From positions 27,591 to 91,590 of the forward strand of contig NZ_CAMYFI010000001.1 in NCBI RefSeq assembly GCF_947255005.1: a DNA stretch of 64,000 nucleotides. Reading direction: 5' to 3'. A program made the translations under genes and the position numbers. This DNA is from an uncultured Tessaracoccus sp. GTDB taxonomy: Bacteria > Actinomycetota > Actinomycetes > Propionibacteriales > Propionibacteriaceae. Under the pieces are notes generated by a model. That model saw nothing but the letters and a program-made list of their open reading frames with translations, was not told the DNA's origin and searched no databases. Shown here in pieces: positions 1-64,000 of this stretch. Positions within the stretch are counted from its first letter, which is position 1; the number at the start of each line of letters is the position of its first letter.

Positions 1-1
1 A

Positions 2-1402
2 GCATCGTCGTTGAGCGATATCCAGGATGCTCAACGCCGCACAGTCGACAAAGCCCACCGGTGGCAGTTCGAGATCGGAGACTGGGGGTGGATCACCGAC
101 GTCGCAGGGTTCAATATCGATCCCCGGCGCCCGTTCGTGCGTGCTGGTCTCGCCGCGTCAGTAGTGTCGCTCACGTTCCGGCTGAATACGACCGATGGCA
201 AGTTGGCGGCCAAGCTGTTGTGGCAGGACGGGCTGGGTGATCTCCGCGAACTGGGTGCGGGGATTCGCGATGGCGTGGAAGACGCCATCGACTGGACGGG
301 GGATCGCATTGAAGACGGGCTCTCCTGGGCATCCGATCAGTGGGATGAGCACGTCCAGCCACGTATCGATGCTGCTGGCGCGGCTTGGGACCGGCTGAAG
401 GATGGCATCGACAATCCTCCCCAGTGGTTTACGGATTGGGTTGAGGACGGAAAGCCCCCGTACATCTCGCAGGTGGGTGGCGAAGCCATCACCGTAGCGG
501 CACGCGGAATTGGTGTCATCGCTAACGCGATTACGGGTGAAGACCAGCACATTGCCGACGACGGACTGCCATGGACAGGTGATACGCGAGTGGCCGGAAA
601 GGGCGAAATCGCCGGCATCAATGACCTCATGGACATCACTATGGATGCCTATAACCGGGGGGACGCTGATCGCAACTCGGTGACCGTGACGGCCGTGGTC
701 GGCGCGGATGGCCAGGTTCGATACATTGCATCGATTCCAGGCACCGCGGAAAAGATGTTTACCAAGGCTGGTTGGGGAGGCGCGCCGTCGGGCCTGGACT
801 GGTCCGCCAACTTCGCCCACATTGGGGAAGGACCGACTGCTGCGACGCAGGGTGCCGCCGACGCGGTCCAGCAAGCCATCCAGCAAGACATCGAGTACCG
901 CCGCCAGCGCGGCTTGCCGGTGCCCGAGGGCAAGCCGGAACTCCTGCTCACTGGCCACTCGCAGGGCGGCATCATCGCTGGTCAGATGATCACTTCGTCG
1001 CATTATCTGGATGGCTATGACGTGAAAGGCATCGTGAGTGCTGGATCGCCCACGGAGACCCTCAACATGGACCGCAGCGTGCCCGTCACTAATTTCCAGA
1101 CGCAGTACGATCCGATCCCGAGAGCCGATCTCGACGGCAGGCGCGTCAACGGCTCGGTCGATCCCACATCGAACGTTACGAACATCACCATGCCCCATTC
1201 GGGCCAGAATGGGCCGGGCGACTACTTGCCGACGTACACTCACCAACAGACCACCTATCAGCAAGATATTGCGACTCTCAGCAGCGGCCAGGGAAGTCCT
1301 GAGAATGTGGCGGCAGTGCGTCAACTCGATGAGCAATACCGCCACTTTCTGCACGGGGACACGACGACCTACAAGACGCAGTTCGGACGGGAGTACCGTT
1401 GA
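2..1402 (+). CDS. 5'-partial alpha/beta-hydrolase (lipase/esterase-like) domain protein. The reading frame is open to the window edge, so the N-terminus lies upstream.
   Basis: Nucleophile-elbow motif LLLTGHSQGGIIAG (GxSxG, lipase class). No in-frame stop between position 2 and the first TTG at 11. The stop overlaps the start of the next ORF (GTTGATGA). Confidence 0.55.
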   Translation, partial: ASSLSDIQDAQRRTVDKAHRWQFEIGDWGWITDVAGFNIDPRRPFVRAGLAASVVSLTFRLNTTDGKLAAKLLWQDGLGDLRELGAGIRDGVEDAIDWTGDRIEDGLSWASDQWDEHVQPRIDAAGAAWDRLKDGIDNPPQWFTDWVEDGKPPYISQVGGEAITVAARGIGVIANAITGEDQHIADDGLPWTGDTRVAGKGEIAGINDLMDITMDAYNRGDADRNSVTVTAVVGADGQVRYIASIPGTAEKMFTKAGWGGAPSGLDWSANFAHIGEGPTAATQGAADAVQQAIQQDIEYRRQRGLPVPEGKPELLLTGHSQGGIIAGQMITSSHYLDGYDVKGIVSAGSPTETLNMDRSVPVTNFQTQYDPIPRADLDGRRVNGSVDPTSNVTNITMPHSGQNGPGDYLPTYTHQQTTYQQDIATLSSGQGSPENVAAVRQLDEQYRHFLHGDTTTYKTQFGREYR

Positions 1403-2184
1403 TGACCTCCACGATGCACACCGAGGGGCCGCTGCGCGTCGGGTTGGTCGGTCAGCAGGCTTGGGCAAGCGCAACCGAACTCATCACGGGCCCAGAGCTG
1501 CCGCATGTCGACGAGGACCTGCGCGATGATTGGGCGGCCGCCGGCATAGAAACCCCAGCCGGCCTCGACCCCCAGTGGGGGATCGCTCTGGAACTCACCC
1601 GCACCGCGAAGATCGCTCTCCAGCTGGTGTCGCAGTACGCAGATGTCGTGTTCGAATCATCCCTGCTCGTTGGCAACCAGGACTGCGTCGCTATCACTCA
1701 GCGGTGCAAAGTTGAGGATGGGCCGGATGGGCCGGAGGTTGTCGGCGCGCATCCCATGATCGAGGTCGCCTTGGCCCCCACCGCCCAGATATGGAGCCTC
1801 ATTCGTCGCGTACTGCCGCCGCTCGACGACGCCCGTGCGACGCCGATCCGTCCCGGTGCGGGATATGAGCCCATCGTTGTTGTGCTCGAGAATGTCCCGG
1901 ATTCCCTACGAGACGATCCTTCGGCCTTGCTTCGCAGGGTTCCTGATATGCCGGATCTTCCCGACGATGCTCGTGATGCACTGCACCCCGAGGCGAGTGT
2001 ATTTGCGATTGGTATGGCAGAGTTCCCCGACGGCACCCATCACTTCAACGACGCGTGGTCCATTGGAGCACGCGGCCTTTACCATATGGTGCCCGGCCAG
2101 CCGGGAATCGTTCGCGTACCTGCTGGCCATCTTGGCGGGAGCCTCATCCATCAGTTGGCTGATTTGACGAATGGACGGGCATGA
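1399..2184 (+). CDS. Hypothetical acidic cytoplasmic protein translationally coupled to the upstream hydrolase gene; a candidate cognate or immunity partner.
   Basis: 4-nt overlap with the upstream stop and ATGA overlap with the downstream gene. No TM segment or signal peptide. No recognisable domain. Confidence 0.45.
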   Translation: MMTSTMHTEGPLRVGLVGQQAWASATELITGPELPHVDEDLRDDWAAAGIETPAGLDPQWGIALELTRTAKIALQLVSQYADVVFESSLLVGNQDCVAITQRCKVEDGPDGPEVVGAHPMIEVALAPTAQIWSLIRRVLPPLDDARATPIRPGAGYEPIVVVLENVPDSLRDDPSALLRRVPDMPDLPDDARDALHPEASVFAIGMAEFPDGTHHFNDAWSIGARGLYHMVPGQPGIVRVPAGHLGGSLIHQLADLTNGRA

Positions 2185-2633
2185 ACGCCGTCGCGCGACG
2201 TTGGGTCATACTGGCTGCGACAGGAGGTGTACTCACCATGGGACTCTCTGGCTGTAGTGGCAGCCGCGAAACGGAACCTGACGAGACCGACTTGAATCAG
2301 CAACTCGTCGACGCTATCGAGCGAATCAACGGAGTTACTGCAACGAGCGAGTTCACCTACACGCTCGTGGGAATGTTTTTCTCGAAGAACGGATGGATCT
2401 CGGGCCGCGTCGATACCGACGCTACGTCTCGCGATGAGCTCCGCAGCATACTCGACGAGGTGGGGCGAGCTATCGTCGAGGTGCACCGAGGCAACTACCG
2501 CAACATTGAGCGGGTGACGATTGACGTCGTGGCAGCAGATCAGAAGCAGTCTCTCCGGTTTAAGGACGTCATTGACAAAGCCGTTGTGAGCGTGGATGAC
2601 ATCGCCGATTTCTACGGCATTCCCCGGCATTGA
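2181..2633 (+). CDS. Small lipoprotein
   Basis: Signal peptide with lipobox LSGCSGS. ATGA overlap with the upstream gene. Confidence 0.5.
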   Translation: MNAVARRWVILAATGGVLTMGLSGCSGSRETEPDETDLNQQLVDAIERINGVTATSEFTYTLVGMFFSKNGWISGRVDTDATSRDELRSILDEVGRAIVEVHRGNYRNIERVTIDVVAADQKQSLRFKDVIDKAVVSVDDIADFYGIPRH

Positions 2634-2662
2634 TGCGTTGCAGGCTCACCCGCAGGTAACGC

Positions 2663-3763
2663 GTGTCGACGTTGTCGGAGCGCAGGGCTAGGCTGACGCG
2701 TATGGACATGGAACAGTTGAAGGCCTTGCCGAAGGTGGCCCTGCACGAGCACCTCGACGGTGGGCTGCGAGGGCAGACCGTCATTGATCACCTCGGCGAC
2801 ATCGGTCACGAGGTGCCCTGCCTGGATGCCGACACCCTGGAAGGTTGGTTCTTCGAGCAAGCCGACTCGGGCTCGCTCACGTCCTACCTGCAAACGTTCG
2901 ACTACACCGTCGCGGCCATGCGCAACCGCGAGCACCTCATGCGTGTTGCGAAGGAGGCCGTCGAAGACCTGGCCGCCGACGGCGTCGCCTACGCAGAGCT
3001 ACGGTGGGCGCCCGAGCAGCACGTCACACGCGGTCTCACGGTCGAGCAGGCGGTCGAAGCCGTGCGCGACGGCATCGCCGACGGCGTCGCAGCGGCGCAG
3101 GCCGACGGGCGCCCGATCACCGCGCGACAGATCCTCACCTCGATGCGCCACGGTGAACCGACGTGCGACATCGCGCAGCTCGCCCTCGACTTCCGCGACG
3201 ATTCCGTCGCTGGCTTCGACATCGCAGGCGCGGAGGACGGCTTCCCCTGCACTCGCTTCGCAAAGGCCTTCGAGCACCTGCGTCGCAACAACTTTCCGTT
3301 CACGATTCACGCCGGTGAGGCGGTCGGCTCGAAGTCTGTGTTCGAGGCGATTCAGGTGTGCGGGGCGCGCCGGATCGGCCACGGTGTGCGCATCGTCGAA
3401 GACATCGACCTCACCGGCGAGCAGCCCGCGCTGGGGCGCCTCGCGCAGTACGTGCTCGACCAGCAAATCATGCTCGAGGTGTGCCCGACGTCGAACCTGC
3501 AAACAGGTATCGCAGATTCCATCGAACAGCACCCCGTCGGGCTGCTGTTCGACCTGGGCTTCAACATCTCCATCAACTGCGACAACCGCCTGATGTCCGG
3601 CACCTCCATGAGCCGCGAGTTCGCCCGCGTCTCCGAGGCCTTCGGCTGGGGCGTGGATGACTTCGAGCGCATCACCGTCGATGCGCTTCAGGCGTCGTTC
3701 CTGCACCACGACGAGAAGCTCGACCTGCTCGAGCGCGTCATCCTGCCTGGCTATGGCCACTGA
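2663..3763 (+). CDS. add: Adenosine deaminase
   Basis: N-terminal metal-binding signature LPKVALHEHLDGGLR. Length 366 aa, with family-typical HAGE and SINCDNRLMS-like motifs. Confidence 0.9.
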   Translation: MSTLSERRARLTRMDMEQLKALPKVALHEHLDGGLRGQTVIDHLGDIGHEVPCLDADTLEGWFFEQADSGSLTSYLQTFDYTVAAMRNREHLMRVAKEAVEDLAADGVAYAELRWAPEQHVTRGLTVEQAVEAVRDGIADGVAAAQADGRPITARQILTSMRHGEPTCDIAQLALDFRDDSVAGFDIAGAEDGFPCTRFAKAFEHLRRNNFPFTIHAGEAVGSKSVFEAIQVCGARRIGHGVRIVEDIDLTGEQPALGRLAQYVLDQQIMLEVCPTSNLQTGIADSIEQHPVGLLFDLGFNISINCDNRLMSGTSMSREFARVSEAFGWGVDDFERITVDALQASFLHHDEKLDLLERVILPGYGH

Positions 3764-4655
3764 CGAACTGGTGGCGGCGGCCGACGGGTCGTCGCTCAGC
3801 AATCCGGGACCGGCCGGCTGGGCCTGGTACATCGATGACACCTGCTGGGCGGCTGGTGGCTGGGAGCGCGGCACGAACAACATGGGTGAGCTCATGGCGG
3901 TGCTGCAATTGCTGCAATCCACCGCGAACAGCCCGCGCCCACTGAAGGTGCTGTGCGACTCGCAGTACGTCATCAACTCGATCACGAAATGGATGGCAGG
4001 TTGGAAGCGTAAAGGGTGGAAGAAAGCCGACGGCAAACCCGTCCAAAACGTTGAGCTCATGAAGGCCATCGACGAGGCCATGCGAGGCCGCAGCGTGTCG
4101 TTCGAGTGGGTGAAGGGGCACGCGGGGCATCGCCTCAACGAGGCCGCCGACGCCCGAGCTCGTGCCGTTGCCGAAGCGTTCCAATCCGGCCGTCGCCCAG
4201 ACGTCGGGCCAGGCTTCGACGGCGCTCCCGCCTGCAGCTCGGAGTCGGCCTTCGAAGTTGGGCAGTGTGAGGAAGAACCCGACTTGCTCACCGTCGCGGC
4301 GGAAACGGCGCCCACGAACCGCACGCCTGGCACGGCATCGTCCAGAATCAAGGGCGAGCTGTTAGCGCTCACCAAGAAGCTCGTCTCCGACGAAGTGCGC
4401 ACCGACGAGACCAAACTGAGCAAGTTGCTGCACCCCGACGTGATCTCGCACTCGGCAGATGGACAGGTCGTCGACGCAACGTATGGCGCCTGGAAACCGC
4501 TCGATGACAAGGGCTTCGAGGTGCTCGGCATCGATCAGTACGCCGACGGCGTGGTGGGCATGCGCTGGCAGCAGCGCACCAAACTGCGATTCAACCTGTG
4601 GCAGCGCACGGGCGGCGGCTGGAAGCTGCGCTTCGCGCAGGTCACGAAGCGCTGA
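3753..4655 (+). CDS. rnhA: Ribonuclease HI with a ~150-aa C-terminal NTF2/SnoaL-like extension
   Basis: RNase HI motifs DGSSLSNPGPAGWAWYI, MGELMAVLQLL, CDSQYV and WVKGHAGHRLNEAADARA. The start at ATG 3753 overlaps the add stop. The C-terminal ~150 aa resembles NTF2-like/DUF4440 folds. Confidence 0.8.
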   Translation: MATDELVAAADGSSLSNPGPAGWAWYIDDTCWAAGGWERGTNNMGELMAVLQLLQSTANSPRPLKVLCDSQYVINSITKWMAGWKRKGWKKADGKPVQNVELMKAIDEAMRGRSVSFEWVKGHAGHRLNEAADARARAVAEAFQSGRRPDVGPGFDGAPACSSESAFEVGQCEEEPDLLTVAAETAPTNRTPGTASSRIKGELLALTKKLVSDEVRTDETKLSKLLHPDVISHSADGQVVDATYGAWKPLDDKGFEVLGIDQYADGVVGMRWQQRTKLRFNLWQRTGGGWKLRFAQVTKR

Positions 4656-4662
4656 CAGCGGC

Positions 4663-5127
4663 TCAGCGGTGCGTCCACCGCTGAGCGGCTGAGATGGGCC
4701 GAGCAGGCCCGGCGCGCGTCACGAGCGTGAGATAGACCGTCGCAACGACGGCGATCCACCCCGCCATGACGGCCGGAATCAGGAAGATCCCGGCCATGTC
4801 GGCCAGCGTGTAGTGCTCCTGCTGTTCCGGGGCACCGAGAAAGTACGTCACCTGATAGGCGACAATCCCGCCGATGATGCCGATCACGAACATCGTGATC
4901 GTCCATATTGTGCCGAAGCGCGGATCACGCTTCGGGTGCTCGAGAGAAATCAACAGCCCAGCCAACCAGATGACACCGCCGGCGATCCCTGCTCCGAGGA
5001 GATGACCTTTCGCCAGGAGCTGTTGCAGCCCCCACTCAACGCCGAACAGCAACGTGAACGCCAGGCCCACCCACACAGCGACGAGCAACACCAGCAGTCG
5101 AACGATGTGTCGCATACCTTCGAGCAT
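4663..5127 (-). CDS. Small integral membrane protein (about 4 TM helices), function unknown
   Basis: Four hydrophobic helices visible in the translation. No recognisable motif. Confidence 0.5.
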   Translation of the reverse strand: MLEGMRHIVRLLVLLVAVWVGLAFTLLFGVEWGLQQLLAKGHLLGAGIAGGVIWLAGLLISLEHPKRDPRFGTIWTITMFVIGIIGGIVAYQVTYFLGAPEQQEHYTLADMAGIFLIPAVMAGWIAVVATVYLTLVTRAGPARPISAAQRWTHR

Positions 5128-5231
5128 ATGGGCAACCTGGGTTCAGGAGCCGCATCCCCGTCTTCCGCGCCTGGCAACGCGAGCTGCCCTTTCCCGCACC
5201 CCAAGCGCCTGCAGCGACTAGCATCACGAGT

Positions 5232-6098
5232 GTGAACCAGTTCCAGGAAACACTTGGCTTGCCCCTTCGCCACGCGGGAAAGGTTCGTGAGCTGTACGAC
5301 ATCCATGTCGACGGGCGCCCCTGCGTGCTGATGGTAGCCACCGACAACATCTCGGCCTTCGATCACATCCTGCCCACCCTCATCCCCAACAAAGGCGCCG
5401 TGCTGACGAAGCTCAGCTCGTGGTGGTTCAAGCAGCTCCCCGACGTTGCAAACCACCTTGTCACCGATGAGGTTCCCGACGAAGTTGCGGGCCGAGCGGT
5501 GATCGTCGAGCGCCTCGACATGGTGCCGGTCGAGTGTGTTGCCCGCGGCTACCTGACTGGATCTGGCTGGGCGGAGTACCAGGCGTCTGGCACCGTGTGC
5601 GGCATCCAGCTGCCCGACGGTCTGCGCGACGGCGACAAGCTGCCGGCCCCCATCTTCACGCCCGCGATCAAAGCCGAACTGGGTGACCACGACGAGAACG
5701 TCGACTTCGCCACCATCGCCCGTCTGCACGGGGAAGAGCTCGCCAACTCGCTGCGCGAGGCCACCTTGGACATCTATGCACGCGCAGCCGACATCGCCGC
5801 TCAGCGCGGTATCATCCTCGCCGACACGAAGCTTGAGTTCGGGCTCCGCGACGGCCAACTCGTGCTCGCCGACGAGGTGCTCACCCCGGATTCATCGCGT
5901 TTCTGGGACGCGCATGCCTGGAAGCCTGGCGCGTCGCTGCCCAACTTTGACAAGCAGTTCGTTCGTGACTGGCTGACGCACGAATCCGACTGGGACCGCG
6001 TCTCCGAGCCTCCGGCTCTGCCCGACGACGTGGTCGACGCCACGCGTGAACGCTACTTGGAGGCCTACCGGAGGATCACGGGAAGCGAGTTCGTCTGA
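5232..6098 (+). CDS. purC: Phosphoribosylaminoimidazole-succinocarboxamide synthase (SAICAR synthetase)
   Basis: GKVRELYD, VATDNISAFD and ADTKLEFG motifs. Length 288 aa. Confidence 0.9.
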   Translation: MNQFQETLGLPLRHAGKVRELYDIHVDGRPCVLMVATDNISAFDHILPTLIPNKGAVLTKLSSWWFKQLPDVANHLVTDEVPDEVAGRAVIVERLDMVPVECVARGYLTGSGWAEYQASGTVCGIQLPDGLRDGDKLPAPIFTPAIKAELGDHDENVDFATIARLHGEELANSLREATLDIYARAADIAAQRGIILADTKLEFGLRDGQLVLADEVLTPDSSRFWDAHAWKPGASLPNFDKQFVRDWLTHESDWDRVSEPPALPDDVVDATRERYLEAYRRITGSEFV

Positions 6099-6104
6099 AC
6101 CCGT

Positions 6105-7232
6105 TCAGTCGTGGAGGTCGGAGTGCAGCGCGAAGGTTCCCTCAGCTCTCCGCACGCCAGCCACCTGATGGCTCGGAATGACATCGGCGAGGAAGGCGTA
6201 GTCGTGGCGGATGTACTCGGCTTTGAGGTCGCCACCCTCAGCGCGGGCGAGTAGGCAGCGCCACCAGTCGGAAATGTCGCCCCAGCCCGGTGCCGCCAGC
6301 GAGCCACCAAACTGCTGCACTGCCAGCGACGAGCATAGAGCCGCGAACCGCAGCCGGTGCTCGAGCGTCCAACCCGCCAGCGTCCCCAGCACGAGCGCGG
6401 ACGCAAACACGTCGCCCGCGCCAGTGGCGTCGATGGCTTCGGTGGCCACCGCGGGGCAATAGGCCTCCTCGCCGGTGGTCTGGTCGATGGCGTACGCCCC
6501 GGCAACGCCGTCGGTGACGACGGCGAACGGCACGAGCTCGGCGATCTTCCGCACCGCCTGGGTGGGGGAGTCCGTGCGCGTGTACTGCATGGCCTCTACC
6601 GCGTTGGGGGTAAACGCGTGGCAGTGGCGCAACGGCCCGAGCACCGCCGGGTCCCACTTGTCCGTGTCGTCGTAGCCGATATCAGCGAACAGCAAGGTGC
6701 CGCGGGATGCCAGGGTCGGCCACCACGACGTTTCGCCAGCCAGGTCCAGCACCGCGGCCCGCGACTGCGGTGCACCTAAGATGTAGGGCTCGAGCGGGGT
6801 TGGAGGCTCGTGCATGTGCGTCACCATGGCGCGGTCGCCGTCGACGGTCATCGCCACCGTCGTCGCGGTGTGGAAGTGTTTGAACCGTGGTGACGACGTC
6901 AGGTCGATGCCTTCCCTGTCAGCCAGGGTCTCCCACAGCCAATCGGCGTAGGCATCGTCGCCGAATCCCGCGACGAGCCCGGTGCGCAGACCGAGGCGCG
7001 CGAGCGCGGTGGAGAGGTTCGCAATGCCGCCTGGGCAAGAGCCCATTCCCGACGTGTACAGTTCCTCGCCCGGCTTCGGCAGCCGGCTCAAGCCGGTGAA
7101 GATGAGGTCGAAGAAGACGGTGCCGGTGCTGAGCACGTCGAGTGGGGGATCGTCGGGGGATCGGGTGGTCCGCAGCGGGTCCCATTTCCAGCAATACTCG
7201 CAGAAGTCGTCGAGATGCTCGTGGTCGGTCAT
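6105..7232 (-). CDS. PfkB/ribokinase-family carbohydrate kinase
   Basis: C-terminal DATGAGDVFASA ATP-binding motif, GG dipeptide region, ribokinase-like length. Confidence 0.8.
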   Translation of the reverse strand: MTDHEHLDDFCEYCWKWDPLRTTRSPDDPPLDVLSTGTVFFDLIFTGLSRLPKPGEELYTSGMGSCPGGIANLSTALARLGLRTGLVAGFGDDAYADWLWETLADREGIDLTSSPRFKHFHTATTVAMTVDGDRAMVTHMHEPPTPLEPYILGAPQSRAAVLDLAGETSWWPTLASRGTLLFADIGYDDTDKWDPAVLGPLRHCHAFTPNAVEAMQYTRTDSPTQAVRKIAELVPFAVVTDGVAGAYAIDQTTGEEAYCPAVATEAIDATGAGDVFASALVLGTLAGWTLEHRLRFAALCSSLAVQQFGGSLAAPGWGDISDWWRCLLARAEGGDLKAEYIRHDYAFLADVIPSHQVAGVRRAEGTFALHSDLHD

Positions 7233-8038
7233 TCTTTCGCAGATCCTTCCAACATGCCGTCAATGAAGTACCGCTGCAGCATCAGGAATACCATGACGAT
7301 GGGAGCGGCAATGATGAGCCCGGCGGCAGCCATGAGGGCGCCGTCGGCGGTGTATTGGCCCTTGAAGACGGACAAGCCGAGCGGGGCCGTGCGCCACTCA
7401 GCACCCGGCGACATGACCAGTGGAATCATGAACTCGTTCCACGTCCACATGAACATGAGCACCGTGACCGTGGCGATCGAGCCCGTGGCGGGAGGGATGA
7501 ACACCTTGCGCAGCGCGGTGAAGCCGTTGCAGTGGTCGAGCGCGGCGGCTTCGAGCAGGCTCGGTGGCATGGCGCGGAACTGGGCGCGCATCCAGAACGT
7601 GCCGAACGCGATGGACTGGGCAACCTGCGGCATGGCCACGGCCCAGAGCGTGTCGGTGAGCTGCATCGAGCGCAGGTCGTAGAACAGGGGGATGATGATG
7701 GCCTCGGCGGGCACCATCATGCCGAACAGGAAGAGGTAGAACAGTATCGTCGAGCCCCGGAAGCGCATGGTGCCGAAGGCGTACCCCGCCAGTATCGAAA
7801 GCACGAGCGCGACGGGCACCACGAACCCTGCGACAGCGAGCGAGCGCAGCAGCGCCGGCCCGAACGCGCCCTGGTTCCAGGCGTCCACGATGTTGTGCCA
7901 GTGGGGGCCAGGTTCTGAAACACCAAGCTGTGGCGACAGCGCCGTCAGCACGATGGTGATGATCGGGAAGATGGCGAAGAGGCTGAAGAGCGTCAAAATG
8001 ACGTAGTTGAGGGCTTTCTCACCGGCGGACACCTTCAT
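7229..8038 (-). CDS. Carbohydrate ABC transporter permease (MalG-like)
   Basis: EAA loop EAAALDHCNGFTALRKVFIPP. Six TM helices. Confidence 0.85.
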   Translation of the reverse strand: MKVSAGEKALNYVILTLFSLFAIFPIITIVLTALSPQLGVSEPGPHWHNIVDAWNQGAFGPALLRSLAVAGFVVPVALVLSILAGYAFGTMRFRGSTILFYLFLFGMMVPAEAIIIPLFYDLRSMQLTDTLWAVAMPQVAQSIAFGTFWMRAQFRAMPPSLLEAAALDHCNGFTALRKVFIPPATGSIATVTVLMFMWTWNEFMIPLVMSPGAEWRTAPLGLSVFKGQYTADGALMAAAGLIIAAPIVMVFLMLQRYFIDGMLEGSAKE

Positions 8039-8937
8039 CGCGACACCTTCTTTTCCTCGCCGATGCGGTTCACCACGATGTTGATGCAGAACACCATCAC
8101 GGTGAGGAACACAGCCACGGCCGACGCGGAACCCACCTGCTTCAGCTGGAAGGCCCGGTTGTATACCTCGTAGCTCGGCACCGTCGTCGCAGTGCCCGGC
8201 CCGCCGCTGGTGGTCATGTACACCAGATCGAAGGTCTTGAGCGCGGCAATGATGGTGAGTACGAGCGACGTGGCGATCTCCGGGCGGACCGCGGGCAGCG
8301 TGATGCCGAAGAACTCACTGATCGGCCCGGCGCCATCGATGCGGGCAGCCTCGTAGAGTTCGCCGGGGATGCGGTTCATGCCCGCCAGCAGCAGCAACAT
8401 CACGAGGCCAGTTTCGAGCCAGAATCCGATGATGCCGACGGCGGTGAGCGCAAGCTTCGGGTCACCCAGCCAGCCGATGTCTGACTGGATACCGATCCAG
8501 CCGAGCATGGAGTTGAGCGTGCCGTTGGGGGTGTAGATCTGGCGCCACGCGACGGCGACCACGACGAGCGCAATCACCTGCGGCACGAAGATGAGCACCC
8601 GGTACACACCCATCCCGCGCACGTTGCCCCGTCGAAGAATGGCAGCCAGCACCAGGCCGACGATGAGCGGCAGGATGGCGTAGAACAAGATCAGGTAGAA
8701 CGCGTGGCTGATGGCGGCGAGGAACCGCTGATCAGTCACGAGCGAGGAGTAGTTGCCGAGCCCGACGAAGGTCGCGGGGCCGAACCCGCTCCACTCATAC
8801 AGCGAGAACTGGGCGGTTCGCGCCACCGGGTAGAGCAGGAATCCTCCGTAAATGAGGAGGGCCGGGAGCAGGTACAGGTACGGCGTCCACCGCCCCCGTA
8901 CCACTGCCGACGGCCGCTCCCGACCCTTCTTCGACAT
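8035..8937 (-). CDS. Carbohydrate ABC transporter permease (MalF-like)
   Basis: EAA loop EAARIDGAGPISEFFGITLP. Multiple TM helices. Confidence 0.85.
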   Translation of the reverse strand: MSKKGRERPSAVVRGRWTPYLYLLPALLIYGGFLLYPVARTAQFSLYEWSGFGPATFVGLGNYSSLVTDQRFLAAISHAFYLILFYAILPLIVGLVLAAILRRGNVRGMGVYRVLIFVPQVIALVVVAVAWRQIYTPNGTLNSMLGWIGIQSDIGWLGDPKLALTAVGIIGFWLETGLVMLLLLAGMNRIPGELYEAARIDGAGPISEFFGITLPAVRPEIATSLVLTIIAALKTFDLVYMTTSGGPGTATTVPSYEVYNRAFQLKQVGSASAVAVFLTVMVFCINIVVNRIGEEKKVSR

Positions 8938-8940
8938 CAG

Positions 8941-10302
8941 TTACTCACCCACGAACTTCGAATAGTCATCCTGGAAAGACTGGAGTACGTCTTCAGGAGA
9001 CTTCTGTCCGCCCAGCGCCTCCTGGAGGCCCTGGCCAGCGGTGTCCGCGAAGCTCGGTGTCGCGTAATCGAGGTAGGGCAGCAGGGTGCCTTCGGAAGAA
9101 ACCTTGTCGAAGGCGACGAAGATGTCGTGCTGCACGCCCGAGTCTGGTGCGAGTTCGGCCGTGTTGTTCACCGGCATGCCGCCCTTCTCGGCGATGATCT
9201 TCATGGCCTCGTCGCTGGTGATGAAGTCGATGTAGGCCGCGGCCGCGTCGACGTTCTTCGCCTTGGCCGGAATTGCGAAGGGGATGCCGGTGCCGCCGGT
9301 GGTGGCGAGCTTGCCGTCGACCCCGGGTGGCGGAGCCATGAATCCGAGATCGTCCTTCATGGTGCCTTCCAAGTCGGTGCCCACCCAGCTACCGGCGGGC
9401 AGGAACACGCCGGTGCCCTTGCCGAAGCTCGCCCATGCCGGGTCGTAGTCGGTGCCGTTCGGTGAGGAGCCGAAGTAGCCGTCCTTCGCCCACTTGGCGA
9501 ACTGCGTCATGGCCTCTTTGTTGGCATCCGACGTCCAGTCGGCACCCGCATTGCCCATGCCGAGCTTCACGATCTCTTCCGAGGGCACGTAGTTGGCCTG
9601 CAACGGGCCGAAGACGTGGAGCGCGGGCCACTGCTCGAGGTTGCCCAGCACCATGGGCTGCTCGCCCGCTTCCTTCGCCTTGTCGAGTGCGGCGAAGTAC
9701 TCGTCCCACGTCGTCGGGGCCTCGATGCCAAGCTGCTCGAGCTTCTTCTTGGAGTAGAAGAGGCCGACGATCTCACCGGTCTGCGGCACGCCGTACAAGT
9801 TGCCTTCACCGAAGGTCTTGGCGTCGTCGGAGTAACGCACCTTGCTGAGGACAGACTCAGAGAAGCGGTCGCCCCAGCCGTAGGCCTTGGCGTACGGCTC
9901 GAGGTTGACGAGCTGGTTAGCAGCCACGTATTGGCCCATGTCGCCGCGGGCGTTGTTGACCTGCGCGACATCGGGCACGTCGTTGCCGGACAGTGCGAGC
10001 GCGATCTGCTGCTGCAGGTCGTCGTTCGACTGGCTGGTGCGCTTGATCTTGATGTTGGGATACTTCTCTTGGAAGGCCTTGTTCAGGGCCTCCAGCGCGT
10101 CGTTTTGGGAGCCACGAACTTCCTGGTCCCACACCTTCAGCTCGACATTGCCCAAACTCGCAGGATCGGTGCTGATTTCGCTGGGCGCCTTCGACGGTGT
10201 TTCGCCCGAGGCGTTGTCGCCGCTACCGGGCGCGCACGCCGAGAGCGTGCCGATTGCAAGTGCCGGGGCGAGGCCCAGCACGAGGAACTTGCGACGTCGC
10301 AT
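8941..10302 (-). CDS. Extracellular solute-binding lipoprotein of the sugar ABC transporter
   Basis: Lipoprotein signal MRRRKFLVLGLAPALAIGTLSACAPG. Family-1 SBP length (453 aa). Lies in an operon with the two permeases. Confidence 0.85.
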   Translation of the reverse strand: MRRRKFLVLGLAPALAIGTLSACAPGSGDNASGETPSKAPSEISTDPASLGNVELKVWDQEVRGSQNDALEALNKAFQEKYPNIKIKRTSQSNDDLQQQIALALSGNDVPDVAQVNNARGDMGQYVAANQLVNLEPYAKAYGWGDRFSESVLSKVRYSDDAKTFGEGNLYGVPQTGEIVGLFYSKKKLEQLGIEAPTTWDEYFAALDKAKEAGEQPMVLGNLEQWPALHVFGPLQANYVPSEEIVKLGMGNAGADWTSDANKEAMTQFAKWAKDGYFGSSPNGTDYDPAWASFGKGTGVFLPAGSWVGTDLEGTMKDDLGFMAPPPGVDGKLATTGGTGIPFAIPAKAKNVDAAAAYIDFITSDEAMKIIAEKGGMPVNNTAELAPDSGVQHDIFVAFDKVSSEGTLLPYLDYATPSFADTAGQGLQEALGGQKSPEDVLQSFQDDYSKFVGE

Positions 10303-10437
10303 GTTGCTCCTTCACTGATGTAGCTTCACTGGTACTTCGGCCGCTAACGCGCAGGTGTGCGAAATCGGTCGTACAGCCCCAGCATGTCAGAACATGAGCG
10401 AATCAGCCACCTTTTTCGTAAAAATGACTGAAGTTGC

Positions 10438-11241
10438 TTGATTGGGTGCTACGTTTATGTCGTGCTCACCGAAGACCGACATCTCCGCATCGTGTCCGCC
10501 GTGCGCGACCGTGGGTTCGTGACGGTGCAGGAGCTTTGTGATGCCTTGGGCGTCTCCGAAGCTACGGTGCGCCGCGACCTCGACGCGCTCTCGAAAGCCG
10601 GCAAGCTGCGTCGCCTTCGCGGGGGCGCAGGCGACGCGTTGGGTACCATCCGACCCGAGCGCGACTTGCGTAGTTTCAGCGAGGTGGCCGAGTCGGCCTC
10701 CGACGCCAAGCGCGCCATCGGGCAGGCGGCCGCGCACCTCGTCGAAGATGGAGACGTCATCGCCCTCGACAGCGGCACGACGGTCGCCGCGATGTGCCCG
10801 GTGTTGGCGACGAAGTCGCTCACGGTGGTCACCGCGTCACTCGCGGTGGTCGATGCCTTGGCGCAGGCGCCGGCGGTGGATCTCGTCGTGGTAGGTGGCC
10901 TACTGCGTGCCAACTACTGCTCCATGGTGGGCACCTGGGCCGAGCAAATGCTCAGCCAAATGCGTGTCGACAAGGCGTTCCTCGGTACTGCGGGCGTCGC
11001 CCGTGACGGATCGGTCCTGGATTCGACGCCGAGCGAGGTGCCCATCAAACGTGCACTGATGCACTGTGCAGGCTCGTCGTACTTGCTCGCTGACGCAGAG
11101 AAATTCCCCGGTTCCGGCTTCCTCAAGGTGAGCGGGCTGGACGCCTTCAGTCACTTGATAACCGACGCGGAGCCGCAAGGTTTTGCGATTCCCGACGAAA
11201 CCGCGCTCGTCGTGGCGCACAGTGAGGAGCAGACGAAATGA
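10438..11241 (+). CDS. DeoR-family transcriptional regulator (start could be GTG at 10462)
   Basis: N-terminal [28 protein letters not shown]-terminal DeoR sugar-binding domain. Confidence 0.8.
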
Positions 11242-12593
11242 GACTGGCGATCCTTGGCGGTGGCGGATTCCGCACGCCGCTGGTGTACGAAGCAGTCGCA
11301 CAGGAAGTCACCGGGATGCACGTTGACGAGGTCGTACTCTTTGACGTCGACCCCGCCCGCCTGCGCGTGATCGAACGCATCACTGCTGAGATGGCGGCGC
11401 GGATCGGCGACGGTGCCACGTCCGTGCGCGTCGCAAGCGACCTCACCGACGCCGTGCGCGGCGCCGACTTCGTCTTTTCCGCCATCCGCGTGGGGGGCAC
11501 CGCGGCGCGCACCGTCGACGAGCGCGTAGCCCTGAACCTGGGGCTACTCGGCCAGGAAACGATCGGCCCCGGCGGGTTGGCCTACGCGCTGCGCACCATC
11601 CCCGTGATGCGCCAGGTTGCAGAAACGATCACCCGCGAAGCCCCGGACGCCTGGGTGATCAACTTCACCAACCCGGCAGGCATCGTCACCGAGGCCATGC
11701 AACAGGTGCTCGGCCACCGCGTCGTCGGCATCTGTGACACCCCCATCGGCTTGGTGCGCCGCGTGGCTCGGGCGTTTGACAAGAATGTCGCCGACGTCGA
11801 GTACGACTACCTCGGCATCAACCACCTCGGCTGGCTGCGCGAGGTGCGCATCGACGGCAACAACCTGCTGCCCACGCTGCTCGCCGACGACGCGCTCATC
11901 GAAGGCATCGAAGAAGCGCGCATCATCGGCATCGACTACGTGCGCCAGATGGCCGCCCTGCCGAACGAGTACCTCTACTACTACCTGCACACCGATGAAG
12001 CCATCCGCCGCATTCTCGACGCCGGGCAAACCCGTGGCGAGTTCCTGCAAGCCCAGCAGCGGAAGTTTTACGACGAGGCTAGCGCCGAGTGCTGCGGGTC
12101 GCCGCTGAAGGTGTGGCGCGACGCGCTGCACACCCGCGAGGCCACGTACATGGCGGAGGGGCGCGACGAGGAGCGTCGCGAGGAAGACATCGCCGGCGGC
12201 GGGTACCAGGAAGTGGCGCTGCGGCTCATGACAGCCATCGCTACGAACACGTCGGAGAAGATGATCCTCAACGTGGCCAACGGCGCAGGTTCGCACGGGC
12301 GCATCGTCAAGGAGTTGCCGGATGATCTCGTGATCGAGGTGGGCTGCATAGTGGACGCCGACGGGGTACACCCGAAGCATGTGGCTGCGCCGTCGCTCGA
12401 GCAACTCGGGCGAATGTCCAGACTGCGCGGTGCCGAGCGCTGCATCCTCGAGGCCGCCATCACTGGCGACACCGGTGCGGCCTGGGAAGGATTCGCCACG
12501 CATCCGCTGGTGGATTCCCCCACGAAGGGCCAGCAGCTGCTTGACGGCTACCTCGAACAGTCTGCCGATATCGCCGCCATCCTTGAGCGGTAA
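11238..12593 (+). CDS. Glycoside hydrolase family 4 (NAD/Mn-dependent glucosidase, 6-phospho-glucosidase-like)
   Basis: N-terminal Rossmann [12 protein letters not shown]4 motifs [14 protein letters not shown] and GICDTPIGL. Confidence 0.85.
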
Positions 12594-12620
12594 CGCATAC
12601 ATAGCAATCAACTTCGATCA

Positions 12621-12655
12621 CAGGAGGGCTCATCTCGAGCCCTCCTGTTTGTTAT
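12621..12655 (+). terminator. Rho-independent terminator after the GH4 gene
   Basis: Perfect 11-bp stem CAGGAGGGCTC / GAGCCCTCCTG with a 5-nt loop, followed by TTTGTT. Confidence 0.6.
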
Positions 12656-12818
12656 TGCGTGAAATAAAGAAGAAGATGCAGAGAATTGCCTGCGGGTGAG
12701 CGTTTCCTCCGGTAGCGTGCCATGCAACGTCGGGCATGGAGGCTCGACACGAGGGCATTCGCGCTGACTACGCGGTTAGCGAGTGCTTAGAAGTACCGGA
12801 TCAATCAATGGAGGATTG

Positions 12819-15800
12819 ATGAAACGTCTACGCTTGCTCACCGCGGGCATGGCGGCAGTAGCGCTCAGCGTCCCCACGCTGGCCGCCGCAGACCCCGCGC
12901 CCGATCTCGCCTTCGGGCCGCCCGCGATCTCCACCACGAGCGAGGCGTCGAAGATTGACGTCATGGCGCTGTGGTCACACCCCGACGATGACGCCTCCTT
13001 CACGACACCGTGTGGCGTGTGGGGAGACCGCTACGACATCAAGTGCGGCATCATCATGGTCACCCGCGGGGAAGGCGGGTCGAACTCTGTGGGTAACGAG
13101 TCGGGCCCTGACCTGGGGCTTCGCCGCGAGAATGAGGACCGTGCCTCGCACGTGCGCACGGGCACCGTCGATATCTTCAACATCGACAAGGTGGATTTCT
13201 TCTACAACACATCGGCGCCGCTCACTCAGCGCGCCTGGGACGGGGAAGACACGCTGCGCCGCATCGTGCGCGTGATTCGCGAGACACGCCCGTCGGTGAT
13301 GATTGGCTGGCCTCTCAACTTCGACTACGGCCACGGTAACCACCAGTACTCCGGCCGGCTGGTGTGGGAGGCCGTCGCGGCTGCCGCCGACCCGAATCGC
13401 TTCCCCGAGCAGTTCGAGGGCGTCGGAGCGGTGCAGCCCTGGCAGGTGAAGAAGGTAATCCAGCGCACCGGTTGGGGTTTCCAGTACGACGGCGAGGGCG
13501 CGCAGGATGCGCCCAACTGCAACGTCGGCTACACGCCGAACCCCGATAACCCCTTCACGATGGTGGGAACCTGGTCTGGCTACGAATCGCCCTACAAGTG
13601 GGTGCCAGGCAACACGGCGGGCATCGCCGCGGGAACCCCGAAGACGTGGGCGCAGGTAGGCCGCGAGGGCGGGCGGGCACACCCCACGCAGGCGAGGGTC
13701 ATGCAGAAGGACCCATGGAAGTCAGAGTGCCTCCAGTTCGCGGTGCTGGACTCCGTCGTGCCCATGCAGCCCAACGGCACCGACGCCGGCGACAAGGACG
13801 ACGCCCTCTTCCAAGGCGCTGCCGTGCCGGATGCAGGCGGATTCCCACTCGAGACCATCTTCCGCATCACTCCCGAGCAATTCCACGTGGCGGCAGGTGA
13901 ACCGTTCAAGGTTGACGTCGCGCTAGAAGTGCCGGAAGGTGCCGTTCCGACGGGCTCCCTCACCCTCGACGTGCCGAAAGGCTGGAAGGTGAGCGACCCG
14001 GTGCAGGTGGGCGGCAAGGCCCAGGCGAAGGCGACGTTCACCGTCACTCCGGCGGCGGACGCGCCGGTGGCTCTGCAGCAGCTCGCGGCGTCGTTTACCG
14101 GGGGCGGGAAGACAGCGTGGAACAACACGCGGGTGCAGGCGGTGCCGAAGGTGCAGGGCCTGTTCGAGCGTTCCGGTAACTCGGCGGAACTCGACCAATG
14201 GAACGAGAAGAACGGCGTGCACCTCTACGGACGCTCGCCGGCTATCGACAACATCGGCGCTGGTGAGACGAAGACCGTGAGCGTCGAGGTGTCGAACCGC
14301 ACCAATCAGACGCAGTCCGGCGAGGTTGTGCTCAGCGTTCCGGAAGGATTCGTCGTCCAAGAGGCGAGGAAACCGTTCAGCAACGTCAAGCCCGACGGCA
14401 CCACCCAGGTGAGCTTCACCGTGACGCACACCGATCCGCGGGCAGCGGGCAGCGAGGTGGTGGAGTTCAAAGCCACGACCACCACGGCATCCAGCGCATC
14501 GGAAGAGACGCTGCAGATGTACCTCGTGCCGTCCACAGTGATTCAGCAGCTCGGCGAGGCTCCAGCGATCGACGGCAAGGCCGACGACGCCTACGCGGGC
14601 GACGCGATCCCCGTCGGGAAAAAATGGGAGGGCGACGATTGTGATCCCGACGGCACCGACTGCGGCGAGGGCTCTAAGGCCAAGCTCGGTTGGTACGACG
14701 ATGCGCTCTACGCGCACATCACCGTGGTCGACGACACCGCGAGCGCAGCGGCCACGCCCGACCGCTGCTTCGGGCACTGGCTGGTGGACTCCGTGGAATT
14801 GCTCGCTGATCCGCGCGGCGACTCCGCGGATACCTCGAGCACCTTCAAGCTCGGCATGTTCCCCTTCACCGACGACCCAGAGGGCAAGAACGGTAACGGC
14901 AAGAATGGCCCCTGCTGGTCGCGCGACGCGGACAACCACCAGGGCTTCTCCTCCGGACCGCTGGCGAAGACCATCGCCAACGGTCCGAACGCCCCCGGCG
15001 TCAAGGTAGCCGTGCAGGTGAAGCGTGACGCCAACGGCAAGTACGTGGGCGGCACCTACGAGGTGGAGGTGAAGGTTCCGCTCGACGTGCTCCCGGCTGC
15101 GGTGGGCCAAACGAGCACCCCGCCAACCGGTGACGCCGCCACGAACGAGATCGACCCGCAGTACATGGGCTTCAACCTCACGCCCTACGACTCGGACAAC
15201 CGCGATTTCATTGGCGAAACCCGCACCGCGTGGTCGGCCTTTGGTAGCCAGCAGTCCGAGCCCTACCGCTGGGGCCACGCGTACCTCGAGGGTTACCAGC
15301 CGCCGGCGGATCGCTCGACGAAAGCGAAAGATCCCGTCATCCCGGACACCGCGCTACGCGGCGTCTTGTCGCCGCAGACCATCCACCAGTCCGCGAAGCG
15401 CGGCGTGACGATGTCTGGCGTGCAGCCGACGGATTCCCTCACCGTGACGGACGTGAGCTTCGAAGGCGACGGCATCGTCGTGAGCTACGAGGCGTTGGCC
15501 GCCGGCACGCTGCGCGGATTCGTCTGGAAGGGCGACCCTCGCTTCGTGCCAGTGTGGACGTCCAGCTGTGCAGGTGACACCGACGGGTTCGACGCCTGCT
15601 CCGAGGAAGACGGCAAGGCACCCAAGTGGGCCCCTGACATGGGCGGCAGGCTGAAGGCCGACGGTTCGTTCGAGGTGAAGGCCGGGAAGGGCAAGTTCAC
15701 GATCCCCGTGTCCAGCAACGTACTGGCGGAGCTCGCATCCGAGAGCGAATTGCTGCTCTCATGGGAAGAGCAGGGTCGGGATAACGGCGACGGTGTGACC

Positions 15801-15947
15801 GCCTGGTCGTACCCGATCCAGCCCGCCGGGGACGAGTCGAAGCCAGGCACTCCGGACGGCCCAGGCGTCCCGGGTGACCGTGGAGATGCCGGCGGTGGCG
15901 CCGTCGACAAGCCGCTTCGGCCCGGCCTCCCGAAGACGGGATGCTGA
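12819..15947 (+). CDS. Large secreted multidomain protein (~1040 aa): N-terminal LmbE/PIG-L-family deacetylase domain, central CBM9-like carbohydrate-binding region, C-terminal LPKTG motif without the membrane-anchor tail
   Basis: RBS GGAGGA then ATG 12819. Signal peptide MKRLRLLTAGMAAVALSVPTLAAA. PIG-L motif WSHPDDD with a conserved HGNHQ region. The ORF ends ...LPKTGC-stop. Confidence 0.7.
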   Translation: MKRLRLLTAGMAAVALSVPTLAAADPAPDLAFGPPAISTTSEASKIDVMALWSHPDDDASFTTPCGVWGDRYDIKCGIIMVTRGEGGSNSVGNESGPDLGLRRENEDRASHVRTGTVDIFNIDKVDFFYNTSAPLTQRAWDGEDTLRRIVRVIRETRPSVMIGWPLNFDYGHGNHQYSGRLVWEAVAAAADPNRFPEQFEGVGAVQPWQVKKVIQRTGWGFQYDGEGAQDAPNCNVGYTPNPDNPFTMVGTWSGYESPYKWVPGNTAGIAAGTPKTWAQVGREGGRAHPTQARVMQKDPWKSECLQFAVLDSVVPMQPNGTDAGDKDDALFQGAAVPDAGGFPLETIFRITPEQFHVAAGEPFKVDVALEVPEGAVPTGSLTLDVPKGWKVSDPVQVGGKAQAKATFTVTPAADAPVALQQLAASFTGGGKTAWNNTRVQAVPKVQGLFERSGNSAELDQWNEKNGVHLYGRSPAIDNIGAGETKTVSVEVSNRTNQTQSGEVVLSVPEGFVVQEARKPFSNVKPDGTTQVSFTVTHTDPRAAGSEVVEFKATTTTASSASEETLQMYLVPSTVIQQLGEAPAIDGKADDAYAGDAIPVGKKWEGDDCDPDGTDCGEGSKAKLGWYDDALYAHITVVDDTASAAATPDRCFGHWLVDSVELLADPRGDSADTSSTFKLGMFPFTDDPEGKNGNGKNGPCWSRDADNHQGFSSGPLAKTIANGPNAPGVKVAVQVKRDANGKYVGGTYEVEVKVPLDVLPAAVGQTSTPPTGDAATNEIDPQYMGFNLTPYDSDNRDFIGETRTAWSAFGSQQSEPYRWGHAYLEGYQPPADRSTKAKDPVIPDTALRGVLSPQTIHQSAKRGVTMSGVQPTDSLTVTDVSFEGDGIVVSYEALAAGTLRGFVWKGDPRFVPVWTSSCAGDTDGFDACSEEDGKAPKWAPDMGGRLKADGSFEVKAGKGKFTIPVSSNVLAELASESELLLSWEEQGRDNGDGVTAWSYPIQPAGDESKPGTPDGPGVPGDRGDAGGGAVDKPLRPGLPKTGC

Positions 15948-16075
15948 CGCAATAGCCGGCGGTGGATGAGAGAGGGGATTGAGGTGCAAGCCTCGGTCCC
16001 CTCTCGCCCCATGTTTCCTCCCACATTTGCCTAACAGGCGGGAATCTCTCCTGGGGAACAGGTAGGCTGCTGGCT

Positions 16076-16315
16076 ATGCCACGCGTCGTCGTCAACGTTA
16101 TGCCGAAGCCGGAGATTCTCGACCCCCAGGGGAAGGCCGTCACCGGCGCATTGCAGCGTCTCGGGTTTCAGGGCCTCACCGTGCGTCAGGGAAAGCGATT
16201 CGAGATCGACGTCGAGGGAGAGCTCACCGACGAGGTGCTCGCCCAGATTCGCAGCGCGGCAGAGACGCTGCTGGCGAACACCGTCATCGAGTCATTCGAC
16301 GTGGTGAGCGAATGA
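16076..16315 (+). CDS. purS: Phosphoribosylformylglycinamidine synthase subunit PurS
   Basis: 79 aa. [13 protein letters not shown] motif. Overlaps the purQ start. Confidence 0.9.
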
Positions 16316-16980
16316 CCAAGATCGGTGTCGTCACTTTCCCCGGATCGCTCGACGATCATGACGCGCTGCGCGCGGTGCGTCTGAGTGGTGCGGAGGCAGT
16401 GTCGTTGTGGCACGCCTCGGACTCCCTCCAAGGCGTTGACGCCATCGTGCTGCCCGGCGGGTTCTCATATGGCGACTACCTGCGCTGTGGCGCCATCGCC
16501 AGGCTGAGCCCTGTGATGACGACCGTCATCGGAGCCGCACACAAGGGCATGCCGATTCTCGGCATCTGTAATGGGTTCCAGATTCTCTGCGAGGCGCATC
16601 TCCTCGAAGGCGCGATGATTCGCAATGCCGGCCAGCAGTTCGTTTGCCGCGACGAGCGGCTGCGCGTCGAAACGAAAGACACCGTGTGGACGTGCCTCTT
16701 CGACAACGGCGAAGAGATCACCATCGCGTTGAAGAACGGCGAGGGCAACTTCCAGGCGGCACCCGAGGTGCTGCGTAAGCTGGAAGAGAACGACCAGGTG
16801 GTGTTCCGCTACCTCGACAACCCCAACGGCTCCGCCAACGACATCGCCGGCATCACGAACGAGAGCGGCAACGTCGTCGGCCTCATGCCACACCCCGAAC
16901 ACAACGTTGAGGAACTCACCGCGACGTCCGTCGATGGCCGCCGCTTTTTCGAATCCGCGCTGGCGTTCCTCCAGCGCTAA
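16312..16980 (+). CDS. purQ: Phosphoribosylformylglycinamidine synthase I (glutaminase subunit)
   Basis: [18 protein letters not shown] and GICNGFQ (catalytic Cys) motifs. Confidence 0.9.
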
Positions 16981-17042
16981 TTTTCTGTGCCGCCTGCAAC
17001 GGTTCACGTACACGAAAGCGTGTAACTGGTTGGAGGTAACAC

Positions 17043-17516
17043 ATGGGATTCGAGCAGTTCATTCTCGACCGCGGCGAGCGGCTGCTACGCGCTGCATGGC
17101 TGCTCACCGGGGATCAGCAGTACGCCGAGGATCTGCTCCAGACCGCCCTCGTGAAGTGCTGGAGCAAATACGACGAGGATGATGATCGCTTCGAGGGCTA
17201 CGTGCGAACGACCCTGCACCGCACGTACATCTCGTGGTGGCGTCGGAGGAGCTGGCATGAACAGCCAGTCGATCACACGCCAGATCGCTACGAGGCTGAC
17301 ACCAGTGTCGAAGTGCGGCTCGACCTTGCGCGTGCCCTGTGCACGCTCAGCCGTCCACAACGAGCGGCCATCACGCTCAGGTACTTCGACGATCTCACCG
17401 TGCCACAAGTGGCCAAAACGCTCGGCATGCCGGAAGGGACGGTCAAGGCCCACCTCCACCGAGGAATCCAGGTCCTGCGCAACAGCGGGCTTGTCGAACA
17501 GGAGGAACTCGCATGA
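17043..17516 (+). CDS. ECF-subfamily RNA polymerase sigma-70 factor
   Basis: Region 2 motifs YAEDLLQTALVKCW and WLRRT-like. Region 4 HTH LTVPQVAKTLGMPEGTVKAHLHRG. Confidence 0.85.
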   Translation: MGFEQFILDRGERLLRAAWLLTGDQQYAEDLLQTALVKCWSKYDEDDDRFEGYVRTTLHRTYISWWRRRSWHEQPVDHTPDRYEADTSVEVRLDLARALCTLSRPQRAAITLRYFDDLTVPQVAKTLGMPEGTVKAHLHRGIQVLRNSGLVEQEELA

Positions 17517-18517
17517 ACCTGCACGATCAACTTGAAGAACTCGCGCCCAGCATGTCCACGCGTGGCCTCGCGAGCGGTGTGCGCAAGCGGCGGCGTCGGC
17601 GCCAAACACTCGCCGCAGGAACGGCAACGGCGGCAGTTGCGCTCGTGGTGGTCGGTGGAGTGTTCCTACAGACCGGGACACGCCCAGTGCCCTCGACGTA
17701 TGTGGACGCCGTTCCGGGAACGATGCACGGTGAGGAAGTGCTCTCCGAGCATCCTGCATCGCCGAGTGCCGAGCCAGCCCAGCAACTCGTCGCAGGACAC
17801 GTGACGTTGCTGCGCAAAGATGCGAACTCCCCGGCGGTGATGTGCACTGCGGTGATGGAGAGCGCGCCGCCGCAGTGTGAAGGGCCAACCGTGATCGGCG
17901 AGATCGATTGGGACAAGATCGATGCCAGCACGTACGCCGGGGCGCCAGGGTTCCGCGATGCGGACGCGTGGGTCGTCGGGTACTTCGACAGCAAGAAGCG
18001 AACTTTCACGCTGGCTCAGCCGCCGACGCTGGAGCAGCCCAAGGGAGCAATGGCGGACAAGGAAGACCCCGTCGACTTCCCGCAGTTGTGCGACGACCCT
18101 CTGGCCGGCGCTCAGAAGGGTGGAAGAAACGATCGCGATGCGCTCATCCGCAAAGCTGAGGCGCTGCCTGGCTACGTCGACTCGTGGGTGAGCGATGGTT
18201 CTAACGCCTTGAACGTGGTGGTCAGGCACGATGCGAAGGGTGCGTTCAAGAGCCTTCGAGAGGTGTGGCAAGGCGAGCTGTGCGTGGAAGCACGAGATGT
18301 TCCCAATACCGAGCAGATCCGCGCCGCGCACGACGCGCTGGTTCCCTTGCGCAAGGACGTCCCGGATCTGAGCGTGTCCAAAGATAACCAAGGGGTCGTG
18401 GTGTCCGCCTGGTTCATCGATGAAGCCACGAAGATGCGCATTCACGAACTCGCTGAGGCGCATGTGCCTGCCGATGCGGTGACGATCCAATCAACCCTCA
18501 AACCGCTCGCCAAGTAG
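17513..18517 (+). CDS. Membrane protein co-transcribed with the ECF sigma factor (candidate atypical anti-sigma or sigma-partner protein): ~31-aa cytoplasmic N-terminus, one TM helix, ~280-aa Cys-containing extracytoplasmic domain
   Basis: ATGA overlap with the sigma-factor stop. N-terminus RKRRRRRQ precedes a hydrophobic helix AAGTATAAVALVVVGGVFL. Confidence 0.55.
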   Translation: MNLHDQLEELAPSMSTRGLASGVRKRRRRRQTLAAGTATAAVALVVVGGVFLQTGTRPVPSTYVDAVPGTMHGEEVLSEHPASPSAEPAQQLVAGHVTLLRKDANSPAVMCTAVMESAPPQCEGPTVIGEIDWDKIDASTYAGAPGFRDADAWVVGYFDSKKRTFTLAQPPTLEQPKGAMADKEDPVDFPQLCDDPLAGAQKGGRNDRDALIRKAEALPGYVDSWVSDGSNALNVVVRHDAKGAFKSLREVWQGELCVEARDVPNTEQIRAAHDALVPLRKDVPDLSVSKDNQGVVVSAWFIDEATKMRIHELAEAHVPADAVTIQSTLKPLAK

Positions 18518-18545
18518 CGACGCGCTGAGGCTCGACGCCACCCAG

Positions 18546-18630
18546 CTGACCGGTATCCTCCACGCCTGCAACAAATCCCCGAAAACCGGGGTTCGCAAGC
18601 AACAGGTGGAGGATAACGGTCAACTTTTTC
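18546..18630. repeat. Palindromic repeat element, copy A (~80 bp). 18-bp inverted arms CTGACCGGTATCCTCCAC / GTGGAGGATAACGGTCAA with a ~42-nt spacer containing a nested CCCCGAAAACCGGGG hairpin, followed by TTTTT.
   Basis: The same element occurs at 33303-33381 and 34285-34362. The downstream T-run gives it terminator-like geometry after the 17513-18517 gene. Confidence 0.6.
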
Positions 18631-18687
18631 GAGTGCCCAGGCGCCTGGTTCTGAGGCGGCGCCCGCAACCGAGGCGTACCAGGTAGA

Positions 18688-20952
18688 TTGTGGTGCGTGG
18701 TAGACACAGTTTCGAACGCGATCAGCACTCCCGACCTGGAACAGCCCTACGCTGCCCTGGGCGTCAAGGATGACGAGTACGCGCGCATCCGTGAGATTCT
18801 TGGCCGCCGCCCCACCTCGGGTGAGCTCGCCATGTATTCGGTGATGTGGTCGGAACACTGCTCCTACAAGTCCTCCAAGGTGCACCTCAAGAAGTTTGGC
18901 GAGCTGAGCCAGGAGACGCCGCGCGGCCCGCTGCTCGCCGGCATCGGCGAGCAGGCAGGCGTCGTTGATGTGGGTCAGGGCTGGGCGGTCACCTTCAAGG
19001 CGGAGTCGCACAACCACCCCAGCTTCGTTGAGCCCTACCAAGGCGCCGCCACCGGCGTCGGCGGCATCGTGCGCGACATCCTCGCTATGGGTGCCCGCCC
19101 CATCGCGGTGATGGACTCGCTGCGCTTCGGCCCCCTCGACGACGATGACACCAAGCGCGTCCTGCCCGGCGTCGTCGCCGGCGTGGGCGGCTACGGGAAC
19201 TGCCTCGGTCTGCCCAACATCGGGGGAGAGGTGCAATTCCACGACACCTACCGGGCAAATCCGCTGGTCAACGCGTTCTGCGTCGGTGTGCTGCGCCACG
19301 AAGACCTGCACCTCGCGTTCGCGCGCGGCGTCGGCAACAAAGTGATCCTGTTCGGCTCGGCCACCGGCGGCGACGGCATTGGCGGCGCGTCGATCCTCGC
19401 GTCGGAGGCCTTCGACGAGGACGGCCCGACGAAGCGCCCCAGCGTGCAGGTGGGCGATCCGTTCATGGAGAAGCTGCTCATCGAGTGCACGCTCGAGCTG
19501 TTCGCCGAGGGCCTTATCTCCGGCATTCAAGACCTCGGCGCCGCCGGTATCTCGTGCGGCACGTCGGAGCTCGCGTCGGCCGGCGACGGCGGCATGCACA
19601 TCGAGCTCGACACGGTGCCGCTACGCGACCCGTCGCTGCTGCCCGAAGAGATTCTCATGAGCGAATCGCAGGAGCGCATGATGGCCGTCGTCGAGCCTGA
19701 CAAGGTTGCACGGTTCATGGAGATCTGCGCGAAGTGGGATGTGCAGGCCACCGTCATCGGTGAGGTCACCGACGGTGACCGCCTCGTGATCGACTGGCAC
19801 GGCGAGACCATCGTCGACGTCGACCCCACGACCGTCGCACACGATGGCCCCGTCTACGAGCGCCCCTACTGGCGCCCGGGATGGCTCGACGAAGTCAACG
19901 GCAACCGAGCCGAAGAGCTTCCGCGCGACAACTCATCCGAAGGGCTCAAGCGCGCCTTCCTCGACGTTCTCGCTCACCCCAATATCGCCGACAAAACGTG
20001 GATCACAAGGCAATACGACCGCTTCGTGCGCGGCAATTCCGTGATGGCGCAGCCAGATGACGCGGGCATGATCCGCATCGATGAGGAGACTGGCCTCGGC
20101 ATCGCGATGGCGATGGATGCCAACTCCCGCTTCACGTTCCTCAACCCCTACTTGGGCGCGCAGCTTTCGCTTGCCGAGGCCTACCGCAACGTCGCCGTCT
20201 CCGGCGCCGAACCCGTCGCGATCACCGACTGCCTCAACTACGGCAACCCGGAAAACCCTGAGATCATGTGGCAATTCGCCGAGACAGTGCTCGGGCTCGT
20301 CGACGGCTGCAGCGAGCTCGGCACTCCGGTCACCGGCGGTAACGTCTCGCTCTACAACTCCACAGGCGACACCGCTATCCTCCCGACGCCGACCATCGGC
20401 GTGGTTGGTGTCATCGACGACGTCGCCACCCGCATCAAGTCCGGTTTCCAGCACACCGGCGACGCCATCTGCCTGCTCGGCATCACCGACGAGGAACTCT
20501 CGGGTTCCATTTGGGAGACGCAGCTCCACGACGGGCACCTCGGCGGCATGCCACCCAAGGTGCGGTTGGCGGAAGAAAAGGCGCTCGCTGCGGTGTTCCA
20601 GTTGGCGGCCAAGGAGGGGCTGCTCACCTCGTCGCACGATCTGTCCGAGGGCGGGCTCGCCGTCGCGCTCGCGGAGTCCGCGTTCCGTTACGGCGCTGGC
20701 TTCGCTGTGACTCTGCCTGGGGAGGACGCCACCGTCGAGCTCTTCAGCGAATCCGCGGCACGCGCGCTCGCGTCGCTCTCCGGCGCCGACCTACCCCGCT
20801 TCGAAGAACTCTGCGCTGCCCACGGCGTACCCATCACGCGCATCGGCGAAGTGACCGGCGACAACCAGCTCGAGTTTGTCGGCCAGTTCTCCCTTCCCCT
20901 CGACGAGGCCCGCGCGGCCTGGGAAGCGCCGCTGCCCGCAACCTTCGGCTAA
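18688..20952 (+). CDS. purL: Phosphoribosylformylglycinamidine synthase II
   Basis: [15 protein letters not shown] and GLPNIGGEV motifs. Length 754 aa. Confidence 0.9.
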
Positions 20953-20962
20953 CGCGCGCGGT

Positions 20963-21937
20963 TCAGAACGTCCCGAACATCAGTCTGCCCACCAGGGCAG
21001 CCGAGAGGATGCACACCACGAGCGTGAGCGGCATGAAGCGCATCGCGAACTTCGTGCCGAACGCGCCGCTTTGCATCGCGAACAGTTTGATGTCCACCAT
21101 CGGGCCCACGACGAGAAACGCCAGCTGGGCGGTGGGGGAGACCGTCGTGAGTGACGAGACGACGAACGCGTCGGCCTCGGAACACAGCGAGAGCGCGACG
21201 GCCAACGCCGCCATGACGAGAATGGCGAGCCACGGGTTCTCCGTCAGCGTCGCGAGCACGCCCGCGGGCACGAACACCTTCAGCGCGGCCGCGGCGGCGG
21301 CACCCACGACGAGAAAACCGCCGGCCTGCAGCAGGTCGTGCATCGCGGTCTCGCGGAAGATGTCCGCCTTGGACTGCCTTTCGTGCCCGTGCCCTGATTG
21401 CGGTTTCATCCATTCCTGCTTTCCGACAGCGATCCACACCCAGCCGATCACCACGACGGCGAGCAGCGATGCCGCGAGTCGCGCCCAGACCATCATGGGG
21501 TTGCCCTGGAAGGCCACTGCGGTGGCCACCAGCACGATGGGGTTCACGGCAGGGGCGGCCAGCAGAAACGCCAACGCTGCCGCCTGCGAGAGTCCGCGGC
21601 GCATGAGCGACTGCGAGACGGGCACCGACGCGCACTCGCACCCCGGCAGCACCATGCCTGCGGCACCGGCGGTGGGGACGGCGAGCCACGGCGAGCGGGG
21701 CGTCACCTTCGCGAGCACGTCCTTCGGCATCCACGCCGCGATGGCGCCGGAGACGACGACGCCCAGCACGAGGAACGGCAAGGCTTGCACGACGATGGCA
21801 AGCAGCAGCGTGCCGAATGTCGAGGCGGCGCCAGTCAGTTCGATCATCGGGCCGGTGGCGTCGAGCGTGCGAAGCATCGCCAGGAGCGCGAGGACGGCGA
21901 CGAAGGGCGCGAGCCAAATGCGTAGGAAACTGCTCAT
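20963..21937 (-). CDS. UPF0718/YraQ-family permease (start MSSFLRIW within the longer ORF)
   Basis: Multi-TM protein with a CEC motif (GCECASVP). Overlaps the stop of the upstream DUF1980 gene. Confidence 0.7.
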   Translation of the reverse strand: MSSFLRIWLAPFVAVLALLAMLRTLDATGPMIELTGAASTFGTLLLAIVVQALPFLVLGVVVSGAIAAWMPKDVLAKVTPRSPWLAVPTAGAAGMVLPGCECASVPVSQSLMRRGLSQAAALAFLLAAPAVNPIVLVATAVAFQGNPMMVWARLAASLLAVVVIGWVWIAVGKQEWMKPQSGHGHERQSKADIFRETAMHDLLQAGGFLVVGAAAAAALKVFVPAGVLATLTENPWLAILVMAALAVALSLCSEADAFVVSSLTTVSPTAQLAFLVVGPMVDIKLFAMQSGAFGTKFAMRFMPLTLVVCILSAALVGRLMFGTF

Positions 21938-22722
21938 AGGTACGGCTCCGCGGGCTCGTCGACGATCTTGACGTCTACGGCGCTCAGCACGGGATAATCT
22001 TTGCTGGCCTGCTCGTCGAGGAAGCCTTCCACCTCGACCCACACGTTCTCGCCTTCGGGCATGTCCGCGCCCGTGACCGCCACGCTGAACAGGTTGGCGT
22101 CGGCGGCGCAGCAGTAGATGCGGAAGCGGTTGACCGTCCACTGATCGTCCGCAAGTTCGCTGGGCTTGGAGACGAATCCGAGCATCCGCACACGCTTGTC
22201 GACGAGGTCTTCGGGACGTCCCCAGACGAATCGGTCGGAGTAGTCCTGCACGGTGAGGTCGGTGAGCCCCTGCGTCGGAAGCGGCTCAAAGTCGATGGTG
22301 TCGTGTTTGGCCACCTGGGCGCTCTCTAATGCGGGCCGCTTGGCGGCGGCGTCGGTGCCGAGCGCGGCAGGAGCAGCCAGCGCGAAGACGAGTGCGGGCA
22401 CGAGCAAGAATCCGGCCACCCGCGGGGTGCCGTGGTGGTGGGGCTCAGCCACGTCGGCCTGTTCGCAGGCTTCCGCGTTCGCGGTGTCCTCGACCTCGGC
22501 GAGGGCGTCGCTGGCGCCCAGCAGCGTCCAGATGCCGAGCGCGACCATCGCGATGACCGCAGCGAGGAGATAGGGCTTGAACCACGGCTGGAGGTAGTTG
22601 GTGTAGCTGCCGGAGGTGAGCATTCCGAACACGACGGTGGCAAGGGCTAACACGCACGTTGCGCCGAGCGATTGTGCCGTCGCGGACTTGCGGGTCGCGG
22701 CAAGAGCAGAGGGTGAAGACAT
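21934..22722 (-). CDS. TIGR03943/DUF1980-family membrane protein, usual partner of the UPF0718 permease (YcgQ/YcgR-like pair)
   Basis: Two N-terminal TM helices, His-rich linker (HHHG), C-terminal domain with a CC motif. Shares an operon with the permease. Confidence 0.65.
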   Translation of the reverse strand: MSSPSALAATRKSATAQSLGATCVLALATVVFGMLTSGSYTNYLQPWFKPYLLAAVIAMVALGIWTLLGASDALAEVEDTANAEACEQADVAEPHHHGTPRVAGFLLVPALVFALAAPAALGTDAAAKRPALESAQVAKHDTIDFEPLPTQGLTDLTVQDYSDRFVWGRPEDLVDKRVRMLGFVSKPSELADDQWTVNRFRIYCCAADANLFSVAVTGADMPEGENVWVEVEGFLDEQASKDYPVLSAVDVKIVDEPAEPYL

Positions 22723-22797
22723 GACGTTTCCAATACTGGCACGTGGCCCGGCCCCGGCGCGATGAAGCTTGCCGGAGCCGGGCCACGCGGGGGTGGG

Positions 22798-25700
22798 TTA
22801 CTTGTTGCGACGGCCGATCAGCACGGCACCTGCCATCAGCGCGAGCATGAAGATCGCGCCGGTGGAGGCATCCGCACCAGTCTTCGGCATGCCGGGCTTC
22901 GGCTTATCCTTGCCTCGACTGCCCTGGTCACCTTGACCATCCTGGTCATCCTGACCGTCCTTGTTGCCTTGGTCGTCAGGAGTCGGGGCCTGCTGATCCC
23001 CGCTGGGCACGAACGGGATACCCGCCGGCACGTTGGTGTCGAGGCTCAGAGCGTTGACGATCGTGTAGTGGAGGTCGGTCTGGTCGGTGAAACCGAGGAC
23101 ATTCTCCGCCGACGGGCCCTGTGCTGCGATGCGCAGTTGAGCGCCGGTGTGCGTCGAAGCCGAGTTCTTCACCGCAGCCTCGTTGGTGGGAGCAGAAGCG
23201 TAGTTCACGCTCATCTCGTGGCCGTCAGCCGTGCGAAGCTTCGTCACGAGGCCCGAGGTGAGGACGCTGTTCTGCACGATCTGCGAGGTGTGTGCGTGGT
23301 CGGCGGTCACGACGATGAGCGTGGGCTCCTGGTTCTCAGCCACCCACTTGCGGGCCACCTGCACGGCCTGGTCGAGGTCGTCGAGCTCGCCGATCTGGCC
23401 ACAGATGTCGGAATCGTGGTCGGCCTTGTCGATCGACGCGCCCTCCACCTGCAGGAAGAAGCCCTTGTCGTTCTTCAGCAGGTCGAGCGCCTTACCGGTC
23501 ATGTCAGCCATGGTGGGCACATTGTCGGAGCGCTCGGGGTTGAGCTTGCACTCCTCGGGGCCCTTTTTAGCGCCGTCCTCAGTCGGCACGCTGCGCAGGA
23601 AGTGGCGCGGCATGCTGCCCGATGAGAAGAGGCCGAGCACCGGAGTGCTCTGGTCGGCAGCGGTGACGGCGTCGAGCTCAGCCTTGCTGGTGACCACCTT
23701 GTAGCCGTTGGCCTTGGCGTTCTCGACGACGCTCTTGCCAGCCATCCACTCGGTGGAGCCGGCCTTGCCGCTCACCTGCACGGTCTGGTCGAAGGCCTTG
23801 GCGCCGCCACCCAGGGTGACGTCGGCGCGGGTGTCAACGAGCTGCTCGGAGATGGAGCCGAGACCGCCGTTCTCGCGGTACTGACCCTCGGTCGCGCCGG
23901 TCTGGCAGGAGCTGGAGTTCTTCTCCTTCTCCGGGCCGTAGCATTTGCGGTTCAGCGCGTGCGAGCCCATGACGGCCGGGGTGGCGTCTTGGATCTCGGA
24001 GGTGGTCACGTTGCCGGTTTTCATACCCTTCGCCTTCGCCATCTCCAGCAGGTTGGCGTGCGGGGTGCCGTCGAGGCCGACGCTCACGCCACCGTTGTAG
24101 GTCTTGGTGCCGGTGGCCCAGCCGGTGCCCGACGCGGCGGAGTCCGTCACGTAGGAGGGCTTGCCGGTCTTCGGATCCAGCGCCCAGTGGGTGTAGGAGC
24201 CGGTGTAGTCGAGCGCGTCGACGCCGGGAAGACGGCCGTTGGCGCCGTAGAGGTAGTTACGGGCGGAGGTGATCTCCTGGTCGCCCATGCCGTCGCCGAT
24301 GAACAAGATGACGTTCTTGGCCTGCTCCTTGGAGCGCTGCTGGCCCTCGGCGCCGTACTGGCCACACTCGCCCGGCTCGGGAGCGACGACATTACCGTTC
24401 CCGTCCACTTTGAAGCAGGTCTCGTTCGGGTTCGAAGCGGCGACGGGCTTCTTCAGCGTCGCGTCGGTAGCGCTCTGTTTCTTGTTGGGGTTGAGGTCCA
24501 GTGCGCTCAGCAGGGTGTAGAAGAGGTCGGTCTGGTCGGTCTGGCCGATGACGTTTTCTTCACCCGGGCCGAAGGCAGCCACACGGAGCTGGGCGCCGGT
24601 GTGTTGGGTGGAGCCGTTGGCGATCTGGTCGGTGGGGATGGTTCCGTACGAGACGGTCATCGGAGCGCCGTCAGCGGTCATCACGCGAGCGGTGGCGGAC
24701 ACGTTGTCAGCCTCGTCGTAGACGATCTGCGTGGTGTGTGAGTGGTCGGCAGTCACGACGACGAGCGTGTTGCCGTCCTTCTTCGCAAAGTCGAGCGCAG
24801 CCTTGGTCACCTCGTCGAGACGCTCGGTCTCGCCGATCTGGCCGCAGATGTCGGAGCCATGGGCGCGCTTATCAATAGAAGCGGACTCAATCTGGAGGAA
24901 GAAGCCTTTCTCGGCCTTGGGGTCGTCGAGGAGCTCGATGGCCTTGTTCGCCATGAGAGGGAGCTCAGGCTGGGTGCCGATGTCCTGTTTCTCACAGGTA
25001 TGCGGAGCCTTCTTCGCACCGCCCACTTCCGCCTGGTACGGGGCGAAGCGGGTGGTCATGTTGCCGTCGTGGAACAGGCCGAGAACGGGGTTGTCCCGAT
25101 CGGCCTTCGTCACAGCGGAGAGCTCGTCGGCGGTGGTGACCACCTGGAAGCCATTGTCCTTGGCGTTCTCGAGCACCGACTTGCCGGCGGTCCACTCGGT
25201 CTGCTTGATGCCATCCACGCCGGTGAGGAACGGGTTGCGGCCGGGGCCGCTCTCCTGCACGATCTGGTTGAAGGCCTTGGCGCCGCCACCGAGAGTGACG
25301 TCGGCCCGAGTTTCGACGAGCTGCTCGGAGATGGAGCCGAGGCCGCCGTTCTCGCGGTACTGCTGGTTGTAGAAGTCGCCGAAGCAACCCTTATTGCCTT
25401 CCTTCGTGTTCTCCGGGCCGTAGCACTTGCGGCCGACTGCGTGGGAGCCCATGCCCGCCGGGGTAGCGTCCTGAATCTCAGACGTGGAGACGTTGCCGGT
25501 GCGCATGCCGGCCTTCTTGGCGATCTCGATCAAGTTCTCGACGGGTTTGCCGTCGATCTGGATGCCGAGCGCGCCATTGTACGTCTTGGTGCCGGTCGAC
25601 CATGCGGTGGCGGAAGCGGCGGAGTCCGTCACGTAGTTGAACTTGCCGCTGGCGTCGATGGAGTGGTGGGTGTACATGCCCTCCGAGGTGAGCTCGTCGA

Positions 25701-26039
25701 TGCCCTCGAAGCGGCCTGCCGCACCCTTGAGGTAGTTGCGGGCAGCGGTGATTTCCTGCTGGCCCATGCCGTCGCCGATGATGAGGATCACGTTGCGAGC
25801 GGTGGCGTCGGTGCGGCCCTGGCCGGCCTTGCCGAATTGGGCGCAGTCGCCAGGCCCAGGAGCCGTGACGTTGCCGTCCGCGTCGATGGTGACACAGTTT
25901 TCAGGACCGTTGTAGGAGCGGGTCGTGGGCGCACTGGCCGCGTCGCCGGGGGACGCAGTCATCGCCAGCGAACCGATCATGCCGGTCAGCGTGAGCGCGG
26001 CCAGCGAAGCCGTGCGACGCTTGGATGAACGATGAGACA
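22798..26039 (-). CDS. phoA: Cell-wall-anchored tandem alkaline phosphatase (two complete PhoA catalytic domains in one ~1080-aa protein)
   Basis: Signal peptide MSHRSSKRRTASLAALTL. Two copies of the active-site region: YVTDSAASATAWSTGTKTYNG and YVTDSAASGTGWATGTKTYNG, each with ADHSHT. C-terminal sorting signal MPKTG, then a hydrophobic stretch, then RRNK. Confidence 0.85.
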
Positions 26040-26339
26040 TGGGTCGCCTTTCTTGCAGCTCGGATGTTGGGAACAACATCTCGTTGAGGTCCCCTCCATC
26101 CCATCGCCCGCAATCAACCAATGCCCGCACAACAGATGACCATTTGGTGAACAATTGGAAACTTGGGAACACAGGGATGACAAGTGCAAACGGGTGTCCA
26201 GCAGCGATGTGTACTTCCGTTGTTCACCTAGCGTGGGCTTGTTGCGAATCGATGTCAGTACCTCTCGCGGAGGGCCGGTCTGCGCGCAGATTGCACGTCG
26301 GAGCCCCGTTGTTCGGCTGAGGGCACTAGGCTGCGAGAG

Positions 26340-27674
26340 GTGAACATCTCCGAAGCATCTGCACGTGTCCTGCCCGGCGTTCTTGACGACCTCAAGCGTC
26401 TCGTCGCTATCCCTTCCATCTCTTCCCTGCCCGAGCATCACGACGACGTGGTAGCCGCTAGTGAAGAAGTGGCTCGACTCATCCGTGAGGCCGGAGCCGC
26501 TGAGGTTCGCTTCCTGGAAGCGGGTGGCAAACCCGCCGTCTACGCGCACTTCCCGGCCCCCGAAGGCCAGCCCACGGTGCTGCTCTACTCCCACTACGAC
26601 GTCCAGCCCACCGGCGATGTCGCGCAGTGGAGCTCGAACCCGTTCGAGGCCACCGAGCGCGACGGGCGATTGTTTGGCCGAGGCACCGCCGACGACAAGG
26701 GCGGCGTGGCCGTGCACCTGGCCGCGCTGCGCGCCTTCGACGGCAAGCCGCCGGTGGGAGTCAAGCTGCTCATCGAGGGAGAGGAGGAGCAGGGCTCCCC
26801 GACGATGTCCGCCATCCTCGATAAGTACCCCGACGAAACCAGCGCCGACGTGTTCGTGATCGCGGACGCCACCAACTGGGAGGTGGGAACGCCGTCGCTC
26901 ACCACCATGCTGCGCGGCCTCGTCGACGCCACCGTCACGGTGAAGACACTCGAGACCCCGATGCACTCCGGCGCCTACGGCGGTGTGGTTCCCGACGCGC
27001 TCACCGCGCTGTGCCGCCTCATGGCAACGCTCCACGACGAGCGAGGCAACGTCGCGATTGAGGGTCTGGTGAGCTCCGACGACGTGGCCGTCGACTACTC
27101 CGACGAACGCCTGCGCGAGGAGACCGGCCTGCTCGACGGCGTCGAACTCATCGGCGACGGGCCTGCCGCCGCGCGCCTGTGGACCAAGCCGACGGCCTCC
27201 GTGCTCGCCATCGACGCCACCCCGGTCAAAGACGTGTCGAACGTGCTTGTTGCGAGCGCGCGCGCCGTCGTGAGCGTGCGGATTGCGCCCACCGACGACC
27301 CGGAACACGCCAGCGAAGCGCTGAAGAAACACCTCCTCGAGCACGCGCCGTGGGGCGCGCACGTGGAGGTGGAAGCCGGGCGCGGCGGTTCCGGCAGCTT
27401 CCTCGAACTCACCGACGATCGCGCCCAGGCTGCCGTCGCGGCCTTCCGGGAAGCCTTCGGCAAGGAGCCCGTCGAAATGGGCTGCGGCGGATCCATCCCG
27501 ATCGTTGCCGACTTCTCCAGCCGCAACCCGGACGCGCTCGTGCTCGTCACCGCAGTCGTCGACCCGTACTCACGGATGCACGGCATCAACGAGTCGCTCG
27601 GCCTCGACGACTTCGGCAAAGCCTGCCACGCTGAGGCGCAGCTCCTGGCCAACCTCGCGGAGGTCCAGGCATGA
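26340..27674 (+). CDS. M20-family metallopeptidase (dipeptidase/desuccinylase-like)
   Basis: HYDVQP and GRGTADDKGG motifs. GTG start. Length 444 aa. Confidence 0.8.
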   Translation: MNISEASARVLPGVLDDLKRLVAIPSISSLPEHHDDVVAASEEVARLIREAGAAEVRFLEAGGKPAVYAHFPAPEGQPTVLLYSHYDVQPTGDVAQWSSNPFEATERDGRLFGRGTADDKGGVAVHLAALRAFDGKPPVGVKLLIEGEEEQGSPTMSAILDKYPDETSADVFVIADATNWEVGTPSLTTMLRGLVDATVTVKTLETPMHSGAYGGVVPDALTALCRLMATLHDERGNVAIEGLVSSDDVAVDYSDERLREETGLLDGVELIGDGPAAARLWTKPTASVLAIDATPVKDVSNVLVASARAVVSVRIAPTDDPEHASEALKKHLLEHAPWGAHVEVEAGRGGSGSFLELTDDRAQAAVAAFREAFGKEPVEMGCGGSIPIVADFSSRNPDALVLVTAVVDPYSRMHGINESLGLDDFGKACHAEAQLLANLAEVQA

Positions 27675-29152
27675 GCCGCATCGAACGCGACTCGCTCGGC
27701 GAGCTGGAGATTCCTTCCGACGTCTACTGGGGCGTGCACACCGCCAGGGCCGTCGAAAATTTCCCCATCAGCAAGCGCGCGATCGGCGTGTATCCCGACC
27801 TCATCCGTGCCTTCGCGCAGGTGAAACAGGCCGCGGCACGCGCCAACGCCGACCTCGGTGAACTCGACGACGAACGCGCCGGCTACATCGACCAAGCCTG
27901 CCAAGACATCATCGACGGACGCCTGCAAGACCAGTTCGTCGTCGGGGTCATTCAGGGTGGGGCCGGCACCAGCACGAATATGAACGTGAACGAGGTGATC
28001 GCAAACCGGGCGTTGGAGATCGCTGGCCACCCCAAGGGTGACTACGCGTTCATCCATCCCATCGATCACGTGAACCGCGCGCAGTCCACCAACGACTCGT
28101 ACCCGTCGGCGGTGAAGCTCGCCATCGCGGCGGCCATCAAGAAACTCATCGCGGAAGTGCAGCTGCTGCAGTACTCGTTCCATCTGAAGGGCCGCGAGTT
28201 TCGCCATGTGCTGAAGGTGGGGCGCACCCAGCTGCAAGACGCCGTGCCCATGACTCTCGGGCAGGAATTTCACGGGTTTTCCACCACCCTCGCCCAGGAC
28301 ATCGAGCGTCTCCAAGGTCTCCTTCCGCTGCTGTTCAGCCTTAATCTCGGCGCGACGGCGATTGGCACCGGCATCAACGCGCACGTCGATTACGCCCCCG
28401 CGGTGATGCAACACCTGCGCGCCATCACGGGCGAAGCTGGCCTGTCCACCGCGCGTGACCTCATTGAGGCGACGAGCGACACCGGCGTGTTCATGTCCAC
28501 GTCGGCGGTGGTGAAGCGCGCCGCCATGAAGGTCAGCAAGATCTGCAACGACCTCCGTCTGCTCTCTTCCGGCCCGCAGGCAGGCTTGGGTGAGATCAAT
28601 CTACCCGCCCGTCAGGCTGGTTCGTCGATCATGCCAGGCAAGGTCAACCCGGTGATCCCGGAGGCGGTATCGCAGGTGGCGTACGTCGTCGCGGGCTCGG
28701 ATGTGACGGTGGCGATGGCCTCCGAGGCTGGGCAGCTGCAGCTCAACGCCTTCGAACCCGTGATGGCGCACGTCATTTTGCAGAACACGACGTGGCTGCG
28801 CCGGGCTATCCGGACGCTACGCATCAATTGCGTCGACGGCATCACCGCCAACGAGGAGCACCTGGCGGAGATGGTCAAGAACTCCGTGGGCGTCGTGACT
28901 GCGCTGTCGCCCGCCATCGGCTACCAAGCCGCTGCCGACGTCGCGAAGGCCGCGCTACGGGGCGAAGGTACCGTGAGGGAACTCGTCGTGCAGCGCGGGC
29001 TGCTCGACGAAGCGCAGGTGGACGCCATGATGAACCCGGCCCAGCTGTCGAATCAGGGGCCGGAAACTCAGACGATGCCCAAGCTCACGCCCGAACTCAT
29101 CGCCGCGATTGAAAGCGACCTCGACTCCGCGGATCGCTTCGAACACTACTGA
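27671..29152 (+). CDS. aspA: Aspartate ammonia-lyase (fumarase/aspartase superfamily; aspartase favoured over FumC)
   Basis: GGAGTSTNMNVNEV and signature GSSIMPGKVNP. N-terminal ...VENFPIS resembles the aspartase NFYIS region. Confidence 0.65.
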   Translation: MSRIERDSLGELEIPSDVYWGVHTARAVENFPISKRAIGVYPDLIRAFAQVKQAAARANADLGELDDERAGYIDQACQDIIDGRLQDQFVVGVIQGGAGTSTNMNVNEVIANRALEIAGHPKGDYAFIHPIDHVNRAQSTNDSYPSAVKLAIAAAIKKLIAEVQLLQYSFHLKGREFRHVLKVGRTQLQDAVPMTLGQEFHGFSTTLAQDIERLQGLLPLLFSLNLGATAIGTGINAHVDYAPAVMQHLRAITGEAGLSTARDLIEATSDTGVFMSTSAVVKRAAMKVSKICNDLRLLSSGPQAGLGEINLPARQAGSSIMPGKVNPVIPEAVSQVAYVVAGSDVTVAMASEAGQLQLNAFEPVMAHVILQNTTWLRRAIRTLRINCVDGITANEEHLAEMVKNSVGVVTALSPAIGYQAAADVAKAALRGEGTVRELVVQRGLLDEAQVDAMMNPAQLSNQGPETQTMPKLTPELIAAIESDLDSADRFEHY

Positions 29153-29445
29153 GCCAGTGGCGACTTGGACGCGAGCGGGCGTTGCCTCGTGTCCAAGTCT
29201 TGCTCAATGAGTTCGGCGATTGCCCTCGCCGCAGACTCGTCCTCGCTCATGACCGTCACCGCTGCACCGTGCTCTGCGCCGAGCGACATGATCATGAGCG
29301 GGGAACTCGCAACGACGGACTGGCCGTTGTGGGTCAAGATGACGGAAGCGTCGAGTGTCTGGGCAGCCTGGGCAATGATGCGAGCCGGGCGTGCGTGCAG
29401 CCCAATGGTCGATCCGACGGTGACGATCATCTCAGTCATTGCCTT
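29146..29445 (-). CDS. ptsH: Phosphocarrier protein HPr
   Basis: MTEMIVTVGSTIGLHARPA carries the His-15 motif. About 99 aa. Confidence 0.75.
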   Translation of the reverse strand, partial: KAMTEMIVTVGSTIGLHARPARIIAQAAQTLDASVILTHNGQSVVASSPLMIMSLGAEHGAAVTVMSEDESAARAIAELIEQDLDTRQRPLASKSPLAQ

Positions 29446-29680
29446 CTCCCTTCTGCTGTGAATTGTGTGTCGTTCTCTGCCGCGCTGCGTGAACGAGACG
29501 TTAGGCCAATGTGTACACCACCGATGCAAATGGGGTGTGCGGCGATCATTGCCAATCCCAATTATCCCCCAAAGAGATGTGTCTGGGTAATCGGGGTGGT
29601 CCAGGCTCCATTTGGCGGTTTGGAAGAGAGCCGAGAAGTCAATACCCTGGGTATGTAAAACCGACGGTATTGGAGTGCTC

Positions 29681-30283
29681 ATGGTCACCAGGCCTACCCG
29701 CAGCGAGGTGCAGCATGAGCTGCTGCGCTCCGCAGAAGCAGTATTCTCCGAACAGGGCTATCAGCGGGCGAGCCTCAACCAAATTGCGGAGCGCGCCGGA
29801 TTCACCAAGGGCGCGGTGTACTCGAACTTCAAATCCAAACCCGAACTGTACGTCGCCACCTGTGAGCGGTGGATTATGGCGTCGGTGCAGAACCTGCAGC
29901 CCCGCCTCAGCGCTGCTATCGAGGGCGTCGACGAGTTGGAGCTCATCGCGGAACGCCTGGCGGAAGTATTAGTGGAACAGATCCCCGATGCCGTGATCCA
30001 CCAGCGCACGCTTGCCGAATTTCGTCTGCTTGCTGTTCATGCTGACGGGGTGCGCGAGGGATACGCCACACTGCTGGAGCGGCGCATGGCTATGGTTGAG
30101 GATGTGCTCGCAGGCCATCCCCTGACGAGCGGATACAGTGAGGAGCGGCGTCGAAACATCGCCTTCGGCGCACTCACCATGCTCACTTCGTTGACGATGG
30201 AATGTGTGGCGGCGCCCGCCGTCGTATCGTTTTCCCTGGCGCGCGAAGCGTTGGCCCGATGCCTGAAAGGACTGCTCGCATGA
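29681..30283 (+). CDS. TetR-family transcriptional regulator
   Basis: HTH motif NQIAERAGFTKGAVYSNFKSKPELY. Confidence 0.8.
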   Translation: MVTRPTRSEVQHELLRSAEAVFSEQGYQRASLNQIAERAGFTKGAVYSNFKSKPELYVATCERWIMASVQNLQPRLSAAIEGVDELELIAERLAEVLVEQIPDAVIHQRTLAEFRLLAVHADGVREGYATLLERRMAMVEDVLAGHPLTSGYSEERRRNIAFGALTMLTSLTMECVAAPAVVSFSLAREALARCLKGLLA

Positions 30284-31110
30284 ACGCCGTGCTCGAAGCC
30301 AAGAACCTGGAAGCCGAAGGCCCTCGTGGGCGCATTTTCGGCCCACTCGACCTCACCCTCGACGCTCGCCAGATCTGTGTGGTGCACGGTGAGCAGGGCA
30401 GCGGCAAATCGTCGCTGCTACTCGCGTTGGCGGCCAGGCTGCGCGCCGCCACCGGCAGCCTCACCATCGACGGGATCGACGCCATCGCCAACCCCCGTCG
30501 TGCTATGGCCCTCACCGGCGTCGCACGGCTGGGCGACTACGTCGCGCCAGAAGACCGCCTGACGCTGCGCGAGTCCCTGTTTGAGCGCTGCTTTCTCGAA
30601 GGCATTTCCGTCCACGACGGGGTCGCCCGCGCAGATCAGTTGGAGCGGCTCGTCGGGTTCCGACTCGACCGCACCACCGAGATGGCCGACTTCACCCCGC
30701 TCGAGCGCACCATCGCGTCGGTGGGGCTCGTCATGCTCCGGCCGTCGAAGGTCGTGGTGCTCGACGATGCGGACGTGCTGGTGCCGCACGAACAGCAGCC
30801 GCTGATGTTCGAGCTCATTTCGAGGATGCTGTCCCTCGACGACGCGGTGCTGATCGCCGCCACCCTCGACCGAGGCACAGCGCCCGCGGGCGCCGTCGAG
30901 GTGACACTGCCGTCGCAGAAGAAGAAATCGTCGAGGCCTATCGACGAGGGGCTCGCCATCGTCGGTTTGTCGAAGGCCGAGCCCTTCGAGATTGATCCCG
31001 ACGTGGTGGTGGCAAGCATTCGCAACGCGGGCCCCATCGAAGATTCGGTGCCCGATGACAATGACACGCCAACCGAAGACGACGGCGATGACGAGGAGGC
31101 TGAGGTATGA
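30280..31110 (+). CDS. ABC-type ATPase-like protein with degenerate catalytic motifs and an acidic C-terminal tail
   Basis: Walker A GEQGSGKSS. Walker B VVVLDDAD with Asp in place of the catalytic Glu. No canonical LSGGQ signature. C-terminal tail DDNDTPTEDDGDDEEAEV. ATGA overlap with both neighbours. Confidence 0.65.
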   Translation: MNAVLEAKNLEAEGPRGRIFGPLDLTLDARQICVVHGEQGSGKSSLLLALAARLRAATGSLTIDGIDAIANPRRAMALTGVARLGDYVAPEDRLTLRESLFERCFLEGISVHDGVARADQLERLVGFRLDRTTEMADFTPLERTIASVGLVMLRPSKVVVLDDADVLVPHEQQPLMFELISRMLSLDDAVLIAATLDRGTAPAGAVEVTLPSQKKKSSRPIDEGLAIVGLSKAEPFEIDPDVVVASIRNAGPIEDSVPDDNDTPTEDDGDDEEAEV

Positions 31111-33287
31111 GGTCGATCACCCACTTCGTGCGCTATGAATTCCGACGCTTCAAGGGCGTTCCCCGCCTCGCGCTCATCTTCGTGCTGCTGCTGCCGCTGC
31201 TCTATGGCGTCATCTATCTGGGTGCCAACTGGAACCTCTACGACAACATCGACGAGATCAAGGTTGCCGTAGTCAACAACGACAAACCCACGAAATTCGA
31301 GGGCATGGAAATCGACGGCGGCGGCCAATTCGTCGAGGCGCTGCGCGACCGTCCTGTATTCGACTGGCAGTTCTTAGACTCCGAGGAGGAGGCGCGAGAA
31401 GGGCTGCGCGAAGGCGAGTACTACATGGTCATCACGGTGCCCGAGGATTTCTCGTCGAACCTCGTGAGCGCCGGCAACTACGATCCGAAACGTGCCGTGA
31501 TCACCATGCATCGCGACGACGCCAACGGGTTCATCATCGGCTCGCTCACAGGTAAAGCCGAGGACACGCTCGCGAAGACCCTCGACTCCACCGTCTCCGA
31601 CGCCTATTTCCGGGCACTGTTCGGTTCGCTGGAGGAGATCCGGCAGGGAATGCTGGACGCCGCAGACGGGGCAGGGCAGCTCGACGACGGGCTCAGCCAG
31701 GTGAAGGATGGCGTCGCCCAGATGCACGAGAAACTCCTCGAAGCCTCCAGCAAAACCGACGGCCTTGTCGACACCGCCAATGCCATAGAGCAGGGGCTCG
31801 ACGGTGTGAGCGCGTCGGTGGACGAGATGGCCAAGGGAGCCGCGCAGATGCGCTCGGGGGCGAGCACCGTCGCGGATGCGGGGGTGGCGGTGTCCGGGAG
31901 CCTCCAGGCCGCTGCTGCGCAGGTCGACCCGCTCATCAACCACGCGCTCGGGCAATTGCCGAAGGTGCGGGATCAGGCGGGCCAGCTGGTCAACGTGCAG
32001 GGCGAGATCAACAGCGACGGCGGCGGGCTCGTCGTCGACCTGAACCGTCACGTCGACCGGGCGCGCACGCACTCCAGCAGCCTCGGCGCGAAATACCCCG
32101 AACTCGCCAAGGACAAGGATTTCATCGCGCTCACGCGCGAGCTCGATGGGGCGCGGAACTCGCACGTGACGCTCACATCGAAGCTCGACCAGGCTGCCAC
32201 GCTCACGGCAGGTATCAACCTCCAGCTCGACACAAGCGGCCTGGAGAATGCGGCCCGCAACGCAAAAACGTCGCTCGACAACGCGCGGAAGCAGGCGGGC
32301 AGTGTCGATGATGGGGTCGCGGCCATGCGGGCCGGTGCGGGCACCGTCGATAAGGGCCTCCAAGACGGCCGCGACGCCCTGCGCAGCGTCGGTGCACAGG
32401 CGCGTTCGATCACTGACTCGATCCCCGAAGTCGTCGACGGCGTGGTGCGACTCACTGACGGTGTGGGTCAGCTCAACACCGCGGTCCCGCAGCTCTCCGA
32501 TGGCGCTCACAAGCTTCGTACCGGGCTTGATGACGGCGCCCGGCGCCTGCCGCAACTGAGCGATTCCGAGCAAGAGAACCTGGCCGTCGTGATGAGCTCC
32601 CCAGTGGATCTGAAACAAATCGTCGATCACGACGCCGAGAACTACGGACGCGGCCTGGCGCCTCTGTTCGCCTCGATCGGTCTGTGGATTTTGTGCATCT
32701 CCGGATTCCTCGTCGTGCGCACGATCTCCGGCCGCGCGCTCACCGGGCGAGGCAACCCGCTGCGCATCGCGGCAACTGGGCTCGGGCCGATCGCAGCCAT
32801 CGGCCTCGCGGCTTCCTGGCTCATGGGATTCGGCTTGTGGTTCTTCCTCGGCCTGAACCCCGTGCACCCGCTGCTGTTCTTCCTGCTGTTGACGGTCTCG
32901 TCGTTGTCATTCCTGTCGCTGGCATACATGTTCCGGGTGATCTTGGGGTCACCCCAGACCGCGCTGTTCCTGGTGTGGCTCATCATCCAGATTCCGTCCA
33001 GCGGCGGCACCTTCCCGGTGCAGATGTTGCCGCCGCTGTTCCAATACCTGGCTCCCATCTCGCCCATGTGGTACAGCGTGACGGCCTTTAGAGTGACGAT
33101 CTCCGGGGGGTCGATGGCCACGTATTGGACGTGCGTCGGAGTGTTGGCCGGGGTGCTGGCGCTGGCGGTGACCGCGTCGGTGCTGCTCATCCGGCGCAGG
33201 CAGCGATTCCGCATGCGCGACCTGCACCCGCCGATGATCACGTCGGAAACGACCGCGGACTACGCCTTCTCGATCCGCCCGCGCTGA
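31107..33287 (+). CDS. YhgE/Pip-domain membrane protein (ABC-2-type permease with large extracellular coiled-coil domain)
   Basis: N-terminal YhgE/Pip signature RYEFRRFKG...IYLGANWNLYDNIDEIKVAVVNND. C-terminal 6-TM ABC-2 domain. Confidence 0.8.
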   Translation: MRSITHFVRYEFRRFKGVPRLALIFVLLLPLLYGVIYLGANWNLYDNIDEIKVAVVNNDKPTKFEGMEIDGGGQFVEALRDRPVFDWQFLDSEEEAREGLREGEYYMVITVPEDFSSNLVSAGNYDPKRAVITMHRDDANGFIIGSLTGKAEDTLAKTLDSTVSDAYFRALFGSLEEIRQGMLDAADGAGQLDDGLSQVKDGVAQMHEKLLEASSKTDGLVDTANAIEQGLDGVSASVDEMAKGAAQMRSGASTVADAGVAVSGSLQAAAAQVDPLINHALGQLPKVRDQAGQLVNVQGEINSDGGGLVVDLNRHVDRARTHSSSLGAKYPELAKDKDFIALTRELDGARNSHVTLTSKLDQAATLTAGINLQLDTSGLENAARNAKTSLDNARKQAGSVDDGVAAMRAGAGTVDKGLQDGRDALRSVGAQARSITDSIPEVVDGVVRLTDGVGQLNTAVPQLSDGAHKLRTGLDDGARRLPQLSDSEQENLAVVMSSPVDLKQIVDHDAENYGRGLAPLFASIGLWILCISGFLVVRTISGRALTGRGNPLRIAATGLGPIAAIGLAASWLMGFGLWFFLGLNPVHPLLFFLLLTVSSLSFLSLAYMFRVILGSPQTALFLVWLIIQIPSSGGTFPVQMLPPLFQYLAPISPMWYSVTAFRVTISGGSMATYWTCVGVLAGVLALAVTASVLLIRRRQRFRMRDLHPPMITSETTADYAFSIRPR

Positions 33288-33302
33288 TCGTCGCCAGAGC
33301 AG

Positions 33303-33420
33303 TTGACCGTTATCCTCCACGCCTGCAGAAAATCCCCGAAATGAGGGGGCCAGAAGCTTCTCGCGGAGGATAACGGTCAACTTTTCGGCCTTCCCCCGAA
33401 ATTTCCCCTGTGGAAAACGG
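33303..33420. repeat. Palindromic repeat element, copy B (arms TTGACCGTTATCCTCCAC / GCGGAGGATAACGGTCAA, spacer with CCCCGAAATGAGGGGG hairpin, then CTTTTC) plus an adjacent partial copy (CCCCCGAAATTTCCCC...GTGGAGG)
   Basis: Same family as 18546-18630 and 34285-34362. Lies immediately after the YhgE/Pip stop. Confidence 0.6.
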
Positions 33421-33453
33421 GCGTGGAGGGGTGCTGGTTACCAATCCTGTTGC

Positions 33454-34287
33454 ATGGACTTTTTCGCAAACCAGCCCATCATCGCTGTCAGAGACCACCC
33501 GCACCTCGCCAACGCCCTGCGCTCCATGCGGCGCCGCGGCAAAGCGTGGTCGCCGCTACCTGGCGTCTACGCCCACCCCAACGTGCCCGACACGTGGGAG
33601 ACCCGCGTGCTCGCCGCGATGGCATGGGCGCCCGACCACGCTCTCGTCGGTGCCTCCGCCGCTCGCGTGACGTGGTGGGACGACCTGCCCATCGACGACA
33701 TCGAGCTGTGGGGCGCGCGTAAAGAATCTCCGGTGCCGTGGCTCACGGTGCGGCGCGCGTCGCTCGACCCCGACGTCATGATCTGGCACGACGACTACAA
33801 GGTCGCGGCCCCTGCGCTGTCGGCGGTGCAGCTGGTGAAGAGCATGGGTGGCAACGCCGTCGACGAGGCACTGCGGCGCGGCGTGGCCACCGTCGCTGAC
33901 ATGCACCTGGCACTGAGCCATGTGCCGGGGCACGCGGGAAATCGCCTTGCCAGGCGCATCTTGTGGGAATCCAGGGACGTGCCGTGGTCGGAGTTCGAGC
34001 GGCTCGCCCACACGATGCTGCGACGTGCCCGCATCACGGGTTGGAAAGCGAACGCTACCGTGCAGGTGGGCGGCATGGTCTTTCCCGCCGACCTGCTGTT
34101 CGGCGGCAGCAAGCTCGTCGCGGAGCTCGACGGCTATGAATTCCACAAAGAGCGCGCAACATTCGTGCGCGATCGAGTGAAGCAGAACCTGCTCACCCTG
34201 GCCGGATGGCAGGTGCTGCGGTTCACGTGGGAGACGATCGACGACCTCGTGCCGCAAATCCGCCAGGCGCTCAGTCAGAAGAGATGA
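33454..34287 (+). CDS. DUF559 (Vsr-like PD-(D/E)xK endonuclease-fold) domain protein with an AbiEi-like N-terminus
   Basis: C-terminal motif ELDGYEFHKERATFVRDRVKQNLLTLAGWQVLRFTWE, typical of DUF559. Flanked on both sides by the palindromic element. Confidence 0.7.
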   Translation: MDFFANQPIIAVRDHPHLANALRSMRRRGKAWSPLPGVYAHPNVPDTWETRVLAAMAWAPDHALVGASAARVTWWDDLPIDDIELWGARKESPVPWLTVRRASLDPDVMIWHDDYKVAAPALSAVQLVKSMGGNAVDEALRRGVATVADMHLALSHVPGHAGNRLARRILWESRDVPWSEFERLAHTMLRRARITGWKANATVQVGGMVFPADLLFGGSKLVAELDGYEFHKERATFVRDRVKQNLLTLAGWQVLRFTWETIDDLVPQIRQALSQKR

Positions 34288-34362
34288 CCGTTATCCTCCA
34301 CGAGGAGCGGTTGGCCCCCTAATTTCGGTAGAAATCGTCAGGTGTGGAGGATAACGGTCAAC
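34285..34362. repeat. Palindromic repeat element, copy C (spacer inverted relative to copy B); overlaps the DUF559 stop codon
   Basis: Arms TGACCGTTATCCTCCAC / GTGGAGGATAACGGTCAA. The reverse complement of the spacer (CCGAAATTAGGGGGCCAA) matches the copy B spacer (CCGAAATGAGGGGGCCAG). Confidence 0.6.
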
Positions 34363-34371
34363 ATCGACGGG

Positions 34372-35988
34372 TCAGCGCAGCCAAGCCGTGGTGTTGGCCG
34401 GGATCTCGCCTTCGACGGGGTGGCTTGCGACGAGGACCTCCCGCCCAGCAGGCACGGGCACGGGGCGACCCGAGACGTTGACGATCACCTGCACACCAGC
34501 GTTGTCGAACATCAGCACGCCCTCGGGGGCTTCGAGCCATGTCAGGGTGCCTGCGCCGAGCCCTAGCTCCTTGCGCAGGCGCAGAAGCCGACGGTACAAC
34601 TCCAGCGTGGAGCCCGCGACCCCGCGCTGCTGGGCCACCGCATAGTGCGCGTAATGCTCGGGCTGGGGCAGCCACGTCTTGCCGGTGGGGGAGAAACCCA
34701 TGCCCGGCGCCTCGGCGTTCCAGGGCAGCGGGATGCGGCACCCGTCGCGGCCGAGCTCCTCGTGGTTGGACTGGAACCAGGCAGGGTCCTGGCGGTACTC
34801 GTGGGGAAGGGTCGTGTGGTCGGGCAGGCCCAGCTCCTCACCCTGGTAGAGGTAGGCCGAACCGGGCAGCGCCAGCTCGAGCATCGTCGCCGCGCGGGCG
34901 CGGCGAAGGCCGAGCTCCTCGTCGGGTTGCGGATCGCCGGGTCCGAGAAACTCCTTGTGGACGCCCGGTTCGTCCTCGCGTCCGAGCCGGGAGGTGTGCC
35001 GCATGGTGTCGTGGTTCGACAGCACCCACGTCGTGGGTGCGCCCACCTTGGCATCCGCGGCCAGCGATGTCTCGATCTGCTCGCGATAGTGCTCAGCATC
35101 CCACTCGCAGGTGAGGAACCCGAAGTTGAACGCGGTGTGCATCTCGTCGTCGCGCAGGTATAGCGCCAGCCGGTCGGGGTCATCCACCCAAGCTTCTGCG
35201 ACGAGGATGCGCTCGCCCTCGTACGAGTTGAGGATCGCCCGCCATCGCCGATACACCTCGTGCACGCCGTCTTGATCCCACATGGGGCCCTGGCCGCCTG
35301 AGATCATCCGGTAGTCGGCGTCGTCGTCGGGAAGTCCGGGGGCCTTCACCAGGGAGTGCGCCACGTCGACGCGGAACCCGTCGACGCCGAGGTCGAGCCA
35401 GAACCGCAGGATGTGATCGAAGCCCTCGCGCACGCGCTCGTTGTCCCAGTCGAGGTCGGGTTGTGTGGTGTCGAATAGGTGGAGGTACCACTGTTCGGGG
35501 TTGCCGTTGGCGTCGTGGAGGCGTGTCCAGGCGTTGCCGCCGAAGATGGAGGTCCAGTTGTTCGGCGGCTGCTCCCCATTCTCTCCGCGGCCATCTGCGA
35601 AGTGGTACATCGCCCGTTCTGGCGAACCTGGGGCGGAGGCGAGCGCCGCCTGGAACCATTCGTGGTCGGCGCTGGTGTGGTTGGGAACGAGGTCGACGAT
35701 CAGCCGCAGCCCGCGCTGGTGGCACTCGTCGATCAGCCGGCGGGCGTCGTCGAGATCACCGAACATCGGGTCGATCGTCAGGTAGTCGGCGACATCGTAG
35801 CCGGCGTCTTTCATGGGGGAGCGGTAGAACGGCGAGCACCAGATGGCGTCGACGCCGAGGTCGCGGATGTGGTCGAGTCGCGAGATGATGCCCGCGAGAT
35901 CGCCGTACCCGTCGCCGTTCGCGTCGGCGAACGAGCGGGGGTAGATCTGGTAGATGACGGCGTCGCGCCACCACGAAGTGGTTGTCAT
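34372..35988 (-). CDS. aglA: GH13 alpha-glucosidase / oligo-1,6-glucosidase
   Basis: WWRDAVIYQIYPRSFAD, GVDAIWCSPF, DLVPNHTS and GFRVDV motifs. Confidence 0.9.
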   Translation of the reverse strand: MTTTSWWRDAVIYQIYPRSFADANGDGYGDLAGIISRLDHIRDLGVDAIWCSPFYRSPMKDAGYDVADYLTIDPMFGDLDDARRLIDECHQRGLRLIVDLVPNHTSADHEWFQAALASAPGSPERAMYHFADGRGENGEQPPNNWTSIFGGNAWTRLHDANGNPEQWYLHLFDTTQPDLDWDNERVREGFDHILRFWLDLGVDGFRVDVAHSLVKAPGLPDDDADYRMISGGQGPMWDQDGVHEVYRRWRAILNSYEGERILVAEAWVDDPDRLALYLRDDEMHTAFNFGFLTCEWDAEHYREQIETSLAADAKVGAPTTWVLSNHDTMRHTSRLGREDEPGVHKEFLGPGDPQPDEELGLRRARAATMLELALPGSAYLYQGEELGLPDHTTLPHEYRQDPAWFQSNHEELGRDGCRIPLPWNAEAPGMGFSPTGKTWLPQPEHYAHYAVAQQRGVAGSTLELYRRLLRLRKELGLGAGTLTWLEAPEGVLMFDNAGVQVIVNVSGRPVPVPAGREVLVASHPVEGEIPANTTAWLR

Positions 35989-36956
35989 GGTGCTCCTGTC
36001 GTGTCTCGAATGGTCAGATCTGGTGCGAACAGCTGCTCGTCGGCGGCCACGTGTTCGCCGCGCAGCATCGTGAGGAGCGCCCCGACGGCGGCCTCGCTGA
36101 TGGTGTTCACAGGTTGGCGCACGGTGGTGAGGTTGGTGAGGTGCATGACGGGTGAATCATCGTAGCCAATGACGCTGTAATCGGCGGGAACGTGGAGGCC
36201 CTGGCGGGATGCTTCCCGGACGAGGCCGAGCGCCATCACGTCGGAGCCACAGATGATGGCCGTGTGGTCGCTGGCTAGCAGACGTCTGCCGGCGCGGCCA
36301 CCGCCGTCCGCGGTGTACTCGGTGTACTCGATGTCGACTTCCTCGAATCCGAGCGCCAAGAAGGCCTCTGCCTTGCGGGTGGTAGGCATGTAGCGGGGCT
36401 GGCCGACGGCGAGCCCGATGCGTTCATGACCAAGCCCACGTAGGTGTTCGACGGCGAGCTCGATGCCGGCGTGATCGTCGGCGCAAAAGAAGGGCGCGGC
36501 GATGTCGTCGTTCGAGCCGTTGATGTAGACGGCAGGGACGTGATCGTCGGTGAGCATGTGGTAGGGCGCCTTCGATGCGAGGGAGTCGGCCGAAGCGCCG
36601 GAGACGGAGATGATGCCTGAGATCTCGGAGGTGCGTAGCGTGTCGAGGTACTGCATCTCGCTGTATCCACCCTGGCTCACGGGGCACACGATGGCCGAGT
36701 ATCCGGCGTCGTAGAGGACGAGGCTCAGTTCTTGCGCGTACTGCGGAAAGACGGGGTTGGAGAGCTCGGGTACAAGAATGGCGACGACGCGAGAGGCAAC
36801 CTTGGTGGGGGCTTCATAGCCCGCAGCTTCGAGTGCGCGCAGCACCACGTCACGGGTGGTGTCTTTCACACCGGGTTTTTGGTTCATGACGCGCGAGACT
36901 GTCGCTGTGGATACTCCAGCGGCCGCAGCGATGTCGGCCAGGGTCGTCGTGATCAT
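35985..36956 (-). CDS. LacI-family transcriptional regulator
   Basis: N-terminal HTH LADIAAAAGVSTATVSRVMN. Confidence 0.85.
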   Translation of the reverse strand: MITTTLADIAAAAGVSTATVSRVMNQKPGVKDTTRDVVLRALEAAGYEAPTKVASRVVAILVPELSNPVFPQYAQELSLVLYDAGYSAIVCPVSQGGYSEMQYLDTLRTSEISGIISVSGASADSLASKAPYHMLTDDHVPAVYINGSNDDIAAPFFCADDHAGIELAVEHLRGLGHERIGLAVGQPRYMPTTRKAEAFLALGFEEVDIEYTEYTADGGGRAGRRLLASDHTAIICGSDVMALGLVREASRQGLHVPADYSVIGYDDSPVMHLTNLTTVRQPVNTISEAAVGALLTMLRGEHVAADEQLFAPDLTIRDTTGAP

Positions 36957-37148
36957 CGTTGTACCTCCGGGACCATTGATTCAGGTCACGTTACTGCCCT
37001 CAAGATACCTTTGCAACAGGATGTAAAGGTTTCGTAACATTTCCAAAAGGGCTTGCAATTGGCTCGCGGCAGTGCTTGAATGTCCTCCAACTGAGGATTG
37101 CAGCGAGTGCAGTTCTCGGAAATGTCGGAATCAAAGGAGATTGATCTC

Positions 37149-38372
37149 ATGCACAAGCGCTTGATCACTATCGCCGCAGCCGCCGCTCTCGCCTTGACGG
37201 CATGTGGGGGCTCGGGTGGTGGCGAAGCCAAACCCTCGGAAAACGCGAAGAGCGAACAGCCCAAGCAGGCCGGTTCCCTCACGATCTGGGCAGACGAAAC
37301 GCGCATCGACGCCTTCAAGGAGCTGGGTGCCCAGTTCAAGGAAAGCTCCGGCGTGACACTCGACGTCGTTCAGAAGCCGACGGGTGATATCGCCAACGAC
37401 TTCATTGCTCAGGCGGGCTCGGGTCAGGGCCCAGACCTCATCGTTACCGCCCACGATGGGCTCGGCAACCTCGTGCAAAACGGCGTGATCTCGCCCATCG
37501 AATTCGCATCGAAGGCAGCCGCGTTCAACCCGGTCGCTGTGCAGGCCGTCACCCAGGACGGCAAGGTGTGGGGCATGCCCTACGCGCTCGAGAACATCGC
37601 GCTGGTGCGCAACAACAAGCTGGCGAAGGACACCCCAGACACGCTCGACAAGCTCATCGAGCAGGGCAAGAGCAACGGCTCGAAGTACCCGCTGCTGGTG
37701 CAGCAGGGCGAGCAGGGTGACCCGTACCACATGTACCCCATCCAGACCTCGTTTGGTGCCCCTGTGTTCCAGATGAAGGACAACGAATACACCACTGAGT
37801 TGGGCATGGCCGGCCCTGAAGGTGAGGCCTTCGCCGAATACATCCAGATACTTGGCAAGGAAGGCATCCTGTCCGGCGACATCGGCGGCGAGCAGGCCAA
37901 GCAGCTCTTCCTCGATGGCAAGAGCCCGTACATGATCACCGGTCCGTGGAACACCGCGGAGTTCACGAAGGCTGGCATGGACATCTCCGTGCTCCCCGTG
38001 CCGTCGGCCGGAGGCAAGCCGTCGGCTCCGTTCGTCGGTGTGCAGGTGGTCTACGTCTCTGCGAAGAGCAAGAATGCCCTCGTCGCGAACCAATTCATCG
38101 ATTTCCTCGGTTCCAAGCAGGCCCAGGACAAGCTCTACGAGCTCGGCGGACGTGTGCCCGCACTCAAGGAATCCGCGGACGCTATCGACGATGAACTGAT
38201 GTCTGGCTTCAACGACGCCGCCAAGGATGGCCAGCCCATGCCGACCATCCCTGAGATGAACGCCGTGTGGGAGTTCTGGGGCAACACCCAGATTCAGATC
38301 ATCGATCAGAAGTCGCCCGACGCTAAGGCCGCGTGGCAGACGATGGTCAAGAACATCCAGTCGAAGTTCTGA
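37149..38372 (+). CDS. malE: Maltose/maltodextrin-type ABC transporter substrate-binding lipoprotein
   Basis: Lipoprotein signal MHKRLITIAAAAALALTACGG. SBP family 1. Lies upstream of two permeases. Confidence 0.85.
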   Translation: MHKRLITIAAAAALALTACGGSGGGEAKPSENAKSEQPKQAGSLTIWADETRIDAFKELGAQFKESSGVTLDVVQKPTGDIANDFIAQAGSGQGPDLIVTAHDGLGNLVQNGVISPIEFASKAAAFNPVAVQAVTQDGKVWGMPYALENIALVRNNKLAKDTPDTLDKLIEQGKSNGSKYPLLVQQGEQGDPYHMYPIQTSFGAPVFQMKDNEYTTELGMAGPEGEAFAEYIQILGKEGILSGDIGGEQAKQLFLDGKSPYMITGPWNTAEFTKAGMDISVLPVPSAGGKPSAPFVGVQVVYVSAKSKNALVANQFIDFLGSKQAQDKLYELGGRVPALKESADAIDDELMSGFNDAAKDGQPMPTIPEMNAVWEFWGNTQIQIIDQKSPDAKAAWQTMVKNIQSKF

Positions 38373-38448
38373 TTTATCCTCGCTATCGGATAGGGGCGGG
38401 CTACGGTAATGCCAAGCCCGCCCCTACTGAGTATCGAAGGGCAGCAAG

Positions 38449-40014
38449 TTGAGCACAGCAACGAAGGTGGAGCGCCCACCACTCTCACACGCTCGGGATC
38501 TCTCGCGCCCGGGCTTCTACGTCAAGCTCCTACTCATGGGGCTCGTCAACGCATTCGGCATCTACGGGATTCTCGCCTGTTACGGTCAGCAGCGCTGGGG
38601 CATCCTCGTGTTCCTCGTCGCCTCGTTGGCGATTGCCGATGTCATCTACTTCTCCAAGCGTGCCATTCCCGCAAAGTATCTGTTCCCCGGCCTGATCTTT
38701 TTGATCATCTACCAGGTCTACGTCATGGGAATGACGGGCTACGTCGCGTTCACGAACTATGGCGACGGGCACTCCGACACCAAGCAGCACGCAGTCGGGC
38801 AAATCCTCGCCACCTCCGAGGCTGAGGGCGACGTGCAGCTGCCCCTCACGGTCATGGAGCGCGATGGCGAGCTTGGGTTTGCCGTCGTGCGTGACGGCAA
38901 GGCCATGTTCGGCACCGCAGAGCAGGCGCTGGAACCGCTCGAGGGAGCCACCGTCGAAGGCGACAGGGTGACGGGAGCTGACGGCGCCAGCGTGCTGTCG
39001 ACGCAGGACATCATCACCCGTCAAGACGAGGTGCTGAACCTGCGCGTTGCCTTGAGTGACGACCCTAATGAGGGCTCGCTGCGCACCCGCAACGGTTCGA
39101 CGGCCACGCAGGCCACGCCGTCACTGCGCTACGACGAAGCCAAGGACACCTTCACCAACACGGCAGGCACCGTGTTCAAGGCCGACGAATCCAAGGGCAA
39201 CTACATCTCTGACCAGGGTGAGAAACTCGAGCCAGGGTGGCGGGTGAACGTCGGGTTGAAGAACTTCACGTTCCTATTCACCAACCCCGAGGTGTCGAAG
39301 TTCTTCCTCGGGTCGCTCGGCTGGACGTTCGCGTTCGCGTTCCTCTCGGTGTTCACGACGTTCGCGTTGGGTCTGCTCATCGCCGTGATCTTCAACGATC
39401 CCAGGGTGAAGGGGCGGGTCATCTACCGTTCGCTGTTCATCCTGCCCTACGCCTTCCCCGGCTTCCTGGCCGCGCTGGTGTGGAAGGGCATGCTGAACAG
39501 GCAGTTCGGGTTCATCAACCAGACGTTGCTGGGCGGTGCCACCATCGATTGGTTGGGCGACGGGAACCTCGCGAAGCTGTCGATCCTCATGGTGAACCTA
39601 TGGTTGGGTTTCCCCTACATGTTCCTGATCTGCACCGGCGCGCTCCAGTCGATTCCCGGCGAGCTCACCGAGGCCGGCATCATGGACGGTGCGGGTCCGG
39701 TGAAGCGATTCTTCAACGTGACGCTGCCGATGCTGATGGTCTCCGTGGCGCCGCTGCTGATTTCGAGCTTCGCATTTAACTTCAACAACTTCTCACTGAT
39801 CTACATGCTCACCGGCGGTGGCCCCAACTATCCGGGCGCGCCGTTCAATGTCGGTGAAACGGACATCTTGATCTCGATGGTGTACGCCATCTCGTTCGAG
39901 GGTGAGAAGCAATACGGCGTGGCCAGCGCACTGTCGATCATCATCTTCGTGGTGGTGGGCATCATCGCCTGGCTTGGTTTCCGTCAGACTCGCAAGCTTG
40001 AGGAGATCATGTGA
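38449..40014 (+). CDS. malF: Maltose-type ABC transporter permease (MalF-like, long N-terminal domain)
   Basis: EAA loop EAGIMDGAGPVKRFFNVTLP. 521 aa. Confidence 0.85.
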   Translation: MSTATKVERPPLSHARDLSRPGFYVKLLLMGLVNAFGIYGILACYGQQRWGILVFLVASLAIADVIYFSKRAIPAKYLFPGLIFLIIYQVYVMGMTGYVAFTNYGDGHSDTKQHAVGQILATSEAEGDVQLPLTVMERDGELGFAVVRDGKAMFGTAEQALEPLEGATVEGDRVTGADGASVLSTQDIITRQDEVLNLRVALSDDPNEGSLRTRNGSTATQATPSLRYDEAKDTFTNTAGTVFKADESKGNYISDQGEKLEPGWRVNVGLKNFTFLFTNPEVSKFFLGSLGWTFAFAFLSVFTTFALGLLIAVIFNDPRVKGRVIYRSLFILPYAFPGFLAALVWKGMLNRQFGFINQTLLGGATIDWLGDGNLAKLSILMVNLWLGFPYMFLICTGALQSIPGELTEAGIMDGAGPVKRFFNVTLPMLMVSVAPLLISSFAFNFNNFSLIYMLTGGGPNYPGAPFNVGETDILISMVYAISFEGEKQYGVASALSIIIFVVVGIIAWLGFRQTRKLEEIM

Positions 40015-40934
40015 TGAGTACGCAATCGGTAACCTCTAAGCAAACGTCCGGCGCGCAGTCCGCACCGGAGCAGCGCAAAGTCAAGGGCGCGGGGTGGCGG
40101 TGGTTCAAGTCAGTGGGCTGGAAGCACGTGTTCGCCATCGTGTTCATCGTCTACTGCATCCTGCCGCTGCTGTACGTCGTCTCTGCCTCGGTAAACCCGA
40201 GGGGCACCCTCACGGGCTCGAATAACCTGTTCCAGGCGTTCACCGGAGCGCACTACCAGAGGTTGCTGGAGACGGACTTCCCGAAGTGGGCGCTGCACTC
40301 ACTGTTCGTGTCGAGCGTCACCGCCGTCGCTACCGTCCTCATGGCGGCCTGCGCGGCGTACGCGTTCAGCCGGTTCCGGTTCAAGGGCCGCCACGGTGGG
40401 CTGACGTTCCTGCTCATCATCCAGATGTTCCCGCAGATGCTGGCCTTCGTCGCCATCTTCCTGCTGCTGCTCACCATTCAAGAGATCTACCCACCGCTGG
40501 GGCTCGGGCAGCACCTCGGGCTGATCGCCGTCTATCTGGGCGGCGCGCTGGGGGCGAACACCTTCCTCATGTACGGCTTCTTCAACACCATCCCGAAGGA
40601 GCTCGACGAGGCAGCGAAGATCGACGGCGCCACGCACGCCCAGATTTTCTGGGGCATCATCATGCGCTTGGTGTCGCCCATCCTCGCGGTGGTCGGCCTG
40701 CTGAGCTTCGTCGGCACCTACGGCGAGTTCATCCTTGCGCGCGTGGTGCTGCAGCGTCCTGAGCAGTACACGCTCGCCGTCGGCCTCTATGTGTGGGCCT
40801 CCGACGAGCGCAACGCCCCGTGGTCGCTGTTCGCCGCAGGTGCGGTGCTCGCCGCAATCCCCGTTATCCTGCTGTTCATGTTCCTGCAGAAATACATCGT
40901 GAGCGGGCTCACCGCTGGCGGTGTGAAGGGATAA
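40011..40934 (+). CDS. malG: Maltose-type ABC transporter permease (MalG-like)
   Basis: EAA loop EAAKIDGATHAQIFWGIIMRLVSP. Confidence 0.85.
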   Translation: MMSTQSVTSKQTSGAQSAPEQRKVKGAGWRWFKSVGWKHVFAIVFIVYCILPLLYVVSASVNPRGTLTGSNNLFQAFTGAHYQRLLETDFPKWALHSLFVSSVTAVATVLMAACAAYAFSRFRFKGRHGGLTFLLIIQMFPQMLAFVAIFLLLLTIQEIYPPLGLGQHLGLIAVYLGGALGANTFLMYGFFNTIPKELDEAAKIDGATHAQIFWGIIMRLVSPILAVVGLLSFVGTYGEFILARVVLQRPEQYTLAVGLYVWASDERNAPWSLFAAGAVLAAIPVILLFMFLQKYIVSGLTAGGVKG

Positions 40935-40982
40935 CGATGTTCCGAAGCTAGTGATGGGCAAGGGACGGAAGGCCGGGCTCAG

Positions 40983-42557
40983 GTGCGTACTGCATCGGCC
41001 CGGCCTCCTTGTCTCTATTGGGTGAACGAAACCACGTCGAACCATGCACGCCCTGCGACGGATGGATACGATGAACGGGTGCTCCACCCAGACGGCAAGC
41101 TCACCCTTGAGCTCGATCCCATCGACACCCCACCTCGCGACGAGTGTGGCGTGTTCGGCGTCTGGGCCCCCGACGAGGACGTCGCTCAACTCACCTACTT
41201 CGGGCTGTTCGCCCTACAACACCGCGGCCAAGAGTCCGCAGGCCTAGCGGTGTCGTCCGGCGAGCGCATCACGGTGTTCAAAGACATGGGGCTGGTGGCG
41301 CAAGTATTCGACGAGTCGACGCTGAAGTCGCTGCCGGGCGACATTGCCATCGGGCATACGCGGTATTCGACGGGCGGTTCGTCGACGTGGAACAACGCCC
41401 AGCCCACCTTCCGCTCGCGCCCCGACGGCACGGGGTTGGCGCTCGCCCACAACGGCAACCTCACGAACACCGACGAGCTCGAGGCGTGGCTGCACGAACT
41501 CGCGCCGGAAACGAAGGTCGCATCCAAGCATGCCGCGATGGATTCAACGTCGGACACGGCCCTCATCTCGGCGCTCATGGTGTCGATGGGGGAGAAACCC
41601 CTGGAGGACATCGCTCATGAGGTGCTGCCACGCCTCAAGGGTGCATTCTCGCTGGTGTTCATGACCCCGACGACGCTGTACGCCGCGCGCGACCCGCAGG
41701 GCGTGCGCCCGCTCGTACTCGGACGGTTGCGCACAGGCTGGGTGGTGGCGAGCGAGACGGCGGCGCTGGACATCGTCGGCGCATCGTTCATCCGTGAAAT
41801 CGAGCCGGGGGAATTCGTCGCTATCGACGCGGCCGGGCTTCGTACCCAGCGTTTCGCTGAAGCGCGGCCGAAGGGCTGCATCTTCGAGTACGTGTACCTG
41901 GCGCGTCCGGATACGAAGATTGCCGGGCGGGGCGTGTACGAAACTCGCGTCGAGATTGGTAGACGTCTCGCGCGCGAGCATCCCGTCGACGCCGACCTGG
42001 TGATCCCCACGCCCGATTCCGGCACGCCGTCGGCAATCGGGTTTGCGAAGGAATCGGGCATCGAGTTCGGGCTCGGGCTCGTGAAGAACTCTTACGTCGG
42101 ACGCACCTTCATTCAGCCGTCCGACACCATCCGGCAGCTCGGCATTCGTTTGAAGCTGAACCCGCTGCGCGCGGTGATCGAGGGCAAGCGGCTCGTGGTC
42201 GTCGACGATTCCATCGTGCGCGGCAACACCCAGCGCGCCCTCGTGCGGATGCTGCGCGAGGCGGGCGCCAGCGAGGTGCATGTGCGCGTCGCGTCGCCGC
42301 CGGTGTTGTGGCCGTGCTTCTACGGCATCGACTTCGCCACGCGCGCGCAGCTGATCGCGCCCGGACTCACCGTCGATGACATCTGCCGTTCCATCGGGGC
42401 TGATTCCCTCGGATATGTTTCGATGGAGGCCATGACCGAGGCGACGACGGTGCCGGCCTCACAACTGTGTCGTGCCTGTTTCGACGGCCACTATCCAATC
42501 AGTATCCCCAAGGAGCAGGGCAGGCTGCTCGGTATCACGAACGAGGAGGAGCTGTGA
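40983..42557 (+). CDS. purF: Amidophosphoribosyltransferase (true start probably downstream of 40983)
   Basis: N-terminal nucleophile CGVFGV and QHRGQESAGLAV, PRT-domain motif VVVDDSIVRGNT, C-terminal Fe-S cysteines. Confidence 0.85.
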   Translation: MRTASARPPCLYWVNETTSNHARPATDGYDERVLHPDGKLTLELDPIDTPPRDECGVFGVWAPDEDVAQLTYFGLFALQHRGQESAGLAVSSGERITVFKDMGLVAQVFDESTLKSLPGDIAIGHTRYSTGGSSTWNNAQPTFRSRPDGTGLALAHNGNLTNTDELEAWLHELAPETKVASKHAAMDSTSDTALISALMVSMGEKPLEDIAHEVLPRLKGAFSLVFMTPTTLYAARDPQGVRPLVLGRLRTGWVVASETAALDIVGASFIREIEPGEFVAIDAAGLRTQRFAEARPKGCIFEYVYLARPDTKIAGRGVYETRVEIGRRLAREHPVDADLVIPTPDSGTPSAIGFAKESGIEFGLGLVKNSYVGRTFIQPSDTIRQLGIRLKLNPLRAVIEGKRLVVVDDSIVRGNTQRALVRMLREAGASEVHVRVASPPVLWPCFYGIDFATRAQLIAPGLTVDDICRSIGADSLGYVSMEAMTEATTVPASQLCRACFDGHYPISIPKEQGRLLGITNEEEL

Positions 42558-43591
42558 GCAACGCGTACGCGCGGGCGGGCGTCGACATTGAGGCGGGGGA
42601 TCGTGCCGTCGAGCTGATGAAGGCTTCGGTGGCGCGCAGCCGCCGCCCCGAGGTGCTGGGTGGGCTGGGCGGCTTCGCCGGATTCTTCGATGCCAGCGCG
42701 CTGAGGACCATGAAGCAGCCGGTCCTGGTGAGTTCCACCGACGGTGTGGGCACCAAGGTGGCCATCGCGCAAGCTCTCGACAAGCACGACACGATCGGCT
42801 TCGACCTGATCGGCATGCTCGTCGACGATCTCGTCGTCACCGGCGCCGAGCCGCTGTTCGTCACCGACTACATCGCCTGTGGCAAGGTGGTTCCCGAACG
42901 CATCGCTGCCATCGTCGGTGGCATCGCCGACGCATGCGTCGCCGCGGGCTGCGCGCTCGTCGGTGGCGAAACCGCGGAGCATCCTGGCCTGCTCGGGCCG
43001 GATGAGTACGACGTCGCCGGCGCCACGACGGGTGTGGTGGAGCGCGCCAAGATTCTCGGCCCCGAACGGGTGCGAGCGGGCGATGTCGTCGTCGCATTGG
43101 CCTCCTCGGGATTGCATTCCAACGGCTATTCGCTCGTGCGGCACGTGCTGTTGCAGGAAGCTCGCTGGCGGCTCGACCGTCACGTCGACGAGCTCGGACG
43201 CACGCTGGGTGAGGAGCTGCTGGAGCCCACGAAGGTGTATGCCCTCGACGTGCTGGCGCTCATCGACGAGGTGGAGACGCATGCGTTTTCGCACATCACC
43301 GGCGGCGGGCTCGAAGCGAACCTCGCCCGTGTGATCCCTGACGGGCTCAGCGCGCGGCTGCAACGCTCGTCGTGGACGCCCGCGCCTATTTTCCAGCTCG
43401 TGCAGCAGGTGGGCGGTCTCACGCAGGCCGACCTTGACGCCACCTTGAACATGGGGGTGGGCATGGCAGCCATCCTGCCTGCGGAATCCGTCGATGGCGC
43501 GCTCGCGCTGCTTGAACGGCGCGGCATCAGCTCCTGGGTGCTGGGTGAGATTACGGACGGCGAAGGCTCGGGCACAGCGGCACTCATCTGA
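42554..43591 (+). CDS. purM: Phosphoribosylformylglycinamidine cyclo-ligase (AIR synthetase)
   Basis: GTG start. YARAGVDIEAGD. PurM N- and C-domains. Confidence 0.85.
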   Translation: MSNAYARAGVDIEAGDRAVELMKASVARSRRPEVLGGLGGFAGFFDASALRTMKQPVLVSSTDGVGTKVAIAQALDKHDTIGFDLIGMLVDDLVVTGAEPLFVTDYIACGKVVPERIAAIVGGIADACVAAGCALVGGETAEHPGLLGPDEYDVAGATTGVVERAKILGPERVRAGDVVVALASSGLHSNGYSLVRHVLLQEARWRLDRHVDELGRTLGEELLEPTKVYALDVLALIDEVETHAFSHITGGGLEANLARVIPDGLSARLQRSSWTPAPIFQLVQQVGGLTQADLDATLNMGVGMAAILPAESVDGALALLERRGISSWVLGEITDGEGSGTAALI

Positions 43592-43593
43592 GG

Positions 43594-45045
43594 GTGAGCC
43601 TGCACACCTTTATGATTGCCCGCATGCGGCGTGTGTGGCTCAGTGGGTTGTTGGTGCTACTGGTGGGCTGTGCGCCCTCGTCTCCCAGCGGGCCGGGCTC
43701 TCCGACGCCGTCAGCGACTCCTCCGACGCCCACGATGCCGTCCCCAACGCCCAGGACGCCGTCGCTGGAGCCGTCCGCCGCGCTTGAGCAGATCGGCGCG
43801 ACGGAATGCGTCACACAGTTCCGCCATGATGCTGAGCCGTGGACTATCGAGATTGACCCGCAGTGTGACGACCTCTTGGCGCTCGGCGAGACGCTGTTCT
43901 CAGTCGTGAACGACGCCGGCCGCGAGGGCGAGCCGGAAGCGATGATCGTGCACGGGCCGTGGCGGGTGCCGGTGGAATACGAGCACGATGGTGGTGGCCC
44001 GCCGCCGGGGCCGGCCGACCTGCGGTGGATCCGTTGGCTTGCGGACGTGCCCGTCGCGCAGGGATCGATCACACATGCAATAGCACGCGTAAAGCTCTCC
44101 GACGACGCGCGCGCCGTCGACGTGATGCATGATCTCATCGCAAAGAACGTTGTCGATGATGAGCGCGCGTCCCTGCAGCTCGAAGGCGGCGGCTCGACGA
44201 TCAACCTCGCCCCTGGCAACGCGGCCCAGGCGGAGCAGTTCGCTGCGTACGAACGGGTGCTCGCGCAGGCGTCGTCGAACGTTGGCGAGTTCACGGCGTT
44301 GCCGCCGAGGATGAAGGTGAGTGTGCGCGACTCGACGCACGCGATGAGCGTCGTTGATGCGATTGGCAAGGAGTCCGCTGCGCTCACCAGCCACCAGGTG
44401 AGCCTCGTGTTTCCCGATGGGCGACGGGTGCAAGGCAAGGTGTCTGAGCTTCGTGAGGGACTTTCAGGGGAGTCGGAGGTGGCAAAGCAGGTGGCGACGA
44501 CCGGCGCGCGCTTGACGTTCACGGACTTCCGCGACCATTACTCCCTCGACGTGCCGGATGTCGATTCGTTCGCCAAGTTTGTGGCATTGGTCTCGTCTGA
44601 TCAGTGGAAGGGCCGGCCGGAGCTGAGCGTGGAAGTCATCCCGCGGTATGCGGACAATCCGTTCACGTTGAAGCTGGAGTTATGGCGCGTCGTGGGGCCC
44701 ATCATCGTCGATGCGCACAAGGCAGGTATGACCGAGACTCGCGCCAACGAGGGTAGATCAGGGACGGCTAAGCGCACGTTCGACATCGAGTTCAAAACTC
44801 CCCTAAACGGCCCGGACCTCACCTCTTCGGAAGGGTATCGGCGCATCGTCGAGATACTCCGGGCGCACCAGTGGGAAGGCCGGGCCCAGATTGAGCTGGC
44901 CTACGACGAGCATCTCCTCTTCTGGAGCACCGCCGAAGGCAGGGCCGAGGGCGCACACAACTCGCGGCCGGGCGCGAAACAGCGCGAACCATACGGGTGG
45001 GGCAAGGACTTTCTTGCGCTGTGGGACTCGACGGCAAAGCGTTGA
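43594..45045 (+). CDS. Lipoprotein of unknown function with Pro/Thr-rich linker
   Basis: Signal/lipobox LLVLLVGCAPS followed by PSGPGSPTPSATPPTPTMPSPTPRTPS. No recognisable domain in the remaining ~400 aa. Confidence 0.5.
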   Translation: MSLHTFMIARMRRVWLSGLLVLLVGCAPSSPSGPGSPTPSATPPTPTMPSPTPRTPSLEPSAALEQIGATECVTQFRHDAEPWTIEIDPQCDDLLALGETLFSVVNDAGREGEPEAMIVHGPWRVPVEYEHDGGGPPPGPADLRWIRWLADVPVAQGSITHAIARVKLSDDARAVDVMHDLIAKNVVDDERASLQLEGGGSTINLAPGNAAQAEQFAAYERVLAQASSNVGEFTALPPRMKVSVRDSTHAMSVVDAIGKESAALTSHQVSLVFPDGRRVQGKVSELREGLSGESEVAKQVATTGARLTFTDFRDHYSLDVPDVDSFAKFVALVSSDQWKGRPELSVEVIPRYADNPFTLKLELWRVVGPIIVDAHKAGMTETRANEGRSGTAKRTFDIEFKTPLNGPDLTSSEGYRRIVEILRAHQWEGRAQIELAYDEHLLFWSTAEGRAEGAHNSRPGAKQREPYGWGKDFLALWDSTAKR

Positions 45046-45120
45046 GGGGCCCTGCCTGTGCTGAGCCGTGCGTCCGATACAGTGTGAGGAAACGATTTCA
45101 TTGAGTGATCGGAGGGTGCT

Positions 45121-45450
45121 GTGACAGCGATCCTCTCTATGCTCATGTTCCTCGTGGAGCTGCTCACCTGGGTGTCGATTGGCATCGTGTTTCACGCCCG
45201 AGCAGGCGGTGGCCTCGTCGGATGGATCGTGGCCGTGGTGGCGGTGTGTGTGGTGCTGGCCGGCTGGGTTCGATGGGCCGCACCGTCGTCGAGAAGCCGC
45301 ACCCCGGCCAAGGCCGCCATGACCAAGATCGTCGTGTACGGCATTGCAATCGTGGGCATGGCCTCCATCGGGCACCTCGTGTTTGCCCTGGTACTCGCGG
45401 TGTCCGCTATCGTGCTTGCCCGCGCGCTGGCTTCCGCCACCAGACGCTGA
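45121..45450 (+). CDS. Small membrane protein (3-4 TM helices), unknown function
   Basis: Hydrophobic helices and a basic C-terminus. Confidence 0.45.
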   Translation: MTAILSMLMFLVELLTWVSIGIVFHARAGGGLVGWIVAVVAVCVVLAGWVRWAAPSSRSRTPAKAAMTKIVVYGIAIVGMASIGHLVFALVLAVSAIVLARALASATRR

Positions 45451-45475
45451 GCCTACGGCTTCGCCCCACAAAATG

Positions 45476-45516
45476 ACGAAGCGTGAGCCGACGATGATCG
45501 TCAGCCCACGCTTCGT
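45476..45516. terminator. Nested hairpin between convergent genes (candidate bidirectional terminator)
   Basis: 10-bp stem ACGAAGCGTG / CACGCTTCGT enclosing inner palindrome GACGAT/ATCGTC. Lies between the + strand gene ending at 45450 and the - strand glgP ending at 45539. Confidence 0.4.
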
Positions 45517-45538
45517 GCCGCGATGTTAGGAGCCTCGG

Positions 45539-48094
45539 CTAGAACCTCGGCGTGATGTTCCAAATGCGCTGCATGTAGTCGCGCATGGAGCGATCAGAGG
45601 TGAAGTAGCCGCAGCGGGCGACGTTCAAGATCGCGGAGCGCGTCCACGCCTCAGGGTCGGCGTACTTCGCTTCAACCTCGGCCTGCTTGTCCATGTAGGA
45701 AGCGAAGTCGGCGAACAGCATGAAGCGATCGTGGTAGAGCCAGCTGGAGACCAGCGACTCGAAGGTGGTGCGGTCGCCGTCGGAGAAGACCCCCGAGGAG
45801 ATCAAGTCAACGGCCGCCTTGAGCTGCGGGTCCTTCGAGTAGTACTCGCCCGGCTCGTAGCCCTGCTGCTGCAGCTCGGCCACTTCCGGTTCGGTCATGC
45901 CGAACAGGAAGAAGTTGTCGTCGCCCACGAACCTGCGGATTTCGACGTTGGCGCCGTCGTCCGTGCCGATCGTGAGCGCGCCGTTCAGCGCGAACTTCAT
46001 GTTGCCCGTACCGGAGGCCTCCATGCCCGCGAGCGAGATCTGCTCCGAGAGGTCGGCCGCAGGGATGAGCTTCTCGGCGAGAGTGACGTTGTAGTTCGCC
46101 GGGAAGGCTACCTTCAAACGTCCCTCGAGGCGCTCGTCGGCGTTGATAACCTCTGCCACCTTGTTGATGAGGTGGATGGTGTCTTTCGCCAGGCGGTAGC
46201 CAGGGGCGGCCTTCGCGCCGAACACGACGGTGCGCGGCGTGATGTCGGAAGCCGGGAGCTTGCCGGAGACCACCTGCTCGTACAACGAAACGATGTGCAT
46301 GAGCTTCAACGACTGACGTTTGTACTCGTGCAGGCGCTTCACCATCACGTCGAGGAGGTGCCCGTCGGGCAGCTTGATGCCGTCGCGCTCAGCAAGAAGG
46401 TTGGTCAAGCGCGTCTTATTGAACGCCTTTGCCTCGCGGAAGCGGGCCCGGAACTCGTCGTCCTCCGCGAAGGGTTCCAGCTCTCGCAGGCGTTCGAGAT
46501 CGTTCACCCAGCCCTTGCCGATGGTGTCGCTAATCAGATCCGAGAGCTTGTAGTTGGCCATGCGGATGAAACGACGGGGGGTGATGCCGTTCGTGACGTT
46601 CGTGAACTTGTCGGGCCACAGGTCGGCAAAGTCCTTGAGCACCTTGTCGCGCAGCAGCTGGGAGTGGAGTTCCGCGACGCCGTTGATCTTGATGCCTGCG
46701 GTCGCCGCGAGGTGCGCCATGCGAACGGAACGCTCGGGGTACTCCGCGATGATGGACATGCGCCCGACGCGCACCTCGTCGCCTGGGAACGCGGAACGCA
46801 CCTCGTTGAGGAACTCCTCGTTGATGCGGTAGATGATTTCCAGGTGGCGGGGGAGCAGGCGGCCCAGAAGCTCCGTCGGCCATACTTCGAGGGCCTCCGG
46901 CAGCAGCGTGTGGCAGGTGTAGGCAAAGCACTTCGACGTGACCTCCCAGGCCTCGTCCCACTCGAAGCCCTCTTCGTCCATGAGCACACGCATGAGCTCG
47001 GGGACGCCGATGACGGGGTGGGTGTCGTTGAGCTGGAAGACGATGCGCTCGTGGAGGTTGTGTAGGTCGAAGTCGTCCTCGAGGCTGCGGATGAAGTCGC
47101 GGATCGACGCGGCGACGAAGAAGTACTGCTGCTGCAGGCGGAGTTCCTTGCCCTGCGGGGTGGAGTCCTCGGGGTAGAGCACCTTCGAGATGTTCTCTGC
47201 GAAGGTCTGGGCGCGCACTGCCTGCGCGTAGTCGCCGGCATTGAAGATCTGAAGGTCGAACGCGCGCGTTGCCTCAGCCGACCACAGGCGTAGGGTGTTC
47301 ACGCAGCCATTCTTGAAGCCCGGCACCATGTAGTTGTAGGGCACAGCCTGCACATCCCAGTCCGGAACCCAGCGGGTGCGCTCGCGGCCGTCGTCATCGG
47401 TGTAACGCTCGGTGTGGCCACCGAAGTTCACCTTGACGGAGGCCTCGGGGTGCGGGAATTCCCACGGGGAGCCGAGCGCAAGCCAGGTATCGGGCTGCTC
47501 GACCTGGCGTCCGTCGACGAAGGTCTGGCGGAAGATGCCGTACTCGTAGCGGATGCCGTAGCCAATGCAGGAGACGTTCATCGTCGCGAGCGAATCGATG
47601 AAGCAGGCGGCAAGCCGGCCGAGGCCACCGTTGCCGAGGCCTGGTTCGACTTCCTGTGCGCGCAGACGCCACAGCTCAATGCCGCACTGCTTGAGGCCTT
47701 CCTCTGCGATCTCGCTGAGATCGGAAGCCTGCAGCGCGTTACCGAGCTGGCGGCCGAGGAGGTACTCGGCGGACAGGTAACCGACGGTCTTGCTGTGATT
47801 TCGCTGGTTGTCTTTGGTGGTCTCTAGCCAGCGGGCCATCAAATAGTTGCGGACGGTGAGCGCCAGCGCCATGTATTGGTCGTTGATGCTGGACGACTCG
47901 AGGGTGACGCCCTGCGTGGTGTTGAGCTCGTGCAGGAACTCCTTCACGAAGCCGTCGACGGTGTGCGGGGGAGTAGCGACAGGGGCGATTGCCAACGGGT
48001 GGGTTGGCTTGTCTGACGGGCCAAATACCCGATGATCAACGTTGGGGGTCTCGTCGGCTTGGAAGGTGCCGTTCGAATGCGCAGTTTCAGCCAT
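45539..48094 (-). CDS. glgP: Alpha-glucan (glycogen/maltodextrin) phosphorylase, GT35
   Basis: PLP-site EASGTGNMKFALNGALTIGTDDGANVE. Length ~850 aa. Start taken at MAETAHS. Confidence 0.9.
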   Translation of the reverse strand: MAETAHSNGTFQADETPNVDHRVFGPSDKPTHPLAIAPVATPPHTVDGFVKEFLHELNTTQGVTLESSSINDQYMALALTVRNYLMARWLETTKDNQRNHSKTVGYLSAEYLLGRQLGNALQASDLSEIAEEGLKQCGIELWRLRAQEVEPGLGNGGLGRLAACFIDSLATMNVSCIGYGIRYEYGIFRQTFVDGRQVEQPDTWLALGSPWEFPHPEASVKVNFGGHTERYTDDDGRERTRWVPDWDVQAVPYNYMVPGFKNGCVNTLRLWSAEATRAFDLQIFNAGDYAQAVRAQTFAENISKVLYPEDSTPQGKELRLQQQYFFVAASIRDFIRSLEDDFDLHNLHERIVFQLNDTHPVIGVPELMRVLMDEEGFEWDEAWEVTSKCFAYTCHTLLPEALEVWPTELLGRLLPRHLEIIYRINEEFLNEVRSAFPGDEVRVGRMSIIAEYPERSVRMAHLAATAGIKINGVAELHSQLLRDKVLKDFADLWPDKFTNVTNGITPRRFIRMANYKLSDLISDTIGKGWVNDLERLRELEPFAEDDEFRARFREAKAFNKTRLTNLLAERDGIKLPDGHLLDVMVKRLHEYKRQSLKLMHIVSLYEQVVSGKLPASDITPRTVVFGAKAAPGYRLAKDTIHLINKVAEVINADERLEGRLKVAFPANYNVTLAEKLIPAADLSEQISLAGMEASGTGNMKFALNGALTIGTDDGANVEIRRFVGDDNFFLFGMTEPEVAELQQQGYEPGEYYSKDPQLKAAVDLISSGVFSDGDRTTFESLVSSWLYHDRFMLFADFASYMDKQAEVEAKYADPEAWTRSAILNVARCGYFTSDRSMRDYMQRIWNITPRF

Positions 48095-48428
48095 GCCTGC
48101 ATGGTACCGACCGATGCGGAGACTGTCGACGTGTGATGTATTCGTTTCGCAACGTTGCGAAACGTTTTGCATGAAGTGGGAGGAATCGCGTCGGGCCAGT
48201 GTCTGCGAACAGGCCCGGCACAGTCGGCATGAACTAGCTTCCAGTAGGGGGGGGCAGTCCGATGGGCGGCTTGTCGGGCCTGGACGGCGCTGGTAGTGAA
48301 GGGTCAGCTCGGATCCGAGTGCCGCCTCGGCAGCCAGTAGCGTGCCAGCAGATGGTTGGACAGAGTGAGTTATCCACAGCGGCTACCCGGCTCAGCGCTG
48401 TCATAGGCTGCTAAGCCAGGGTGAGACC

Positions 48429-48686
48429 TTGGCCCTGTTCGTGGACGAGAGCCCGAAGCAAAGTGATATCCGAGCTCTGATCCGCCAGTTCAAGTTCATC
48501 GGTACCGGGTCTCAGTACAGCGGCCATCCTTTGAAAAACATCCTTGACACGGTGTACTTCGCTCCGTCCCACGAGCGCCGCCTGCTTCAAGCCGCCGATC
48601 TTGTCTCGTACGCTCACTTCCGCGCTCGGATGACACCGAGACTTCTAAGAGCCACGCGGCGGGGCGGCAGGCCTGGGGGATTGTGA
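48429..48686 (+). pseudogene. Possible decayed DUF3800-family gene remnant (85-aa ORF keeping N- and C-terminal family motifs but lacking ~150 aa of middle)
   Basis: N-terminal LFVDESP (DUF3800 DESG-like) and C-terminal SHERRLLQAADLVSYA. Lies in a lower-GC, ORF-poor 0.7-kb patch. Confidence 0.3.
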
Positions 48687-48884
48687 AGGGCCTGTGTGCT
48701 TGCTACTTCTGGATTCCCTAGATGCAACATCAGCCCCGGACGGAGCCGGGGCTGTGGCGGATGGGACTCGTTCGAGAACCCGTGAACCTCATTCTACGTG
48801 GCTGCGCCCCGTCCACCACAAGACAAAACTGCATACCCGTAGACAGCTGAGGGCAAAAGTGGGGTCTCGCGTAATCACACCCGC

Positions 48885-49802
48885 TCAACCCTGTAGGCAC
48901 ACGTGTCCGGGGTGCGCGGCGGCTGATGCTGGCTCCACCTGGAAGGTTGCGTGGCGGATGTTGAAGTGGCTCGCGGTGCAGTCCTGTGCTGCTTGCACGA
49001 CGTCGGCGGCGTGGCCGTCGTGGAAGCACTCGTCGTTGACGACGATGTGCCCGGTGACGATGGGCAGGCCGGTGGCGATGGTGGAGGCGTGCAGATCATG
49101 CACCCCCTCGACCTGCTCGAGCGCTAGGAGGTGGGCGCGCACCTCGGCGAGGTCGAGAGACTCCGGGGTCTGCTCCATCAGTACCCGCAGGGTGCCGCGC
49201 AGGATGATCATCGCGCGCGGCACGATGAGTGCTGCGATGAGCAGGCTCGCGATCGCGTCGGCCTGCTGGAATCCCGTCGTGGCAATCAGGATACCTGCGA
49301 CGATCACGCCCAGCGAGCCGAGGGCGTCGTTGAATACCTCCAGGAAGGCGGCACGCATGTTGAAGTTGGCGTCGCGGCTCGAATGCAGCACCGCGATGGA
49401 GGCGAGATTGGCGATCAGCCCGACGACGCCGAAGGCCGTCACCGCGGTGCCGTGCAGCTGTGGGGGATCGAAAAGCCTTCGCATTCCCTCGATAGCTGCA
49501 TAGCAGCCGACGACGATCAGCACCGTGGCCTGGGCGAGGGCGGCGAGCACCTCGGCGCGGCGGAAACCCCACGTCCGGCTCGCATCGGCGGGCCTGCGCA
49601 TGAGGGTCGCGGCGCTGAGCGCGAGCAGGAGCCCCGACGCATCTACCACGACGTGCACGGTGTCGGTGAGCAGCGCGAGGCTGCCTGTGATGATCGACCC
49701 CACCAACTGCGCGACGACGACCGTCGACGTGATCGCCAACGCGATCCACAGCTTCCGACGATGCACGTCGGCACCGTGAGTGTGTGCGTGCCCGGCGCCC
49801 AT
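48885..49802 (-). CDS. czcD: Cation diffusion facilitator (CDF) family metal efflux transporter
   Basis: His-rich N-terminus MGAGHAHTHGAD. Six TM helices with HVVVD...D motifs. C-terminal cytoplasmic domain. Confidence 0.8.
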   Translation of the reverse strand: MGAGHAHTHGADVHRRKLWIALAITSTVVVAQLVGSIITGSLALLTDTVHVVVDASGLLLALSAATLMRRPADASRTWGFRRAEVLAALAQATVLIVVGCYAAIEGMRRLFDPPQLHGTAVTAFGVVGLIANLASIAVLHSSRDANFNMRAAFLEVFNDALGSLGVIVAGILIATTGFQQADAIASLLIAALIVPRAMIILRGTLRVLMEQTPESLDLAEVRAHLLALEQVEGVHDLHASTIATGLPIVTGHIVVNDECFHDGHAADVVQAAQDCTASHFNIRHATFQVEPASAAAHPGHVCLQG

Positions 49803-49807
49803 GCGAT

Positions 49808-50188
49808 TCAACTCCTCGTGGTGGCGGAATCGTCGTCCAGGGAGCTGTGCAGGTGGCTGCACAACTGGGCGGCATGGCCTGTGGAGTGGAGCATCTGCTC
49901 GGCGGCCGCGACGAGGATTCTCAGCAGTGCAGGCTCCGCGAGCGCGTACCAGGTGGCGCGCCCTTCCGGGCGTGCCGTGGGGAGGCCGCACTCCATGAGA
50001 AATGAGACGTGTTTACTCACCGTGGACTGCGCGAGCCCCATGTGGTCAACGAGGTCGCGCACCCGGTGCTCACCGGATGCGAGGTGCTGCAGGATCGCCA
50101 GCCGCGCGGGCTCCGCGAGCGCCTGGAACAGGTGCGCGTAAGCCTTGGTCGCGTGGTCGTCGACGACAACCTCAGAATCGATCGTCAC
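49808..50188 (-). CDS. ArsR/SmtB-family metalloregulator (start uncertain, up to 50248)
   Basis: HTH LAEPARLAILQHLASGEHRVRDLVDHMGLAQSTVSKHVSFL. Sits just upstream of and co-oriented with the CDF gene. Confidence 0.75.
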   Translation of the reverse strand: MTIDSEVVVDDHATKAYAHLFQALAEPARLAILQHLASGEHRVRDLVDHMGLAQSTVSKHVSFLMECGLPTARPEGRATWYALAEPALLRILVAAAEQMLHSTGHAAQLCSHLHSSLDDDSATTRS

Positions 50189-50304
50189 AGGGCGATGATA
50201 GCACTGAGGGTCGATGTGACAAGCTGGGCGCGGGCCTTCGCTCAACAAGCGGCGCCCGCCCCTTGCATGGGCAGGGGACGGGCGCCGGCGTCAGGCTAGG
50301 GCAG

Positions 50305-52509
<2,205 letters not shown>

Positions 52510-52666
52510 CTATCTCGTGGAATGCAATACGGGTTCAGCTTAGCTTTGCCACACTGAACTCGTGTCACCTTTGGTCTTGTGCGGAAACTTGGGTAGCCTT
52601 ATCGCCACGAGAAACTGAAAGATTCCGCGGTAACCCGCGAGGGACAGAGCAAGGGGGTCGACCCAT

Positions 52667-52885
52667 ATGGGGCGCGGCCGTGCAAAGGCAAAGCAGACGA
52701 GGGTCGCACGCGACCTGAAGTACCGTTCCGTCGAAACCGATTTCGCATCATTGGAGCGCGAACTCCAGGGGAAGCCCCCCGTCGACGAGCATGACGACAT
52801 CCCCGACCAGTACGCAGACCTCGCGGCACAGTACGACGACTACGTTGACGACTACGACGAAGACGAGGAAGAGCGTCGGGCATGA
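52667..52885 (+). CDS. DUF3073-family small conserved actinobacterial protein
   Basis: N-terminus MGRGRAKAKQTRVARDLKY with an acidic C-terminal tail. Confidence 0.75.
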   Translation: MGRGRAKAKQTRVARDLKYRSVETDFASLERELQGKPPVDEHDDIPDQYADLAAQYDDYVDDYDEDEEERRA

Positions 52886-53856
52886 GCTCCCCCTGGGTGG
52901 CAGACGCGCTGCTGCCCGGATACGTCTCGTGCACCATCGCGTTGCCCGACGAGAGCACCTACGCCCTCGAGCCAGCGGGTTCGCTGGTGGCCACGCTCGT
53001 CCGACGAGGTGAGCCGACGCGTAAGCGTGCGGTGCTGTACATCCACGGGTGGTCTGACTACTTCTTCCAGGCACACCTTGGGGAGGTCTTCGATGCGCTC
53101 GGCATCGACTTCTACGCCATCGACCTGCGCCGCTACGGTCGGTCGCTGCGCAACGGGCAGCTCGCCGGGTACATCCCCGATATGCGCGATTACTGGACGG
53201 AACTCGACGAGGCCGTGCAGCGTATCCGCGACGACGGCCACGACGTGATCGACCTGTGTGGGCACTCCACAGGTGGGTTGATCGCAGCGCTATACGCCGA
53301 CGAGCGCCCCGGCACGTTCTCGACGGTGCTGCTGAACTCCCCTTGGATTGAGATTCAAAGCTCGCCCGTCGTGCGGTACTCGCTGCACCCCATCATGCGC
53401 AGCTTCTCCGCACTGGCCCCCACCACGGTGCTGCCCATGGCCGACAACGGCTTCTACCTGCGCTCCATCAGTGCCGACCAGGACGGCGAGTGGGAGTTTG
53501 ACCGACATCTCAAGGGCGACGAAGCGTTTTGGATTCGTGTCGGCTGGGTGAAGGCCGTGCTCTCCGGCCAGTCGCGCGTGGAGAAGGGGCTCGACATCGA
53601 TGTCCCCATCCTGGTGCTCACATCCAGCCGCAGCGTGGGTGGCCTCGTCGGGGGCCAATGGAGCGACGACTACCATCACGCCGACGGTGTGCTCGATGTT
53701 CGCCGCATCGCCGAGCGCTCGCACTACCTCGGCAAGCACGTCACCCTGGTGCGTCTGGACGGGGCGCTCCATGACGTCGCGTTGTCGGCTGAGCCAGTGC
53801 GACGCCGCGCCTTCGACGAGCTGCGGCGCTTCCTGAGCGCGTACGGGGCCGCATGA
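52882..53856 (+). CDS. Alpha/beta hydrolase (lysophospholipase/monoacylglycerol-lipase-like)
   Basis: HGWSDYFFQ and nucleophile elbow CGHSTGG. Confidence 0.8.
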   Translation: MSSPWVADALLPGYVSCTIALPDESTYALEPAGSLVATLVRRGEPTRKRAVLYIHGWSDYFFQAHLGEVFDALGIDFYAIDLRRYGRSLRNGQLAGYIPDMRDYWTELDEAVQRIRDDGHDVIDLCGHSTGGLIAALYADERPGTFSTVLLNSPWIEIQSSPVVRYSLHPIMRSFSALAPTTVLPMADNGFYLRSISADQDGEWEFDRHLKGDEAFWIRVGWVKAVLSGQSRVEKGLDIDVPILVLTSSRSVGGLVGGQWSDDYHHADGVLDVRRIAERSHYLGKHVTLVRLDGALHDVALSAEPVRRRAFDELRRFLSAYGAA

Positions 53857-54776
53857 CGCCAGTCATCACTGGCTTCGGCATAATCGCGTTCGCGATCTTC
53901 GTCGGGTGGTTGTTGGGGCGACGGGGCATCGTCAAGCCAGAGGATCGCTTCGCGCTCAACAAGGTGGCGTTTTTTGCGGCCAGCCCCGCGCTGCTGTTCA
54001 CGGTGTTGGCGAAGGCCGATCTCGCTCAGATTTTCTCGATCTCCCTCGCGACGCACGTTGTCGGGGTGATTGTCGTGTGCGCCGGGTGCTTCGTGTTGAT
54101 GCGCGCATTGGGTACCAGCGACGTTCGTCAGCTCATGGTGGCTTCCTACTGCGGGGTGTATTCCAACGCCAATAACATCGGGCTGCCCATCGCCGTGTAC
54201 GTGATTGGCGACGGCAGCCAGGTGGCGCCGCTTCTGGTGCTGCAGATGGTTGTGCTGGCGCCGATTCTCATGGGCGTGCTCGATGCGATGGGGAAGGACG
54301 GGCTCGACCTTCGCAGGCTCCTGTTGCAGCCCGTGATCAACCCCATCGTGCTGGGTTCCGCACTGGGGATGGTGTTCTCTGCGTTTTCTCTTCCGCAACC
54401 GCAATGGCTCATGCGGCCACTCGAACTCGTCGGTGGTGCAGCGGTGCCGCTGATGCTGATCGCGTTTGGCATTTCTCTCGTCGGTCAGAAGCCGCTCCAG
54501 CCCGGCACGGGGCGTCGCGACGTGCTCATTGCCACGGTGGCGAAGACGGTGGTGCTGCCGCTCGTCGTGTACGGGCTTGGGCGTTGGGTATTTGGGCTCG
54601 ACACGCAGCACCTGTTCGCGGCGACGGTGCTCGCCGCGCTCCCGACCGCGCAGAACATGTATCAGTACGCGTTGCGCTACGAGTGCGGGGAAGTGGTTGC
54701 CCGCGACACCGTCGCAGTTACGACGGGGCTCGCCCTGCCGATCTCGCTCGTCGTTTCCATCCTGTTGCGCCCTTGA
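53853..54776 (+). CDS. AEC-family (auxin efflux carrier-like) transporter
   Basis: About 10 TM helices with typical AEC N-terminus. ATGA overlap with the upstream gene. Confidence 0.8.
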   Translation: MTPVITGFGIIAFAIFVGWLLGRRGIVKPEDRFALNKVAFFAASPALLFTVLAKADLAQIFSISLATHVVGVIVVCAGCFVLMRALGTSDVRQLMVASYCGVYSNANNIGLPIAVYVIGDGSQVAPLLVLQMVVLAPILMGVLDAMGKDGLDLRRLLLQPVINPIVLGSALGMVFSAFSLPQPQWLMRPLELVGGAAVPLMLIAFGISLVGQKPLQPGTGRRDVLIATVAKTVVLPLVVYGLGRWVFGLDTQHLFAATVLAALPTAQNMYQYALRYECGEVVARDTVAVTTGLALPISLVVSILLRP

Positions 54777-54892
54777 GTTCCCCGGATGTGCCTCTCATCA
54801 AGAGGGTGCGCTACCGTACAAGATTGGCTGTGTAGGCAGCTGAACGATGCATGCGCCCGGGAGCGGGCCGACGAAGCAAGGAGATGTTGCTG

Positions 54893-55375
54893 ATGCGCAA
54901 GGCCAGCAAGTTTGGCATTGCAATGCTGGGAACCGTGGTGATGGGGCTGTCGATGACCGGCTGCGGGTCCCAGAACGGGGCCTCAAGCGGCGGAGCGAAT
55001 ACGGGCAGCGACGCGAAGTCGTCAGCGCCCACAGCGTCGGCTGAGAAGCCGAAGGCTGAGGAAACTGGCAGCGAGAAGGAAGCGGAGTCGGTCGATTCCA
55101 TCGACATGATGGTCGAGAAGCTGCGGAAGAAGAACTACGCTTGCCAGGGCTGGAAGCAAACCGACGATATCGACGGCGCCGACGCGTCGGGCACGTGCAA
55201 TGGCGAAGACCAGGTCATGTGGTTTGCGGAGGCATCGAAGGTGGACGCCAAGGTCAAGGAACTCGACGACGCGGGCACCAAGTATGTCGTGGGCGAGAAC
55301 TGGATTGTCGCGAACACCGTCACCCCGACCCTCGTGCGCAACGCTCTGGGCGGCACCGCCGTCTCCGGAAAGTGA
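54893..55375 (+). CDS. Small lipoprotein, unknown function
   Basis: MRKASKFGIAMLGTVVMGLSMTGCGS lipobox. Confidence 0.5.
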   Translation: MRKASKFGIAMLGTVVMGLSMTGCGSQNGASSGGANTGSDAKSSAPTASAEKPKAEETGSEKEAESVDSIDMMVEKLRKKNYACQGWKQTDDIDGADASGTCNGEDQVMWFAEASKVDAKVKELDDAGTKYVVGENWIVANTVTPTLVRNALGGTAVSGK

Positions 55376-55387
55376 TTCGCCGGTGTT

Positions 55388-55453
55388 CGGTGGTTGAGTA
55401 GCATGCCATTGCACTCGGTGGTTGAGTAGCGAGCGGAGCTCGCGTATCGAAAC
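55388..55453. repeat. Two copies (one partial) of the ~40-bp GTTTCGATACGC-hairpin-GCTACTCAACCACCG repeat unit, reverse orientation, immediately upstream of the HNH gene
   Basis: GGTGGTTGAGTAGC at 55388-55402, and GGTGGTTGAGTAGCGAGCGGAGCTCGCGTATCGAAACC at 55417-55453. Confidence 0.5.
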
Positions 55454-55488
55454 CACAACCCCAAGAATGTTTTCGAAATAACTCCCCA

Positions 55489-55524
55489 AACCCCTTGGGT
55501 ATGGAACAGATGTTCGATATAATG
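55489..55524 (+). promoter_or_regulatory. Near-consensus sigma-70-type promoter for the HNH gene
   Basis: TTGGGT, a 17-nt spacer, then TATAAT (perfect -10). A strong RBS GGGGAGGAG precedes ATG 55544. Confidence 0.4.
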
Positions 55525-55543
55525 GGGGTGTCTCGGGGAGGAG

Positions 55544-56902
55544 ATGCCAATGGGTGATCGGGCGGCGTTATCGTTCGCGGCTATGGTGCATGCTCGGCGA
55601 TCCGCGCATGCTGCAGAGATCGCCGAGGTCGTGGCGCTACTCGAAGCCTCTGATGCCTATGAGATCGACGATGATCCGCAGCTCCCTGAACCCCTGCGCG
55701 TGAAGCGGGTGAGCTCTGGCCGTGATGGCGTGCTTGGCCCCACCGAAGCCTTTCTTCTGGAAGCTGCCGCAGCGACAGGCATGAGTTTCGGGGGAATGCG
55801 GGAGCGCACGTCGCAGGCACTCAGCGTTCGAGTTCGGCATCCTCGTGTGTGGGGGCTGTTCATCTCAGGTGGCGTCCAGTGGTGGGTAGTCCGCAACATC
55901 GAGGAGGCGTGCCAAGAGCTGTCGTTCGAGGCGGCGCTGGAGGTAGATCGCCGAGCCTCGCATTGGGTGAGCATGCACCCGGTGTGGAGCGTGCTGGATC
56001 AGCTCTCTCGGTGGGTGATGGAAGCAGATCCCGATGAAGCTAAGCGTAAAGCTGCCTTGTCGAGAAACGGCCGGTTCGTGCACGTCGGGCGTTTTGAAGA
56101 CAATCACGTCCGGCTATTCGGGCGCGTCGACGCCGCTGACGGGGTGCTCTTCGACCAAGCGTTAGACCAGATCGCCGCCTCGCTGCCAACACCCGAAGTT
56201 CCGGAGGAGCTCGAGCCCGAAGAACGGTCGTGGTTTATCCGTGGGCAGCGGCGCGCTGCTGCGTTCGGGGTGTTTGCGCGCCAAGCCATTGGTCAAGACA
56301 GCCTGATGGACGTCGAGATGGTGGTCCATGTTCCCGCTGAGCCTGCGTCAGCAGATGGCCATTCCCAGGAAGCTGGAGCGCCGCTGGGTTCTGTCGCTTA
56401 CGTTGAAGGCTGGGGCAACTTGCTCACCGCCACGATGCCTGAGTTCTTGAAGGGCGCGAACGTCACGGTTCGGCCAGTCCTTGATCCGAATATGATCCCC
56501 AGCCCTGGGGGGAAAGAACCCACCGCTGATCAACGACGAGCCCTCATGGTGAGGAACCCCCGTTCGGTGTTCCCGTTTGCGACCACGAAGGTAAAGGACT
56601 GCGACGTCGACCACACGGTGAGCTTCTGTCTAACTGGCGGAGGCGGGGCCACGTCGATGGCGAATATGGGCCCGCTTGATCGAAGGGCACACCGAGCGAA
56701 GACAGCCGGCTACTGGCGGCTCGCTCAGCCCGAGCCAGGGGTGTTCCATTGGATCTCGCCGCTGGGGTATGAATACCAGGTCACCGGGCAAGGCACCGTT
56801 ATGACGCGCTTGCCCGACGTGCCCGTTGCGCCCATCGCAGAAGTGCCGCCTCAACCCCCTCCCGAATACGAGCCACCTCCCGACTACGCACGAGCTGCGT
56901 AG
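55544..56902 (+). CDS. DUF222-family HNH endonuclease domain protein (REP13E12-like repeat-element protein)
   Basis: C-terminal HNH region KDCDVDHTVSF...GATSMANMGPLDRRAHRAKT, characteristic of the actinobacterial DUF222/13E12 family. Flanked by repeats on both sides. Confidence 0.8.
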   Translation: MPMGDRAALSFAAMVHARRSAHAAEIAEVVALLEASDAYEIDDDPQLPEPLRVKRVSSGRDGVLGPTEAFLLEAAAATGMSFGGMRERTSQALSVRVRHPRVWGLFISGGVQWWVVRNIEEACQELSFEAALEVDRRASHWVSMHPVWSVLDQLSRWVMEADPDEAKRKAALSRNGRFVHVGRFEDNHVRLFGRVDAADGVLFDQALDQIAASLPTPEVPEELEPEERSWFIRGQRRAAAFGVFARQAIGQDSLMDVEMVVHVPAEPASADGHSQEAGAPLGSVAYVEGWGNLLTATMPEFLKGANVTVRPVLDPNMIPSPGGKEPTADQRRALMVRNPRSVFPFATTKVKDCDVDHTVSFCLTGGGGATSMANMGPLDRRAHRAKTAGYWRLAQPEPGVFHWISPLGYEYQVTGQGTVMTRLPDVPVAPIAEVPPQPPPEYEPPPDYARAA

Positions 56903-57822
56903 TTCTACCCGACGATGGCCCTGTCGCCCCGTATACCGTCCTGGTTGCGGGGTAGCAGGGGATATTTGAGGTGAGGGCGTGGTTTCGATACGCGGCCTGC
57001 GGCCGCTACTCAACCACCGAAGGCTCCGATCATCGAGTAGGCGGCGTAGCCGCCGTTTCGAGGCGTATCGGCCGCCAATACTCAGCCCCGCCGGCATAAG
57101 GAATGAGGGATTCCACCGAAAACGGTGGAATCCCTCATTCCTTATCGCCAACGCCATCACTCAAGTTCGTCTTGATGCGCCGGATCCGGCGGCTACTGAA
57201 TTGTTGAGCGGGCAGCGTCGCCCTATCGTCGAGTAGTGCAGTCGGCGTGGGGAGGGGCGAGCACTCCTATAGTTGGCGGTGTGGTGAGAGCCGAGTGCGG
57301 GCTCCCAGGCCTACCTAGGAAATGCTCGTCAACTCTGAGGAACTGGCCGTAGCACGGTCGTTGCCTGATGTCTCCTTGAGCTGGAAGCACTTGGCGGCTG
57401 GTGCGGAGGCACTGCTCTTCGATGACGTGGCTGAGGAACTGTGGGAGGATCGGGCCTAGCCCCATCCCGGCCATCTAGCAGGTGACGTAGCCGCCGTATC
57501 GAGGCGCACCGAGTGAGAAACTTCAAAATCCGTACGCAGATTCGCTTACTCCCCTAAAACCGGAGGGTTTGGTCAATCTGCGTACGGATATTGAAGTTTG
57601 GCGCTGGGTTTCGATACACAGACTTCGCCTGCCGCTCAACCACCGGGGGCGCTTGTCTCGATGATTGAGTAGCGGCCGCAGGCCGCGTATCGACATCATC
57701 CCGGGCGTGTTTTCGATACGCCCGCTCCGCGGACTACTCAACCACCGAAAGGGGAAGAACACCCGACCATCGGGTAGCGCCGCAGGCGCCTATCGAGATG
57801 CAGTAAGGAAGGGAGAACGAAC
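56903..57822. repeat. 0.9-kb non-coding mosaic of at least three repeat families and two very long perfect hairpins
   Basis: 40-bp unit copies at 56981-57023 (forward), 57606-57649 (forward, degenerate), 57655-57695 (reverse) and 57709-57753 (forward). Sub-repeat GTAGCCGCCGT(A/T)TCGAGGCG at 57042-57062 and 57487-57506. A 23-bp perfect-stem hairpin with AAAA loop at 57096-57145. A ~24-bp-stem hairpin at 57519-57598. Confidence 0.6.
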
Positions 57823-57899
57823 TGGTGGCCAGGGCCGGGGTCGAACCGGCGACCTTTCACTTTTCAGGCGAACGCTGCTACCAACTGAGCTACCTGGCC
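57823..57899 (-). tRNA. tRNA-Phe (GAA), CCA encoded
   Basis: Cloverleaf GGCCAGG acceptor, GTTCGACC T-loop, anticodon loop CTGAAAA. Confidence 0.8.
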
Positions 57900-57922
57900 G
57901 TGCGGCCTGAATTCAGACCTAG

Positions 57923-57996
57923 CGACCCCGACGGGACTCGAACCCGCGACCTCCGCCGTGACAGGGCGGCGCGCTAACCAACTGCGCTACGGGGCC
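57923..57996 (-). tRNA. tRNA-Asp (GTC)
   Basis: GGCCCCGTAGCGCAGTTGGTTAGCGCG...CCTGTCACG anticodon loop. TTCGAGT T-loop. Confidence 0.8.
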
Positions 57997-58110
57997 AATT
58001 TCTTGACCTGCTGGCGTGAGCCAACTCGGCAACTATAGCCAGGCCTGCGTCGTTATGGGAAATCGACGTGGCGGGGCACTTCGTCGCCACTTCCCTCGCG
58101 GGAAGCTTCG

Positions 58111-58183
58111 CATCCCCAACGGGATTCGAACCCGTGTTGCCGCCGTGAAAGGGCGGAGTCCTAGGCCGCTAGACGATGGGGAC
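58111..58183 (-). tRNA. tRNA-Glu (TTC)
   Basis: GTCCCCATCGTCTAGCGGCCTAGGAC...CCTTTCACGG, closely parallel to the canonical bacterial tRNA-Glu. Confidence 0.8.
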
Positions 58184-58355
58184 CAGCTCGGAGAACTGTA
58201 CCGGATACCGGCCCGATCACACAAAGCGACGCCGACGTGCCTCGTCGAACCCCACGGGCACGGCTCACGGCTCAGGTGACCTTCGTTGACGTTACAGTGC
58301 TGAGCAGTCGCCGAATCCCGCGACTGGACGCCTCCGCAATGGACAAGGGACATCC

Positions 58356-59183
58356 ATGACACTGCACCGACGCCGCGCGCGCGGCCTTCTCGTGCTTCTC
58401 GCCGTAGCGCTCACGCTGGGGGCCTGCTCATCCGGTGAAGAGCCAAGCCCGACGCAGAGCCCCGCTCCAACCGCCTCGAGCGCGTCCGAGGCCGAACAGC
58501 CAACGGGAGCGCCGAGCGAACCGTCGTCGAAAACTTCCGCCGCGGAAATGCAACAACCGCAAGGGCCGACGACGCCAGCCGCGTCGGGGGAGAGGGTGTC
58601 GCAGGAGCAGATCCAGGCGGCCATCGACGCGTTCGTGAAGAAGCACGAGGGGGCCCAGCAGATCCCGGGCAGCGAGATCGACCCCGGCGAACTCGCCGAT
58701 GATTCGGAAGATATGAAGATCGAACCCCAACAGTGCCGGGACTTCTACCACGATCTGCAGGATGGGGACTTGCCGGAGGGAGGCAGGACGCACGTCGCCA
58801 TACACCGCAATACCGGCTTGGGGAACGTGGTCTGGCTGAGCATCCAGGAATATCAGACCGCTGAGGATGCGCGGCAGATGGCAATCGACAGGGGTGAGCC
58901 GGTTCCGCATCAGTGCAATGAGGCAAAGACCGAAACCAATGGCGTCATGATGACCCTGCACTACACGCAGCTCGAGGCGCCGACGTTCGACAACGTCGAC
59001 ATGACAAGCGCCATGCACATGGTTCAGACCATCCCCGGGGGTGCGTCTACCACCACCAACTCCGTGAGCGCGTTGAAGGGCAACGTGGTGGTCTCCTCGT
59101 CGCTGCATTCGGTGGACGGCTCACTCACCCCGCAGGAGGCGGTGGCCATCGTCCGGGACGCTTTGGAGGCGATGGAGCAGTAG
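58356..59183 (+). CDS. Secreted lipoprotein, unknown function
   Basis: Signal/lipobox LLVLLAVALTLGACSSG then a Pro/Ser-rich low-complexity linker. Confidence 0.5.
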   Translation: MTLHRRRARGLLVLLAVALTLGACSSGEEPSPTQSPAPTASSASEAEQPTGAPSEPSSKTSAAEMQQPQGPTTPAASGERVSQEQIQAAIDAFVKKHEGAQQIPGSEIDPGELADDSEDMKIEPQQCRDFYHDLQDGDLPEGGRTHVAIHRNTGLGNVVWLSIQEYQTAEDARQMAIDRGEPVPHQCNEAKTETNGVMMTLHYTQLEAPTFDNVDMTSAMHMVQTIPGGASTTTNSVSALKGNVVVSSSLHSVDGSLTPQEAVAIVRDALEAMEQ

Positions 59184-59239
59184 CGCAAGCGCAGGGCGCA
59201 TCCTTGCATCGGTGTGCACCTGGCGCTGTACGACCGGCA

Positions 59240-60661
59240 TCAGTTCGAACTGATGTGCACGTGGTCGTAGTGGTTCGCGGTGTCGCTTCCGCGATTCGAC
59301 ATCGGGCGCCACCCCTCCCTGCTGCGCGCAACGCTCCAGATCTTCTGATCCCAGATGATGTACTTGATGTTCAGCTCGCGCGCGTACTTCTGGTAGTAGC
59401 GGGCAACTTGCCACCCAAGCTGATTGTTCTTCTTGTAGTTGGGGATCATGAGGTCGACGGCGCGCCCAGCCGGGTGATCCGGGGTCACGTCGCGACGCCA
59501 CCCGTAGTGGGTCTTGATCTGCGGGAAGCGCGCCCATGCGTCGGCGGAGATGCGCTGGATATACGGGTTCGTCCGGTGCATGCCCGACGAGTACCCCTTG
59601 TTGAGGGCTTTGCCGCGAGGGCCGCCGGTGATGGGTGTGGTCGGGAGGGTACCCGAGCTGCTCCAAGCATCGGGCGCGGGCGTCGACGGTGCGGTCGAGG
59701 TGGTGTAGCGAGAGGTCACCCAGCGCAGCGCGCCCTTATGCACAATCTCGGCGCGTCCGTTGGCGACCTTGCCGGTAATGGCGATCTCAGAGCCCTTGGG
59801 GATCTCGTGGTTGTAGCGTGATCCGCTGCTGGCGTACCAGATGTTGAGGTCTGCGGTGGCCCAGCGTTTCGTCGTTGACGGCAGCTTGGCGTTGTTGCCC
59901 GGGTTCGTGGACGACGCATCGACACTGCGGAGCCACTTCGACGCCGCCCAGCGTTTGCTCCCCTGGTAGATCACCTCGGTGAATTCACCATGCGTGCGGC
60001 CCGTCACGGGCAGCAGGCTACCCTTCTTAGCCGTCGCTATGCGGCGGTGCTTCGTGCCAGGCCCCATGCGCACATTCAGGTTTTCGGTGGTTTGTGCCAT
60101 GCGCGTTCCGCGGGTGGATGCCGACGGTGCCGGTGCGGCACCCGTCGTTGGGGACGTCAAATATCTGGTGGCCACCCAGCGAGGTGCGCCCTTCCAGCTG
60201 ATCTGCGTGTACTCGCCGGAACGCTTTCCGGTGAGGCTCACGACGGTGCCCTTCGTAGCCAGGGCGACGCGTTGGTGTTTGATGGACGGGCCAGATCGGA
60301 CGATGAGGTTCGCTGTTGTGCGGGATCGTCCGGATGCCGATGCCGAGGTCACCGGGGCTGCCGGCTGACGCGTCGTGGTGAGGTATTTCGAATAGACGTA
60401 GGCCACGCGCCCGTTCCAGGTGACCTTCGTCCAGCCGTTCGCGGTGCCGGAGGCATGCACCTTCGCTCCGGGGTTCAGAATCGTGAGGGACTTGCTGTTC
60501 GTCGTGGGTTGCGTGCGGACGTGCACCCGTGTAGTTGCCTGCACAGTGCCAGAATGTGCGTCCGCGCCTGGCCCGGTGGCCAGGGATCCGAACAGTTGAA
60601 CTCCGAGCGCCAAGGAGGCAGCAGCCGCAGTCACGCGCAGCCCTTGGATAGCCCTCACCAT
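59240..60661 (-). CDS. Secreted cell-wall hydrolase: signal peptide, 3-4 bacterial SH3 (SH3b) repeats, C-terminal LAS/M15-family peptidase domain
   Basis: Repeated ~60-aa units (TANLIVRSGPSIKHQRVALATKGTVVSLTGKRSGEYTQISWKG...). C-terminal HxxGxAxD (DHPAGRAVDL) and HYDHVH metal-ligand motifs. Confidence 0.75.
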   Translation of the reverse strand: MVRAIQGLRVTAAAASLALGVQLFGSLATGPGADAHSGTVQATTRVHVRTQPTTNSKSLTILNPGAKVHASGTANGWTKVTWNGRVAYVYSKYLTTTRQPAAPVTSASASGRSRTTANLIVRSGPSIKHQRVALATKGTVVSLTGKRSGEYTQISWKGAPRWVATRYLTSPTTGAAPAPSASTRGTRMAQTTENLNVRMGPGTKHRRIATAKKGSLLPVTGRTHGEFTEVIYQGSKRWAASKWLRSVDASSTNPGNNAKLPSTTKRWATADLNIWYASSGSRYNHEIPKGSEIAITGKVANGRAEIVHKGALRWVTSRYTTSTAPSTPAPDAWSSSGTLPTTPITGGPRGKALNKGYSSGMHRTNPYIQRISADAWARFPQIKTHYGWRRDVTPDHPAGRAVDLMIPNYKKNNQLGWQVARYYQKYARELNIKYIIWDQKIWSVARSREGWRPMSNRGSDTANHYDHVHISSN

Positions 60662-60800
60662 GTCTCCTCACGTTGTGGACAGAACTCCCGGATGCACCGC
60701 TTCCCCGGAATCATGAGACTCCCGGCACATCCGGTCCCGAGGACACTAGGGCCCCCAAAGTGGCAGGGACAAGGCAGGTTGATGGTTGGTTGAGGTTTGA
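60662..60800 (-). ncRNA. Candidate structured 5' leader (possible ydaO-type c-di-AMP riboswitch) of the SH3b-M15 hydrolase gene
   Basis: Minus-strand leader reads ...UUUGGGGGCCCUAG...CCGGAUGUGCCGGG...GAUUCCGGGGAAGCGGUGCAUCCGGGAG... These resemble the conserved GGGGGACCC / GGGUGAAUCC / CCCGG blocks of the ydaO class, which commonly precedes actinobacterial cell-wall hydrolase genes. Confidence 0.3.
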
Positions 60801-61063
60801 ACGCACGGAGCCACGCCGGTACGTCGCTACGAATCACACACATGTAATTCTTACGGCTAGGCGTCTCTGACTAGGGGTTATGTTGACTACTGCGGCACAT
60901 CCTGGCGTGGCAGTAGAGCTGAATAAAGCCTGAGTGTAACTCTCAGCGAATCACTTGAAGTACAGCTTGAGGTTCAGGTTGTAGCAGGTTGAGGTTTGAA
61001 TCCATCGCACCAGTGTGTGCAGCGCAGTGGAAGCGAGCGATGCCGCACGTTGCATCGTCGTGG

Positions 61064-61139
61064 TGGTGCCCCCAGCGGGGATCGAACCCGCGACCCATGG
61101 ATTAAAAGTCCACTGCTCTGCCAACTGAGCTATAGGGGC
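61064..61139 (-). tRNA. tRNA-Lys (TTT), CCA encoded
   Basis: GCCCCTATAGCTCAGTTGGCAGAGCA...ACTTTTAATCC anticodon loop...GGGTTCGATCCCCGCTGGGGGCACCA. Confidence 0.8.
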
Positions 61140-61206
61140 CATCACAGTCTAGAGCATCGACGCCAAACTGCCACTTCGGGCTTGGCCCCTCTGGCACAGT
61201 GAAGGC

Positions 61207-61821
61207 ATGGAATGGCTGTGGCTCGTCGGGGCGGTGGTGCTTGGCCTGGCCTTGCTGTGCGTGGCTACGGTGACCGATCGCCGCGAGCTCCGACGTGCTC
61301 AGCGCGAGGCGGTCGTCGTGCCGCCCAGGGGCAACGACACCGTCGACGCCCACGTGCCCACCTACATCACCCAAGCCGAGATCGACGCCCTCCCCGACAT
61401 CGAGGGGCAGCGGGAGTCTCCCGTAGGGCAACGGTTCGACGCCCGGGTCGCGCACCGCACGCTCCTGCCAGCCCGCGGACGCGCTCACCTCGACTCCCCC
61501 CGCGTGCTAGTCGTCGACGGGCCGATCACCAGCATCCGGCAGCTCCTCCCTGCCCTCGCTGCCAGCAACCCGTTGGCGATCATCGCGGACACCGTGCACG
61601 ACGAGGTGGCGCGCACGGTGCAGGCCAACCGCAAATACTCCGCGATGCCGCTACTGGTGCTCACTGCGGCGGCGAAGGAGCGCGCACGCATCGCAAAACA
61701 TGTGCACGCCCAGCCGCTCACCGACGACGACCTGCGGGCAGGTTATGTGCCCGACGAAGCGTATGGCGGCGCGGCGTCACTGGATGCTGACGCCCACCAC
61801 GTCTGGATCGACGTCGGTTAA
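61207..61821 (+). CDS. Hypothetical protein with N-terminal TM helix
   Basis: ORF with MEWLWLVGAVVLGLALLCVATV hydrophobic start. No recognisable domain. Confidence 0.4.
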   Translation: MEWLWLVGAVVLGLALLCVATVTDRRELRRAQREAVVVPPRGNDTVDAHVPTYITQAEIDALPDIEGQRESPVGQRFDARVAHRTLLPARGRAHLDSPRVLVVDGPITSIRQLLPALAASNPLAIIADTVHDEVARTVQANRKYSAMPLLVLTAAAKERARIAKHVHAQPLTDDDLRAGYVPDEAYGGAASLDADAHHVWIDVG

Positions 61822-61825
61822 CCAC

Positions 61826-63297
61826 TCACCACCAGGGGCGCGACTCGACCGGCTGGGGGTGCTCTTCGAACGTGCGCGCCCACGAACTGGCGTCCGGTGG
61901 CAGCGCGTCGGGGCGCGCCTCCTCCACCATCGCTCGCAGAGCCCGCTTCGCGCTGACGATGTCGTCGCGGCGCTCCTGTGGTTCCGGCTCCTCCAGCCAC
62001 GCCTGTTCCAACCGCAGGCATTGGAGGCGCTGCTCGATGATCCGACGGTGTCTGCGGCGATGCTGGGCATCAAGCTCGAGGTGCGCTTCGGCCGCCCTTA
62101 GCCAACCGTGTGCGGCGTTGATGCGCGTCAGGCCAGGGTGCACCGTCATCGCATCATGCACTGGCACGTTTGGGTAGATGTTGATGGCCTTCGCGGAGAT
62201 CGCGTACTCGAGCTCGTCGCGCCCGGCCTCGTCAATGAGGATATCCGTGGCGCGCATCACCACATCGAAGATGGATGCGTCGGCCATGTTCGCCCGCGGC
62301 GTGACGCCGCCGGTGTGGCTCGACAGCACGTAGTTGCGCGACGCGCCCATGAGTCCGATGGCAAGCTCAGCCGGCAGATTCTCCCTGGTTCCACCGTCGA
62401 CGTACGTCTCATCGTCGATGGGCACGGCGCGGAACACGCCGGGGATGGAACACGAAGCGAGCAAGCCGTGGACGAGATCATGCTCGGCGTCATCCCACGG
62501 CTCGTTGTTGCGGTCGACGAGCTTGCCTTCCTCGGTCATGTAGCGCAGCTCGCCCGATTCGAGCGCGACGAGCGCAATCCTGAGGCGCATACCCGACGAC
62601 GCCACTCGCGCAGGCTGGAAGAAGGCAGGCTCCAGGAGGTCTTGCAGCACCGGGCCTGGGCGGTACATCGACTGGGTCTGCTCCAAGCCCGACCAGATGG
62701 CCGACATGTCCGTGCCGATACGCGGAATTTGCCCGATGTGGCTGGCGATGGCCGAGAGGTGCTCCAGCGACCACTGTGGCCGGATCTCACCGTCGGGCGT
62801 GAGCGCCATCTCCACGGGGTCGAGCGGCGAATCTGGCGAGCTCGGGGTGGCGGGCGAATCTTGGTCGCGTCGGGTAAAGAAATTGGGCAGCGCGAGGCGC
62901 GACGGTGCCTTCTTCGGCTTGGGCGGCGCGGGCGGGGGCTGCACGATTTCCATCCACGACGGCCCCTCATCGCGAAGCTTGCGGAACCAGTTGCGGGGTG
63001 TGAACATCTCCTCAGAGCTACGCATGCCGAACCACAGCTCGCCCAGACGGTCGATCCACTCAGACTGCTCGTGGCGGCTCGCGTATTGGGCGAGCCCAGA
63101 AGCCAGGATTGCGCCCGCGGAGGCGCCGACGAACACCGTCGGGGTGAATTGTTCGTCGTGGCGGTACAGGTATTGCAGAGCGCCGATCTGGAAACTCGCG
63201 CGCGACCCGCCACCCGAAATCGTGCATGACACCACCGCCGGCTCCGGGTGTTTACCGAACAGCGGGAGACCAAACCATCCGCTTCGCATATCAACCA
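61826..63297 (-). CDS. Patatin-like phospholipase
   Basis: Oxyanion-hole motif ISGGGSRASFQIGAL and nucleophile GASAGA (GxSxG). Start taken at MLVDMRSGW. Confidence 0.8.
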
Positions 63298-63311
63298 GCA
63301 TACGTTGACCT

Positions 63312-64000
63312 ATGAGCACGAAAGGGGGACACTCGTGGGTTGTGCAACGTGCCGATCTTTCCAAATTCGCATGGCTGTCCATCGCTGCCGCGCTCGCCAC
63401 GCTCCTGCTGAAAACCGGGGCGTGGTGGATCACCGGGTCGGTGGGTTTGCTGTCGGACGCAGCCGAATCGACGGTGAACCTCGTCGCGGCCATCGTGGCG
63501 CTCATCGCGCTGAAGCTCGCCGCTAAACCCGCCGACGATGCCTTCCACTTCGGGCGAAGCAAGGCTGAGTATTTCTCCGCCGCCACCGAAGGCGTGATGA
63601 TCTTCATCGCGGCCATGGCCATCATCGGTTTCTCGGTCGAGCGGCTTCTCAACCCGCAGCCGCTCGAAGAGGTGGGTATCGGGCTGCTCATTTCGGTGGT
63701 TGCATCGCTCATCAACGGCGCCGTAGCCCTGGTGCTCATTCGCGCCGGCAAGACCCACCGTTCCATCACGCTGCGCGCCGACGGCAAGCACCTCATGACC
63801 GACGTGGTCACCTCGGCTGGGGTGCTCGTCGGGGTTGGGCTCGTGTGGCTGACTGGCTGGATCTGGCTCGACCCGGTCGTGGCGCTGCTCGTCGGGCTGA
63901 ACATCCTCTGGACGGGGTGGAAACTGCTCGCTGAATCCTCGCGCGGTCTGCTCGACGAGGCGCTGCCGGAGGAGGACCGCCGTCAGATCGCAACGATCAT
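63312..64000 (+). CDS. Cation diffusion facilitator family transporter, 3'-partial (runs off the window end)
   Basis: The frame is open from ATG 63312 to the end of the window. TM helices with the CDF motifs ...LLSDAAESTVNL... and ...HLMTDVVTSAGVLVG... Confidence 0.75.
   Translation, partial: MSTKGGHSWVVQRADLSKFAWLSIAAALATLLLKTGAWWITGSVGLLSDAAESTVNLVAAIVALIALKLAAKPADDAFHFGRSKAEYFSAATEGVMIFIAAMAIIGFSVERLLNPQPLEEVGIGLLISVVASLINGAVALVLIRAGKTHRSITLRADGKHLMTDVVTSAGVLVGVGLVWLTGWIWLDPVVALLVGLNILWTGWKLLAESSRGLLDEALPEEDRRQIATI

Follow-up and report, generated by a model that had tools for sequence, protein, structure and literature searches.

The three 80-bp palindromes of the window (the 64,000-nucleotide stretch of Tessaracoccus DNA analyzed here) were confirmed to be members of a dispersed repeat family, which is confined to a small Tessaracoccus-like clade. 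We read them, with moderate confidence, as copies of a REPIN/MITE-like family that spread once, that now forms hairpins at gene 3′ ends, and whose arms would be read by a sequence-specific factor. From the sequences and their arrangement we infer the past transposition, the role in termination or stabilization, and the existence of a binding protein.

A pattern search of the window for the arm GACCGTTATCCTCCAC and its reverse complement gave six matches with at most one mismatch, where 0.51 were expected and none of 100 shuffles reached six. The six matches form three pairs with a constant arm-to-arm span of 74 nt. Direct reading of the sequence verified the three loci that the initial annotation had placed at 18546, 33303 and 34285; the arms, given there as 17–19 bp, comprise 17 bp (a 16-nt arm plus one extra T...A pair), and the spacer, estimated at about 40–45 nt, measures 42 nt in the window copies. 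The copies and the features adjoining them are as follows.

18547 to 18629, plus strand: copy A, with the extra T (−1) at 18547, left arm 18548–18563 (one mismatch, GACCGgTATCC), 42-nt spacer 18564–18605 containing the inner hairpin CCCCG/CGGGG at 18577–18591, right arm 18606–18621, the extra A (+1) at 18622, and a T-run at 18625–18629.
33304 to 33385, plus strand: copy B, with left arm 33305–33320, spacer 33321–33362 containing the inner hairpin CCCC (33334–33337) / GGGG (33345–33348), right arm 33363–33378 (one mismatch, GcGGAGG), and a T-run at 33382–33385.
33399 to 33430, plus strand: leader block AAATTTCCCCTGTGGAAAACGGGCGTGGAGGG, 32 nt, upstream of the DUF559 gene and identical in four clade genomes.
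33454 to 34287, plus strand: DUF559 gene, 277 aa, between copies B and C.
34278 to 34360, minus strand: copy C, with both arms exact (34286–34301 and 34344–34359).
33304 to 34360, no strand assigned: the unit copy B–DUF559–copy C, 1,057 bp, with the two copies face to face.

Copy A lies 30 nt past the stop codon of the sigma-partner gene (TAG, 18515–18517), and purL begins 68–75 nt further on. Copy B lies 17 nt past the stop codon of the YhgE/Pip gene (TGA, 33285–33287), for which it is in the sense direction. Relative to the minus-strand alpha-amylase gene, copy C lies in sense orientation, with 12 nt between its end and the TCA stop of that gene (34372–34374), and its T-rich tail side provides the TGA stop (34285–34287) of the convergent DUF559 gene. 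The placement of A and B after stop codons, their T-runs, and the overlap of C with the DUF559 stop had been noticed from the letters of this stretch and hold as described. The same is true of the inverted spacer of copy C, because C aligns with A and B solely as their reverse complement. The inner CCCC...GGGG hairpin, which had been called conserved, is present in A and B but is weaker in C. The predicted RNA folds of the three copies have energies of −41 to −52 kcal/mol, with z values of −4.4 to −6.6.

A fourth, partial copy had been proposed at 33395–33420, but this segment went undetected by the family profile even at E≤10. It overlaps the leader block of the DUF559 gene, which holds the arm-like words GTGGAGG and GTGGAAAACGG. 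The leader core CTGTGGA is also found upstream of DUF559 homologues that bear other palindromes, so that the leader belongs with the gene family and is not a decayed element. The segment 33399–33430 is thus better read as the leader or promoter region of the DUF559 gene, a region whose resemblance to the element is limited to short words.

The extent of the family was determined by scanning one representative genome per species, from 185,579 species, with the pattern ACCGKTATCCTCC-N40-52-GGAGGATAMCGGT. This strict pattern gave 66 matches in 56 stretches. Sixty-five of them, all beyond the window, come from three related Propionibacteriaceae/Tessaracoccus MAGs: 23 from genome W (Propionibacteriaceae MAG, JAWFWL01), 23 from genome T (uncultured Tessaracoccus MAG, CAMYPD01) and 19 from genome O ('Actinomycetes' MAG, JAEZVO01). 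The remaining match, in a Planctomycetota contig (L025), sits at the end of the contig, where the sequence folds back perfectly on itself, and was discounted as an assembly artefact or a chance match; apart from it, no other species representative among the 185,579 matched the strict pattern. The suspicion of a multi-copy family of the REP/MITE type was thereby borne out, the genome-wide pattern search having found additional copies. The DNA of the window represents a fourth clade genome (X), nearest to T.

When the arms were relaxed to three mismatches inside the matched stretches, and the three copies of the window were counted in, 84 non-redundant copies were obtained at about 36 loci, with at least 23–29 copies per genome. 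Masking of partner copies resolved the loci into 35 flank-defined groups, or 36 once B and C are split. A 29-copy cluster with apparently shared flanks had been caused by partner copies inside the flanks and was gone after this masking. The arm-to-arm span is 74 nt in 67 of 85 pairs, 75 nt in 14 and 73 nt in three, the overall range being 73–80 nt; all arms in the collected loci are paired at 73–80 nt, save three that are cut by locus ends.

No copy was found by the family profile in the scanned outgroup loci L120–L128, and no degenerate copy was found by a profile search of 514 kb of clade DNA at E≤10. A metagenome scan with the 17-mer arm recovered six true copies, all on short contigs 92–99.6% identical to W, T or O; the other metagenome matches were chance single arms. 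Viral contigs gave only four single-arm matches and no family copy, and plasmid and phage collections held no match to the B–DUF559–C unit. A 52-nt tandem array with an arm-matching 20-mer (L101, L111) lies in an unrelated gltX/cysE-cysS setting and is probably coincidental.

Oriented by the spacer, the consensus reads T and GACCGTTATCCTCCAC, followed by the spacer GCCTGCAAAAAATC-GCCGAAAACCGGGGG-TCaatA-GCTTCTC, then GTGGAGGATAACGGTC, A, nn and TTTT. The element is about 83 bp long and consists of T plus the 16-nt arm, a 42-nt asymmetric spacer (in the order GCCTGCAAAAAATC, a small hairpin, GGGGG and GCTTCTC), the reverse-complement arm plus A, and NN TTTT. It is directional: the spacer is asymmetric, and T occupies positions +4 to +6 in 81–94% of loci, whereas the mirror A at −4/−5 occurs in only 50–64%. 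The sense-strand tail has at least four T among eight positions in 65 of the 84 copies, and a weak tail motif, G.T.CCC, reaches about +17. A minority subfamily has a more symmetric spacer and consequently a longer stem.

The minimum-energy fold pairs the arms in 83 of the 84 copies, and folding of the central 28 nt is more stable than that of shuffled sequences (mean z −1.5). Covariation was absent from the arms, and in the fixed-register inner helix none exceeded the shuffles. An inner hairpin followed by ATTTTTT on the antisense strand passes terminator criteria in 20 of 84 copies, copy A included, where 3.3 were expected; an antisense inner terminator is thus enriched but was discarded as a general feature. 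A consensus scan revealed no promoter-like site inside the element. Neither the window nor five loci gave an Rfam match at the gathering score, and none was obtained at E≤1 over 33250–34420. A coding reading was rejected, the arms being invariant at all codon positions and the elements lying outside the GC3-supported genes, and readings as attC, dif or DnaA boxes were ruled out on sequence and arrangement.

The arms themselves behave differently from a stem held by base pairing. All 82 aligned copies carry the same right arm; in the left arm, TTA>AAA or TTT variants occur, which are common to orthologues and are never compensated. It follows that the sequence is constrained, rather than pairing alone, and arms that are held by sequence imply a trans-acting factor that would read them.

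The copies were then placed relative to genes, with boundaries drawn by a GC3-based gene caller, and 71 copies could be classified. None of the 71 lies inside a gene; 24 are in convergent, 41 in co-directional and 6 in divergent regions, and most are at 40 nt or less from a stop codon. The link to gene 3′ ends that had been proposed from A and B is thus a property of the family. Orientation towards the adjacent gene is unbiased (29 sense, 37 antisense), and the T-run, which belongs to the element, is retained in either facing. In seven locus groups the stop codon of the neighboring gene is the TGA formed by the end of the right arm; the end of the left arm essentially never serves as a stop codon. 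Copies often form pairs, which stand either back to back at a distance of 33–109 nt or face to face with a gene between the two.

Nearly every copy occupies an orthologous site in two or three genomes. Copy A has orthologues at the same site in T (L035), O (L021) and W (L037), and copy B has orthologues at L004, L011 and L033. The dS of neighboring genes is 0.20–0.39 among X, T and O, and 1.0–1.3 between these and W. Over 39 orthologous pairs the arms are 98.2–98.5% identical, against 83% for the spacer and 78–86% for the flanks, values in which arm identity is inflated and the arm/spacer comparison biased by the gathering of copies with an arm-based pattern. In comparisons with W, the arms are 97–100% identical and the left flanks fall to 66–68%. 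For about three quarters of the W copies, T or O orthologues still pass the arm filter, and such retention, which neutral decay at a dS of about 1 could not yield, argues that the filter bias is not the whole effect. The earlier observation that the arms are conserved and the spacer divergent therefore extends from three copies to orthologues separated by saturated neutral sites, and it suggests that something reads the 17-bp arm sequence, which has remained nearly unchanged. Since the copies sit at orthologous sites and their arms are kept at a dS of about 1, the expansion of the family would predate the split between W and (X, T, O), and the family appears to have been static since then, with its arms under strong sequence-specific constraint.

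Target-site duplications were searched for at 40 offset combinations and none was detected: direct repeats of at least 3 nt occur in at most 5 of 36 loci at any offset, and complementarity of the flanks past the T...A pair is marginal only, at −3/+3. Solo arms, or longer elements with the same ends, were absent from the collected loci, the 514 kb of clade DNA and the metagenome scan. These results bear on the possibility of an ordinary MITE, that is, an internally deleted derivative of a DDE-transposase IS with 17-bp terminal inverted repeats that decayed neutrally after a burst. Several traits would suit such an origin: perfect 17-bp terminal inverted repeats that start with TGA, as do the ends of the IS3 family; a length of about 80 bp; the dispersed, intergenic and often paired copies; and the stop codons of seven gene groups within the arm. 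However, neutral decay would have erased the arms at a dS of about 1, and degenerate copies are lacking from the clade DNA searched. We consider a classical DDE-type MITE quite unlikely, since a duplication of the target site and, in the DNA searched, a parent element are both lacking and the arms have not decayed at this divergence. The suggested role of the arms as a transposition end was not supported either, for want of a duplication, a solo arm or a parent IS.

Another reading of the constraint on sequence rather than pairing is an immobile regulon, in which operator sites, or sites for a nucleoid protein, would have arisen or been recruited at many gene ends. Consistent with this, the two half-sites keep a fixed distance of 42 bp, and the element has both an A-tract and a T-tract. 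Convergence, however, cannot explain how about 36 unrelated loci came to hold an 83-bp unit with a spacer that is asymmetric and homologous throughout; the sites follow genes and do not precede them as promoters would, with only 6 of 71 copies in divergent regions; and the family appears abruptly in one clade. We regard this explanation as very improbable.

In each of the four genomes (X, T, O and W), two inverted copies enclose the DUF559 gene, and B and C are each in the sense direction for their outer gene (yhgE and the alpha-amylase gene, respectively). The bracketing of the DUF559 gene by B and C, as one inserted unit, had been overlooked in the initial annotation. The unit is absent from two outgroups, GCA_000619965.1 (L120; alpha-amylase identity 77%) and Tessaracoccus sp. 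OH4464_COT-324 (L121; 74%), in which yhgE and the alpha-amylase gene converge directly. The intergenic region there is 63–76 nt long and is filled by one native GC-rich hairpin, which has no T-run. In X, T, O and W this locus has no native hairpin any more and is occupied by the 1,057-bp unit. At this one locus, a native hairpin was thus replaced by copies of the family.

Rearrangements at the copies were also observed. In genome W (L033) the complete inner segment has the opposite orientation with respect to the outer genes, and the breakpoints fall within both copies, which shows that the copies are recombinogenic. At another site, O holds a single copy where T and W hold a back-to-back pair, and the junction is consistent with recombination between arms. 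Among the empty-site alleles that were sought, the composite unit is empty in the outgroups, but no clean filled-versus-empty case was found for a single element, only this pair-versus-single difference and the composite DUF559 unit. An empty site for copy A was looked for in the outgroups, where the gene order upstream of purL differs, so that no comparison could be made.

The protein encoded between B and C combines two domains. Its N-terminal approximately 180 aa are AbiEi-antitoxin-like, and its C-terminus is a DUF559 / Vsr-like PD-(D/E)XK nuclease domain (DUF559 / MTES_1575; Pfam match to DUF559, 1.9e-07), with D213, E224, D226, D240 and R241 invariant in the alignment. The profile of the protein family matches 3hrl and 3r3p in the PDB, the latter being the I-Bth0305I homing endonuclease domain (E 5e-4). 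In the AlphaFold model (pLDDT 93.1), the N-terminal approximately 180 residues match the AbiEi antitoxin 6y8q, and the C-terminus matches 3r3p (TM 0.70 on target) and the nuclease domains of PvuRts1I/AbaSI. In more distant homologues, the Pfam domain AbiEi_4 is present. The AbiEi family binds inverted repeats, as in AbiEi autoregulation. Full-text literature searches returned no paper linking AbiEi and DUF559. The gene is single-copy within the 514 kb of clade DNA sampled; its dN/dS is 0.07–0.11, like that of neighboring genes, and its dS equals theirs; it is vertically inherited under purifying selection.

Homologues of this gene are accompanied by other palindromes. In a sister lineage, the orthologue with 59% identity (L125/L132) sits at the same locus between two copies of a palindrome of another kind, also long-armed, whose arms are AATCGTCCCCGCATTCG and whose spacer measures about 29 nt. 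A more distant homologue (L129, 40% identity) has a 77-nt imperfect palindrome on either side, the two copies being in direct orientation, and the DUF559 homologues of L126 and L128 each adjoin the longest inverted repeat of their locus. A derivation of the L125 palindrome from the native hairpin of L120 may be conceivable; their sole similarity is a low-complexity match of the GTCGTCNCC type.

These observations raise the question of whether the repeats are dispersed partners of the bracketed AbiEi-like/Vsr-DUF559 nuclease, which would recognize the 17-bp arms and would have copied them or would still maintain them. This would parallel the RAYT–REPIN association, with a PD-(D/E)XK nuclease in place of the HUH tyrosine transposase. 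As a variant, the arms might be preserved, for instance, by a very-short-patch-type correction of mismatches; by extension, related actinobacterial DUF559 genes would each own a palindrome family. The constant position of the gene between inverted copies, the absence of the whole unit from L120 and L121, the single-copy state and vertical inheritance of the gene, the joining of AbiEi with the catalytic fold of I-Bth0305I, and the palindromes around or beside the homologues of 59% and 40% identity and those of L126 and L128 all point in this direction, as do the arm-like words in the strictly conserved leader. Against it, a GNAT gene and a SatD-family segment are likewise bracketed by face-to-face copies, so that bracketing is not unique to DUF559, and within 12 kb of L132 only the two flanking copies of the AATCGTCCCCGCATTCG palindrome are present. 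Long hairpins are normal terminators in these genomes, and single adjacent palindromes may therefore be ordinary; moreover, the leader motif is common to homologues with different palindromes and thus does not track the arm sequence. We hold a partnership with the nuclease to be possible but on the doubtful side. That the arms are read by a protein is probable from their conservation, and the bracketed nuclease is a candidate for this protein.

Mobilization of REP doublets by a classical RAYT, a Y1 (IS200-like) transposase encoded elsewhere, was also weighed. REPINs are defined in PMC3337134 and PMC5581495, together with a flanking-16-mer criterion, and the family matches the definition of PMC3337134 in having two inverted conserved ends and a less conserved spacer. 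Its extragenic copies, vertical inheritance, long persistence and lack of target-site duplication would also be expected. The arm TGACCGTTATCCTCCAC, however, has only two G, no internal dyad, and is not itself a palindrome; with so few G it cannot fold on itself. The conserved 5′ tetranucleotide of the GTAG type is absent, no Y1 transposase was seen within the 514 kb of clade DNA, in which the AbiEi–DUF559 nuclease was the sole enzyme-like gene encountered between copies, and RAYT–REP systems have been described mainly from Proteobacteria (PMC5581495). Mobilization by a classical RAYT is thus unlikely in our view.

The preferred reading, a family that spread once and settled at gene ends, accommodates these results as follows. 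A non-autonomous element of the REPIN/MITE type would have multiplied in the common ancestor of the small Tessaracoccus-like clade, leaving no target duplication, and would afterwards have been inherited vertically at fixed sites just beyond gene ends. There, the element may take the place of a native GC-rich hairpin terminator, and its 17-bp stem most likely ends the flanking transcripts, or stabilizes their 3′ ends, in either orientation. In the sense direction, the T-run of the element would complete a canonical terminator geometry. A trans-acting factor would recognize the sequence of the arms.

The role in termination or stabilization is suggested by this geometry, by the native hairpin that was replaced, and by the terminators of the outgroups, which consist of a hairpin only. 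The initial annotation had taken the copies for unusually long intrinsic terminators, and the stem, the T-run and the 3′-end sites agree with this, but the unbiased orientation (29 versus 37) and the 42 nt enclosed by the stem do not. Because no orientation is preferred, termination of the adjacent gene does not account for the conserved T-run, and the outer stem is passed over by the consensus scan.

Interspersed palindromic repeats (REP/REPIN, ERIC, Correia) are well described in Proteobacteria, and nothing comparable was found for Propionibacteriaceae in the literature searched; in the papers that full-text searches returned, such repeats were described neither for Tessaracoccus nor for Propionibacteriaceae. 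The family offers a natural experiment, in which about 36 sites can be traced across genomes with saturated dS while the arms are near frozen and the spacer and flanks drift. Such frozen arms are hard to explain without a factor that reads their sequence. If the nuclease were this arm reader, the family would represent a second, mechanistically distinct long-term association between a repeat and an enzyme, and would provide a first function for the widespread, uncharacterized actinobacterial AbiEi–DUF559 family. Because the elements mark 3′ ends, supply stop codons and mediate inversion, they matter for the annotation and assembly of MAGs.

The family was also compared with known systems. Integron attC sites form same-orientation arrays beside intI with RYYYAAC/GTTRRRY core sites, whereas the copies described here are dispersed in both orientations between housekeeping genes and end in TTGACCG/CGGTCAA. 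The bracketed protein resembles the free-standing homing endonucleases of the Vsr-like/EDxHD type (I-Bth0305I, 3r3p) in its C-terminal catalytic fold, with D213, E224 and D226 invariant, and its gene resembles theirs in being present or absent at a conserved chromosomal site. It differs from homing endonuclease genes in lying outside any intron or intein, in its fusion to an AbiEi-like domain, and in being bracketed by palindromes that are also dispersed genome-wide.

As in intrinsic terminators, a G+C-containing stem stands right after stop codons, at the position of a native hairpin and with a sense T-run; hairpin terminators without a U-tract are common in Actinobacteria. Unlike intrinsic terminators, the stem encloses 42 nt instead of a short loop of 3–8 nt, and one and the same 17-nt arm is repeated at about 36 loci. 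The element also faces either way with respect to the upstream gene, with no preference, and the arm sequence is constrained without covariation. Correia/NEMIS elements of Neisseria and the ERIC/IRU elements of enterobacteria are intergenic elements of 100–150 bp with long terminal inverted repeats, which are co-transcribed with their neighbors; their long stems act as RNase III or terminator-type signals, and they can donate gene ends. A TA duplication accompanies Correia elements, in which an IHF site and promoter elements are also found. The present family shares with Correia and ERIC the intergenic location, the long terminal inverted repeats, the long stem and the donation of gene ends, and differs in the lack of a duplication such as that of Correia elements, in its unrelated arms and in a stronger cross-species conservation at saturated dS.

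The likeness to REPINs and their RAYT genes (Bertels and Rainey; PMC3116915, PMC3337134, PMC5581495) extends to the conserved inverted ends, the variable spacer and the long hairpin overall, to the extragenic location of tens of copies per genome without target duplication, to vertical and long-lived inheritance at orthologous sites, and to a single-copy gene under purifying selection between inverted copies. Unlike those of REPINs, the arms of the family are not palindromic REPs and have no head of the GTAG type, and the element possesses its own T-run and is directional. The gene that the copies bracket encodes an AbiEi-like/Vsr-DUF559 nuclease instead of a Y1 HUH transposase, and the host is an actinobacterium.

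Comparison of genome W, one of the related metagenome-assembled genomes carrying the same palindromic repeat, with the window shows that the DUF559 segment lying between two copies of the element has flipped its orientation with respect to yhgE and the alpha-amylase gene (L033:4312-5362 in W compared with window 33304-34360). The breakpoints of this inversion fall within the elements, and inverted element copies are therefore substrates for recombination. A single copy was found in genome O (L055:7322) where genomes T and W hold a back-to-back pair (L039:3428 and 3577; L027:2320 and 2428), and the sequence on either side points to a deletion or a gain between the two identical left arms. Furthermore, two copies of genome T (L017:7050 and L028:347) have the right flank, the end of a GNAT gene, in common while their left flanks differ, which indicates that the GNAT segment was duplicated with the element aboard.

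The element also contributes to the ends of genes. For seven locus groups, the stop codon of the neighbouring gene is a TGA formed by the arm end on the T-run side, as in the examples below. Gene stops were essentially never found at the arm end away from the T-run, though TGACC is present at both ends.

Gene stops formed by the arm-end TGA
L007:3342
L008:4778
L013:7678
L015:5235
L041:6432
window 34285-34287

The sole Rfam matches in the window were four tRNA genes (57826-61139, minus strand).

Other palindromes were found around DUF559 homologues. The orthologous DUF559 gene of a sister lineage also occupies the yhgE/alpha-amylase site, flanked on each side by one copy of a different long-arm palindrome. 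Each of the 77-nt copies around a more distant homologue (L129) starts at the TGA that ends the preceding gene, an arrangement that looks like integration beside a terminator, or duplication of a terminator.

Palindromes bracketing DUF559 homologues
L125:1603-1677 and 2579-2651, sister lineage, arms AATCGTCCCCGCATTCG, spacer of about 29 nt
L132:4100-4174 and 5076-5148, same palindrome sequences as the L125 pair
L129:2827-2904 and 3911-3987, 77-nt imperfect palindrome in two direct copies, around a 40%-identical DUF559 homologue

In another relative (L126:3835-6197), a DUF559 homologue lies directly upstream of a shortened and highly diverged purL, whose alignment is limited to the C-terminal 352 amino acids at 50% identity; the equivalent position in the window is taken by the solo copy A.

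Two arm-like matches came from outside the clade. An unrelated organism has a tandem array of a 52-nt unit between gltX and cysE-cysS; the array contains the exact 20-mer AAATGACCGTTATCCTCCAC, a match longer than the 17-mer used as query; this is probably a coincidence.

Tandem array, metagenome Ga0209566
L111:7287-7698 and L101:14123-14276, 52-nt units, at least eight

The end of a Planctomycetota MAG contig (L025:7646-7725) is a perfect 80-nt palindrome containing the arm pattern by happenstance; it was rejected as a family copy because a perfect palindrome at a contig end looks like a fold-back assembly artefact.

Upstream of DUF559, a leader block (window 33399-33430) is identical across the four clade genomes even though dS is about 1. 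The core of this block, CTGTGGA, is found again ahead of distant DUF559 homologues (L125, around 1690-1730; L128, around 120-160; L129, around 2940-2955), and the L129 version, TTGTCCACA, fits the actinobacterial DnaA-box consensus.

What the first reader, a model, noticed from the sequence alone, without database searches (positions are those of the whole stretch)
56903..57822. Repeat mosaic with covarying hairpins between the HNH gene and the tRNA cluster
About 920 bp with no credible CDS is made almost entirely of nested repeats. (1) There is a ~40-bp unit, GTTTCGATACGC, then a 12-16-nt palindrome, then GCTACTCAACCACCGAAGG. It occurs in both orientations here: 56981-57023, 57606-57649, 57655-57695 and 57709-57753. 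Two more copies lie upstream of the HNH gene at 55388-55453. (2) The flanks of the unit are conserved, but the central palindrome differs between copies while staying self-complementary: GCGGCCTGCGGCCGC, GCGAGCTCCGCTCGC and CCGCTCCGCGG. This is compensatory covariation, which implies selection for a hairpin, either as RNA or as a dyad protein-binding site. (3) A perfect 23-bp-stem hairpin with an AAAA loop lies at 57096-57145. (4) A second hairpin of ~24 bp lies at 57519-57598. Its loop carries a nested CTCC-CCTAAAACC-GGAG mini-hairpin that resembles the CCCCGAAAACCGGGG core of the other palindromic family in this window (18546, 33303, 34285). (5) A further sub-repeat, GTAGCCGCCGT(A/T)TCGAGGCG, occurs twice. 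The region could be a REP/MITE-type element family, a small-RNA locus, or a recombination or attachment region of the adjacent HNH (REP13E12-like) element beside the tRNA genes. It is not CRISPR, because the orientations are mixed, the spacing is irregular and there is no cas gene.
Basis: seen in the sequence. Interest (0 to 1): 0.65.

Follow-up and report, generated by a model that had tools for sequence, protein, structure and literature searches.

The report
Cross-phylum hairpin repeat mosaic around HNH gene
The interval is a cluster of a small hairpin-forming DNA repeat, similar to the REP/BIME repeats of E. coli, whose core sequence is shared by Actinobacteria, Chloroflexota, Treponema and uncultured phages, and a selfish HNH nuclease gene sits exactly between two copies of it.

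Summary
The repeats, palindromes and long hairpins are real and far beyond chance.

**The unit.** It is 41-55 nt and forms a two-helix hairpin:
- an outer helix, GGTGGTT/AACCACC or covarying variants;
- an invariant internal loop, GAGTAG...CGTATCGA, with GTAG abutting the inner stem;
- an inner hairpin that is free in sequence and length but always paired.

**Independent support.** A covariance model built only from other genomes finds five copies here (E 7e-12 to 4e-5) and no other significant match (E<=0.01) in the 64 kb. Two to three degenerate copies have a swapped outer helix.

**Distribution.** The family occurs in Actinobacteria, Anaerolineae, Treponema and IMG/VR phage contigs. It had no Rfam match, and the sequence strings and REP-plus-taxon searches of the held papers found no description.

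**Organisation.** It matches REP/BIME elements: a GTAG tag, head-to-head dimers, alternating types, clusters and intergenic location. It differs in that the inner stem varies within a genome and no RAYT gene was found.

**The HNH gene.** The DUF222-HNH (REP13E12-type) gene lies exactly between two facing units. Its relatives in other places often abut such units. I read it as a selfish element that targets the repeats.

**Origin.** The whole block is absent from Tessaracoccus oleiagri at the same site.

The mobilising enzyme is unknown, and DNA versus RNA action is unproven. I rate it a new variant of a known kind.

The parts
55386..55402 (+). Orphan 5' half of a unit (TTCGGTGGTTGAGTAGC), with no 3' half
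   Evidence: D5, I9; exact match to CTACTCAACCACCGA on the - strand
55415..55459 (+). Unit U1, type 1: GGTGGTT-GAGTAG-[CGAGC GGA GCTCG]-CGTATCGA-AACCAC. Its 3' side faces the HNH element.
   Evidence: Model R1, built without the window, scores 60.5 bits, E 6.9e-12. DNA fold shows P1, internal loop and P2.
55460..56975 (+). DUF222-HNH (REP13E12-type) element: 85-nt leader with a TATAAT-like box, ORF 55544-56902, and a 3' hairpin CCCCGT..GCGGGG. It occupies the spacer between U1 and U2.
   Evidence: Pfam PF02720, E 1e-18. Homologues P0001-P0036. DNA similarity to a copy elsewhere (L125) is confined to 55574-56901. The 3' hairpin and unit spacing are shared with other copies.
56976..57020 (-). 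Unit U2, type 1, inner stem CGGCC GCA GGCCG. It faces U1 across the HNH element.
   Evidence: R1 scores 60.1 bits, E 8.4e-12
57026..57072 (+). Degenerate type-2 unit: GATCATC-GAGTAG-[GCGGC GTA GCCGC]-CGTTTCGA-GGCG
   Evidence: R1 partial match 57035-57061, 17.5 bits, E 0.05. 97% identical over 32 nt to L120 8570-8601. D2/D3.
57096..57145 (.). Perfect 23-bp hairpin module with an AAAA loop. It is a dispersed module in its own right.
   Evidence: I7; z = -13. Conserved in L120-L124, and 96% identical in L029 2317-2362, about 20 nt from a unit.
57222..57236 (+). Orphan 5' half of a type-2 unit (CCTATCGTCGAGTAG)
   Evidence: D3, 87% to 57026-57040
57467..57513 (+). Degenerate type-2 unit: CCATCTAGCAG-[GTGAC GTA GCCGC]-CGTATCGA-GGCG
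   Evidence: D2, 80% to 57026-57070. 57467-57598 matches L120 5646-5515 at 77%.
57518..57599 (.). About 80-nt palindromic module (arms AAACTTCAAAATCCGTACGCAGAT) with a mini-hairpin centre
   Evidence: I5; z = -7.5 and -7.2 on the two strands. Two copies in L120, at 5515-5595 and 8616-8698.
57602..57646 (-). Unit U5, degenerate type 1 (GAGCGG in place of GAGTAG)
   Evidence: R1 scores 31.3 bits, E 3.5e-5
57658..57702 (+). Unit U6, with outer helix GATGAT/ATCATC (two compensated positions relative to GGTGGT/ACCACC)
   Evidence: R1 scores 37 bits, E 1.8e-6, with alignment
57704..57748 (-). Unit U7, type 1. With U6 it forms a head-to-head dimer with a spacer of a few nt.
   Evidence: R1 scores 47.5 bits, E 6.5e-9
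57763..57805 (+). Type-2 unit U8': CCATC-GGGTAG-[CGCC GCA GGCG]-CCTATCGA-GATG. Outer helix is CATC/GATG.
   Evidence: R1 weak match, 7.9 bits. 91% identical over 46 nt to L120 5779-5734. Type-2 family listed.
57823..57899 (-). tRNA-Phe, the right-hand boundary of the variable region (context only)

Best explanation
The interval is a BIME-like mosaic of a REP-type repeat.

The unit is a hairpin with two helices. Both helices are free to covary. Between them sits an invariant asymmetric internal loop, 5'-GAGTAG...CGTATCGA-3', with GTAG directly 5' of the inner stem.

Shown: the unit structure, its covariation, its strand asymmetry, its dimer and cluster organisation, its intergenic and patchy cross-phylum distribution, and its presence/absence between relatives.

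Inferred: the unit acts as a folded single strand, most likely DNA, on the strand that reads GAGTAG...CGTATCGA. A trans-acting nuclease or transposase, not yet identified, recognises it through the conserved loop. Copies spread as single units or head-to-head dimers, and clusters then grow by local duplication and inversion.

Also inferred: the inner stem stays paired by structural selection, by quasi-palindrome template switching, or by conversion between copies.

The DUF222-HNH (REP13E12-type) gene is a separate selfish element. It has landed in the spacer of one head-to-head dimer. In this lineage it preferentially sits at unit junctions, much as certain insertion sequences target REPs.

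Locally, the mosaic fills the gap between the convergent HNH gene and the tRNA-Glu/Asp/Phe operon.
For: Unit and structure:
- 146 exact pattern matches in at least 119 stretches, against roughly 18 expected by my own estimate. All have an unimposed 5' outer-helix strand and a paired inner stem.
- Covariation of the inner stem is strong.
- The outer helix covaries: GGTT/AACC 174, GGTC/GACC 27, CATC/GATG 12, GATT/AATC 6, CGTC/GACG 3. Phage contigs add GTTGGTT/AACCAAC, GCTGGTT/AACCAGC and GCCGGTT/AACCGGC.
- An independent model recovers the window copies.

REP-like organisation:
- GTAG lies 0 nt 5' of the stem.
- Head-to-head dimers have core distances of 14-58 nt in 48 of 54 convergent neighbours.
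- Two unit types alternate in orientation.
- Tandem and nested arrays occur.
- No gene family is shared by the loci.
- These features match the GTAG REP superfamily and BIMEs as described in PMC3733652 and PMC2817692.

Strand asymmetry:
- Within inner stems there are 80 G.A mismatches against 1 C.T.
- Triloops are GAA/GCA/GGA/GTA in 47 cases and never TNC on the GAGTAG strand.

Mobility and patchiness:
- The family occurs in cultured Treponema bryantii, Gordonia, Aeromicrobium, Microbacterium and Agromyces, in dozens of Anaerolineae MAGs, and in 43 IMG/VR contigs.
- It is absent at the orthologous site in T. oleiagri, where the gap is 205 nt, and in an 80%-identity relative.
- It is rearranged in an 87%-identity relative.

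HNH element:
- It lies between facing units in the window, in L120/L187 and in L137.
- In 11 of 17 DUF222 contexts a unit starts 27-43 nt after the element's 3' hairpin.
- Ordinary genes abut the opposite (GTAG) side of units.
Against: - The inner stem varies within a genome, whereas classical REP families keep their stem sequence.
- No RAYT/Y1 transposase is associated. The only Y1-like gene in about 1.8 Mb of held DNA (L068) has its own unrelated palindromes.
- Near-identity of the core across three phyla is unusual for REPs, which are normally species-specific.
- G.T and A.C mismatches are equally frequent (22 against 19), so there is no wobble evidence for a single-stranded form. My first wobble test was an artefact of folding.
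- In phage contigs the orientation is strongly biased. The other strand is the sense strand, 5-25 nt upstream of ribosome-binding sites (24 against 3). That could instead mean an RNA role.
- Genome-wide copy number could not be measured.
Confidence: 0.55

Rival explanations
1. The unit is a structured RNA: an intercistronic element for processing, stability or termination, or a self-cleaving motif. Its conserved internal loop would be bound by a widely conserved factor or would be catalytic.
For: - Two covarying helices flank an invariant loop, which is the usual signature of a functional RNA.
- In phage contigs all units of a contig share one orientation. They lie in short gaps between co-directional genes, 5-25 nt upstream of the next ribosome-binding site.
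Against: - Units occur in both orientations as dimers, and in nested, tandem and mosaic clusters.
- No gene family is associated with them.
- There is no Rfam match even at E<=10.
- Caps are GNA triloops rather than GNRA or UNCG tetraloops.
- The strand carrying the purine mismatches and GNA loops is antisense to phage genes.
- The unit is absent at orthologous sites in relatives.
Confidence: 0.17
2. The units are the termini, or the non-autonomous partners, of the DUF222-HNH element. On this view the HNH protein is the enzyme that recognises the hairpin and spreads head-to-head dimers, which would be internally deleted copies, in the way RAYT spreads REPINs.
For: - The HNH gene sits inside a facing pair with the same geometry as the empty dimers, in the window, L120/L187 and L137.
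- The spacing between the element's 3' hairpin and the next unit is fixed at 27 or 41 nt in one multi-copy genome.
- In distant DUF222 loci, weak unit-like hairpins lie about 130-190 nt upstream in the same orientation, in 4 of 5 model hits. My rough estimate is p about 0.01.
Against: - No DUF222 homologue was found in the 119 pattern-selected loci, the 43 viral loci, or the viral collection.
- The family is abundant in Treponema and Anaerolineae loci, none of which showed a DUF222 gene.
- Three DUF222 contexts have no unit.
- The unit next to the 3' end can have either orientation.
- DUF222 is multi-copy, like an insertion sequence, and not single-copy like RAYT.
Confidence: 0.15
3. The units are folded single-strand recombination sites of the integron attC kind, or another tyrosine-recombinase site, marking gene cassettes.
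For: - The structure is conserved while the sequence of the hairpin is variable.
- GTTGAGT/ACTCAAC fits GTTRRRY/RYYYAAC by direct reading.
- Phage contigs show same-orientation units between genes, with the structured strand antisense to them.
Against: - Only one such box occurs per unit, and the AAC/GTT order within the stem is the reverse of attC.
- Dimers, nested copies and tandem 40-nt arrays are not cassette-like.
- No integrase-type cluster turned up among the ORFs of the 119 loci, but only the top 25 clusters were listed and none was scanned against Pfam.
Confidence: 0.03
4. It is only a local product of duplication and inversion in a tRNA-adjacent variable region, with no family-level function.
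For: - The relative L120 shows block duplication and inversion of the mosaic.
- The site is variable among relatives.
Against: - The same core occurs in hundreds of copies in three phyla and in phage contigs, under clear structural constraint.
Confidence: 0.05

Closest known systems
GTAG-tagged REPs and BIMEs (E. coli, Pseudomonas and others; Di Nocera 2013 PMC3733652; Nunvar 2010 PMC2817692)
   Same: - GTAG lies directly 5' of a GC-rich stem-loop.
- Units are intergenic and multi-copy.
- Head-to-head dimers are preferred.
- Two unit types alternate in orientation within mosaic clusters that also hold other motifs.
   Different: - The inner stem is not conserved within a genome.
- The conserved part is an internal loop enclosed by a second, outer helix.
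- The same core is shared across three phyla and phage contigs.
- That 2013 survey did not report GTAG REPs in Actinobacteria or Spirochaetes.
REPINs and RAYT (REPtrons; Bertels and Rainey 2011 PMC3116915; Ton-Hoang 2012 PMC3333891)
   Same: - The inverted dimer is the apparent replicative unit.
- A nuclease gene lies between facing repeats.
- A strand-specific hairpin with a GTAG tag is present.
   Different: - No Y1/HUH gene is associated.
- The gene between the repeats here is a multi-copy DUF222-HNH element.
- Copies are not near-identical to one another.
Insertion sequences that target REPs (IS1397, ISPpu9/10; Tobes and Pareja 2006 PMC1525189; PMC12288879)
   Same: A selfish element is found repeatedly at fixed positions relative to palindromic repeats.
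   Different: The element here encodes an HNH/DUF222 protein and not a DDE or DEDD transposase. Its insertion chemistry is unknown.
REP13E12 repeats of Mycobacterium tuberculosis (DUF222/HNH; Gordon 1999, cited in PMC10589994)
   Same: The gene at 55544-56902 belongs to the same protein family (Pfam PF02720). It is multi-copy in a related assembly.
   Different: Despite the name, REP13E12 is a 1.4-kb gene-bearing repeat and not a REP hairpin. I found no published link between it and hairpin repeats in the papers searched.
Integron attC sites
   Same: Both are hairpins defined by structure, with a variable terminal stem and conserved paired boxes at the base.
   Different: The box order is reversed, there is a single box per unit, and there is no integrase or cassette logic.

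Membership tests
REP (GTAG superfamily) | GTAG or GTGG 0-2 nt 5' of a stem-loop (PMC6006769, PMC3733652) | tested here: met
   GAGTAG abuts the inner stem in all 112 aligned units, although the search pattern imposed this. It also holds in unimposed bystander copies and in the window copies. Variants GAGTG and GAGCAG also exist.
REP (GTAG superfamily) | Palindrome sequence conserved within a genome (a family consensus stem) | tested here: not met
   Inner stems differ between copies of one genome, for example the JBARBA01 and OH_PFB_125 loci and the window. Only the flanks and the loop are conserved.
REP (GTAG superfamily) | High copy number, dispersed in intergenic regions | tested here: inconclusive
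   There are many loci per genome in several MAGs and isolates, and up to 11 units in 16 kb of T. bryantii. The window holds one cluster in 64 kb.
BIME | Clusters of two REP types in alternating orientation, with linker motifs | tested here: met
   Type 1 (GGTT/AACC) and type 2 (CATC/GATG) units alternate at 56976/57026 and 57704/57763, and in L120 at 8751/8808. Two other palindromic modules are interspersed.
REPtron / REPIN-RAYT | A Y1 (HUH) transposase gene flanked by the same repeats | tested here: not met
   tblastn with E. coli RayT and with the L068 Y1 protein against the window and the loci then held (L001-L181, about 1.4 Mb) found only L068, which carries unrelated palindromes. Whole genomes could not be tested.
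MITE | Terminal inverted repeats plus a target-site duplication, derived from an autonomous transposon | tested here: inconclusive
   Head-to-head dimers look like terminal inverted repeats with a short core. No target duplication was evident by eye. The only 'full-length' candidate is the DUF222 element.
Integron attC | RYYYAAC at the 5' end and GTTRRRY at the 3' end of one folded site, with an intI gene nearby | tested here: not met
   There is one box per unit, and the order within the stem is GTT...AAC (direct reading). No integrase-type cluster turned up among the locus ORFs, though the clusters were not annotated.
CRISPR | Direct repeats of constant length and spacing, with unique spacers | tested here: not met
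   Orientations are mixed and spacing is irregular.
Any Rfam 15 RNA family | A match to a curated covariance model | tested here: not met
   Only tRNAs reach the gathering score. No unit matches any family at E<=10 in 55300-57900.
REP13E12 / DUF222-HNH element (the gene only) | DUF222 domain plus a C-terminal HNH motif | tested here: met
   PF02720, E 1e-18. The D-H...N...H motif (CDVDH...ANMGPLDRRAHRAK) was read in the translation. Invariant H383/R384/K386 appear in the alignment.

The most novel reading that the evidence does not exclude
The conserved internal loop may be the recognition structure of a mobile system that has not been described. Either the DUF222-HNH (REP13E12) family targets or mobilises these hairpins, which would give that enigmatic actinobacterial repeat family its first mechanism. 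Or an unidentified enzyme shared by Actinobacteria, Chloroflexota, Spirochaetes and their phages copies a structure-defined hairpin whose inner stem is free to vary.
Probability: 0.25. Interest if true: 0.8.

Novelty: new variant of a known kind. Interest (0 to 1): 0.62.

Why it matters
REP-type repeats are thought to be lineage-specific and tied to RAYT transposases, mostly in Proteobacteria.

Here a repeat organised like a REP keeps a 14-nt loop core and an outer-helix base (GGTT/AACC or a covarying pair) across three phyla and phage contigs, while both helices covary. That points to a conserved, unidentified partner.

It also gives a concrete, testable substrate for DUF222-HNH (REP13E12) proteins. 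These are abundant in Actinobacteria, including M. tuberculosis, and I know of no established mechanism for them.

On the practical side, the covariance model built here (49 positions) would let these elements be annotated. They break assemblies and sit in tRNA-adjacent variable regions.

Tried and rejected
- **Rfam.** Gathering and E<=10 searches found nothing but tRNAs.
- **Literature search for the sequence strings.** Only unrelated primers turned up.
- **BLAST of a unit pair against GenBank phages and PLSDB plasmids.** No match.
- **Exact-protein look-ups of three window proteins.** Not on record.
- **Wobble-based strand test with MFE folds.** It looked significant. A symmetric count gives G.T 22 against A.C 19, so I withdrew it. 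The 3'-strand 'wobble' changes in the outer helix are confounded by the search pattern and by transition bias.
- **Recalled motifs.** Kink-turn, sarcin-ricin loop, hammerhead core, sigma-70 promoter geometry, ops/JUMPStart, the L5 stoperator, dif/Xer sites and tRNA-like minihelices were compared by eye from memory. None fits, and none was formally tested.
- **Intrinsic terminators.** None was predicted inside the mosaic.
- **A shared neighbouring gene or an autonomous element between distant facing units.** None was found.
- **A generic 'GAG...TCGA' skeleton scan of DUF222 loci.** It was too insensitive to be useful.
- **DUF222 in viral contigs.** None.

Full report
**Setting.** The window is high-GC and comes from an uncultured Tessaracoccus (Propionibacteriaceae). 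The transporter at 53853-54776 is 100% identical to P0037, which is named that way. The gene order is: a 174-aa ORF ending at 55375, a DUF222 ORF at 55544-56902 (Pfam PF02720), then tRNA-Phe/Asp/Glu on the minus strand from 57823. The finding covers the gap between the HNH gene and tRNA-Phe.

**Observation.** Details and small corrections are in the observation check. ORFs inside the interval have no Pfam match, and nothing but tRNAs matches Rfam, even at E<=10.

**The unit.** I scanned one genome per species with TCGATAC-N8-24-CTACTCAACCACC. I estimate about 18 would be expected by chance.
- All 146 matches also carry an unimposed GGTGGTT upstream and a self-complementary centre.
- Read on the other strand, the unit is GGTGGTT-GAGTAG-[P2]-CGTATCGA-AACCACC.
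- It has an outer helix P1 and a 2-bp GA/UC step with a GA bulge. A symmetric GUA/GUA loop follows, then an inner hairpin P2 of about 8-26 nt.
- On 112 units, P2 covaries massively: 38-55 double changes per pair, 87% paired against 34-52% when slid, and 0/500 shuffles.
- P1 also covaries once it is not fixed by the search: GGTT/AACC, GGTC/GACC, GATT/AATC, CATC/GATG and CGTC/GACG. Phage contigs add GTTGGTT/AACCAAC, GCTGGTT/AACCAGC and GCCGGTT/AACCGGC.
- The invariant part is therefore the internal loop.

**Independent confirmation in the window.** I built covariance model R1 from those 112 sequences and excluded the window. It finds 55415-55459(+), 56976-57020(-), 57704-57748(-), 57658-57702(+) and 57602-57646(-) at E 7e-12 to 4e-5. 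It also finds a partial copy at 57035-57061, and no other significant match (E<=0.01) in 64 kb. Three further copies (57026, 57467, 57763) belong to a second type with P1 CATC/GATG and the same loop. [quoted passage not shown]

**Other modules.** The 23-bp hairpin and the 80-nt palindrome are repeated modules too. The first recurs in another Actinomycetes MAG, about 20 nt from a unit (L029). The second occurs twice in the relative L120.

**Distribution.**
- Cultured carriers include Treponema bryantii, Gordonia sinesedis and G. namibiensis, Aeromicrobium, Microbacterium telephonicum and Agromyces albus. Dozens of Anaerolineae and Chloroflexota MAGs also carry it.
- 43 IMG/VR contigs carry 54 model-confirmed units.
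- GenBank phages and plasmids gave nothing.
- No gene family is shared by the loci.

**Organisation.**
- Convergent neighbours, with GTAG outward ('head-to-head'), dominate. Core distances are 14-58 nt in 48 of 54 cases.
- Anaerolineae units are almost always such dimers.
- Tandem 40-nt arrays occur, and so do nested units, in which the inner unit is inverted relative to the outer in 5 of 5 cases.
- Genes abut the GTAG side. Gene stops lie upstream of the GAGTAG strand in 57 cases against 17. Gene starts lie downstream of the opposite strand in 29 cases against 3.
- This is the organisation reported for GTAG-tagged REPs, where head-to-head dimers are the preferred form (PMC3733652; BIME definition in PMC2817692).

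**Which strand, and DNA or RNA.**
- My first wobble test did not survive a symmetric recount: G.T 22 against A.C 19.
- Two asymmetries are robust. Purine-purine G.A mismatches inside P2 number 80, against 1 C.T. In Actinobacteria and Treponema the P2 caps are GAA, GCA, GGA or GTA triloops closed by C-G, 47 in all, and never TNC.
- From my own knowledge, C(GNA)G triloops and sheared G.A pairs are hallmarks of very stable DNA mini-hairpins, whereas RNA elements usually use GNRA or UNCG tetraloops.
- In phage contigs all units of a contig share one orientation, and the GAGTAG strand is antisense. The other strand lies 5-25 nt upstream of the next ribosome-binding site, in 24 of 37 units against 3.
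- Together these favour a DNA-level, strand-specific structure. Orientation in operons would then be filtered by selection. An RNA role is not excluded.

**The HNH gene.**
- U1 and U2 face each other across the DUF222 element. The leader starts within a few nt of U1, and the 3' hairpin ends about 30 nt before U2.
- This is the geometry of an empty head-to-head dimer such as U6-U7, but with 1.5 kb in the spacer.
- The syntenic relative L120 (93% protein identity, 87% DNA identity) has the same arrangement.
- A copy in a different context (L137) is flanked by a variant unit, CGTC-GAGTG-[P2]-TGTATCGA-GACG, as -> -> gene <-.
- In one assembly with at least 10 DUF222 copies, a unit begins 27 nt (five copies) or 41 nt (two copies, plus the L137 copy from a different genome) after the element's conserved 3' hairpin.
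- Three other contexts have no unit. None of the 119 pattern loci or 43 viral loci has a DUF222 gene.
- I therefore read the HNH element as a separate selfish element that prefers unit junctions. This resembles IS elements that target REPs (PMC1525189). The alternative, that it mobilises the units, is kept as a rival.

**Evolution of the locus.**
- T. oleiagri has only 205 nt between the orthologous upstream gene and tRNA-Phe. It has two plain hairpins there and no unit.
- An 80%-identity relative has 1 kb of unrelated sequence at the site.
- The window has 2.4 kb and L120 has 3.5 kb.
- L120 carries an inverted duplicate of the downstream mosaic upstream of the HNH gene, and a 740-nt insertion inside the mosaic.
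- Orthologous units keep their flanks but change P2 in a paired way: CGAGC/GCTCG against CGCCC/GGGCG, and CGGCC/GGCCG against GCCGCC/GGCGGC.
- Such fast, always-compensated change fits structural selection. It equally fits quasi-palindrome template switching or conversion between copies, which are established mechanisms known to me.

**What it is not.**
- It is not CRISPR.
- It is not an integron attC site, because the box order is reversed and there is a single box per unit.
- It is not any Rfam family.
- It is not demonstrably RAYT-linked. The only Y1-like gene in the held DNA (L068) has its own palindromes.

**Verdict.** This is a REP/BIME-like mosaic built from a family not found in Rfam or in the papers searched. 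The family has a conserved internal loop and two covarying helices, and it is shared across phyla. A REP13E12-type HNH element is lodged in one of its dimers. I rate it a new variant of a known kind. The driver enzyme and the acting nucleic acid remain open.

Noticed in passing
window 18546-18621, 33303-33380, 34285-34360: A second palindromic family: about 17-nt arms (TGACCGTTATCCTCCAC / GTGGAGGATAACGGTCA) around a 40-45-nt variable centre with a mini-hairpin. The architecture matches the 80-nt module at 57518-57599, but the arms differ.
   Followed up: partly
L068 4207-4785 (-): A 192-aa ORF with HUH (NHFHAL) and Y (VVYIHQNP) motifs, resembling RAYT, with no Pfam hit at E<=0.01. It is flanked by four copies of its own palindrome AGACCTGTCAGGTCT, unrelated to the unit studied.
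   Followed up: partly
L189-L195, L209, L211, L215 (assembly ERZ1035050): At least ten contigs end inside a DUF222 gene, so the element is multi-copy and breaks the assembly. Copies share a 3' hairpin CCCCGY..RCGGGG, and some share more than 250 nt of downstream mosaic.
   Followed up: partly
L120 5476-5863 and 7796-8537: The syntenic relative has an inverted duplicate of the downstream mosaic placed upstream of the HNH gene. It also has a 740-nt insertion with a 187-aa ORF inside the mosaic, which the window lacks.
   Followed up: partly
L015 6665-6743, L084 1430-1506, L105 2909-2985, L048 6640-6717, L027 774-856: Nested units in Chloroflexota: a complete unit sits in the inner-hairpin loop of another, always in the opposite orientation (5 of 5). 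No explanation was found.
   Followed up: no
L139-L181 (IMG/VR contigs): Units in phage contigs are singletons, all in one orientation per contig, in short gaps just upstream of ribosome-binding sites. Their inner loops are 7-nt and T-rich on the GAGTAG strand, unlike the GNA triloops of Actinobacteria and Treponema.
   Followed up: partly
L183 8525-9554; L185 8534-8739: The gap next to tRNA-Phe is a variable region. It is 205 nt in T. oleiagri, about 1 kb of unrelated sequence in an 80%-identity relative, 2.4 kb in the window and 3.5 kb in L120.
   Followed up: yes
L234, L252, L254, L261, L265 (soil metagenome DUF222 loci): Distant DUF222 genes (28-30% identity) have GGTGGTY-GAG...TCGA-RACCACC hairpins with different loop sequences upstream: 133-190 nt away in four loci and about 600 nt in L261. 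L254 has a tandem array of a minimal form, TGATCGAGCCCGTCGAGATCA.
   Followed up: partly
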